From: Escherichia coli
GTDB taxonomy: Bacteria; Pseudomonadota; Gammaproteobacteria; Enterobacterales; Enterobacteriaceae
NCBI RefSeq assembly: GCF_041886205.1
Contig: NZ_CP169029.1
Reading direction: 5' to 3' (one strand)
DNA length: 64,000 nucleotides
A model generated the notes under the pieces. The model saw nothing but the letters and a program-made list of their open reading frames with translations, searched no databases and had not been told where the DNA came from. How positions within the stretch are numbered: position 1 is the stretch's first letter; each line of letters begins with the position of its first letter. The position numbers were made by a program, and so were the translations under genes. Shown one piece after another: positions 1-64,000 of this stretch.

Positions 1-23178: not shown

Positions 23179-24723
23179 ATGGATGTCATTAAAAAGAAAC
23201 ATTGGTGGCAAAGCGACGCGCTGAAATGGTCAGTGTTAGGTCTGCTCGGCCTGCTGGTGGGTTACCTTGTTGTTTTAATGTACGCACAAGGGGAATACCT
23301 GTTCGCCATTACCACGCTGATATTGAGTTCAGCGGGGCTGTATATTTTCGCCAATCGTAAAGCCTACGCCTGGCGCTATGTTTACCCGGGAATGGCTGGA
23401 ATGGGATTATTCGTCCTCTTCCCTCTGGTCTGCACCATCGCCATTGCCTTCACCAACTACAGCAGCACTAACCAGCTGACTTTTGAACGTGCGCAGGAAG
23501 TGTTGTTAGATCGTTCCTGGCAAGCAGGCAAAACCTATAACTTTGGTCTTTACCCGGCGGGCGATGAGTGGCAACTGGCGCTCAGCGACGGCGAAACCGG
23601 CAAAAATTACCTCTCCGACGCTTTTAAATTTGGCGGCGAGCAAAAACTGCAACTGAAAGAAACGACCGCCCAGCCCGAAGGCGAACGCGCGAATCTGCGC
23701 GTGATTACCCAGAATCGTCAGGCGCTGAGTGACATTACCGCCATTCTGCCGGATGGCAACAAAGTGATGATGAGCTCCCTGCGCCAGTTTTCTGGCACGC
23801 AGCCGCTCTACACACTCGACGGTGACGGCACGTTGACGAATAATCAGAGCGGCGTGAAATATCGTCCGAATAACCAAATTGGCTTTTACCAGTCCATTAC
23901 CGCCGACGGCAACTGGGGTGATGAAAAGCTAAGCCCCGGTTACACCGTGACCACCGGCTGGAAAAACTTTACCCGCGTCTTCACCGACGAAGGCATTCAG
24001 AAACCGTTCCTCGCCATTTTCGTCTGGACCGTGGTGTTTTCACTGATCACCGTCTTTTTAACGGTGGCGGTCGGCATGGTTCTGGCGTGTCTGGTGCAGT
24101 GGGAAGCGTTGCGCGGCAAAGCGGTCTATCGCGTCCTGCTGATTCTGCCCTACGCGGTGCCATCGTTCATTTCAATCTTGATTTTCAAAGGGTTGTTTAA
24201 CCAGAGCTTCGGTGAAATCAACATGATGTTGAGCGCGCTGTTTGGCGTGAAGCCCGCCTGGTTCAGCGATCCGACCACCGCCCGCACGATGCTAATTATC
24301 GTCAATACCTGGCTGGGTTATCCGTACATGATGATCCTCTGCATGGGCTTGCTGAAAGCGATTCCGGACGATTTGTATGAAGCCTCAGCAATGGATGGCG
24401 CAGGTCCGTTCCAGAACTTCTTTAAGATTACGCTGCCGCTGCTGATTAAACCGCTGACGCCGCTGATGATCGCCAGCTTCGCCTTTAACTTTAACAACTT
24501 CGTGCTGATTCAACTGTTAACCAACGGCGGCCCGGATCGTCTTGGCACGACCACGCCAGCCGGTTATACCGACCTGCTTGTTAACTACACCTACCGCATC
24601 GCTTTTGAAGGCGGCGGGGGTCAGGACTTCGGTCTGGCGGCAGCAATTGCCACGCTGATCTTCCTGCTGGTGGGTGCGCTGGCGATAGTGAACCTGAAAG
24701 CCACGCGAATGAAGTTTGATTAA
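23179..24723 (+). CDS. malF: Maltose transporter permease MalF
   Basis: Translation from [17 protein letters not shown]... (514 aa) matches MalF. Confidence 0.95.
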
Positions 24724-24737
24724 GGGAGATAACAAAA

Positions 24738-25628
24738 ATGGCAATGGTCCAACCGAAATCGCAAAAAACACGTTTGTTTATTACTCACCTGCTACTGCTA
24801 CTTTTTATCGCGGCGATTATGTTCCCGCTGCTGATGGTCGTCGCTATCTCACTGCGCCAGGGGAACTTCGCGACTGGCAGCCTGATCCCGGAGCAAATCT
24901 CCTGGGATCACTGGAAACTGGCGTTAGGTTTTAGCGTGGAACAGGCTGATGGTCGCATTACGCCACCGCCATTTCCGGTACTGCTGTGGCTGTGGAACTC
25001 GGTAAAGGTCGCCGGGATTTCCGCGATTGGCATTGTGGCGCTCTCCACCACCTGCGCCTACGCTTTCGCCCGTATGCGCTTTCCAGGCAAAGCGACGCTG
25101 CTGAAAGGAATGCTAATTTTCCAGATGTTCCCGGCAGTACTTTCACTGGTCGCGTTGTATGCGTTGTTTGATCGTCTGGGTGAGTACATTCCATTCATTG
25201 GCCTGAATACTCACGGCGGCGTAATTTTCGCGTATCTGGGTGGGATTGCGCTGCACGTCTGGACCATCAAAGGCTATTTCGAAACCATCGACAGTTCTCT
25301 GGAAGAAGCGGCGGCGCTGGATGGTGCGACACCGTGGCAGGCCTTCCGCCTTGTCTTGTTGCCGCTGTCAGTACCGATTCTGGCGGTGGTGTTCATCCTG
25401 TCGTTTATCGCTGCCATTACTGAAGTTCCGGTCGCGTCGCTGTTACTGCGTGACGTAAATAGCTACACCCTGGCCGTGGGGATGCAGCAATACCTCAACC
25501 CGCAAAACTACCTGTGGGGTGACTTTGCCGCCGCTGCCGTGATGTCTGCATTACCGATCACCATCGTCTTCTTGCTGGCTCAACGCTGGCTGGTCAACGG
25601 CCTGACGGCAGGTGGTGTGAAAGGTTAA
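24738..25628 (+). CDS. malG: Maltose transporter permease MalG
   Basis: 296-aa translation matches MalG. Confidence 0.95.
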
Positions 25629-25724
25629 AGATGTTGTTCTGCCAATGTTATGCCGCTGCACCCTCAACTTACGTTATCCCAACTTGTGACTGTTATTCGG
25701 CGCTCCACGGAGCGCCTTTTTTTC
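25629..25724 (+). ncRNA. malG 3'UTR-derived sRNA (MalH-like) ending at the malG terminator
   Basis: 3'UTR with terminator hairpin ggcgctccacggagcgcc plus T7 at 25699-25723; assignment to MalH rests on recall of the literature. Confidence 0.35.
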
Positions 25725-25999
25725 TTTCGTCTGCAATCTGAATCGTTCGCCGGTTAATATTTCCATCATAGAGCTTATTATTTTTACGTTATTTTTTTTC
25801 CCGCTTACGATAATTCTCTTTCGTGCTCTGAGTCACGGCAATAGTATTGTTTTCATCAATTTTTGATAATTATCACAATTAAGATCACAGAAAAGACATT
25901 ACGTAAACGCATTGTAAAAAATGATAATTGCCTTAACTGACTGACAATTCCAACATCAATGCACTGATAAAAGATCAGAATGGTCTAAGGCAGGTCTGA

Positions 26000-27475
26000 A
26001 TGAATACCCAGTATAATTCCAGTTATATATTTTCGATTACCTTAGTCGCTACATTAGGTGGTTTATTATTTGGCTACGACACCGCCGTTATTTCCGGTAC
26101 TGTTGAGTCACTCAATACCGTCTTTGTTGCTCCACAAAACTTAAGTGAATCCGCTGCCAACTCCCTGTTAGGGTTTTGCGTAGCCAGCGCTCTGATTGGT
26201 TGCATCATCGGCGGTGCCCTCGGTGGTTATTGCAGTAACCGCTTCGGTCGTCGTGATTCACTTAAGATTGCTGCTGTCCTGTTTTTTATTTCTGGTGTAG
26301 GTTCTGCCTGGCCAGAACTTGGTTTTACCGCTATAAACCCGGACAACACAGTGCCTGTTTATCTGGCAGGTTATGTCCCGGAATTTGTTATTTATCGTAT
26401 TATTGGCGGTATTGGCGTTGGTTTAGCCTCAATGCTTTCACCAATGTATATTGCGGAACTTGCTCCTGCTCATATTCGCGGGAAACTGGTTTCATTTAAC
26501 CAGTTTGCAATTATTTTCGGGCAACTTTTAGTTTACTGCGTAAACTATTTTATTGCCCGTTCCGGTGATGCCAGCTGGCTGAATACTGACGGCTGGCGTT
26601 ATATGTTTGCCTCGGAATGTATCCCTGCACTGCTGTTCTTAATGCTGCTGTATACCGTGCCAGAAAGTCCTCGCTGGCTGATGTCACGCGGCAAGCAAGA
26701 ACAGGCGGAAGGTATCCTGCGCAAAATTATGGGCAACACGCTTGCAACTCAGGCAGTACAGGAAATTAAACACTCCCTGGATCATGGCCGCAAAACCGGT
26801 GGTCGTCTGCTGATGTTTGGCGTGGGCGTGATTGTAATCGGCGTTATGCTCTCCATCTTCCAGCAATTTGTCGGCATCAATGTGGTGCTGTACTACGCGC
26901 CGGAAGTGTTCAAAACGCTGGGGGCCAGCACGGATATCGCGCTGTTGCAGACCATTATTGTCGGAGTTATCAACCTCACCTTCACCGTTCTGGCAATTAT
27001 GACGGTGGATAAATTTGGTCGTAAGCCACTGCAAATTATCGGCGCACTCGGAATGGCAATCGGTATGTTTAGCCTCGGTACCGCGTTTTACACTCAGGCA
27101 CCGGGTATTGTGGCGCTACTGTCGATGCTGTTCTATGTTGCTGCCTTTGCCATGTCCTGGGGTCCGGTATGCTGGGTACTGCTGTCGGAAATCTTCCCGA
27201 ATGCTATTCGTGGTAAAGCGCTGGCAATCGCGGTGGCGGCCCAGTGGCTGGCGAACTACTTCGTCTCCTGGACCTTCCCGATGATGGACAAAAACTCCTG
27301 GCTGGTGGCCCATTTCCACAACGGTTTCTCCTACTGGATTTACGGTTGTATGGGCGTTATGGCAGCACTGTTTATGTGGAAATTTGTCCCGGAAACCAAA
27401 GGTAAAACCCTTGAGGAGCTGGAAGCCCTCTGGGAACCGGAAACGAAGAAAACACAACAAACTGCTACGCTGTAA
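26000..27475 (+). CDS. xylE: D-xylose:proton symporter (MFS)
   Basis: 491-aa translation matches XylE. Confidence 0.95.
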   Translation: MNTQYNSSYIFSITLVATLGGLLFGYDTAVISGTVESLNTVFVAPQNLSESAANSLLGFCVASALIGCIIGGALGGYCSNRFGRRDSLKIAAVLFFISGVGSAWPELGFTAINPDNTVPVYLAGYVPEFVIYRIIGGIGVGLASMLSPMYIAELAPAHIRGKLVSFNQFAIIFGQLLVYCVNYFIARSGDASWLNTDGWRYMFASECIPALLFLMLLYTVPESPRWLMSRGKQEQAEGILRKIMGNTLATQAVQEIKHSLDHGRKTGGRLLMFGVGVIVIGVMLSIFQQFVGINVVLYYAPEVFKTLGASTDIALLQTIIVGVINLTFTVLAIMTVDKFGRKPLQIIGALGMAIGMFSLGTAFYTQAPGIVALLSMLFYVAAFAMSWGPVCWVLLSEIFPNAIRGKALAIAVAAQWLANYFVSWTFPMMDKNSWLVAHFHNGFSYWIYGCMGVMAALFMWKFVPETKGKTLEELEALWEPETKKTQQTATL

Positions 27476-27485
27476 TCTTCCTGTC

Positions 27486-27521
27486 CAGCACGCCGCGCCA
27501 GTTCGGCGTGCTGTCTTTTTA
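27486..27521. terminator. Rho-independent terminator between convergent xylE and psiE
   Basis: Hairpin cagcacgccg...cggcgtgctg followed by tcttttt. Confidence 0.65.
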
Positions 27522-27929
27522 CTCCCGCTTCAGCCGTTTCGAATTACACAGCCACAGGGTGATCACCAGTAACAGGATCGCAGCCGAGTAGATCAACACA
27601 TCCAGTGGCGATTTATGATCGACGATGATCAAGCGCACAATGGCGGTGATCCCAATATAGACAAAGTAACGTAGCGGGAAGTGAAAACCGGACTGAAAGT
27701 ATTTCACAATCAGCGCGATAAATTCGAAATAGAGAAAGTAAACCACCAGTCCTTCTACCAGCTCATATTTGCTGGTTTGTTCTGGCGCGAATAGCACATC
27801 AGCCAGATGCACCGTTTCTTTGCCGAGGAAGACAACCAAAATCAGGCCGAGGCACAACAGGCCAAGATTGAGTACGGTCTGCAAAATGGTGGAGACAAAC
27901 TCCACGCGCGGACGAGAGAGTGACGTCAT
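27519..27929 (-). CDS. psiE: Phosphate-starvation-inducible protein PsiE
   Basis: 136-aa translation matches PsiE. Confidence 0.93.
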
Positions 27930-28049
27930 AGCAGTACCTCCTTCACAGTGGCGAGCTTCCTGTATAACGCAAAAATGTGACGGAGATCTATATTTTTTGT
28001 GTATGTTTTGTTCAATCTGGATTTGGAGCGCGCCTCCACCAAAGCCGGA

Positions 28050-28110
28050 TATACCTACCCGTAGGCCGGATAAGCCGCGTCTGGCGGCGCATCCGGCAAG
28101 ACAAACCGCA
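28050..28110. repeat. REP element
   Basis: gtaggccggataagccgcg...gcgcatccggcaag. Confidence 0.6.
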
Positions 28111-28198
28111 CCAAAGCCGGTAATTCAAAAATCACCCATTCAGGTGATTCCCAGCCACCAGCAATGCGCGAAAAATCGACAGTGTTCCTCTGGAACAA

Positions 28199-28477
28199 AT
28201 GAAACGTAACCTGATAAAGGTGGTAAAAATGAAGCCTTATTTTGCTGCTTTGATGTTATCAGTCTCTGTTCTTCCTGCTTATGCTGGTCCGCTCGGTACT
28301 GCTGATAAAGCCGACCTACCGCAAAGCAATGTCTCCAGCCCAATGATGGCCCAGTCGCTCAGGCAACCAGATCTGCAACCGATATCGACGGACAGGAAGA
28401 CAGAATGTTTTCGCCTTTACACACCAGATCGCAAACCGGGGGTGAACTGCGTTCCTGATGGCTCAACAGGCCATTAA
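28199..28477 (+). CDS. yjbT: Small secreted protein YjbT
   Basis: 92-aa ORF with signal-peptide-like segment MKPYFAALMLSVSVLPAYA; position between yjbH and psiE as in K-12. Confidence 0.75.
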   Translation: MKRNLIKVVKMKPYFAALMLSVSVLPAYAGPLGTADKADLPQSNVSSPMMAQSLRQPDLQPISTDRKTECFRLYTPDRKPGVNCVPDGSTGH

Positions 28478-28523
28478 GAATGAGGGTGCCAGTGATTGCG
28501 AAAACTGGCACCTTTCCCATGAC

Positions 28524-30620
28524 TTAGCGGAAATTGACGCTACGGTCGCTGGTCATGTCATACAACTGAAACTTACGCCCAAGTTGCTGACCACCGTCAC
28601 GCGTCAGCGGCGTCCAGCCAATTGCCGCACGGCTGCGTGTCGGGCCAGACGAGAAGAGATCCAGCGGTACAGAGACATACACGCCTTTGGTGAAGTCCCC
28701 TTCGCCGTACTCCTCTTTTGAAACATTCGTGATCGTGGCATAGCCGCCCACCACCACGCCGCTATCAAAGCGTTTGGCGATCTCCAGCGTGCCGCCTTTA
28801 TCCCCTGCCAGATACTGCCCGACGCTGGCTTTCACTAACACGTCCTGGGCGAAAGATGGCGTCCAGTAGGCGGTCAGATGTCCGGTTTTCACGCTGTAGT
28901 CGGTGAATTTCATCATATCTTTTGCACTACGCCAGTCGCGCTGTTTAACGTAGTTGGCATCCAGACCAAACGCCCAGTTACTGTCCAGCGGACGATACAA
29001 CACTTCGGCCCCCGCACCGCCAAACATGGTTTCGAGATAACCTCCATAGACCTGACCGTAGAAGCCGTTGCCCAGATGCTGGAAGTAGTTGGCTTGCAGG
29101 TTATTCACATAGACATCGTTCTGCACATACTCGCGCACATGGGTACGAACGCGCGGTAAGTGCGAGTCCTGCGGTGGATTGGTGTAGTTAAACTTGTCGT
29201 AGTTGTTGGCAAGATTTACAAACAGGCTGCCGGTGGTCAGTAGATGGTCCGTCAGCCACAAATCTGCCGTTCCCATCACGCCCAGCTGATACATGTAAAA
29301 GTTTTCCGGGCCACCGACCGACTGGTTCAGCACCGGATCGATATGGAAATCAAAGCGCGATTTGTCGATATACCAGCCCTGCTCGGTGGACTTCGGAACC
29401 ACTGGCTCGACGCGTTTTTGCGCCAGCGTCGTTTCGTGGCCCAACGGCTCTCCGGCGAGATGATTTTTCAGGCTGACGACATCGGTTTCCGTCGTCACCT
29501 GCGGCATGTTAAGGCGATTTTCCGTAACGCGGATCGTTTTGATCCCATCCGGCAGATCATTCATCACGATCCGATTCGCACGGATGATCCCTTCGCGCGA
29601 ATCACGATATTTCACCTGCTCGCCGGTAACATACAGCGTATCGCCTTTCGCCTGGATCTGCGGATCGGCAAGTCCGGCGTTGTATTTCAGCAACGTTAAC
29701 TGATTCGCCACCACCGAATGCTGCAAAATGGCATCCTGCGGCTGCGGTTGATATTGCGGGCGGGCGTTATCGATGTAGGACTGGCGCAGATCGTTAAAGT
29801 TGGTGCGCAGCGTGACGCCAAACATAAAGGTGTTGCCACGTTCATAGCTAAGGTTAACGTCGGCCCAATTGGTAACGCGATAAATCGCACCGACGTTAAA
29901 CTTACTTTTTTGCTCCAGCTTCCCGGCAAAATCCTGCTGATAATTATTGCCTTCATACTCCAGTTTCAGGCGCAGCGGTTGCCAGGGCGTCTGGTATTCC
30001 ACGCCGCCAAACAGTGAGGCAGGACCGTGGAACATCTGGCTACCGTCGATAGATCCCGCCTGTTTGTAGCTGTTATCGCGATAGCAATATTTATCACTGG
30101 CTGAACAGAGCGGATTTTTCACATTACCGCTGGTGCCCAGATATCCCCAGCCCAGACCGAGCGTAAAATCGAACGGCCCCCAGGCTTTGCTGGCAACAAG
30201 ATATTCCGCATCAAACAGCCCCGTACCGCCGATATCCCTCGCACCAACCGCCACTTGCGGCAGCCAGTAACTCTCTTCCCACAAACGCAGTTTGAGATCG
30301 AAGGCTTTATCTTTATACGTTTGATCGCCAGAGAACGCTTCGACGCTGCTGTACTGCCGGGTGCGCACGTCGGTGTAGCGCAGTGTTGTTTCCAGCCACG
30401 GGAAGAGTTGCACTGAAGCTGAGTAATAACGGTACTGATCGTTATCGCGATAGTTCAGACTCAACTCCCCTTCCCGCGCCATGCGTGCGGTGGGCGTTTG
30501 TAATAATCCTACGCCACCGAAATCCGACTGCGACGGACCAATGGGCGCAGGATATGTTTCGCCGTAGCAAGCTGTGCTAATGCCCAGCGCCAGTAAGCTA
30601 AGCAGATGTCTTTTTTTCAT
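28524..30620 (-). CDS. yjbH: YjbH outer-membrane protein of the yjbEFGH exopolysaccharide-associated operon
   Basis: 698-aa translation with signal peptide; matches YjbH. Confidence 0.9.
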
Positions 30621-31357
30621 TATTGAGGTATCCGCTGCGTCAGAGTCTGAAGAATGTCGGCGTTAAGGGCATCAGGCGTCTCACTCCAGACGGAGTCCGC
30701 GAGGCCAACATAAATAATGCTGCCGGGCATCGGCTCTACGTGACGCTTGTTCCAGTAAGCCACCGGCGCTTTTTGCGTGCGTCCGTCCGGGTAAACCACC
30801 CACGCGTAGCTGCGATCCGCACCGCTAAGCAGGTTCTGCCCGGAGAGATAGCTCGCCACGTCGCGACCTGGAGTGAATGGCTGCTTGCCAGGACGGCTGA
30901 TAAGCCCGAACAACGTGACCGTGGACGGCGGTGGTCCGACCCACAGCGTGTAGTTGCCCTGCAACGGTGGGTTACCGCGTTCGGCAACGCGCACGATATC
31001 GGGATCAAGATTGATTTTTTGCCTGCCCGTCACTTTCAACGCCTGAATTTGCTGGCGTAAGGCGTTAATGGCGGCGGCATCGTCGGCGCTGGAGTCTGCG
31101 GCCTGTTCAGCCAGCCGTGTCAGCAACGCCTGCTGCTGACGCAATGCTGCCGCCGTTGCCAGCTCTTCGCTAATCACCGCACCGGGCCACCAGCTGTTTG
31201 CCAGCCGCGGTTGGCCTACCAGATCGATTAAATGCTCTGCGCCTGTTAGTGTTTTGGCCTCACTGCTGCCATTGCTGAACACCTTGACGGTTCCTGCCGC
31301 GAAGACCGATGACGCTCCCACACTCAAAAGCAACGCGACAAAAGTTTGTTTAATCAT
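30620..31357 (-). CDS. yjbG: YjbG
   Basis: 245-aa translation with signal peptide; operon position. Confidence 0.9.
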
Positions 31358-31992
31358 TGTTTTGCCGCCTTGATGAGAGTGGTTTTCACCGGGAAATAAT
31401 CCGCGCCGAGATACTGTTCCGACTGGCGAATTTGCCCTTCGCTGTCGATCCAGTAGCGGTTATGCCAGCGCGCCTGGTCGGTGGAGACTTCTTCGTCCAG
31501 CACGCGAACCGGGGTTTCATCGCTGCCGACCTTGACGGTATCGGTGCCATCCCATTTGAAGACTGAGCGTGCGGTGGCGTAGCGTACCTGCTGGTACTCG
31601 GTCCAGCCCATCGTGCGCGTCCATGTTGCACCATCAACAATTTGTGCGGGTTTAATCAGCGGGTCGGCGGCAAGGTTATTCACTTCAATCAGGTTGTCGC
31701 CGCCAAGCAAAGTCTTCACCAGACGACCATGTTGTGTGACAAGAGTGGCTTGATCCTGAGTGACCCATTTTTGTTGTCCGTCTTCAGCGAAGGCCAGCAC
31801 CACAAACAATTGCGGCCCGCCATTAAGCTGCATGTACTGGCTGGCGTAGGGCATATTTTGAATATCATCGTCCGTCAGCTGTACGCCTGGCGTACCGAAC
31901 AGACTGTCCCACAGTGAATTGCCCAGCTCTTTAGTCGTGGCTGAACAGGCCTGTAATAGCAGGCAGATAAGAATGAGTGCAGGTCGCTTCAC
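31354..31992 (-). CDS. yjbF: Lipoprotein YjbF
   Basis: GTG start at 31992 with GGAG SD gives 212 aa and a lipobox (LLQAC); the ORF-track start at 32022 is an extension. Confidence 0.85.
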   Translation of the reverse strand: MKRPALILICLLLQACSATTKELGNSLWDSLFGTPGVQLTDDDIQNMPYASQYMQLNGGPQLFVVLAFAEDGQQKWVTQDQATLVTQHGRLVKTLLGGDNLIEVNNLAADPLIKPAQIVDGATWTRTMGWTEYQQVRYATARSVFKWDGTDTVKVGSDETPVRVLDEEVSTDQARWHNRYWIDSEGQIRQSEQYLGADYFPVKTTLIKAAKQ

Positions 31993-32106
31993 GACTCTTC
32001 TCCAGAGGGGCAGAATAACCACACCGGAGTGTGGTTATGGTTAATCCCCTTCATATTTCAAGCCACAGATGCGATGACTCGAATTATTTTGGGGATACAT
32101 ACTTTA

Positions 32107-32349
32107 TTACTGGGTACTGGTGGTTGTGGTTGTGGTGGTCCCGGTATTAGAACCATCACCGCCACCGGTTGCCGCGAGCGCGACACCCACCGCCGAGCTT
32201 ACGGTGCTGACGCTGGTCGCGGAGGAACTCCCCGCCGAAACCGACGTTGCTGCCGACCCTGCCGCTTCGCCCACCTGTACAGGTGCAGCCCACGCAGAAG
32301 TCGCCGCAAGCGCAGATATGGCAAAAATGCCATACAGAACTTTTTTCAT
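32107..32349 (-). CDS. yjbE: YjbE, small Ser/Thr/Ala-rich secreted protein
   Basis: 80-aa translation with signal peptide and poly-Thr tail matches YjbE. Confidence 0.9.
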
Positions 32350-32736
32350 AACAATTTCCCTTCATTGAATGAATGGAGATTTACCCAAAAACATTTCGGG
32401 CGGGATCGAGTATACACAACTAAAGCATGCGAATTACGGCGCGGGGAATTAGCGATGGTGTTTTAGGATAATTGGAATGAATATCAAATATAAGTTTCAA
32501 CTTATATTTAAATAACAATAAAAATCATAAACTTAAAATAAAAACAAAAGTAATTAATCTGCGTATTCTCCGAAATAAACAACGATTAAAAATCTATTTT
32601 AGGATTAACCTCACGGTATGATTTCCGTTAAATCACAGACAAGGGGATTTATCTGATAAAACAATACCGACTTATTGTCGGCATTGTTTTTAAGGTTATT
32701 TAACTCCTCATACTATGCATTAATGTCGATATTGGC

Positions 32737-32795
<59 letters not shown>

Positions 32796-32810
32796 AGGCA
32801 CGCATGATGA

Positions 32811-34460
32811 TTAACCGCGCCACGCTTTATAGCGGTTAATCAGACCATTGGTCGAGCTATCGTGGCTGCTGATTTCTTTATCATCTTTCAGCTCTGGCAG
32901 AATACGGTTCGCCAGCTGTTTACCCAGTTCCACGCCCCACTGGTCGAAGGTGAAGATGTTCAGGATCACGCCCTGAGTAAAGATTTTGTGCTCATACAGC
33001 GCAATCAACGCACCCAGGCTGAACGGAGTGATTTCGCGCAGCAGGATAGAGTTGGTCGGGCGGTTACCTTCGAACACTTTGAACGGCACCACGTAGTCAA
33101 GCGTTGCCGGATCTTTACCCTGATCGCGATATTCCTGCTCAACCACTTCGCGGGATTTACCAAACGCCAGCGCTTCGGTCTGAGCAAAGAAGTTAGACAG
33201 CAGTTTCTGGTGATGATCAGAGAGCGGGTTATGGGTGATAGCCGGAGCGATGAAATCGCACGGTACCATTTTGGTTCCCTGGTGGATCAGCTGGTAGAAC
33301 GCGTGCTGACCGTTAGTGCCTGGTTCACCCCAGATAATCGGGCCAGTCTGGTAATCCACAACGTTACCGTTACGGTCAACATACTTACCGTTGGACTCCA
33401 TATTGCCCTGCTGGAAGTACGCCGCGAAACGGTGCATATACTGGTCATACGGCAGAATCGCTTCAGTTTCCGCACCAAAGAAATTGTTGTACCAGATGCC
33501 AATCAGCGCCAGCAGGACAGGCAGGTTTTTCTCGGCAGGCGTGGTGGAGAAATGCTTGTCCATCGCGTGTGCGCCAGAAAGCAGTTCAACGAAGTTATCA
33601 AAGCCGATGGAGAGAACAATCGACAGGCCAATCGCTGACCACAAAGAGCAACGGCCGCCAACCCAGTCCCAGAACTCGAACATGTTGGCAGTATCAATAC
33701 CAAACTCGCCAACGGCTTTGGCATTGGTGGAAAGCGCCGCAAAGTGTTTTGCAACGTGTTTTTCATCACCTGCCGCTTTCAGGAACCAGTCACGCGCGCT
33801 ATGGGCGTTGGTCATGGTTTCCTGAGTGGTGAAGGTTTTAGATGCTACCAGGAACAGCGTGGTTTCCGGGTTTACTTTTTTCAGCACTTCCGCGATGTGA
33901 GTCCCATCGACGTTAGAAACAAAGTGCATGTTCAGGTGGTTTTTGTACGGACGCAGAGCTTCGGTCACCATGTATGGGCCGAGGTCAGAACCGCCGATCC
34001 CGATGTTCACTACGTCAGTGATTGCTTTGCCGGTATAACCCTTCCACTCACCGGAAATAATCGCTTCTGAGAAGGTTTTCATCTTCTCCAGCACCGCGTT
34101 GACTTCCGGCATTACGTCTTTGCCATCAACCAGAATCGGGGTATTGCTACGGTTACGCAGCGCTACGTGCAGCACGGCACGGTTTTCAGTGCGGTTGATC
34201 TTCTCGCCAGAGAACATCGACTTAATCGCGCCCGCCAGATCGCACTCTTTCGCCAGATCTTGTAATTTCGCCAGCGTCTCTTCAGTGATGCGGTTTTTGG
34301 AGTAATCCACCAGCATCTGATCGTCGAATGTTGCGGAGAACTTAGAAAAACGATCGCCGTCTTTAGCAAAAAGATCGGCGATCGTAACGTCTTTCATTTC
34401 ATCGAAGTGTTTCTGTAGTGCCTGCCAGGCAGCGGTCTGCGTTGGATTGATGTTTTTCAT
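32811..34460 (-). CDS. pgi: Glucose-6-phosphate isomerase
   Basis: Translation from [19 protein letters not shown]... (549 aa) matches Pgi. Confidence 0.97.
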
Positions 34461-34719
34461 TAGCAATACTCTTCTGATTTTGAGAATTGTGACTTTGGAA
34501 GATTGTAGCGCCAGTCACAGAAAAATGTGATGGTTTTAGTGCCGTTAGCGTAATGTTGAGTGTAAACCCTTAGCGCAGTGAAGCATTTATTAGCTGAACT
34601 ACTGATCGCCAGGAGTGGATGAAAAATCCGCATGACCCCATCGTTGACAACCGCCCCGCTCACCCTTTATTTATAAATGTACTACCTGCGCTAGCGCAGG
34701 CCAGAAGAGGCGCGTTGCC

Positions 34720-34970
34720 CAAGTAACGGTGTTGGAGGAGCCAGTCCTGTGATAACACCTGAGGGGGTGCATCGCCGAGGTGATTGAACGGCTGGCCACG
34801 TTCATCATCGGCTACAGGGGCTGAATCCCCTGGGTTGTCACCAGAAGCGTTCGCAGTCGGGCGTTTCGCAAGTGGTGGAGCACTTCTGGGTGAAAATAGT
34901 AGCGAAGTATCGCTCTGCGCCCACCCGTCTTCCGCTCTTCCCTTGTGCCAAGGCTGAAAATGGATCCCCT
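34720..34970 (+). promoter_or_regulatory. lysC leader containing the lysine riboswitch (L-box)
   Basis: Long structured 5' leader immediately upstream of lysC, the known position of the E. coli lysine riboswitch; boundaries approximate. Confidence 0.6.
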
Positions 34971-34984
34971 GACACGAGGTAGTT

Positions 34985-36334
34985 ATGTCTGAAATTGTTG
35001 TCTCCAAATTTGGCGGTACCAGCGTAGCTGATTTTGACGCCATGAACCGCAGCGCTGATATTGTGCTTTCTGATGCCAACGTGCGTTTAGTAGTCCTCTC
35101 GGCTTCTGCTGGTATCACTAATCTGCTGGTCGCTTTAGCGGAAGGGCTGGAACCTGGCGAGCGATTCGAAAAACTCGACGCAATCCGCAATATCCAGTTT
35201 GCCATTCTGGAACGTCTGCGTTACCCGAACGTTATCCGTGAAGAGATTGAACGTCTGCTGGAGAACATTACTGTTCTGGCAGAAGCGGCGGCGCTGGCAA
35301 CGTCTCCGGCGCTGACAGATGAGCTGGTCAGCCACGGCGAGCTGATGTCGACCCTGCTGTTTGTCGAAATCCTGCGCGAACGCGATGTTCAGGCACAGTG
35401 GTTTGATGTACGTAAAGTGATGCGTACCAACGACCGATTTGGTCGTGCAGAGCCAGATGTAGCCGCGCTGGCGGAACTGGCCGCGCTGCAGCTGCTCCCA
35501 CGCCTCAATGAAGGCTTAGTGATCACCCAGGGATTTATCGGTAGCGAAAATAAAGGTCGTACAACGACGCTTGGCCGTGGAGGCAGCGATTATACGGCAG
35601 CCTTGCTGGCGGAGGCTTTACACGCATCTCGTGTTGATATCTGGACCGACGTCCCGGGCATCTACACCACCGATCCACGCGTGGTTTCCGCAGCAAAACG
35701 CATTGATGAAATCGCGTTTGCCGAAGCGGCAGAGATGGCAACTTTTGGTGCAAAAGTACTGCATCCGGCAACGTTGCTACCCGCAGTACGCAGCGATATC
35801 CCGGTCTTTGTCGGCTCCAGCAAAGACCCACGCGCAGGTGGTACGCTGGTGTGCAATAAAACTGAAAATCCGCCGCTGTTCCGCGCGCTGGCGCTTCGTC
35901 GCAATCAGACTCTGCTCACTTTGCACAGCCTGAATATGCTGCATTCTCGCGGCTTCCTCGCGGAAGTTTTCGGCATCCTCGCGCGGCATAACATTTCGGT
36001 AGACTTAATCACCACGTCAGAAGTGAGCGTGGCATTAACCCTTGATACCACCGGTTCAACCTCCACTGGCGATACGTTGCTGACGCAATCTCTGCTGATG
36101 GAGCTTTCCGCACTGTGCCGGGTGGAGGTGGAAGAAGGTCTGGCGCTGGTCGCGTTGATTGGCAATGACCTGTCAAAAGCCTGCGGCGTTGGCAAAGAGG
36201 TATTCGGCGTACTGGAACCGTTCAACATTCGCATGATTTGTTATGGCGCATCCAGCCATAACCTGTGCTTCCTGGTGCCCGGCGAAGATGCCGAGCAGGT
36301 GGTGCAGAAGCTGCATTTTAATTTGTTTGAGTAA
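34985..36334 (+). CDS. lysC: Lysine-sensitive aspartokinase III
   Basis: 449-aa translation MSEIVVSKFGGTSVADFDAMNRSADIVLSD... matches LysC. Confidence 0.97.
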   Translation: MSEIVVSKFGGTSVADFDAMNRSADIVLSDANVRLVVLSASAGITNLLVALAEGLEPGERFEKLDAIRNIQFAILERLRYPNVIREEIERLLENITVLAEAAALATSPALTDELVSHGELMSTLLFVEILRERDVQAQWFDVRKVMRTNDRFGRAEPDVAALAELAALQLLPRLNEGLVITQGFIGSENKGRTTTLGRGGSDYTAALLAEALHASRVDIWTDVPGIYTTDPRVVSAAKRIDEIAFAEAAEMATFGAKVLHPATLLPAVRSDIPVFVGSSKDPRAGGTLVCNKTENPPLFRALALRRNQTLLTLHSLNMLHSRGFLAEVFGILARHNISVDLITTSEVSVALTLDTTGSTSTGDTLLTQSLLMELSALCRVEVEEGLALVALIGNDLSKACGVGKEVFGVLEPFNIRMICYGASSHNLCFLVPGEDAEQVVQKLHFNLFE

Positions 36335-36478
36335 TATTTCCCTACTGGCGTATAACGCTCACCAATTGTTATACGCCATCCTCACTGAAAATATAGATTA
36401 AATAATATCTGAAAAATAAAATCACTCCTGTAGAACAGTATTATAATCACCGAAAAATATTATTTAACAGGAGTGTTA

Positions 36479-37405
36479 ATGGCTACTTTAATGGAAAAAG
36501 ATGCACTTTTAAATGGCACCAGTCAGTGCATCGCGTTTTTATCAAATATCGTTGATAATTGCTCAGTTTCGTCACGTCAGGATTCAGGCGATGATCTCAC
36601 ACGATTAGTCAGCTATCGCGATTATCTTTACTCTACCCCCGCTGAACTTGTTGATTTTACACAGGGAAAGAGTCACCTTCAGCAGATTAGAACTCAATAT
36701 CAGCATGAATTCAACAATACTACGCATTCAGAAAATAAAGCATCTTTTGATTCTATTTGGCAGCGTCTGACAAATCATGAAGTCACACCGCAACAGCATC
36801 CCATTGGTTTTGTTTTAGGTGGGCAACCCGGAGCAGGTAAATCATCTCTGATTGAATTAGCCAAAAGAGAGACAAAAGATAATATAATGATTATTAACGG
36901 TGATGATTTTCGATTTCTACACCCTGATTTTAATTATATCTACCAAAATTATGGGGATGATTTTGTTACCCATACAGCGAAATTTTCCGGCGAAACGGTC
37001 GAACGTGCAATTGAGAGAGCGATAGTCAGTAAACTCAACATTGTTGTCGAAGGAACATTTCGTAATGCCGCTACGCCGTTACAAACATTAAAAAAACTCA
37101 AAGATGCAGGCTACCAAACAGAAGTCATGATAAAAACAACCTCAGCGGCATTAAGCTGGGAAAGCACCAATGAACGGTATAATAAGGACAAAGAGGCGGG
37201 AAATATTGCCCGAAAAGTGGATAAAAACCACCATGATATCGTCACCGGTTTGCTGGCAGAAAATGCCCGCAAGGTGTTTGCTTCGAACCTGTCAGATAAG
37301 TTTGCGGTGTATTCGCGTGAGAAGATGATATTTAGTTCACAAGCGGCAACGAATGACGATATTGCAACGCTTATACAGAATGAAATCAGCGGGAATACAC
37401 AATAA
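36479..37405 (+). CDS. Zeta-toxin-family P-loop kinase with N-terminal extension, EzeT-like
   Basis: Walker A GGQPGAGKSS and zeta-type kinase core in the C-terminal two thirds; about 100-aa N-terminal extension; AGGAG SD 6 nt before ATG 36479; AT-rich. Confidence 0.6.
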   Translation: MATLMEKDALLNGTSQCIAFLSNIVDNCSVSSRQDSGDDLTRLVSYRDYLYSTPAELVDFTQGKSHLQQIRTQYQHEFNNTTHSENKASFDSIWQRLTNHEVTPQQHPIGFVLGGQPGAGKSSLIELAKRETKDNIMIINGDDFRFLHPDFNYIYQNYGDDFVTHTAKFSGETVERAIERAIVSKLNIVVEGTFRNAATPLQTLKKLKDAGYQTEVMIKTTSAALSWESTNERYNKDKEAGNIARKVDKNHHDIVTGLLAENARKVFASNLSDKFAVYSREKMIFSSQAATNDDIATLIQNEISGNTQ

Positions 37406-37440
37406 TAATAAGAGCTGATGGCGTGAAATAACGCCGGGCA

Positions 37441-38232
37441 TCACGCCCGGCGCATTACCGTCTGGTACATTAAGCTATCCAGTTCCTTAACGTCCCCTTC
37501 TCTGCTATCCGGTAACAGCGGTGGAATTTCCCCACGCGCCAGTTCCGCACGAATAAACGCATGTAACAATGGACGGCGCGGACCATATTCCGCTTCTCCT
37601 GCGCGCTGTTTACGTCCCAGTAATTCGTCTATTTCTGCACGTAACGGCGCATCAAGTTCACTTCCCGCCAGTAGCTCAGCAAAGCGCATTGGCGGCACGC
37701 CTTTTCCCGCTTCGACCCAGCGCACGGCCAGCAGCGGACGCAGCACGTAAAAGTATTTTTTCAGTCGAACTTCATCGCCCTGCAAATATCCGCGGAAGTT
37801 TTTCTGCGCCATCGAATAGTAATGCCAGCGCGCACGCAGCGGAGAAAACCACATTGGGACCATTGCCTTAAGCGCCGTTATCGTTTCTTCATCTTGTTGA
37901 TAGACCACCGGAGAATCCAGCCATTCTATCAGCGTCGGGTTCGCGCCTTTCAATAATCCCAGCGCCTTACGCCACTCCCAACCGGAAACATCTAACTCGT
38001 CGTCGATGGGCAGCTCGATAACATCGCGCGGCGGCTCCACCCGCAGATACCATTCCAGCGGGTGAACATACAAAAACCGTACATCGTAGTCGCTGTCGGG
38101 CGAGGCAAACCCCCAGCCGCGGCTCCCGGATTCACAGGCATACAGCACTTTCACGCCGTAGCGCCGTTCTATTTCTTTTAACTGCTGCGATACCCGTTCG
38201 CGCATCGCAGCACTGACTCCATTTAATGGCAT
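37441..38232 (-). CDS. Nucleotidyltransferase-fold protein (COG3541/PF10127-like)
   Basis: Pol-beta-type NTase motif GSRGWGFASPDSDYDV; ATG 38232 with AAGGG SD, 5 nt after the upstream gene stop. Confidence 0.6.
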   Translation of the reverse strand: MPLNGVSAAMRERVSQQLKEIERRYGVKVLYACESGSRGWGFASPDSDYDVRFLYVHPLEWYLRVEPPRDVIELPIDDELDVSGWEWRKALGLLKGANPTLIEWLDSPVVYQQDEETITALKAMVPMWFSPLRARWHYYSMAQKNFRGYLQGDEVRLKKYFYVLRPLLAVRWVEAGKGVPPMRFAELLAGSELDAPLRAEIDELLGRKQRAGEAEYGPRRPLLHAFIRAELARGEIPPLLPDSREGDVKELDSLMYQTVMRRA

Positions 38233-38237
38233 GTTAC

Positions 38238-39365
38238 TCACCCTTTGATATTAACCAACCCATGCAGAACCTGATCCAGACCGCCAAATACAGAGATGTT
38301 ATCGATCCGCTCAGCCACTCTCTCCAGCGTTTCTAGCTCTTTTAAACGCAACGCTACCGGATTGTTCTCCATGACTTTGGCGGTGTTCAGTAACGAGCGC
38401 GTCGCTGCCGTTTCTTCACGTCGGCGAATCACATTCGCCTGCGCAGATTTCTCCGCCTCAACCAGCTGCGCAAGGATATTTTTCATATCGCCAGGCAGGA
38501 CGATATCTTTCACCCCTAATGAAGCAATCTCCATACCAAATGGCAACATGCGCGATTTCACCTGTTCGCTGACAACGTCATCAATGACCTGTTTATCTTC
38601 CAGCAGTTCATCCAGCGTACGAGTACCTACCGCTTCACGCAGGGCAAATTGCAATTCCCGATACAAATGATCAATCGGCTTCGTTAACTGACTAAATGCT
38701 AATAACACGTCGCTGTAGCGCCAGTTAGCCGCGAGGTTAATCCGCAGATTGACCTTATCTTTCGTTAAGATTTCTTGCCCGCTGACTTCCAGTACCTGCA
38801 AGCGGGTGTCAACCACTTCAGTTTCAACCAGATGGTTAATTTTCCAGTACGCGGTAAGCCCCGGCGGTAACAGCGCCTGCGTTTCACCATCGATTTTCAG
38901 CACGCCTACATGCCAGGCCGGAACCTGCACCGTCAGTATCGCATCGCGGCCTTTAACAACTCCTTTGCGCCGTGGCTGTAATACCGCATTCATCACCTCC
39001 GTTTGTACCGGGACTTGCTGCGTATTCATCCGCACCAGCGTCAAATCATCCTCTACACGCCAGTACAAACGACGCGTTGATGGCAGCAGGATCTCCAGCA
39101 AAATACCGTCCATATACAACGCCCCGGCTTCAGTCTCCGACAAGTCTGCCACCAGGCAATATTTCTCCACCCAATCAGGCTGAAAGCGGCGCAAATAGTC
39201 CGCCAGCACGTCGGGAACTTCGCTACCATCCAGCGTAATCAGCAACACTTCCGGGGTATTAAACCAGGGTAAAAAATGCTCGCCTGCATGTAGCACTTTG
39301 TAGTAATCGCCGTTTCTGGAGAGTAATGCCAGCTGATCTTTTCTTACGCTTATTTTTTTAATCAT
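38238..39365 (-). CDS. SPFH/band-7 (stomatin/slipin-like) domain protein
   Basis: C-terminal half has the SPFH pattern (VNLRINLAANWRY...TLDELLEDKQVI...GMEIASLGVKDIVLPGDMKNILAQLVEAEK...); no obvious N-terminal TM segment. Confidence 0.6.
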   Translation of the reverse strand: MIKKISVRKDQLALLSRNGDYYKVLHAGEHFLPWFNTPEVLLITLDGSEVPDVLADYLRRFQPDWVEKYCLVADLSETEAGALYMDGILLEILLPSTRRLYWRVEDDLTLVRMNTQQVPVQTEVMNAVLQPRRKGVVKGRDAILTVQVPAWHVGVLKIDGETQALLPPGLTAYWKINHLVETEVVDTRLQVLEVSGQEILTKDKVNLRINLAANWRYSDVLLAFSQLTKPIDHLYRELQFALREAVGTRTLDELLEDKQVIDDVVSEQVKSRMLPFGMEIASLGVKDIVLPGDMKNILAQLVEAEKSAQANVIRRREETAATRSLLNTAKVMENNPVALRLKELETLERVAERIDNISVFGGLDQVLHGLVNIKG

Positions 39366-39893
39366 TATCTATTCCTTGCTTAACAGCCGTCGCGGAAGCA
39401 GACACGAAGCGACAGGGGAATTCCCTTTTGCCTGTTACCCGGCGTCTTTATCGGCGACGTTATCGGGGATCGCTGACTGCGCAATCCCTCATTTTTTATT
39501 TAATAAGTTACAACCAGTATTCATTTCAGGAATGAATGTGGGAATCGAACCCATAATTGGCGTCAAAGGCTGACGGAACACGCCCGGAAAACAGCCTGAC
39601 CGTTCCTGGTGTGCCGACGGGGTTTAACCCCCTTTGAAATTCAGTTTCAACGCATAGGAGTTATTGCGAGAATCGTGCCAGAAGTAAAAAAAACACCTAA
39701 TCAAATGAAAAATAAAGATTTAATAAATTATTGTTTTTTATTGGGGGAAAACTTTTCGCTAAATTTGTATCTGTATTTATCATCAATTATCAAGAAAGAT
39801 AAATATTTCAGAAGAGAATAAAGGAATATTATCAGTTCTGCTTGCAAATGAATTCCCGTACACTGAATCCATCGGCTCACTGAGGGCACCATC

Positions 39894-40166
39894 ATGGCAC
39901 TCCCCCGTATTACCCAAAAAGAGATGACTGAACGCGAGCAGCGTGAACTTAAAACACTGCTGGATCGGGCGCGGATTGCGCATGGTCGCGTACTGACCAA
40001 CTCCGAAACCAACAGCATTAAGAAAGAGTACATCGATAAATTAATGGTTGAGCGTGAGGCTGAAGCAAAAAAAGCCCGCCAATTGAAGAAAAAGCAGGCT
40101 TATAAACCGGATCCTGAAGCGTCATTTAGCTGGTCAGCAAATACGTCGACGCGCGGCAGGCGCTGA
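39894..40166 (+). CDS. yjbD: YjbD (DUF3811 family)
   Basis: 90-aa translation MALPRITQKEMTEREQRELKTLLDRARIAHGRVLTNSETNSIKK... matches YjbD. Confidence 0.9.
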   Translation: MALPRITQKEMTEREQRELKTLLDRARIAHGRVLTNSETNSIKKEYIDKLMVEREAEAKKARQLKKKQAYKPDPEASFSWSANTSTRGRR

Positions 40167-41039
40167 TTAGCGCCCCTTCTTTTTTCGCCCCGGCGAGGTA
40201 AAACGCTTACCGTTGGACGCCGGGCGACCGCCTTTTTCCGCCGTTTTTTCCATCTTAACGACTGGGCGTTTGATGCCCGCCGTTTTCGGTTTGGCCTTCG
40301 CTTTAGGTTTTGCCTCGGAAGAGGAATTTTCGATGAGTTTAAAGAGGTCGATTAACTCATCGTCAGTTAAATCGCGCCACTCACCCAGCGGAATGCCGCT
40401 TAAACTGACGTTCATAATGCGCGTACGTTCCAGCTTTTTCACTTCGTAACCAAAGTGCTCGCACATGCGACGGATCTGACGGTTCAGCCCCTGCACCAGG
40501 GTAATGCGGAAGACAAACGGCGCTTCTTTTTTGACTTTGCACTTTTTCGTCACCGTCCCGAGGATCGGCACTCCCGCCCCCATACCACGAATAAATTCAT
40601 CGGTAATCGGTTTATCGACCGTCACCAGATACTCTTTCTCATGATCGTTACCCGCACGGAGGATCTTATTCACCAGATCGCCGTGATTGGTGAGGAAAAT
40701 CAGCCCCTGGGAGTCTTTATCCAGGCGGCCAATCGGGAACACGCGTTTGCTGTGGTTAACGAAATCGACAATGTTATCGCGCTCGCCATCTTCGGTGGTG
40801 CTGACAATACCGACGGGCTTGTTCAGGGCGATAAGTACCAAATCTTCGGCTTCCCGAGGCTCAATCAACTGACCGTTTACTTTCACAACGTCGCCGGGTT
40901 TCACCTGATCGCCAATGGTGGCTCGCTTGCCATTAAGGAACACATTGCCTTGCTCGATATAGCGATCCGCTTCGCGGCGTGAGCAAATTCCGCTTTCGCT
41001 GATGTATTTATTTAAACGGACTGATGAGTCGGGCAGCAT
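40167..41039 (-). CDS. rluF: 23S rRNA pseudouridine synthase F
   Basis: 290-aa translation matches RluF. Confidence 0.93.
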
Positions 41040-41250
41040 AAATTCTCCTGTAAAAAACGGAATATACCGTACCTTTGGGTTGATAAAAAATAGTCATGAG
41101 CGAACTATTTGTTATTTCCATTGGCTTGAATTCGTTACCTGCTCAAATCACTTTCCAGAAGCAATGTGCGACATCGTGAGCCATGTCAGTAAGTGGTTAA
41201 ATTCGCAGTGGTAGCATGCCTTCCGTGATTTCTTACTAACCGGAGAAGTA

Positions 41251-41940
41251 ATGGAACTGCTTTTATTGAGTAACTCGACGCTGCCGGGTAAAGCCTGGCT
41301 GGAACATGCACTGCCGCTAATTGCTGAACAGTTGCAGGGTCGCCGCTCAGCGGTGTTTATCCCTTTCGCTGGCGTAACGCAGACCTGGGATGATTACACA
41401 GCGAAAACGGCTGCGGTTCTCGCTCCGCTGGGTGTTTCTGTCACCGGTATTCATAGCGTTGTCGATCCCGTTGCCGCGATTGAAAATGCTGAGATCGTGA
41501 TTGTCGGCGGCGGGAATACTTTCCAGTTGCTGAAACAGTGCCGCGAGCGCGGGCTGCTGGCACCAATTACTGACGTGGTTAAACGTGGCGCTCTGTATAT
41601 TGGCTGGAGCGCAGGCGCTAACCTTGCTTGCCCAACTATTCGTACCACCAACGATATGCCGATTGTCGATCCGCAAGGTTTCGATGCGCTAAATCTGTTC
41701 CCGCTGCAAATCAACCCGCACTTCACCAACGCGCTGCCGGAAGGCCATAAAGGTGAAACCCGTGAGCAGCGTATTCGCGAACTGCTGGTCGTCGCGCCAG
41801 AACTGACGATTATTGGTCTACCGGAAGGTAACTGGATCACAGTGAGTAAAGGTCACGCTACGCTGGGTGGCCCGAACACCACTTATGTGTTTAAGGCTGG
41901 TGAAGAAGCGGTTCCGCTGGAAGCTGGTCACCGTTTTTAA
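41251..41940 (+). CDS. pepE: Dipeptidase E (alpha-aspartyl dipeptidase)
   Basis: 229-aa translation matches PepE. Confidence 0.95.
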
Positions 41941-41942
41941 GT

Positions 41943-42025
41943 GAATTGCCGGATGCATGATCCGGCATCTTGTTCATAGTGCCTGATGCGACGCTTGACG
42001 CGTCTTATCAGGCCTACAGGATTCA
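41943..42025. repeat. REP element between pepE and yjbB
   Basis: gccggatgcatgatccggc and gcctgatgcgacgc...gcgtcttatcaggcc units. Confidence 0.65.
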
Positions 42026-42030
42026 CAATA

Positions 42031-43662
42031 TTAATACTCGTCCCGTCCTTCATCTTCATCCGGCTGTTCCAGCACACTGTAAGCCACCGAACAAAACAGC
42101 GAGTTCAGGCGCTGCATATCTCCCAGTAAGCCTAAATGTAGCGAACTGGTTTCAATGCTCTGCACGTTTTGCTGATGCAGGCGATCGACGTGGGCGTGGG
42201 AATAGCGGCGATTAAGAATGCGAAAACGATGTTTGCTGCGACGCAAACGACGAGCGCTGGTGACATCGCCAGAGAAGAACACCGACATTGCCAGTTTTAA
42301 ATTACTGAGCAATTGCTCATAGAGCGCATCCAGTTCCTTCAAGCCATCAAGCGAAAATGCCCGCCGTGCTGCCAGCGATTTATCGGCAATTTCGCTGCCC
42401 ATGCGCTCGACGATATCGGAAGCCTGTTCAAGGTTGAGCGACATTTCGATGATCTCCGCCCAGCGGCGCGACTCTTCTTCTGCCAGTTCCTCTTTTGGCA
42501 TTCGCGCCAGATACAGCTTAATGGCGGTGTAGAGAACGTTGATATCATCTGCCAGCTTACGCAGCTCTTTCTCCTGCCGTGGCTCGCCGTGCATCACTTT
42601 ATTCAGCCCTTCCATCATCTGTTCCATGGCGTCGCCAATGCGCAGGGTTTCGCGCGCGGCGTTCGCCAGAGCAAGCGTGGGCGTATCCAGCGCGCTGACA
42701 TCCAGATGTTTAGGCCGTAGCTGGGTATCCAGTTCCGGTTCATCGCGAATAATCGTTTTGCAAAACCGTGCCATCGGGTCAACAAATGGCAGCATGACCA
42801 GGCAACGTACAAGGTTGTAGAAGACGTGGAAATAGATCACCAGTTCCGCTTTTGGCAATGACAACTTCCCCATTGTCTCTGCCAGCAAATGGACAAACGG
42901 CAGGATAATCAGGCTACCCACCAGCTTAAACAGCAGACTACCCAGCGCGACACGGCGGGCTGCGGCATTGGCGGCACTGTTGTTGAGCATCGCCAGCAGA
43001 CCGGAACCGAGGTTAGCACCAATCACCAGACAGAGCGCCACGGGGAAGGAGATAATGCCTGCGGCGGTCAGAGTCGCGGTCAGCAGTACAGCAGCAAGGC
43101 TGGAGTAGCTGATAATGGCGAACATCGCGCCAATCAGCGCATCCAGCAGAATATCGCCGGTCAGCGAGGCAAAGATCACCTGAACGCCGTTTGCCTGGGT
43201 GATCGGCGTTACGGCCTGCACAATCAACTCCAGCGCTAGCAAAATCAGCCCAAGACCAATACCGACGCGGCCCAGTTGCCCGGCGCGTGACTGTTTGCGT
43301 CCGAGGAAAAAAATCACGCCGATAAAAATAAGTAACGGTGACAGCCAGGATAAGTCGAAGGTGAGAATACGCGCCATTAGCGCCGTCCCGACATCTGCCC
43401 CCAGCACAATGACCAGAGCCGGTGCGAGGGCTACCAGATCCTGAGCGACGAACGAGGTCACCAGCATGGTGGTGGCATTACTGCTCTGTACAAGTGCGGT
43501 AACGCCGATCCCCGCGCAAAAGGCGAGCGGCTTTTTTTCGACGCTCCGGCTAAGGACAGTACGCAAACGCGCGCCGAAGACGCGCATTACGCCGGTTCGA
43601 ACAATATGAGTCCCCCAGACCAGCAGGGCGACGGCAGAAAGCAGGTGAAGCAGCGTTAACAC
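42031..43662 (-). CDS. yjbB: Putative Na+/phosphate symporter-family inorganic phosphate exporter YjbB
   Basis: 543-aa translation matches YjbB. Confidence 0.9.
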   Translation of the reverse strand: MLTLLHLLSAVALLVWGTHIVRTGVMRVFGARLRTVLSRSVEKKPLAFCAGIGVTALVQSSNATTMLVTSFVAQDLVALAPALVIVLGADVGTALMARILTFDLSWLSPLLIFIGVIFFLGRKQSRAGQLGRVGIGLGLILLALELIVQAVTPITQANGVQVIFASLTGDILLDALIGAMFAIISYSSLAAVLLTATLTAAGIISFPVALCLVIGANLGSGLLAMLNNSAANAAARRVALGSLLFKLVGSLIILPFVHLLAETMGKLSLPKAELVIYFHVFYNLVRCLVMLPFVDPMARFCKTIIRDEPELDTQLRPKHLDVSALDTPTLALANAARETLRIGDAMEQMMEGLNKVMHGEPRQEKELRKLADDINVLYTAIKLYLARMPKEELAEEESRRWAEIIEMSLNLEQASDIVERMGSEIADKSLAARRAFSLDGLKELDALYEQLLSNLKLAMSVFFSGDVTSARRLRRSKHRFRILNRRYSHAHVDRLHQQNVQSIETSSLHLGLLGDMQRLNSLFCSVAYSVLEQPDEDEGRDEY

Positions 43663-43881
43663 GAGTTCAGGTTCTCCTTATCGTTATATGTTCCTGAAGC
43701 AATTGAATGACCAAAGGACCGGAAACACGCTGACTGGCATCTTTACTGTGCCTTTTGACATTCGTTTTTCCGGCTAAGATTATTCCAGCCTGTTTCCAGT
43801 ATAAGTGTTTCATATTAATAAAGAGACAGGGCACTCATTGAGCGCCCTGTTTGTTGTAAGGAAAAGTGACAGATTTGTGAA

Positions 43882-47565
<3,684 letters not shown>

Positions 47566-47764
47566 ACTTGCTCCCGACACGCTCAACCCAGATTTAATAA
47601 AAATTCAACAAACCATACTGGCATAAACGCATCTGTGGTAAAAGCGACCACCACGCAACATGAGATTTGTTCAACATTAACTCATCGGATCAGTTCAGCA
47701 ACTATTGCATTAGCTAACAATAAAAATGAAAATGATTTCCACGATACAGAAAAAGGAGACTGTC

Positions 47765-48589
47765 ATGGTCGCACCCATTCCCGCGAAACGCGGCAGAAAA
47801 CCCGCCGTTGCCACCGCACCAGCGACTGGACAGGTTCAGTCTTTAACGCGTGGCCTGAAATTACTGGAGTGGATTGCCGAATCCAATGGCAGTGTGGCAC
47901 TCACGGAACTGGCGCAACAAGCCGGGTTACCCAATTCCACGACCCACCGCCTGCTAACCACGATGCAACAGCAGGGTTTCGTGCGTCAGGTTGGCGAACT
48001 GGGACACTGGGCAATCGGCGCACATGCCTTTATGGTCGGCAGCAGCTTTCTCCAGAGCCGTAATTTGTTAGCAATTGTTCACCCTATCCTGCGCAATTTA
48101 ATGGAAGAGTCTGGCGAAACGGTCAATATGGCGGTGCTTGATCAAAGCGATCACGAAGCGATTATTATCGACCAGGTACAGTGTACGCATCTGATGCGAA
48201 TGTCCGCGCCTATCGGCGGTAAATTGCCGATGCACGCTTCCGGTGCGGGTAAAGCCTTTTTAGCCCAACTGAGCGAAGAACAGGTGACGAAGCTGCTGCA
48301 CCGCAAAGGGTTACATGCCTATACCCACGCAACGCTGGTGTCTCCTGTGCATTTAAAAGAAGATCTCGCCCAAACGCGCAAACGGGGCTATTCATTTGAC
48401 GATGAGGAACATGCACTGGGGCTACGTTGCCTTGCAGCGTGTATTTTCGATGAGCACCGTGAACCGTTTGCCGCAATTTCTATTTCCGGACCGATTTCAC
48501 GTATTACCGATGACCGCGTGACCGAGTTTGGCGCGATGGTGATTAAAGCGGCGAAGGAAGTGACGCTGGCGTACGGTGGAATGCGCTGA
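47765..48589 (+). CDS. iclR: Glyoxylate shunt repressor IclR
   Basis: Translation from MVAPIPAKRGRKPAVATAPATGQVQSL... (274 aa) matches IclR. Confidence 0.95.
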   Translation: MVAPIPAKRGRKPAVATAPATGQVQSLTRGLKLLEWIAESNGSVALTELAQQAGLPNSTTHRLLTTMQQQGFVRQVGELGHWAIGAHAFMVGSSFLQSRNLLAIVHPILRNLMEESGETVNMAVLDQSDHEAIIIDQVQCTHLMRMSAPIGGKLPMHASGAGKAFLAQLSEEQVTKLLHRKGLHAYTHATLVSPVHLKEDLAQTRKRGYSFDDEEHALGLRCLAACIFDEHREPFAAISISGPISRITDDRVTEFGAMVIKAAKEVTLAYGGMR

Positions 48590-48905
48590 CTTTTTCTGGC
48601 GGGCAGAGGCAATATTCTGCCCATCATACCTGAGTGGCAATAGAATAAGGGTGTCTGTTAATCGCATTGACGCCAAAATAACTTAATGTCATACACTTCA
48701 CACACTTTTATTAACTCAGCATTATTTTTAAACATCAAACCACTTAATTATTAACAAAATCGCAAGATCTCATTCCACCGAAACTTTTACGGCTGCATTA
48801 TGAGATTGAGCGATTTATGATATTTCTTTAGTTGTAATCATATTAAATTTTTTCACTGTTCTGATAGTTAAAATTCAAGACATCAATAAATAATGAGATA
48901 TTTAA

Positions 48906-52797
<3,892 letters not shown>

Positions 52798-52809
52798 TTA
52801 GCGCCCTCA

Positions 52810-52975
52810 TCAGGAGCAGAGAATTGCCGGATGCGGCGTAAACGCCTTATCCAGCCTACGTTCGGCAACGGTTGTAGGCATGATAAGACGCGCAAGCGTC
52901 GCATCAGGCATCGTGCACCGATTGCCGGATGCGGCGTAAATGCCTTATCCGGCCTACAGTCAGCAACGGTTGTTG
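52810..52975. repeat. REP elements in the aceA-aceK intergenic region
   Basis: Several gccggatgcggcgtaaa(c/t)gccttatcc(a/g)gcc units. Confidence 0.8.
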
Positions 52976-52979
52976 TTGC

Positions 52980-64000: not shown

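What the first reader, a model, noticed from the sequence alone, without database searches (positions are those of the whole stretch)
25629..25724. malG 3'UTR with strong terminator: likely source of the MalH sRNA
A 3'UTR-derived sRNA from malG (MalH) has been described in E. coli. The 3'UTR here ends in a GC-rich hairpin plus T7.
Basis: established knowledge. Interest (0 to 1): 0.2.

Follow-up and report, generated by a model that had tools for sequence, protein, structure and literature searches.

The report
Known MalH small RNA after malG

Summary
The observation and the interpretation both hold. Window 24738..25628 (+) is malG. About 70 nt after its stop codon lies a perfect 7-bp, 6-GC hairpin (25699..25716, -13.3 kcal/mol) followed by T7 (25717..25723). 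It is the only site in the 64 kb that meets strict terminator criteria.

RefSeq NC_000913.3 annotates the ncRNA malH (b4807, "small regulatory RNA MalH") at 4242531..4242633. Window 25621..25723 is 100% identical to it over all 103 nt.

MalH begins 8 nt upstream (25621, or a second published 5' end at 25625), inside the malG coding sequence, and ends at 25723.

The published mechanism is: RNase E-type processing of malEFG mRNA, a 5'-monophosphate, Hfq association, pairing with the ompC and ompA 5'UTRs, lower MicA and support of lamB (PMC8081044). The sequence fits this. Seed nt 28-46 (25648..25666) pairs with the ompC 5'UTR at about -32 kcal/mol, and 0 of 2000 shuffles did as well. The seed and the terminator are conserved in ten other Enterobacteriaceae, while the spacer between stop codon and seed varies.

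MalH is in 5422 of 5426 complete E. coli genomes. Rfam has no MalH family. Vibrio carries the unrelated MicX at the same position. Novelty: already known. Interest: low.

The parts
21835..25628 (+). malE-malF-malG operon, the parent transcript from which MalH is cut (malE 21835..23025, malF 23164..24723 as the longest ORF, malG 24738..25628)
   Evidence: ORFs. NCBIfam equivalogs MalE 776 bits, MalF 981 bits, MalG 610 bits. RefSeq annotation of identical DNA names malG.
25621..25723 (+). MalH sRNA (b4807), 103 nt. It overlaps the last 5 coding nt and the TAA stop of malG. A second published 5' end corresponds to 25625 (99-nt form).
   Evidence: 100% identical to the annotated malH of NC_000913.3. 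Coordinates also given in PMC8175672. Described as a 104-nt species in PMC8081044.
25648..25666 (+). Seed region, MalH nt 28-46, TTATGCCGCTGCACCCTCA. It pairs with two segments of the ompC 5'UTR (GCAGTGGCATAA and TGAGGGT) separated by a 10-nt bulge, and with the 5' end of the ompA 5'UTR.
   Evidence: RNAduplex: ompC -31.9 to -32.7 kcal/mol, z -4.75, 0 of 2000 shuffles as good; ompA -29.6 kcal/mol, 2 of 2000. The core CCACTGC..ACCCTCA is conserved in 9-10 of 11 Enterobacteriaceae sequences. [quoted passage not shown]
25678..25694 (+). Second conserved block, CCCAACTTGTGACTGTT, just upstream of the terminator. Its role is not shown here; a second pairing region or an Hfq contact is inferred.
   Evidence: Conserved in E. 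coli, E. albertii, Citrobacter, Enterobacter cloacae and partly in others. The role is inference only.
25699..25716 (+). Rho-independent terminator hairpin shared by malEFG mRNA and MalH
   Evidence: 7 bp, 6 G-C, loop 4. -13.3 kcal/mol. It is the only consensus structure in the cross-genus alignment, and 3 of its 7 pairs show compensatory changes.
25717..25723 (+). U7 tail of the terminator, forming the 3' end of MalH. It is the expected Hfq proximal-face binding site (established knowledge for Hfq-dependent sRNAs; not tested here).
   Evidence: Sequence. T-run conserved in all 11 sequences.

Best explanation
Window 25621..25723 (+) encodes MalH, earlier called MdoR. It is a known Hfq-associated small RNA derived from an mRNA 3' end. 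It has no promoter of its own. The MalT- and CRP-dependent malEFG transcript ends at the strong intrinsic terminator at 25699..25723. Endonucleolytic decay of that mRNA, probably by RNase E, leaves the last ~103 nt as a stable fragment with a 5'-monophosphate, protected by the terminator hairpin, the U-tail and Hfq. The single-stranded seed (nt 28-46) pairs with the 5'UTRs of the porin mRNAs ompC and ompA and lowers their level and translation. MalH over-expression also lowers MicA, a repressor of lamB, so that maltoporin synthesis is favoured when the mal regulon is on. Shown here: sequence identity, terminator, seed complementarity, conservation of seed and terminator, and an intact parent operon. 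Taken from the literature for the identical K-12 sequence: processing, 5'-P, Hfq binding, target regulation. Inferred: the exact nuclease site and the role of the second conserved block.
For: The sequence is 103/103 identical to annotated malH b4807, and published coordinates agree. The terminator is unique in the window under strict criteria, and its stem covaries across genera. The whole RNA is not unusually structured (z -0.93), so the seed region is left largely open in the centroid fold. Seed-ompC duplex is -32.7 kcal/mol with 0 of 2000 shuffles as good; seed-ompA is -29.6 kcal/mol with 2 of 2000. Seed and terminator are conserved in 10 other Enterobacteriaceae, while the stop-to-seed spacer has indels of many lengths. 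This is the pattern expected of a trans-acting seed, not of coding sequence. The RNA is present in 5422 of 5426 complete E. coli genomes, at 99% identity or more in 5368. No promoter-like site lies upstream on the + strand within 24500..25620. Experiments in PMC8081044: primer extension, TEX sensitivity, northern blots, pulse over-expression RNA-seq, GFP reporters with compensatory ompC mutations, and a chromosomal seed mutant. Independent RIL-seq and northern support is in PMC8175672, and a Klebsiella orthologue is reported in PMC11347178.
Against: Nothing in the sequence contradicts it. There are caveats. The reported physiological effects are modest (about 20% change in lamB, about 30% in MicA in the seed mutant), and the authors themselves call the significance unclear. 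The 5' end is heterogeneous in published data (25621, 25625, and in Salmonella a site equivalent to about 25631). The published length (104 nt) differs by 1 nt from the annotation (103 nt). The published MalH sequence and the Fig. 1C pairing could not be read as text, so my seed assignment comes from RNAduplex, not from the figure. Expression in this particular strain is not tested.
Confidence: 0.95

Rival explanations
1. It is only the transcription terminator and 3'UTR of malEFG. The ~100-nt fragment is a decay intermediate with no regulatory function of its own.
For: The hairpin plus U7 is sufficient to explain termination. The reported phenotypes of the seed mutant are small, and the authors call the significance unclear.
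Against: A 19-nt single-stranded stretch pairs with the ompC 5'UTR far better than any of 2000 shuffles. That same stretch is the best conserved part of the UTR across genera, while its flanks vary. Published reporter assays with compensatory mutations and CLASH/RIL-seq chimeras support direct pairing.
Confidence: 0.04
2. It is an independently transcribed sRNA with its own promoter inside malG, like Vibrio MicX.
For: MicX occupies the same position after malG in Vibrio and has its own promoter.
Against: No sigma-70-like site lies upstream on the + strand in 24500..25620. The published RNA is TEX-sensitive (5'-monophosphate), and its level tracks malEFG. The MicX covariance model does not match the window even at E up to 10.
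Confidence: 0.01
3. The region encodes a small protein (ORFs 25631..25741, 36 aa, or 25650..25757, 35 aa).
For: Two ATG-initiated ORFs of 35-36 aa are present on the + strand.
Against: Both ORFs run through the terminator hairpin and U-tract into untranscribed DNA. Across genera the region between stop codon and seed carries indels of many lengths, so no reading frame is kept. Neither ORF is annotated in RefSeq.
Confidence: 0.005

Closest known systems
MalH (synonym MdoR), E. coli K-12 b4807; Iosub et al. 2020/2021, RNA Biol 18:914 (PMC8081044)
   Same: Identical 103-nt sequence. Same position overlapping the malG stop codon, same terminator, same seed, same parent operon.
   Different: Nothing in the RNA itself. 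The only differences are in coordinates: the annotation gives 103 nt, the paper 104 nt, and an alternative 99-nt form exists.
MicX sRNA of Vibrio cholerae (Rfam RF01808; Davis & Waldor 2007, PMC1976385)
   Same: It lies at the 3' end of malG (vca0943) and overlaps it. It is processed in an RNase E-dependent way to a form that is largely the 3'UTR, and it represses an outer membrane protein mRNA.
   Different: There is no detectable sequence or structure similarity. RF01808 scores 99-178 bits on five Vibrio loci but gives no hit on the window at E up to 10. MicX has its own promoter and is independent of mal induction. Its targets (vc0972, vc0620) differ, and Hfq is not required for its target regulation.
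Processed ('type II') 3'UTR-derived Hfq-dependent sRNAs of enterobacteria, such as CpxQ (cpxP), SroC (gltI) and NarS (narK)
   Same: They share the terminator of the parent mRNA, are released by RNase E cleavage, carry a 5'-monophosphate, are bound by Hfq and act in trans through a conserved seed. This is established knowledge; CpxQ served as the control in PMC8081044.
   Different: The parent gene, seed and targets differ. MalH is expressed only transiently, at the transition to stationary phase or on maltose.

Membership tests
MalH sRNA (E. coli b4807) | Sequence matches the annotated or published MalH | tested here: met
   103/103 identical to NC_000913.3 4242531..4242633. Coordinates agree with PMC8175672.
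MalH sRNA (E. coli b4807) | Lies on the malG strand, overlaps the malG stop codon and ends at the operon's Rho-independent terminator | tested here: met
   malG stop at 25626..25628 and MalH at 25621..25723. Hairpin at 25699..25716 plus T7.
MalH sRNA (E. coli b4807) | Intact malEFG parent operon upstream | tested here: met
   NCBIfam equivalogs MalE, MalF and MalG all score far above their cut-offs.
MalH sRNA (E. coli b4807) | Seed complementary to the ompC and ompA 5'UTRs (long ompC duplex of two stems with a bulge) | tested here: met
   ompC -32.7 kcal/mol, 12 bp + 7 bp around a 10-nt bulge, 0 of 2000 shuffles as good. ompA -29.6 kcal/mol, 2 of 2000. The targets were taken from K-12, not from this strain.
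MalH sRNA (E. coli b4807) | Accumulates as a ~100-nt, 5'-monophosphate, Hfq-bound species on maltose or at the transition phase | not testable with these tools
   Published for the identical K-12 sequence (PMC8081044, PMC7213987).
MicX (Rfam RF01808) | Match to the RF01808 covariance model | tested here: not met
   No MicX hit in window 24000..27000 at E up to 10. Five Vibrio malG-downstream loci score 99-178 bits against a gathering score of 75.
MicX (Rfam RF01808) | Own promoter inside malG, with expression independent of the mal operon | tested here: inconclusive
   No sigma-70-like site upstream on the + strand, but a consensus scan is a weak test. The literature says MalH is processed and tracks malEFG.
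Processed 3'UTR-derived Hfq sRNAs (type II) | Shares its terminator with the parent mRNA, has a U-rich 3' tail of at least 6 U and a conserved single-stranded seed | tested here: met
   Terminator and U7. Seed conserved across genera. Seed unpaired in the centroid fold.
Processed 3'UTR-derived Hfq sRNAs (type II) | 5' end generated by RNase E cleavage | not testable with these tools
   TEX sensitivity and a nearby Salmonella TIER-seq site are reported in PMC8081044.

The most novel reading that the evidence does not exclude
The most novel reading not excluded concerns genome context rather than MalH itself. In about a third of E. coli genomes, and in most other Enterobacteriaceae sampled, psiE converges directly on MalH: its stop codon overlaps the last two T of the MalH U-tract, and no U-run follows the hairpin in the psiE direction. 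psiE read-through would then be antisense to MalH, which could link phosphate starvation to MalH activity. In this window a ~1.8-kb xylE segment (25724..~27516) separates the two genes. It may have uncoupled such crosstalk, or placed xylE under read-through from malEFG. A second minor possibility is that the MalH seed also binds the ompC Shine-Dalgarno/AUG region (ATGTTAT + ACCCTC, -14.1 kcal/mol).
Probability: 0.08. Interest if true: 0.35.

Novelty: already known. Interest (0 to 1): 0.08.

Why it matters
For this window it matters little. The element is a characterised and annotated sRNA that is nearly universal in E. coli. Its general interest is already in the literature: an mRNA for a sugar importer yields from its own tail a regulator that trims the general porins (OmpC, OmpA) and indirectly favours the dedicated maltoporin, which ties inner-membrane transport capacity to outer-membrane composition. 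There are two practical points. Rfam 15 has no MalH family, so automated RNA annotation misses it. PGAP-annotated genomes list only malG under this sequence. The cross-genus alignment made here (A2) could seed such a family.

Tried and rejected
(1) An Rfam search of 24000..27000 at E up to 10 gave only a sub-threshold TarB hit (18.7 bits against a gathering score of 80), driven by the generic terminator. I rejected it as a chance match to a terminator.

(2) The supplementary tables and figures of PMC8081044 that hold the oligo and MalH sequences are not held as text. Identity was therefore established through the RefSeq malH annotation and the coordinates in PMC8175672.

(3) RNAduplex with the full-length RNAs gave unrealistically long duplexes with large loops and weak statistics (ompA z -0.73). 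I replaced it with a 31-nt seed window.

Most of its 120 loci were other ABC permeases ending in LTAGGVKG or distant taxa. About 21 were usable, and Salmonella and Klebsiella pneumoniae were not among them.

(5) The whole-RNA fold z-score (-0.93) shows no unusual global structure. Only the terminator is significant, so I built no structural model.

(6) I considered and rejected the small-ORF reading.

(7) A quick exact-string comparison of malG with K-12 failed because the first 40 nt differ. I did not pursue it, as it is irrelevant to MalH.

Full report
**Observation.** The + strand ORF 24738..25628 (296 aa) is malG. It matches the NCBIfam equivalog for MalG at 609.8 bits against a cut-off of 261. 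RefSeq genomes that carry identical DNA annotate malG followed by xylE. malE (21835..23025) and malF (23164..24723) lie upstream, so the malEFG operon is intact.

After the TAA stop (25626..25628) the sequence runs about 70 nt to GGCGCTC-CACG-GAGCGCC (25699..25716), followed by TTTTTTT (25717..25723). The hairpin folds at -13.3 kcal/mol. It is the only site on either strand of the 64-kb window with a perfect stem of at least 7 bp and at least 6 G-C pairs followed within 1 nt by T6. None was found in 100 block shuffles. The tool's looser terminator definition is not enriched in this region (4 found against 3.8 expected), so the strength of this particular site is what counts.

**Identity.** The RefSeq record of E. 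coli K-12 MG1655 (NC_000913.3) annotates an ncRNA, gene malH, locus tag b4807, "small regulatory RNA MalH", at 4242531..4242633 on the malG strand. It overlaps the malG CDS by 8 nt. Window 25621..25723 is identical to it at all 103 positions, and the flanks 25605..25755 are identical as well. Table 2A of PMC8175672 gives the same coordinates (4,242,531 <- 4,242,633, or <- 4,242,629) and credits Iosub et al. 2020.

Its coordinates (25629..25724) should be moved to 25621..25723, or 25625..25723 for the shorter form. The 1-nt difference between the paper (104 nt) and the annotation (103 nt) is unresolved and unimportant.

**Mechanism from the literature for the identical K-12 sequence.**
- MalH has a 5'-monophosphate: it is TEX-sensitive, unlike the primary transcript RybB.
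- It appears together with a ladder of malG-3'-end fragments, and its level follows malEFG, transiently at OD600 about 1.8 in LB and strongly on maltose.
- A candidate RNase E site lies 4 nt downstream of the primer-extension 5' end in E. coli data, and 10 nt downstream in Salmonella TIER-seq.
- Pulse over-expression lowers ompC, ompA, rseA, MicA and others.
- GFP reporters with compensatory ompC mutations show direct pairing.
- A chromosomal double-seed mutant has about 30% more MicA and about 20% less lamB mRNA on maltose.
- In the bioRxiv version the RNA was called MdoR.

**What the sequence itself adds.**
- *Fold.* The whole 103-nt RNA is not unusually structured (MFE -22.1 kcal/mol, z -0.93). 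The terminator is the only strong helix, and the middle of the RNA is open in the centroid structure.
- *ompC pairing.* MalH nt 28-46 (TTATGCCGCTGCACCCTCA, window 25648..25666) pairs with the K-12 ompC 5'UTR. It forms 12 bp with GCAGTGGCATAA (one G-U) and 7 bp with TGAGGGT, separated by a 10-nt bulge in ompC. The site lies roughly 67 to 38 nt upstream of the AUG. The energy is -31.9 to -32.7 kcal/mol, z -4.75, and 0 of 2000 shuffles of the 31-nt seed window did as well. [quoted passage not shown]
- *ompA pairing.* The same region pairs with the extreme 5' end of the ompA 5'UTR at -29.6 kcal/mol (2 of 2000 shuffles as good).
- *Alternative ompC site.* A weaker site covers the ompC Shine-Dalgarno and AUG at -14.1 kcal/mol. 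This is my own observation and is untested.

**Conservation.** Within E. coli, MalH is found in 5422 of 5426 complete genomes, at 99% identity or more in 5368. A degenerate pattern for the MalG C-terminus, scanned over one genome per species, returned true malG 3' ends from several groups:
- Enterobacteriaceae: E. albertii, two Citrobacter, Enterobacter cloacae, three other "Enterobacter" species, Superficieibacter, Mangrovibacter and a Klebsiella-labelled isolate.
- Outside that family: Photorhabdus, Vibrio, Aliivibrio, Salinivibrio and Aeromonas.

In the Enterobacteriaceae alignment (A2) three things are conserved:
- the core GCCACTGCA-ACCCTCAAC (ACCCTCA in 10 of 11 sequences);
- a second block, CCCAACTTGTGACTGTT;
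- the terminator and its T-run.

The stretch between stop codon and seed differs in length and sequence, for example an extra small hairpin in Citrobacter and Mangrovibacter. The only consensus structure is the terminator stem, and 3 of its 7 pairs show compensatory changes (GGCGCTC/GAGCGCC versus GGCGGCC/GGCCGCC). This pattern fits a trans-acting seed plus a terminator/Hfq module. It argues against coding potential for the 35-36-aa ORFs that overlap the region.

Most genera have A where E. coli has G at MalH nt 35, which would make the ompC helix fully Watson-Crick. Photorhabdus and Aeromonas have no MalH-like sequence after malG. PMC11347178 reports a partially similar MalH orthologue in K. 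pneumoniae, in the malG-psiE intergenic region, with the same binding site.

**Comparison with known systems.** Rfam 15 has no MalH family. The window gave only a sub-threshold TarB match through the generic terminator, and nothing at the gathering threshold in this region.

In five Vibrio species the DNA immediately after the malG stop codon matches Rfam MicX (RF01808) at 99-178 bits. [quoted passage not shown] However, it has its own promoter, different targets and no detectable similarity to the window. MalH therefore works like MicX in outline but is not a member of that family. Mechanistically it belongs with the processed 3'UTR-derived Hfq sRNAs such as CpxQ, SroC and NarS.

**Rivals.**
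- *Terminator only.* This reading is contradicted by the seed statistics, the seed conservation and the published compensatory-mutation experiments.
- *Independently transcribed sRNA.* This is contradicted by the published TEX sensitivity and by the absence of a promoter-like site upstream (a weak test).
- *Small protein.* This is contradicted by the indel pattern and by the ORFs running through the terminator.

**Verdict.** The finding is real, correctly interpreted and already known. The only correction is to the 5' boundary. Interest is low.

**Seen in passing.**
- The DNA right after the MalH U-tract is polymorphic. 3624 E. coli genomes carry xylE as in this window. 1787 have psiE abutting MalH, with its stop codon overlapping the last two T, as do most other Enterobacteriaceae sampled.
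- One E. coli strain has IS903B inserted inside MalH.

Noticed in passing
window 25724..27516 (xylE segment between the MalH U-tract and the psiE stop codon at 27519): xylE is a presence/absence polymorphism whose left edge is exactly the end of the MalH T-run. 3624 of 5422 E. coli genomes match the window arrangement. 1787 have the E2348/69 arrangement, in which TTTTTTT is followed directly by ACTCCCGC... and the psiE stop codon overlaps the last two T of MalH. E. albertii, Enterobacter cloacae, Citrobacter sp. FP75, Superficieibacter and others also have psiE-like sequence directly after the terminator, so the xylE insertion looks derived. In the psiE direction the hairpin is not followed by a U-run, so psiE read-through antisense to MalH is conceivable in those strains.
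   Followed up: partly
L003 2501..3557 (E. coli strain PCP06102, NZ_CM129874.1): An IS5-like IS903B element sits downstream of malG, and the MalH match breaks after nt 56. This is a natural disruption that separates the seed from the terminator.
   Followed up: no
L089 1172..1364, L024 12293..12484, L052 7202..7402, L071 7947..8131, L017 8405..8582: In five Vibrio species the Rfam MicX sRNA (RF01808, 99-178 bits) starts at the malG stop codon. It is a positional and functional analogue of MalH with no sequence similarity. Three of these loci also carry the malK-II RNA motif (RF03008).
   Followed up: partly
L122 (soil MAG CTSoil_132), reverse strand, first ~150 nt after the malG stop: About 130 nt are inserted between the malG stop codon and a MalH-like seed (GCTGCTGTACCCTCAACTT). 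The insert contains inverted-repeat sequence that I recall as resembling an ERIC/IRU element. This was not tested.
   Followed up: no
window 23089..23159 (-) and 52877..52954 (-): Rfam naRNA4 (REP-element-derived) matches. The first lies in the malE-malF intergenic region, which PMC8081044 cites as the place where malE mRNA is selectively stabilised.
   Followed up: no
window 32546..32695 (+), 34697..34893 (+), 57828..62837 (-): Other Rfam matches at the gathering threshold: STnc430 sRNA, a lysine riboswitch, and a complete rRNA operon (5S, 23S, StyR-44, tRNA, 16S). None is related to the finding.
   Followed up: no
MalH nt 24-46 (window 25644..25666) versus K-12 ompC -14..+3: Besides the strong upstream site, the MalH segments ATGTTAT and ACCCTC can pair with the ompC start codon region and Shine-Dalgarno (GAGGGT..ATAACAT) at -14.1 kcal/mol. 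This could be a secondary, directly translation-blocking site.
   Followed up: partly
window 25621 / 25625 / 25631: The published 5' ends are heterogeneous: primer extension at 25621, a TEX-data site 4 nt downstream, and the Salmonella TIER-seq site 10 nt downstream. The paper's length (104 nt) and the RefSeq annotation (103 nt) differ by 1 nt.
   Followed up: partly

What the first reader, a model, noticed from the sequence alone, without database searches (positions are those of the whole stretch)
36335..39893. About 3.5-kb accessory islet between lysC and yjbD, with a tRNA T-arm-like motif at its right border
lysC and yjbD are adjacent in K-12 as I recall it; here three extra genes intervene. 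Within the right-hand non-coding flank the minus strand reads ...TGGGTTCGATTCCCA..., a T-arm-like stem-loop (GGTTCGATTCC), but without an acceptor stem or CCA. This could be a relic of a tRNA-like attachment site or a coincidence.
Basis: partly seen in the sequence, partly recalled or inferred. Interest (0 to 1): 0.35.

Follow-up and report, generated by a model that had tools for sequence, protein, structure and literature searches.

The report
tRNA-like leader of RNA-repair remnant
The extra genes between lysC and yjbD are mostly the trimmed remains of an ancestral RNA-repair operon rather than an inserted island, and the tRNA-like motif is the conserved T-arm of that operon's structured leader RNA, not a phage attachment site or a coincidence.

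Summary
Three genes (zeta-toxin-family kinase, RlaP nucleotidyltransferase, Band-7/slipin) lie between lysC and yjbD, and TGGGTTCGATTCCCA is on the minus strand at 39539-39553.

- **Ancestral locus.** Slipin and rlaP occupy this same yjbD/lysC position in at least nine other Enterobacteriaceae genera. There they form an RtcR/sigma-54 RNA-repair operon: rtcR, leader, slipin, (rtcB), rlaP.
- **What Escherichia changed.** It lost rtcR and rtcB here and gained the zeta gene. K-12-type strains later deleted the rest but keep a 22/25-nt relic of the leader.
- **No island signatures.** There is no integrase, no flanking direct repeat and no tRNA gene.
- **The motif is real.** GGTTCGANTCC lies upstream of slipin, on its strand, in 73 of 75 homologous loci. 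Its stem covaries.
- **What it belongs to.** In Enterobacterales it sits in a roughly 290-nt covarying leader behind a GG-N10-GC sigma-54 promoter. The leader is absent from Rfam and unannotated in RefSeq.
- **Its form.** The E. coli version looks like a circularly permuted mini-tRNA.

The closest known thing is the predicted, never validated "band-7-associated tRNA" of Burroughs and Aravind. About 30% of complete E. coli genomes carry the leader, under purifying selection.

The parts
36335..36478 (+). lysC-proximal spacer and zeta upstream region. Holds an 11-bp perfect hairpin (36346-36378). Similarity to K-12 stops exactly after the lysC stop codon.
36479..37405 (+). Zeta-toxin-family P-loop kinase gene (308 aa) with an 80-100 aa N-terminal extension and no adjacent antitoxin ORF. 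This is the only part that is an Escherichia-specific addition at this site.
   Evidence: Pfam PF06414 at E 1.5e-40. PezT 2p5t at E 5e-33. Absent from this position in all other genera. Nearest non-E. coli relatives are plasmid zeta toxins at 40-42% identity. dN/dS 0.135.
37433..37451 (.). GC-rich hairpin GCCGGGCATCACGCCCGGC between the convergent zeta and rlaP genes. Probably a bidirectional terminator. It overlaps the last codons of rlaP, which ends at 37441.
37441..38232 (-). rlaP, an RNA-ligase-associated Pol-beta nucleotidyltransferase. Its ATG lies 5 nt after the slipin stop.
   Evidence: Pfam PF10127 at E 3.4e-95. dN/dS 0.069. Biochemistry of homologues: PMC12776372. Start checked.
38238..39365 (-). 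Band-7/SPFH (slipin-family) gene, 375 aa. It has a 145-aa N-terminal region of unknown fold and no predicted transmembrane helix.
   Evidence: Pfam PF01145. Stomatin structures. Kyte-Doolittle maximum 1.13. dN/dS 0.037.
39366..39654 (-). Structured leader RNA of about 290 nt, from the inferred sigma-54 start to the slipin ATG.
   Evidence: 15-genus alignment A1 with covariation: 95.3% of cells paired against 40-54% in slid controls, and 17 compensatory pairs against 3-7. 94.9% identical between E. coli and Escherichia sp. although neighbouring dS is about 0.5.
39387..39459 (-). 3' domain of the leader (long-range helices H7-H9). Includes the stretch 39432-39456 that survives, 22/25 identical, in the K-12 lysC-yjbD spacer.
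39465..39490 (-). Leader hairpin H6 (GAGGGAU...AUCCCC), with 5 of 6 pairs showing compensatory change.
39510..39518 (-). D-loop-like unit ACUGGUUGU that directly follows the hairpin's 3' arm.
   Evidence: ACUGG is invariant or nearly so in A1/A3. The same A-N-U-GGU unit sits at -16 of the T loop in the tRNA-order mini-elements of other taxa.
39519..39537 (-). Acceptor-like hairpin ATTCATT-CCTGA-AATGAAT immediately 3' of the T arm.
   Evidence: Present in all 17 E. coli-type leaders with six or more different stem sequences.
39539..39553 (-). T arm: UGGG-UUCGAUU-CCCA. This is the motif in the finding.
39568..39646 (-). 5' domain of the leader. Helix CUGA/UCAG encloses the hairpin GGGG-UUAAA-CCCC and a long bulged hairpin CGGCAC...GUGUUCCG.
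39665..39680 (-). Sigma-54-type promoter TGGCACGATTCTCGCA (GG-N10-GC), 315 nt upstream of the slipin ATG.
   Evidence: Two matches in the 64-kb window against 0.22 expected. The corresponding position is TGGCAC-N5-TGGCA in other genera. The K-12 rtcBA promoter is TTCTGGCACGACGGTTGCAAT. No sigma-70-like site upstream of slipin.
39768..39803 (-). TTATC/GATAA-rich repeats. Possibly a remnant of the rtcR-proximal enhancer region. Tentative.
   Evidence: MAFFT alignment A2. Local-alignment z-scores range only from 0.3 to 5.5 depending on the relative.

Best explanation
The interval is the trimmed remnant of an ancestral Enterobacteriaceae RNA-repair operon of the Band-7 type. That operon runs rtcR (divergent), sigma-54 promoter, structured leader RNA with a tRNA-like module, Band-7/slipin, rtcB, rlaP, and sits between yjbD and lysC.

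In Escherichia the local rtcR (together with a neighbouring transporter gene) and rtcB were lost. A zeta-toxin-family gene was added next to lysC. K-12-type strains then deleted almost everything else.

The 'T-arm-like motif' is the T arm of the leader's tRNA-mimicking module. In E. coli the module has the order T arm, acceptor-like hairpin, D-loop-like ACUGGUUGU. This is a circular permutation of the acceptor/D-loop/T-arm 'mini-tRNA' found in other Enterobacterales and beta-proteobacteria.

Proposed working, inferred rather than shown:
1. tRNA damage activates RtcR, which is encoded in trans at the rtcR-rtcBA locus.
2. RtcR drives the sigma-54 promoter at 39665-39680.
3. The transcript yields the structured leader plus slipin and RlaP.
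4. The tRNA-like module is recognised, and perhaps processed and modified, like a tRNA. It acts with a soluble Band-7 oligomer as a cofactor, scaffold or decoy.
5. RlaP adds 1-2 nucleotides to damaged RNA 3' ends, and the trans-encoded RtcB seals them.
For: SHOWN:
- Synteny of yjbD-(BASS)-rtcR-slipin-(rtcB)-rlaP-lysC-pgi in nine other genera.
- The local regulator is 61% identical to E. coli RtcR and the local ligase 73% identical to E. coli RtcB.
- The T-loop motif is upstream of slipin in 73 of 75 loci, against a background of 0.008 per 700 nt. The 5-bp T stem covaries: GGG/CCC, CAGG/CCTG, GTAGG/CCTAC, TGCGG/CCGCA.
- In beta- and gamma-proteobacterial loci ARAGORN and the Rfam tRNA model call a cloverleaf tRNA-like gene at this position.
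- The enterobacterial leader shows covariation.
- A covariance model built from 15 leaders finds untrained homologues only immediately upstream of slipin in 10 further genera. It finds a single strong hit in the window.
- A sigma-54 promoter motif resembling the rtcBA promoter is present.
- There is purifying selection on slipin, rlaP and zeta, and on the leader.
- IAI1, which carries the leader, has an intact rtcR-rtcBA. Full-length rtcR is in 4838 of 5426 genomes.
- K-12 retains a 22/25-nt collinear relic.

FROM THE LITERATURE:
- A band-7-associated tRNA next to RtcB was predicted by Burroughs and Aravind 2016, as quoted in bioRxiv 10.1101/312249.
- RlaP adds 1-2 NMP to RNA 3'-OH (PMC12776372).
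- RtcR is activated by tRNA halves ending in a cyclic phosphate (PMC7790460).
- P. aeruginosa has an SPFH gene inside its rtc locus (PMC13086221).
Against: - No expression data. Transcription, RtcR dependence and processing are all inferred.
- E. coli lacks the adjacent rtcR and rtcB, so the cassette could be orphaned.
- The E. coli T stem is only 3-4 bp, and neither ARAGORN nor Rfam sees a tRNA.
- The single-sequence fold z-score is modest, -1.8.
- Homology of the presumed enhancer region is weak.
- The permutation model rests on motif order and on hairpin covariation in related sequences, which are not independent events.
- I could not read the primary paper, so I do not know whether enterobacterial leaders were already included in its b7a-tRNA set.
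- Only 80 of 568 candidate loci were returned, so absence from Salmonella and other genera is not established.
Confidence: 0.75

Rival explanations
1. An integrative accessory islet inserted between lysC and yjbD, with the T-arm motif as a relic of a tRNA-like attachment site.
For: The interval is missing from about 70% of E. coli genomes, including K-12 and Sakai. The lysC-rlaP slot does hold alternative cargo: the zeta gene here, and a 15.7-kb Mu-like tail cluster in strain 24AR0376.
Against: There is no integrase, no flanking direct repeat and no tRNA gene. Slipin and rlaP are syntenic at this site in nine other genera. The motif lies 190 nt inside a conserved transcribed leader rather than at a boundary, and is conserved in 73 of 75 loci whatever their flanks. 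K-12 retains a relic of the leader.
Confidence: 0.03
2. Chance occurrence of a T-loop-like 11-mer in non-coding DNA.
For: The exact 11-mer appears in 6 of 100 shuffled windows. There is no cloverleaf.
Against: The motif is present at the corresponding position in 73 of 75 homologous loci, with a covarying stem.
Confidence: 0.01
3. A dead relic. The ancestry is as described, but in Escherichia the cassette is no longer expressed or useful since it lost rtcR and rtcB, and it is simply on its way to deletion, as in K-12.
For: The local rtcR and rtcB are lost. About 70% of E. coli have deleted it. The T stem is shortened to 3-4 bp. An IS1 insertion occurs in PT62 and a replacement of the zeta side in other strains.
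Against: The ORFs are intact, with dN/dS of 0.04-0.14 across a dS of about 0.5. The leader is 94.9% conserved over the same divergence. The sigma-54 core is conserved between E. coli and Escherichia sp.. The same permuted leader serves intact operons in Phytobacter and Pluralibacter. Slipin-rlaP without rtcB recurs in Citrobacter, Klebsiella, Hafnia, Mangrovibacter and Lonsdalea. RtcR and RtcB are available in trans.
Confidence: 0.15
4. A cis-acting regulatory leader. The structured 5' UTR, including the tRNA-like hairpins, senses a ligand, protein or damaged RNA and controls slipin/rlaP translation or mRNA stability. It does not release a stable trans-acting tRNA-like RNA.
For: The whole 290 nt up to the Shine-Dalgarno sequence is conserved and covarying. 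The 3' domain ends about 10 nt upstream of the SD. No terminator or obvious processing signal separates the module from the ORF.
Against: In distant relatives the same position holds complete tRNA-like genes. It also holds mini-tRNAs ending in NCCA directly abutting a second tRNA-like gene, an arrangement typical of RNase P/Z-processed stable RNAs. The Y RNAs of the related Salmonella rsr-yrlBA-rtcBA operon, which is under RtcR control, are stable RNAs, and M. smegmatis YrlA/YrlB are processed from a single precursor (PMC4201824).
Confidence: 0.3

Closest known systems
[quoted passage not shown] Predicted by Burroughs and Aravind, NAR 2016, as quoted in bioRxiv 10.1101/312249.
   Same: A tRNA-like element lies immediately upstream of, and on the same strand as, a Band-7/SPFH gene belonging to an RtcR/RtcB/RlaP gene neighbourhood. 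The T loop is canonical. In distant homologous loci fetched here the element is a full cloverleaf that ARAGORN and the Rfam tRNA model recognise.
   Different: The E. coli and enterobacterial element is not a cloverleaf. It has a T arm, an acceptor-like hairpin and a D-loop-like strand, embedded in a 290-nt structured leader. In the E. coli group it is circularly permuted. RtcB and RtcR are missing from the E. coli locus. Neither form has been validated experimentally, and neither is in Rfam 15.
YrlA, the tRNA-like Y RNA of the Salmonella rsr-yrlBA-rtcBA operon (Chen et al. 2014, PMC4201824).
   Same: It is encoded inside an RtcR/sigma-54-controlled RNA-repair operon. The module order is T arm, then acceptor-like stem-loop, then D element, the same permuted order as here. 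The T loop is conserved.
   Different: There is no Ro60/Rsr gene at the locus and no GNCGAAN0-1G Ro-binding motif. No D stem is present, and no terminal stem formed by the 5' and 3' ends was identified. The partner protein is Band-7 instead of Ro60.
E. coli rtcR-rtcBA operon (Genschik 1998; Hughes 2020, PMC7790460).
   Same: The sigma-54 promoter core is nearly the same: TTCTGGCACGA...T(T/C)GCAAT. Relatives of this locus carry RtcR (61% identical) and RtcB (73% identical) paralogues.
   Different: rtcBA has a short leader without a tRNA-like RNA, and the covariance model finds nothing there. It has no Band-7 or RlaP. The window locus has no rtcR, rtcB or rtcA.
Zeta/PezT toxins of type II toxin-antitoxin systems.
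   Same: The first gene has the zeta-toxin P-loop kinase domain with a GGQPGAGKS Walker A motif.
   Different: There is no epsilon/PezA antitoxin gene next to it and it has an extra 80-100 aa N-terminus. It is chromosomal, single-copy and under purifying selection. No link to the RNA-repair genes appears outside Escherichia.

Membership tests
b7a-tRNA / Band-7-type Rtc RNA-repair operon | tRNA-like element directly upstream of, and co-oriented with, a Band-7/SPFH gene | tested here: met
   T arm at 39539-39553, 186 nt upstream of the slipin ATG on the same strand. The same holds in 73 of 75 homologous loci.
b7a-tRNA / Band-7-type Rtc RNA-repair operon | Element 'strongly resembles an authentic tRNA' (cloverleaf) | tested here: not met
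   ARAGORN gives none. The Rfam tRNA model gives none even at E<=10, only a 15-nt T-arm hit to tmRNA. Distant relatives do meet this feature.
b7a-tRNA / Band-7-type Rtc RNA-repair operon | RtcB ligase gene adjacent | tested here: not met
   There is no RtcB between slipin and rlaP in the window. It is present in Kosakonia, Phytobacter, Proteus, Providencia and others.
b7a-tRNA / Band-7-type Rtc RNA-repair operon | RlaP nucleotidyltransferase in the operon | tested here: met
   PF10127 at E 3.4e-95, starting 5 nt after the slipin stop.
b7a-tRNA / Band-7-type Rtc RNA-repair operon | RtcR/sigma-54 control | tested here: inconclusive
   A GG-N10-GC promoter is present and conserved. The rtcR gene is absent from the locus but present elsewhere in E. 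coli. Dependence was not tested.
YrlA-type bacterial Y RNA | Encoded next to a Ro60/Rsr (TROVE) gene | tested here: not met
   Only zeta, RlaP and Band-7 ORFs lie in the interval.
YrlA-type bacterial Y RNA | GNCGAAN0-1G Ro-binding motif near the 5' end | tested here: not met
   A regex search over the leader finds none.
YrlA-type bacterial Y RNA | Order T stem-loop, acceptor-like stem-loop, D stem-loop | tested here: inconclusive
   The T arm and acceptor-like hairpin are present and the hairpin covaries. The D element is only a loop-like ACUGGUUGU without a stem.
Canonical tRNA gene | Cloverleaf with acceptor stem, D arm, anticodon arm and T arm | tested here: not met
Integrase-mediated genomic island at a tRNA-type att site | Integrase gene, flanking direct repeats and a tRNA (or its 3' part) at a boundary | tested here: not met
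   No integrase ORF. No boundary repeats. The motif is internal to a conserved leader.
Integrase-mediated genomic island at a tRNA-type att site | Content is derived (inserted) relative to outgroups | tested here: not met
   Slipin and rlaP are syntenic in nine other genera. Only the zeta gene is Escherichia-specific.
Zeta/epsilon (PezAT) toxin-antitoxin module | Zeta kinase domain | tested here: met
   PF06414 at E 1.5e-40; PezT 2p5t at E 5e-33.
Zeta/epsilon (PezAT) toxin-antitoxin module | Adjacent upstream antitoxin gene | tested here: not met
   No ORF of 40 aa or more on the + strand lies wholly within 36335-36478.
Known anti-phage defence systems (PADLOC-DB 2.0) | Match to a defence-system protein model | tested here: not met
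   Only one marginal hit, E 0.003, for the zeta protein. None for RlaP or slipin.

The most novel reading that the evidence does not exclude
About 30% of E. coli strains (for example IAI1 and W) carry an unannotated structured RNA of about 290 nt, driven by sigma-54 and RtcR. Its core is a circularly permuted mini-tRNA that arose by tandem duplication and end-trimming of the band-7-associated tRNA-like element. This RNA would work in trans with a soluble SPFH-domain assembly and RlaP as a second, previously unrecognised arm of the E. coli Rtc RNA-repair regulon. That would give the first genetically tractable model for what tRNA mimics do in RNA repair.
Probability: 0.3. Interest if true: 0.7.

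Novelty: new variant of a known kind. Interest (0 to 1): 0.55.

Why it matters
tRNA-like RNAs (YrlA, b7a-tRNA) recur in bacterial RNA-repair operons, but their role is unknown, and b7a-tRNA has never been shown to exist as an RNA.

This analysis shows that many natural E. coli strains carry a conserved, selected version with its own sigma-54 promoter, while RtcR and RtcB are encoded elsewhere. That separates the RNA/Band-7/RlaP part from the ligase in a model organism, so its function and regulation can be tested directly.

It also documents three further points:
- a structured RNA family spanning Enterobacterales that is missing from Rfam and from genome annotation;
- a likely case of circular permutation of a tRNA-like module;
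- that an apparent "islet" relative to K-12 is in fact a K-12 deletion.

Tried and rejected
1. **Attachment-site relic.** Rejected. There is no integrase, no repeats and no tRNA, and the locus is ancestral.
2. **Canonical tRNA or any Rfam family.** Rejected.
3. **YrlA membership.** Rejected for lack of Rsr and of the Ro-binding motif. Only the module order resembles YrlA.
4. **Known defence system.** No PADLOC support.
5. **Origin of the 80 nt private to K-12 after lysC.** No similarity to the islet or to any other genus. The region downstream of lysC differs in every genus.
6. **Enhancer (UAS) homology of 39768-39803 with the rtcR-proximal region.** Only moderate and inconsistent (z 0.3-5.5), so kept as tentative.
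7. **Locating rtcR in strains PG20180050 and PT62 by guessed coordinates.** Failed. It succeeded for MG1655 and IAI1.
8. **Reading the primary paper (Burroughs and Aravind 2016).** It is not held. Its claim is cited second-hand from bioRxiv 10.1101/312249.
9. **Aligning the acceptor-like hairpin with MAFFT.** The alignments put it in two registers, so its covariation was assessed by script, not by the count of structure pairs. It was left out of covariance model R1.

Full report
**1. The observation.**
The window carries pgi (-), a lysine riboswitch at 34697-34893, and lysC at 34985-36334 (+). Three ORFs follow: a zeta-toxin-family protein at 36479-37405 (+), an RlaP/PF10127 nucleotidyltransferase at 37441-38232 (-), and a Band-7/SPFH 'slipin' at 38238-39365 (-). 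Then come 528 nt without a credible ORF, yjbD at 39894-40166 (+) and rluF (-).

K-12 and O157 Sakai have a 252-bp lysC-yjbD spacer instead. The minus strand reads TGGGTTCGATTCCCA at 39553->39539. ARAGORN finds no tRNA there. Rfam finds no family, only a 15-nt local match to the T arm of the tmRNA model at the laxest setting.

**2. Distribution in E. coli and boundaries.**
At least 80% of 35800-40400 is present in 1424 of 5426 complete genomes. The remainder match only the flanks. The 335-nt slipin leader alone is present once, always on the chromosome and always unannotated, in 1631 of 5426 genomes.

Against K-12, similarity stops exactly after the lysC stop codon (36334). It resumes at 39764 at 90% identity, or at about 39737 at lower stringency. 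K-12 has about 95 private nucleotides in between, but these include a collinear 22/25-nt match to 39432-39456.

No direct repeats flank the interval, and there is no integrase, transposase or tRNA gene.

**3. The locus is ancestral.**
A scan of one genome per species with the slipin protein returned 80 loci. Slipin and rlaP lie between yjbD/rluF and lysC/pgi in nine other genera: Citrobacter, Klebsiella michiganensis and oxytoca, Kosakonia, Phytobacter, Siccibacter, Franconibacter, Pluralibacter, Pseudocitrobacter and an Enterobacter sp..

The fuller locus runs yjbD, a bile-acid:sodium-symporter-like gene, a divergent sigma-54 activator, a non-coding stretch of about 470 nt, slipin, a ligase, rlaP, lysC. 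The activator is 61% identical over its full length to E. coli RtcR, and the ligase is 73% identical to E. coli RtcB.

RtcR is divergently adjacent to slipin in every Enterobacterales locus except Escherichia. RtcB has been lost not only in Escherichia but also in Citrobacter, K. oxytoca and michiganensis, Pseudocitrobacter, Mangrovibacter, Hafnia and Lonsdalea/Brenneria. The zeta gene occurs at this site only in Escherichia. Its nearest relatives outside E. coli are plasmid zeta toxins at 40-42% identity.

Together with the relic in K-12, this means the K-12 state is a deletion. Only the zeta gene is an addition.

**4. The motif is conserved, not accidental.**
GGTTC[GA]ANTCC occurs within 700 nt upstream of slipin on the same strand in 73 of 75 loci from gamma- and beta-proteobacteria. 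The background is 0.008 per 700 nt elsewhere in the same loci. The flanking 5-bp stem is kept through compensatory changes.

In Gilliamella, beta-proteobacteria, Methylococcaceae and others, ARAGORN calls tRNA-like genes here, often with unusual anticodons or aberrant anticodon loops. The Rfam tRNA model scores them at 37-58 bits.

[quoted passage not shown] It was predicted by Burroughs and Aravind (2016) next to RtcB and a Band-7 protein and is said to be experimentally unvalidated (bioRxiv 10.1101/312249). I could not obtain the primary paper. Independent support for the gene context comes from two sources. P. aeruginosa has an SPFH gene embedded in its rtc locus (PMC13086221). RlaP lies between rtcB and rtcA in Pseudomonas (PMC12776372).

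**5. Anatomy in Enterobacterales.**
A GG-N10-GC sigma-54 promoter, TGGCACGATTCTCGCA, lies at 39665-39680 (-), 315 nt upstream of the slipin ATG. There are two such matches in the window against 0.22 expected, and the core resembles the K-12 rtcBA promoter. No sigma-70-like site lies upstream of slipin.

The roughly 290 nt downstream of it align across 15 leaders from about eight genera at 66% mean column identity. They support a consensus structure in which 95.3% of cells pair, against 40-54% in slid controls. Seventeen pairs show changes on both sides, against 3-7 in controls, and none of 500 shuffles reaches the covariation score.

The elements are, in order:
- a 5' three-way domain (39568-39646);
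- the T arm (39539-39553);
- a hairpin directly 3' of it (39519-39537);
- a conserved ACUGGUUGU (39510-39518);
- hairpin H6 (39465-39490);
- a 3' domain ending about 10 nt upstream of the Shine-Dalgarno sequence (39387-39459).

A covariance model of the 5' domain plus T arm, built from these 15 sequences, gives one strong hit in the 64-kb window. It finds sequences it was not trained on, always just upstream of slipin, at E of 7e-8 or better in Kosakonia, Enterobacter sp., Siccibacter, Franconibacter, Lonsdalea, Brenneria, Xenorhabdus, Hafnia, Mangrovibacter and Erwinia. It finds weaker hits in Morganella, Providencia, Gilliamella and Proteus. It finds nothing in the K-12 rtc locus or in the empty sites.

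**6. A permuted mini-tRNA (inference).**
In Kosakonia-, Proteus-, Erwinia- and Lonsdalea-type leaders, a 5-7-bp acceptor-like stem encloses a D-loop-like linker and the T arm. Examples of the stem are GCGAA/TTCGC, GCAAA/TTTGC, CAGTG/CACTG and CGATA/TATCG. The linker reads A-N-U-(C)GGU, for example AAGUCGGUU.

The same 'mini-tRNA' occurs in beta-proteobacteria. There it often ends in NCCA and directly abuts a second, full cloverleaf tRNA-like gene.

In the E. coli, Citrobacter, Klebsiella, Phytobacter and Pluralibacter group the upstream strand and linker are absent. Instead the T arm is followed by a hairpin whose stem covaries (ATTCATT/AATGAAT, TTTCAT/ATGAAA, TTCACT/AGTGAA, TCACC/GGTGA, TCACT/AGTGA). 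The D-loop-like ACUGGUUGU follows directly.

The order T arm, acceptor 3' strand, loop, acceptor 5' strand, D-like unit is a circular permutation of the other form. Tandem duplication followed by trimming of both ends would produce it. It is also the order described for YrlA (PMC4201824). However, the leader has no Ro-binding GNCGAAN0-1G motif and the locus has no Rsr gene. The permuted form also serves intact operons that have both RtcR and RtcB in Phytobacter and Pluralibacter, so it is a working variant and not decay.

**7. Is it still in use in E. coli?**
Between the window and Escherichia sp. MOD1-EC7003, dN/dS is 0.037 for slipin, 0.069 for rlaP and 0.135 for zeta, at dS of 0.48-0.61. 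The leader is 94.9% identical over the same divergence, so it evolves several times more slowly than synonymous sites.

Full-length rtcR is present in 4838 of 5426 E. coli genomes. Strain IAI1, which carries the leader, has an intact rtcR-rtcBA locus. The slipin has no predicted transmembrane helix, so it is probably a soluble SPFH assembly.

I therefore favour a live, trans-regulated accessory module of the Rtc response. Transcription, RtcR dependence and RNA processing remain untested inferences. The presumed enhancer remnant at 39768-39803 is only weakly supported.

**8. Verdict.**
The 'islet' is mostly an ancestral operon remnant that K-12 has deleted. The 'T-arm-like motif' is the hallmark of a conserved tRNA-mimicking leader RNA of Band-7-type RNA-repair operons.

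It is a new variant of a predicted but unvalidated kind: non-cloverleaf, apparently permuted, embedded in a large structured leader, and uncoupled from RtcR and RtcB. It is absent from Rfam and from RefSeq annotation. Interest is moderate. The concept is already in the literature, but this places a testable version in E. coli.

Noticed in passing
L089:27905-43589 (E. coli 24AR0376, NZ_CP195347.1), equivalent to window 36335-37426: A third allele of the lysC-rlaP slot. In place of the zeta gene there is a 15.7-kb Mu-like tail cluster: Mor activator, holin, transglycosylase, sheath, tube, tape measure, baseplate and fibres. It has no capsid, terminase or integrase, so it may be a tailocin or a defective prophage. 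About 200 genomes have the slipin leader but less than 80% of the islet, so this or similar alleles may be common.
   Followed up: partly
L004:1068-1765 (E. coli PT62, NZ_CP090448.1), equivalent to window about 36570: The genome closest to the window (100% identity over 35800-40400) differs by an IS1 insertion in the 5' part of the zeta-family ORF. The annotated zeta CDS there is shortened to 291 aa.
   Followed up: no
window 36479-36780 and 36423-36475: The zeta-family protein has an N-terminal extension of about 80-100 aa with no Pfam match and no separate antitoxin gene. A 20-nt imperfect inverted repeat spans its start region. It may be a self-inhibited or repurposed kinase. The AAA_33/PNK-like hit falls below Pfam's gathering cut-off (26.1 against 27 bits, E 1.2e-5).
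   Followed up: partly
window 36479-39365 compared with L006: Synonymous divergence between the window and Escherichia sp. MOD1-EC7003 is 2-3 times higher in the three islet genes (dS 0.48-0.61) than in the flanking lysC, yjbD and rluF (0.17-0.25). This suggests deeper coalescence of the islet alleles, or recombinational homogenisation of the flanks.
   Followed up: no
window 54815-54830 (-): A second match to the sigma-54 pattern, TGGCACATGGATCGCT. It was not examined. With 0.22 matches expected per window it may be chance.
   Followed up: no
L070:2136-3185 (Caenimonas koreensis): An array of 11 Rfam-scored tRNA genes lies about 2.4 kb upstream of the slipin gene, in addition to the tRNA-like gene at 5239-5310 directly upstream of it. 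An RtcB homologue also lies upstream.
   Followed up: no
L058-L062, L070, L076 (beta/gamma-proteobacteria), about -340 to -380 from the slipin start: The upstream 'mini-tRNA' (acceptor stem, D-loop-like linker, T arm) often ends in an encoded NCCA immediately before the 5' end of the full tRNA-like gene. Some versions carry a GNRA-tetraloop hairpin (CUUC-GCAA/GAAA-GAAG) in the linker.
   Followed up: partly
L005 (JAIJJM010000308.1, labelled Collinsella sp. MAG): This 3.7-kb contig encodes slipin, rlaP and zeta at 97-98% amino-acid identity to the E. coli islet, with an identical T arm. It is almost certainly E. coli DNA mis-binned into an actinobacterial MAG.
   Followed up: no
L001:1361-1492 (K-12-type) compared with window 40166/40167: K-12-type genomes have 132 extra bp between the convergent yjbD and rluF genes. 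In the window and in Sakai these genes abut directly. The insert was not examined.
   Followed up: no
PLSDB hits H61 and H62 (NZ_OL790696.1, 4.8 Mb; CP061233.1, 1.0 Mb): Two records in the plasmid collection that carry the zeta gene are chromosome-sized E. coli sequences. They are evidently chromosomes filed as plasmids.
   Followed up: no
window 34697-34893 (+) and 61135-61210 (-): An ordinary lysine riboswitch lies upstream of lysC (99.5 bits). The only genuine tRNA in the window is tRNA-Glu(UUC).
   Followed up: yes

Follow-up and report, generated by a model that had tools for sequence, protein, structure and literature searches.

A chromosomal allele of ezeT, encoding a probable single-polypeptide zeta-type toxin-antitoxin, downstream of lysC in Escherichia coli

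EzeT and its allele in the analysed window

In zeta-type toxin-antitoxin systems, the epsilon and PezA antitoxins occlude the ATP site of the kinase. The closest characterised relative of the gene considered here is EzeT of Escherichia coli, of which the full-length protein is harmless and yields UNAG-3P at no detectable level, the truncated form EzeTΔN83 reduces viability, permeabilises the cells and leads to the accumulation of UNAG-3P, the fragment EzeT(1-82) neutralises the toxin in trans, and the toxicity is confined to temperatures below 30 °C, none being seen at 37 °C (PMC4803016; PMC4826407; PMC10532202). The original prediction for the present gene described EzeT as a zeta toxin autoinhibited by its own N-terminal domain, which agrees with these three reviews. 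The phenotypes came from EzeT constructs in expression vectors, and the promoter of EzeT was described as weak, with a conventional -10 hexamer and no -35 element (PMC4803016). Rocker and Meinhart proposed a fusion origin of the protein (PMC4826407). Their report that lysine-sensitive aspartokinase 3 adjoins EzeT in E. coli B1 strains is cited in a source that also identifies the experimentally validated 'dual TA EzeT' by the accession WP_000212693.1 (PMC10532202).

The window, which is the whole stretch of 64,000 nucleotides that was analysed (E. coli, assembly GCF_041886205.1, contig NZ_CP169029.1), carries at positions 36479..37405 of the plus strand an ATG-initiated open reading frame of 308 amino acids and a stop codon. 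The corresponding entry in the list of open reading frames opens at the GTG at 36473, six bases before the ATG at 36479 that is annotated in RefSeq. The protein is identical to RefSeq WP_000212702.1, labelled 'zeta toxin family protein' in the annotation of the identical locus of strain 6EVA. It aligns without gaps to WP_000212693.1, which has the same length of 308 amino acids, and 299 of the 308 residues are identical (97%). The reference protein is annotated in strains CFSAN061769 and O111:H8 7-54 11A, in both between lysC and a convergent nucleotidyltransferase gene. The gene order in the window is that of the E. coli chromosome, yjbE, pgi, lysC, the segment bearing ezeT, yjbD and rluF; lysC occupies 34985-36334 and ezeT begins at 36479, the same lysC-adjacent chromosomal position as in the reference strains. 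Because of the 97% identity to the validated protein and the shared locus downstream of lysC, the gene is ezeT itself, a natural chromosomal allele, which goes beyond the predicted 'EzeT-like' single-polypeptide zeta toxin-antitoxin. The finding is therefore one already known, of which the prediction had both the observation and the interpretation right. Its practical value is that of a correct annotation, as the RefSeq name is too general for a protein whose reference allele, EzeT, has been characterised as a single-chain toxin-antitoxin.

The reading adopted here, to which a probability of about nine in ten is assigned, is that the window gene is a chromosomal ezeT allele encoding a single-polypeptide type II toxin-antitoxin, a zeta/PezT-type kinase inhibited in cis and born by fusion. 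According to this model, residues ~84-308 would form a zeta/PezT-type kinase that phosphorylates UDP-N-acetylglucosamine (UNAG) to UNAG-3P, as in the characterised EzeT. The product would block peptidoglycan synthesis and lead to cell lysis, again as in the characterised protein. Residues ~1-82, a predicted three-helix bundle, would inhibit the kinase in cis, perhaps by blocking the ATP site in the manner of epsilon, rendering the full-length protein harmless. The single-chain arrangement would have arisen when the two genes of an antitoxin-toxin operon fused, and operons of this type persist in Neisseria and other bacteria. For the window allele, the substrate, the toxicity of a ΔN83 form, the neutralisation in cis and in trans, and the activity only below ~30 °C are expected from what has been published on the reference protein, to which it is 97% identical.

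The kinase domain and the fused antitoxin domain

The predicted UDP-N-acetylglucosamine kinase domain of the zeta-toxin type comprises codons 84-308 (36728..37402, plus strand). The Pfam family Zeta_toxin (PF06414) matches residues 101-282 (E = 1.5e-40), and the NCBIfam PezT model matches the protein with E = 4.6e-38. Among the known structures, PezT (2p5t_B) aligns with residues 80-297 (E = 5e-33) and zeta (1gvn_B) with residues 106-287 (E = 5e-27). The similarity to the zeta family, for which an alignment restricted to the P-loop had been named as the adverse outcome, thus extends over the whole kinase core, in the PezT as well as in the zeta alignment. The Walker A motif GGQPGAGKSS (P-loop, G114-S123), foreseen together with the 308-residue length of the protein, lies at 36818..36847 on the plus strand and contains K121, the counterpart of K46 of zeta.

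In the alignment register to zeta, the further correspondences are D67 to D142, E100 to E175, E116 to E191, T118 to T193, R120 to R195, T128 to T203, R158 to R233 and R171 to R245; of the window residues, K121, D142, E191, T193, R195, R233 and R245 are counted among those of the active site. The codon of D142 (36902..36904, plus strand) aligns with Asp67 of the S. pyogenes zeta toxin (vIDnDtFk versus iINgDdFr), the catalytically important aspartate of that enzyme (PMC5923241). An alignment of 40 sequences leaves K121, D142, E191, T193, R195, R233 and R245 invariant, and T203 nearly so. Within the P-loop of the same alignment, G114, G115, Q116, P117, A119, G120 and K121 are invariant and G118 is nearly invariant. 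The AF2 model of the full-length protein has a pLDDT of 91 and a pTM of 0.89, the latter suggesting a fixed arrangement of the two predicted domains. In the Foldseek comparison of this model, zeta 1gvn_B superposes with an rmsd of 1.7 Å over 218 columns, and the PezT chains of 2p5t reach a TMt of ~0.8.

Because the kinase domain differs from that of the reference EzeT by a single residue (N235S), the same chemistry, conversion of UDP-N-acetylglucosamine to UNAG-3P, is expected for the window kinase with high confidence. An alternative would be that the kinase acts on a substrate or a position other than the 3′-OH of UNAG, in the manner of ngζ1, which modifies the 4′-OH of several UDP-sugars, or of AvrRxo1, whose substrate is NAD. 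Such a possibility is raised by the functional diversity of Gram-negative zeta-family kinases (PMC5923241), and both AvrRxo1 and ngζ1 appear among the distant structural matches of the model (Foldseek ranks 9 and 36). However, the one kinase-domain difference separates the protein from an EzeT for which the accumulation of UNAG-3P was reported (PMC4803016), and the model is far nearer to the streptococcal zeta and PezT structures (E ~1e-14, rmsd 1.6-2.6 Å) than to the other two kinases, AvrRxo1 matching at E = 3e-4 with an rmsd above 13 Å and ngζ1 at E = 4e-3. A different substrate is accordingly given next to no probability.

The N-terminal cis-antitoxin domain is assigned to codons 1-83 (36479..36727, plus strand) on the basis of the AF2 models, the published boundary and the homology to free-standing antitoxins. 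AF2 predicts a three-helix bundle with helices at residues 4-27, 30-52 and 60-79, followed by a low-confidence linker at ~80-89. This predicted layout coincides with the boundary used experimentally, EzeT(1-82) and EzeTΔN83 (PMC4803016). An N-terminal domain ahead of the kinase core is thus present as predicted, although its size of about 100 amino acids was set too high: the antitoxin domain measures ~82 residues, and the extension 83-100 residues depending on the boundary chosen.

A relation of this domain to the antitoxins of the streptococcal systems was sought at the level of sequence and of structure. Pfam, searched with E-values up to 10, contained no match to Epsilon_antitox or to any other family, and a profile of nine N-domain sequences gave only chance matches among all PDB sequences, none of them to epsilon or PezA. 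These searches thus detect no sequence link to epsilon or PezA. When the model of the N-domain alone was compared with the PDB by Foldseek, PezA (2p5t_E) was found at rank 8 with a TM of 0.54-0.59 and E = 3.2, generic helical bundles scoring equally well.

No separate antitoxin gene adjoins ezeT. The gap of 144 bp that follows the lysC stop (36334) and precedes ezeT contains, among frames of at least 20 amino acids, only one of 52 residues that overlaps the lysC end and one of 22 residues in antisense, neither of them a plausible gene, and downstream of ezeT lies the convergent nucleotidyltransferase gene. The predicted lack of a separate epsilon-like antitoxin gene upstream is borne out by this gap.

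The same region, which is conserved with the reference EzeT strain, harbours the likely expression signals of the gene. A candidate ezeT promoter is marked by a perfect -10 hexamer TATAAT at 36442..36447 (plus strand), 31 nt before the ATG and with no recognisable -35; this agrees with the published promoter consisting of a -10 element only (PMC4803016). A Shine-Dalgarno sequence, GGAG, is located at 36470..36473 (plus strand), 5 nt before the ATG. Both elements are conserved in the reference EzeT strain and in an O145 strain. A scan for promoters and terminators returned fewer sites than the shuffled controls and missed the -10-only ezeT promoter. Just past the lysC stop, within island-specific sequence, a hairpin with a 12-bp stem (36346..36378, plus strand; RNA fold -15.7 kcal/mol, z = -3.8) is possibly the end of the lysC transcript, though it has no T-run.

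The origin of the fused chain was approached through a search of 5.8 billion proteins. Close alleles of ezeT in Escherichia are 88-92% identical, and full-length homologues were found in Pseudocitrobacter (59% identity) and on one metagenomic contig (37%). A large number of relatives, from Neisseria and other Neisseriaceae, consist of the kinase only, at ~45% identity, without the N-domain and with a C-terminal extension of ~75 amino acids. In three independent contexts, an open reading frame of 79-86 amino acids ends 1-10 nt before such a kinase-only gene: in N. wadsworthii (L012 4753-5891), in Neisseria sp. 83E34, and on a plasmid-like contig (L015) with ParA and resolvase genes. The products of these upstream frames start with MCTLMQKDALI and contain the motif R(D/S/R)(Y/F)LY...E(D/N)I(D/P)(F/Y). 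Their alignment with the N-domain of EzeT (MATLMEKDALL ... RDYLYSTPAELVDF) has a BLASTP E-value of 1e-7, and the resulting family of nine sequences shares eleven invariant positions, M1, T3, L4, M5, K7, D8, L10, A19, R47, L50 and Y51.

The N-domain of EzeT is homologous to these free-standing proteins, and the homology gives direct sequence support to the fusion origin. The two-gene pairs of Neisseria and the plasmid-like contig likely represent the unfused, ancestral arrangement. This direct evidence from sequence for the descent of the EzeT N-domain from a free-standing antitoxin is a modest addition to what is found in the reviews. A phage or plasmid origin of ezeT was also considered and rejected: ezeT has no close phage homologue, the close matches labelled 'plasmid' are mislabelled E. 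coli records of chromosome size, and true plasmids contain only kinases that are ~40% identical.

Genomic context, probable allelic exchange and gene loss

In the window, the interval between lysC and yjbD contains a segment of 3,429 bp (36335..39763) that is absent from K-12, where BLASTN of the lysC-yjbD region against the window finds 122 unrelated bp in its place. Beside ezeT, the segment includes two genes on the minus strand. The first is a nucleotidyltransferase gene of the RlaP type (37441..38241; Pfam RlaP PF10127, E = 3.4e-95; 54.7% GC), convergent with ezeT. The second, which lies upstream of the nucleotidyltransferase gene with a 4-bp overlap, is an SPFH/Band 7 (slipin) gene (38238..39365; PF01145, E = 8.9e-27; 50.2% GC). 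As predicted, ezeT is AT-rich, with 40.3% GC and a GC3 of 35%, compared with 54.5% GC for lysC and a GC3 of ~56% for the SPFH-nucleotidyltransferase pair. Among the 5426 complete genomes of E. coli, 1433 have the gene, in every case as a single chromosomal copy, and ~74% are without it. The pair occurs in 1631 genomes, ~200 more than ezeT, and at least 80% of the whole 3,429-bp segment is found in 1424.

These numbers bear on the possibility that ezeT is no self-contained toxin-antitoxin but one part of a three-gene system with the SPFH/slipin and RlaP-type genes, such as a module that responds to membrane stress or phages by releasing the toxin. All three genes share one 3.4-kb segment missing from K-12, and in E. 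coli ezeT is nearly always accompanied by the pair (1433 genomes with ezeT, 1424 with at least 80% of the segment). Several observations speak against a three-gene system. First, ezeT and the pair are transcribed towards each other and therefore belong to different operons, and the GC3 of ezeT, 35%, departs sharply from that of its neighbours. Second, roughly 200 genomes keep the pair with a phage-tail cluster in the slot of ezeT; in the two that were inspected, MS6198 and EC9, phage-tail genes replace ezeT between lysC and the nucleotidyltransferase gene. Third, the Pseudocitrobacter homologue (59%) sits between unrelated HEAT-repeat and HD-domain genes, and the two-gene relatives of Neisseria and the plasmid-like contigs lack such neighbours. 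In addition, no model of PADLOC-DB 2.0 matches the SPFH or the nucleotidyltransferase neighbour, ezeT itself being matched only marginally and over a short stretch (E = 0.0029), and the published phenotypes were obtained from constructs of EzeT (PMC4803016). A three-gene system thus carries very little probability.

The segment is a composite mosaic, because ezeT and the pair differ in GC content and other E. coli carry the pair without ezeT. The predicted insertion of 3.5 kb is accordingly recovered as one K-12-absent segment of 3,429 bp, although it is no single shared unit in terms of GC and occurrence. From the unrelated neighbours in Pseudocitrobacter, the convergent orientation and the missing PADLOC matches of the neighbours, it is concluded that ezeT forms an autonomous module, adjacent to the pair by position only.

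The interval between lysC and the nucleotidyltransferase gene of MS6198 is filled by a cluster of ~16 kb with genes for a Mor activator, holin, transglycosylase, sheath, tube, tape measure, baseplate and fibre, and in its whole length no capsid or replication genes are annotated. That ezeT can be separated from the SPFH-nucleotidyltransferase pair, its site being taken by a phage-tail cluster in other genomes, again adds modestly to the reviews. One may speculate that the site downstream of lysC is a hotspot of cargo exchange, where ezeT and a tailocin-like cluster of ~16 kb alternate beside a resident pair. EzeT would then be a cold-active module of suicide, abortive infection or competition, its trigger acting on a fast-diverging, recombining antitoxin domain of which different alleles answer different triggers. 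This scenario as a whole is regarded as unlikely.

The differences between the window allele and the reference EzeT are unevenly distributed along the gene. Eight of the nine substitutions fall into the antitoxin domain (T14A, V25I, R33H, D39A, T41K, S65I, H66L and I70V, with the window residue first), so that residues 1-83 are ~90% identical to the reference N-domain. At the nucleotide level, 16 of the 19 differences lie within codons 12-70, including those responsible for the eight amino-acid changes. The synonymous divergence in codons 12-70 amounts to 0.169, ~12 times the value of 0.014 in the rest of the gene. The estimates of omega, 0.25 for the antitoxin part and 0.14 for the kinase part, the latter based on only three differences, indicate purifying selection on both domains. 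Since the synonymous differences cluster along with the amino-acid changes, the patch of codons 12-70 is best read as the product of intragenic recombination with a more distant allele, in preference to relaxed selection. For the same reason, decay or rapid adaptation of the antitoxin domain, with a faster evolution of its protein sequence, was rejected. The concentration of allelic differences in the antitoxin domain through what appears to be recombination is a further modest addition to the reviews. With eight of the nine substitutions in this domain, the tightness of the cis-inhibition could differ between the window allele and the reference.

The gene is also subject to loss. It is a frameshifted pseudogene in the O145 strain RM8995-C1 and is interrupted by IS1 in the strains nearest to the window, PT62 and LP5-1; given these cases and its absence from ~74% of the complete E. 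coli genomes, ezeT is dispensable. The same observations could describe a decaying remnant, a once-mobile toxin-antitoxin that is now inert in the window strain and only looks intact, and the restriction of the published toxicity to temperatures below 30 °C, together with the weak promoter (PMC4803016), would fit such a description. Against it stand the full-length open reading frame, in which all catalytic and antitoxin motif residues are kept, the omega values of both domains (with the stated limit of the kinase estimate), and the conserved -10 hexamer and Shine-Dalgarno sequence. A remnant is therefore considered improbable, and an intact ezeT allele is preferred.

Comparison with known zeta-type systems

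The window protein shares with the reference EzeT (WP_000212693.1; Rocker and Meinhart 2015, Mol Microbiol 97:589) the two-domain architecture, the locus, the -10 hexamer and the Shine-Dalgarno sequence. The window allele differs by nine amino-acid substitutions, of which N235S is the only one in the kinase domain.

The PezAT system of Streptococcus pneumoniae and the epsilon/zeta system (pSM19035, S. pyogenes) have a homologous kinase fold and active site and follow the same logic of inhibition, in which a small helical antitoxin silences the kinase. In these systems, however, the antitoxin has a gene of its own upstream of the toxin gene, and PezA bears in addition a repressor domain of the HTH type, whereas the antitoxin of the window protein is covalently fused to the kinase. 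The N-domain also differs from epsilon and PezA in having no detectable sequence similarity to them, and its resemblance to PezA in structure does not reach significance.

The two-gene pairs of Neisseria (N. wadsworthii) and the plasmid-like contig are related through both partners: the kinase is ~45% identical, and the upstream protein shares the motifs MxTLMxKDxL and R..LY with the N-domain. Unlike EzeT, they consist of two genes, and their kinases bear the C-terminal extension of ~75 amino acids, which is absent from EzeT. The ngε1/ngζ1 system of Neisseria gonorrhoeae likewise contains a UDP-sugar kinase toxin of the zeta family in a Gram-negative host, yet it is only a distant structural match to the window protein (6eph_B, E = 4e-3). 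Its toxin phosphorylates the 4′-OH of several UDP-sugars, and its antitoxin has a fold unrelated to epsilon (PMC5923241).

Occupancy of the site downstream of lysC

The interval between lysC and the nucleotidyltransferase gene, in which ezeT (36479-37405, + strand) resides, is occupied by a phage-tail gene cluster in approximately 200 E. coli genomes in which the SPFH-NTase pair is retained; the slot was inspected in strains MS6198 and EC9. In MS6198 (locus L008, 738-16453; NZ_CP015834.1 4662737-4678452), this cluster spans about 16 kb and encodes a Mor activator, a holin, a lytic transglycosylase and the sheath, tube, tape measure, baseplate and tail fibre proteins; the same slot carries phage-tail genes in EC9 (L007). 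No capsid or replication genes are annotated within the MS6198 cluster, which resembles a tailocin or a defective Mu/P2-like prophage. The site downstream of lysC can accordingly be empty, hold ezeT or hold the tail cluster, which makes at least three states.

Of 5426 E. coli genomes, 1631 carry the SPFH-NTase pair itself (37441-39365 in the window, − strand). The SPFH/slipin product has 375 aa, and the RlaP-family nucleotidyltransferase has 266 aa according to the open reading frame (263 aa in RefSeq). With a 4-bp overlap, the two genes have the appearance of an operon. No PADLOC model matched either product, and no NCBIfam model matched the nucleotidyltransferase.

Within the island-specific sequence, 12 nt past the lysC stop codon, is a hairpin with a 12-bp stem, GGCGTATAACGC...GTTATACGCC (36346-36378; −15.7 kcal/mol, z = −3.8), which is accompanied by no T-run. 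The K-12 sequence differs at this site, and therefore the lysC transcripts of the island-carrying strains end on different DNA. Another local difference from K-12 concerns yjbD and rluF, which directly adjoin in the window (40166/40167); K-12 (L005, 3228-3359) holds about 132 bp of extra sequence between them, with no match to the window.

Variation and disruption of the ezeT alleles

The nucleotide differences between the window allele and the reference ezeT are concentrated in codons 12-70 (36512-36688), where 16 of the 19 are found, synonymous and non-synonymous alike. The dS value reaches 0.169 in this segment, against 0.014 in the remaining gene, a pattern suggestive of an intragenic recombination tract that does not extend beyond the antitoxin domain. 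A more divergent allele, annotated as a frameshifted pseudogene, occurs in E. coli O145 RM8995-C1 (L004, 4001-4929), with 88.9% nucleotide identity; the 80-90% identity band to which it belongs includes 46 genomes.

In strains PT62 (L018, 389-2003; NZ_CP090448.1) and LP5-1, the island is 100% identical to that of the window, and the 5′ end of ezeT carries an IS1. The RefSeq annotation is then of a 'zeta toxin family protein' of 291 aa, missing the first ~17 residues and, with them, the invariant antitoxin motif MATLMEKDAL.

The 90%-identity protein cluster containing the exact window EzeT is represented by a 449-aa protein and combines LysC with zeta-toxin entries, probably a clustering artefact of merged lysC-ezeT gene calls. 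Cluster-level names are thus unreliable for this protein.

Two-gene relatives of ezeT

Relatives of ezeT organized as two genes are found in Neisseria and plasmid-like sequences (L012, N. wadsworthii, 4753-5891; L013, 4738-5891; L015, a plasmid-like contig, 2752-4041; L017, 2761-3894), and these pairs are apparently uncharacterised. The N. wadsworthii pair is flanked by toxin-antitoxin gene pairs, of the PrlF/YhaV type on one side and the RHH/ParE type on the other. The small protein encoded upstream in the two-gene pairs is homologous to the N-terminal domain of EzeT. The kinases possess a C-terminal extension of ~75 aa, which EzeT lacks; in most of them its last residues form a conserved (I/M/P)(D/E)R motif.

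What the first reader, a model, noticed from the sequence alone, without database searches (positions are those of the whole stretch)
37441..39365. Coupled SPFH/band-7 and nucleotidyltransferase-fold gene pair inserted between lysC and yjbD
Seen in sequence: a 375-aa SPFH-domain protein with a non-canonical N-terminal half is followed 5 nt later by a 263-aa protein carrying a pol-beta-type NTase motif (GSRGWGFASPDSDYDV). Both are on the minus strand and absent from the K-12 lysC-yjbD interval as I recall it. SPFH proteins normally pair with NfeD-type partners, so an SPFH-NTase operon is not a combination I can assign to a described system. Next to a zeta-toxin gene in a small islet, it is a candidate membrane-associated sensor/effector defence pair.
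Basis: partly seen in the sequence, partly recalled or inferred. Interest (0 to 1): 0.7.

Follow-up and report, generated by a model that had tools for sequence, protein, structure and literature searches.

The report
Ligase-less remnant of an RNA-repair operon
The gene pair is real, but it is a cut-down copy of a previously predicted RNA-repair operon (soluble SPFH scaffold protein, RlaP RNA-tailing enzyme, structured leader RNA) that has lost its RNA ligase and its regulator, not a new membrane-bound phage-defence system.

Summary
A 375-aa SPFH/Band-7 gene (38238-39365, minus strand) is followed 5 nt later by a 263-aa NTase gene (37441-38232, minus strand). Both lie in a 3.4-kb islet (36335-39763) that is absent from K-12.

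The NTase is a full-length RlaP (PF10127, E 4e-95), the "RNA-ligase-associating Pol-beta" family. The SPFH protein has no transmembrane segment and no PADLOC hit. In 60 fully flanked loci from other species, its homologues sit beside RtcB (46), RlaP (27) and a divergent rtcR (41). Most are preceded by tRNA-like genes. This matches the Band-7 / b7a-tRNA / RtcB / RlaP RNA-repair system predicted by Burroughs & Aravind (2016).

Three enterobacterial genera carry the complete operon at this same lysC-yjbD locus. E. coli has lost rtcR and rtcB. It keeps a sigma-54 promoter, a covariation-supported structured leader RNA with a tRNA T-arm, and both genes under purifying selection (dN/dS 0.05-0.11). 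The module is in 1631 of 5426 complete E. coli genomes.

Most likely it acts in RNA-damage repair together with the unlinked rtcR-rtcBA locus. The function of the SPFH protein is still unknown. The zeta-toxin neighbour looks unrelated.

The parts
39787..39802 (-). Inverted repeat TTATCTTTCTTGATAA, 107-122 nt upstream of the -24 element. It is a candidate upstream activator site for an RtcR-type enhancer-binding protein. This is tentative.
   Evidence: It is the only match to TTATCY-N5-GATAA in the 64 kb window (expected 0.08). The same motif type lies next to the rtcR start codon in C. freundii, Siccibacter and Pluralibacter. It is also present in K-12-type empty sites, so it may be older than the deletion, or it may be coincidental in AT-rich DNA.
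39665..39680 (-). Sigma-54 (-24/-12) promoter, TGGCACGATTCTCGCA.
   Evidence: It matches TGGCAC-N5-TYGCW (2 matches in the window, 0.22 expected). The element is conserved in all 13 enterobacterial sequences aligned (two E. coli strains and 11 loci from other genera). In all of the non-E. coli loci it faces a divergent rtcR. It resembles the K-12 rtcBA promoter TGGCACGACGGTTGCA.
39513..39644 (-). Structured leader RNA ('module A'): a three-way junction followed by a tRNA T-arm-like hairpin (TGGG-TTCGATT-CCCA, 39539-39553).
   Evidence: In the 12 enterobacterial sequences, 96.6% of cells are paired and 13 of 30 pairs show compensatory changes, against 5.4+-1.5 in shuffles and 1-4 in slid controls. 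Covariance model R1 finds full-length matches at the same place and strand upstream of SPFH in Rhodocyclales, Burkholderia and Pseudomonas (E 1e-7 to 1e-2). In the resulting 26-sequence alignment, 26 of 30 pairs show compensatory changes. There is no Rfam or ARAGORN hit.
39383..39460 (-). Second conserved, structured part of the leader, just upstream of the SPFH ribosome-binding site.
   Evidence: The block is conserved across Enterobacterales. RNAalifold gives 20 pairs, 13 of them with compensatory changes. It was not studied further.
38238..39365 (-). Soluble SPFH/Band-7 ('slipin') protein, 375 aa. It has three tandem SPFH1-like beta modules (about residues 2-69, 70-129 and 143-186), the SPFH core, and long C-terminal helices (292-334, 336-353).
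37441..38232 (-). RlaP-family RNA 3'-nucleotidyltransferase, 263 aa.
   Evidence: Pfam RlaP PF10127, model positions 1-248 of 249, E 3.8e-95. The G-S and D48-x-D50 motifs plus D81 are invariant in an alignment with RlaPs from rtc operons and phages. It is 58-63% identical to RlaP in Burkholderia and Pseudomonas rtc operons, and 44% identical to the RlaP of a phiKZ-like phage that lies two genes from RtcB. dN/dS is 0.05-0.10.
37432..37452 (.). GC-rich hairpin (CGCCGGGC-atcac-GCCCGGCG) between the convergent RlaP and zeta-toxin genes. It overlaps the RlaP stop codon and could be a bidirectional terminator.
   Evidence: Read directly from the sequence. The terminator scan did not call it because there is no T-run. 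A weak chance-level Rfam hit (SorX, E 0.36) lies over it.

Best explanation
This is a reduced, ligase-less and regulator-less descendant of the RtcR-controlled 'Band-7 / tRNA-like RNA / RtcB / RlaP' RNA-repair operon.

What is shown. The unit consists of a sigma-54 promoter, a roughly 290-nt structured leader RNA with a tRNA T-arm, a soluble multi-repeat SPFH protein, and an RlaP nucleotidyltransferase. All are conserved and under purifying selection. The complete operon occupies the same chromosomal locus in related genera.

What is inferred. After RNA damage, such as tRNA cleavage by ribotoxins that leaves 2',3'-cyclic phosphate ends, the RtcR encoded at the unlinked rtcR-rtcBA locus activates this sigma-54 promoter in trans. 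The SPFH protein oligomerises into a ring or cage scaffold, as other SPFH proteins and MVP do. It binds the leader or tRNA-like RNA, or damaged tRNAs. RlaP adds one or two nucleotides to damaged RNA 3'-OH ends, an activity shown for Pseudomonas RlaPs. The chromosomal RtcB/RtcA then complete the repair.
For: Domain identities.

Context in other taxa. Of 60 fully flanked homologous loci, 46 have RtcB, 27 have RlaP and 41 have RtcR. Of 75 loci with enough upstream sequence, 61 have a tRNA, a tRNA-like gene or a T-arm motif within 900 nt upstream on the same strand. Random 900-nt windows from the same loci show the motif in 9% of cases. RtcB, RtcR and RtcA identities were confirmed with NCBIfam.

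Same-locus synteny. Enterobacter sp., Siccibacter and Pluralibacter have rluF-yjbD-panS-rtcR|SPFH-rtcB-RlaP|lysC-pgi. Citrobacter and Pseudocitrobacter have the same locus without rtcB.

Regulatory and RNA elements. The sigma-54 promoter is conserved. There is a UAS-like repeat. The leader RNA shows covariation.

Selection and spread. dN/dS is 0.05-0.11 within E. coli. The module is intact in 1624 of 5426 complete E. coli genomes. The rtcR-rtcB locus is in 4859 of 5426, so at least 1064 genomes carry both. K-12 RtcR is 62% identical to the SPFH-linked RtcR of Citrobacter.

Literature. RlaP adds 1-2 NMP to RNA 3'-OH ends and prefers damaged RNA (10.64898/2025.12.29.696909). The Band-7 + b7a-tRNA + RtcB association is described in 10.1101/312249. 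The SPFH gene in the Pseudomonas rtc locus is noted in PMC13086221.
Against: The 64 kb window contains no RNA ligase, no cyclase and no rtcR. Cooperation with the distant rtcBA locus and trans-activation by RtcR are inferences only.

Homology to the Citrobacter rtcR-side intergenic region stops about 10 nt upstream of the -24 element. The original activator site may therefore be gone. The candidate UAS also occurs in islet-free K-12.

The bona fide tRNA-like gene (b7a-tRNA) seen in Burkholderia, Pseudomonas and Photobacterium is missing from the enterobacterial leaders. Only the upstream 'module A' remains.

Deleting the Pseudomonas homologue (paFlo8) gave no phenotype in standard assays. No RNA binding or oligomerisation has been shown for any SPFH protein of this clade. 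RlaP products carry a 3'-OH, which RtcB cannot ligate directly.
Confidence: 0.6

Rival explanations
1. The module works on its own as an RNP, with no ligase involved. The soluble SPFH protein forms a vault-like cage around the structured leader RNA. This acts as a decoy, sensor or sequestration device for tRNA-targeting nucleases, and RlaP marks or blocks cleaved RNA ends rather than preparing them for ligation.
Confidence: 0.2
2. One reading: a membrane-associated sensor/effector anti-phage defence pair, possibly acting with the neighbouring zeta toxin.
For: The islet is variable among E. coli strains (30% carriage). It lies next to a toxin-family gene, and in one strain next to a P2-like prophage end. 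RNA-repair systems are conflict systems in a broad sense. RtcR homologues head some defence superoperons (PMC11090510).
Against: Neither protein has a PADLOC hit. The SPFH protein has no TM segment. The conserved partners are RNA-repair enzymes, not effectors. The NTase is RlaP, and its relatives in jumbo phages sit near the phage RtcB, which points to counter-defence use. The zeta gene differs in GC content, is convergent to the pair, and is absent from all 80 related loci.
Confidence: 0.1
3. A non-functional evolutionary leftover: once rtcR and rtcB were lost, the remaining genes are silent and drifting.
For: The adjacent activator gene and its proximal intergenic DNA have been lost. Sigma-54 promoters are silent without an activator. 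K-12-type strains have deleted the whole module.
Against: dN/dS is 0.05-0.11 for both genes between E. coli alleles with dS up to 0.3. Both ORFs are annotated as intact across the sampled range from 100% to 93% identity. The promoter and leader are conserved between divergent E. coli alleles.
Confidence: 0.1

Closest known systems
Band-7 / b7a-tRNA / RtcB / RlaP RNA-repair systems, predicted by Burroughs & Aravind, NAR 2016. The paper is not held in the library. Its content is taken from my memory of the abstract and from quotations in 10.1101/312249 and 10.64898/2025.12.29.696909.
   Same: The same SPFH clade and the same RlaP family. The same gene order (SPFH upstream of RlaP). The same sigma-54/RtcR-type promoter. 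An RNA element with a tRNA T-arm lies upstream of the SPFH gene. The E. coli locus is syntenic with complete operons in related genera.
   Different: There is no RNA ligase (rtcB lies between the two genes elsewhere and is absent here), no rtcA and no adjacent rtcR. The authentic-looking tRNA-like gene is missing; only the upstream structured 'module A' remains.
Pseudomonas rtc operon (rtcR | PaFlo8/SPFH - rtcB - rlaP - rtcA), and the biochemically and structurally characterised PfRlaP and PaRlaP
   Same: RlaP from Pseudomonas rtc loci is 61-63% identical to the E. coli protein, and the Pseudomonas SPFH proteins are 56-58% identical. The three catalytic Asp residues are conserved. P. nitroreducens, named in PMC13086221 as having paFlo8, shows rtcR|SPFH-rtcB-RlaP in locus L019.
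   Different: The Pseudomonas operons keep the ligase, the cyclase, the regulator and tRNA-like genes. The activity of the E. coli enzyme is untested. That PaFlo8 belongs to this exact clade is inferred, not tested.
Salmonella rsr-yrlBA-rtcBA operon (Ro60 + Y RNA / YrlA + RtcB, controlled by RtcR)
   Same: It follows the same logic: a sigma-54/RtcR promoter, a scaffold protein with a cognate tRNA-mimicking ncRNA, and RNA-repair enzymes. Reference 10.1101/312249 reports predicted interchange between Band-7/b7a-tRNA and Rsr/YrlA.
   Different: The scaffold here is an SPFH protein, not Ro60/TROVE. The leader has no YrlA match: there is no Rfam hit in the window, and only 27 bits against a gathering score of 69 in Photobacterium.
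Classical bacterial SPFH proteins (HflK/C, QmcA-YbbJ, stomatin-NfeD)
   Different: This protein has no membrane anchor, no NfeD or FtsH partner, and two extra N-terminal SPFH1-like beta modules.
Eukaryotic major vault protein (vault RNP)
   Same: Beta-repeat modules, then an SPFH-like shoulder, then a long helix. It associates with a small structured RNA. MVP gives the longest structural alignments to the model.

Membership tests
[quoted passage not shown] | Full-length match to the family profile | tested here: met
   E 3.8e-95; residues 13-259 match model positions 1-248 of 249.
[quoted passage not shown] | G-S motif and three catalytic aspartates of Pol-beta NTases | tested here: met
   G36-S37, D48, D50 and D81 are invariant in an alignment with RlaPs from rtc operons and phages. 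The paper states that three strictly conserved Asp residues are required.
[quoted passage not shown] | Adds 1-2 NMP to RNA 3'-OH ends | not testable with these tools
   Shown only for the P. fluorescens and P. aeruginosa enzymes.
Band-7/b7a-tRNA/RtcB/RlaP RNA-repair system | SPFH/Band-7 protein of the soluble, RtcB-linked clade | tested here: met
   Full-length homologues at 42-84% identity lie beside RtcB, RtcR or RlaP.
Band-7/b7a-tRNA/RtcB/RlaP RNA-repair system | RNA ligase (RtcB or another) encoded in the operon | tested here: not met
   tblastn finds no RtcB anywhere in the 64 kb window. The SPFH stop and the RlaP start are 5 nt apart.
Band-7/b7a-tRNA/RtcB/RlaP RNA-repair system | tRNA-like ncRNA (b7a-tRNA) upstream of the Band-7 gene | tested here: inconclusive
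   ARAGORN and Rfam find no tRNA here. A conserved structured RNA with a T-arm is present at the equivalent position, and it is homologous to an element that directly precedes the tRNA-like gene in other taxa.
Band-7/b7a-tRNA/RtcB/RlaP RNA-repair system | RlaP NTase in the operon | tested here: met
RtcR regulon (sigma-54, CARF-domain activator) | -24/-12 sigma-54 promoter upstream of the operon | tested here: met
   TGGCACGATTCTCGCA at 39665-39680, conserved in all enterobacterial relatives aligned.
RtcR regulon (sigma-54, CARF-domain activator) | Divergent adjacent rtcR gene | tested here: not met
   Absent from the window. Present in 41 of 60 related loci and in all enterobacterial relatives sampled.
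RtcR regulon (sigma-54, CARF-domain activator) | RtcR binding and RtcR-dependent transcription | not testable with these tools
   Only a candidate inverted repeat at 39787-39802 was found.
SPFH-NfeD / HflKC membrane scaffolds | N-terminal membrane anchor and an NfeD or FtsH partner | tested here: not met
   The maximum 19-aa hydropathy is 1.13. NCBIfam HflK/HflC scores are 20-30 bits against cut-offs of 134-660. There is no NfeD gene nearby.
Known or candidate anti-phage defence systems (PADLOC-DB v2) | Match of either protein to a defence-system model | tested here: not met
   Zero families for both proteins at E<=0.01.
Major vault protein-like cage proteins | MVP-type repeat domains plus shoulder plus cap helix | tested here: inconclusive

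The most novel reading that the evidence does not exclude
The ligase-less 'leader RNA + soluble SPFH + RlaP' unit is an autonomous bacterial RNP. A vault-like SPFH assembly would be organised around a previously uncatalogued, covariation-supported structured RNA ('module A', absent from Rfam 15). That RNA is conserved from Enterobacterales to Burkholderiales, Rhodocyclales and Pseudomonas. The unit would sense, decoy or triage tRNA damage independently of ligation.
Probability: 0.2. Interest if true: 0.75.

Novelty: new variant of a known kind. Interest (0 to 1): 0.45.

Why it matters
The role of the SPFH/Band-7 protein and its associated RNA in Rtc-type RNA-repair operons is an open question. 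The system has been predicted since 2016. In the held library I found no paper reporting experimental validation of the RNA, and the Pseudomonas SPFH knockout gave no phenotype.

About 30% of sequenced E. coli strains carry a minimal two-gene version with its sigma-54 promoter and structured leader, separate from the ligase and the regulator. This gives a genetically tractable system. It allows the scaffold/RNA/RlaP function to be separated from ligation. It allows a test of whether RtcR controls a second promoter in trans. It also allows a test of whether the conserved leader is a stable ncRNA. Finally, it corrects the likely mis-filing of this islet as a candidate phage-defence pair.

Tried and rejected
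- The search for homologous proteins with the SPFH protein returned only near-identical E. coli sequences and gave no distant relatives.
- The Burroughs & Aravind 2016 paper could not be opened by DOI, PMC id or PubMed id. Its content is cited second-hand and from memory.
- A PDB sequence search for RlaP found nothing, so the PfRlaP structure is not in the PDB copy.
- Hughes et al. 2020 does not mention Band-7 or RlaP.
- Rfam and ARAGORN find nothing in the E. coli leader. Reading it as an authentic tRNA gene or as YrlA is rejected.
- I considered an acceptor-like pairing of the leader's 5' end with the sequence after the T-arm. The stem that closes before the T-arm has the covariation support, so I kept that one.
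- I tested the idea that the N-terminal repeats are MVP repeats. They are better described as extra SPFH1-like modules.
- I tested a functional link to the zeta toxin through co-occurrence. None was found.
- I could not check directly whether the particular strains that carry the islet also carry rtcR-rtcBA. Only a lower bound is available, from the counts.
Full report
**1. Observation.**
ORF listing confirms two minus-strand genes. The first is 38238-39365 (375 aa). The second is 37441-38232 (263 aa from its ATG); a GTG at 38241 would overlap the upstream stop codon. The junction reads GGG-TGA-gtaac-ATG, so the genes are 5 nt apart.

Pfam assigns residues 147-318 of the first protein to Band_7/SPFH (E 1e-23). 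Residues 6-39 give only a faint Band_7 echo. The second protein is a full-length member of PF10127 'RlaP' (E 3.8e-95).

Comparison with K-12-type chromosomes shows that window 36335-39763 is replaced there by about 122 nt between lysC and yjbD.

**2. What the proteins are.**
RlaP stands for 'RNA-ligase-associating Pol-beta'. A 2025 preprint shows that two Pseudomonas RlaPs add one or two nucleotides to RNA 3'-OH ends, with damaged RNA preferred. It also notes three strictly conserved catalytic aspartates. The E. coli protein keeps G36-S37, D48, D50 and D81. It is 58-63% identical to the RlaPs encoded in Burkholderia and Pseudomonas rtc operons. It is 44% identical to the RlaP of phiKZ-like jumbo phages, where the gene lies two genes from the phage RtcB.

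The SPFH protein has no hydrophobic segment; its maximum 19-residue Kyte-Doolittle mean is 1.13. A confident AlphaFold model (pLDDT 91.9) shows three tandem units of about 60 residues each, built of five strands plus helices. These are followed by the SPFH core and two long helices.

Neither protein hits any PADLOC defence model.

**3. Genomic context elsewhere.**
The family is large: 544 representative clusters at E<=1e-30.

The first informative relatives came from a plasmid/chromid search:
- Citrobacter freundii has rtcR | SPFH-RlaP at the same lysC-yjbD locus.
- Burkholderia has rtcR | SPFH-rtcB-RlaP.
- Photobacterium has rtcR | SPFH-rtcB.
- The Firmicute Subdoligranulum has SPFH-rtcB-RlaP.

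A scan of one genome per species returned 80 loci. Among the 60 with full flanks, 46 encode RtcB, 27 RlaP and 41 RtcR (34 of these divergent and adjacent). RtcA follows in 16 of the 80 loci.

In 61 of 75 loci, a tRNA, an aberrant 'tRNA-???' or a T-arm motif lies within 900 nt upstream of the SPFH gene on the same strand. Random 900-nt windows show this in 9% of cases. Several loci carry whole tRNA arrays.

This is the system that Burroughs & Aravind (2016) predicted: a Band-7 scaffold with a cognate 'band 7-associated tRNA', an RNA ligase and RlaP. I could not open that paper. It is quoted in 10.1101/312249, which adds that the RNA had not been validated experimentally, and in the RlaP preprint. 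A 2026 study notes the SPFH gene (PaFlo8) inside the P. aeruginosa rtc locus and found no phenotype for its deletion.

**4. History of the E. coli locus.**
Enterobacter sp. BIGb0383, Siccibacter and Pluralibacter carry rluF-yjbD-panS-rtcR | SPFH-rtcB-RlaP | lysC-pgi. That is the complete operon at the very locus of the window. Citrobacter and Pseudocitrobacter have the same arrangement minus rtcB. Superficieibacter, Mangrovibacter and Hafnia also lack rtcB but keep rtcR.

E. coli has additionally lost panS-rtcR. It has gained a low-GC zeta-toxin-family gene on the lysC side. Homology to Citrobacter begins about 10 nt upstream of the -24 element and runs through both genes. The islet is thus a reduced resident locus rather than an insertion, and K-12 represents its complete deletion.

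The pair plus leader occurs in 1631 of 5426 complete E. coli genomes; 1624 have at least 80% of it, and alleles range from 93% to 100% identity. The canonical rtcR-rtcB locus occurs in 4859 genomes, so at least 1064 genomes have both. Between E. coli alleles, and against Citrobacter, dN/dS is 0.05-0.11 for both genes. This argues against decay.

**5. Regulatory and RNA elements.**
Upstream of the SPFH gene lies TGGCACGATTCTCGCA (39665-39680). This is a -24/-12 sigma-54 promoter, conserved in all enterobacterial relatives and similar to the K-12 rtcBA promoter.

An inverted repeat TTATCTTTCTTGATAA (39787-39802) lies 107-122 nt further upstream. It resembles repeats next to rtcR in relatives and is the only such site in the window (expected 0.08). 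It is also present in K-12-type empty sites, so its meaning is uncertain.

The roughly 290-nt leader is more conserved than the coding sequence. Its first part (39513-39644) folds into a three-way junction followed by a tRNA T-arm-like hairpin. In 12 enterobacterial sequences, 96.6% of cells pair and 13 of 30 pairs show compensatory changes (shuffles 5.4+-1.5; slid controls 1-4).

A covariance model built from these sequences finds full-length matches in Rhodocyclales, Burkholderia and Pseudomonas loci (E 1e-7 to 1e-2). The matches are always on the SPFH strand, 300-500 nt upstream of the gene, and they directly precede the ARAGORN 'tRNA-???' genes there. On the combined 26-sequence alignment, 26 of 30 pairs show compensatory changes (shuffles 15.8+-1.7; slid controls 7-12). 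This alignment is fitted to the model and so leans towards the structure.

Rfam and ARAGORN find nothing in the E. coli leader. The enterobacterial leaders therefore retain this 'module A' but not the authentic-looking tRNA-like gene. A second leader block (about 39383-39460) also shows covariation.

**6. Mechanism.**
Shown: the parts, their conservation and their ancestry.

Inferred: RNA damage activates RtcR, encoded at rtcR-rtcBA and 62% identical to the SPFH-linked RtcR of Citrobacter. RtcR then fires this sigma-54 promoter in trans. The soluble SPFH protein oligomerises as a scaffold around the leader or damaged tRNAs. RlaP restores or extends 3' ends. RtcB/RtcA, acting in trans, finish the repair.

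Weak points: the regulator and the ligase are unlinked. The original UAS may be lost. RlaP's 3'-OH products are not direct RtcB substrates. Nothing is known experimentally about the SPFH protein.

Alternatives. One is an autonomous RNP role. This is supported by the recurrence of the ligase-less form in several genera, and by SPFH + tRNA loci without any Rtc genes in cyanobacteria. The others are a phage-defence pair and a dead remnant. They are weighed in the rival explanations.

**7. Verdict.**
The 'unknown SPFH-NTase defence pair' reading is not. This is a new, reduced variant of a known but only computationally described RNA-repair operon type.

Its interest is moderate. It offers E. coli genetics for the unresolved Band-7/RlaP/tRNA-like-RNA question. 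It also exposes a conserved structured leader RNA that is not in Rfam.

Noticed in passing
window 36473-37405 (+): A lone zeta-toxin-family gene. Its best NCBIfam match is PezT at 131 bits, far below the cut-off of 470. It has about 39% GC against about 53% for the neighbouring pair, and an N-terminal extension of about 85 aa. The 140 nt upstream contain no epsilon/PezA-like antitoxin ORF. It is absent from all 80 related SPFH loci.
   Followed up: partly
L003 (E. coli B25FEP) 1-3005, equivalent to the lysC side of window 37422: In this strain, P2-like prophage tail genes and two small ORFs abut the RlaP gene where the window has the zeta-toxin gene. The junction just downstream of RlaP is therefore a variable or integration-prone spot.
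   Followed up: no
L069, L039, L064, L080, L081, L049, L025, L038, L071: In several gamma- and beta-proteobacterial genomes and MAGs, the SPFH homologue sits in or beside large tRNA gene arrays (up to 18 tRNAs in 15 kb). In L069 these are accompanied by RNase Z and an HNH endonuclease. This links the SPFH clade to accessory tRNA arrays as well as to single tRNA-like genes.
   Followed up: partly
window 39383-39460 (-): A second conserved block of the leader, between 'module A' and the SPFH start codon. In 12 enterobacterial sequences, 13 of its 20 predicted pairs show compensatory changes. It may be a further RNA domain or a translational control element.
   Followed up: partly
L028-L030, L032, L042, L047 (Gilliamella, Snodgrassella), and the 500-560-aa proteins: Some family members are about 140-190 aa longer and match the query in 2-3 stretches. 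They apparently carry additional N-terminal SPFH1-like repeats, so the repeat number varies within the family.
   Followed up: no
window 39764-39893 and L004 2501-2630: K-12-type strains without the islet still carry the TTATC-N6-GATAA inverted repeat upstream of yjbD. This is consistent with K-12 having deleted a formerly occupied locus, but it could be coincidence.
   Followed up: partly
window 54815-54830 (-): A second exact match to the sigma-54 pattern TGGCAC-N5-TYGCW (TGGCACATGGATCGCT). The downstream gene was not examined.
   Followed up: no
window 40166/40167 versus L004 2904-3035: In the window, the yjbD and rluF stop codons abut each other. K-12-type strains have about 132 nt between these genes. 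An extra intergenic element is present in K-12, or has been lost here.
   Followed up: no
window 37441-39700: The window's allele is rare. Only 5 of 1631 carrier genomes are at least 99% identical to it; the best match is pigeon isolate PT62, where an IS1 lies in the islet. Alleles diverge down to 93% nucleotide identity, which is high for E. coli chromosomal genes.
   Followed up: partly
window 34697-34893 (+): The lysine riboswitch upstream of lysC (Rfam RF00168, 99.5 bits), as expected for this locus.
   Followed up: yes
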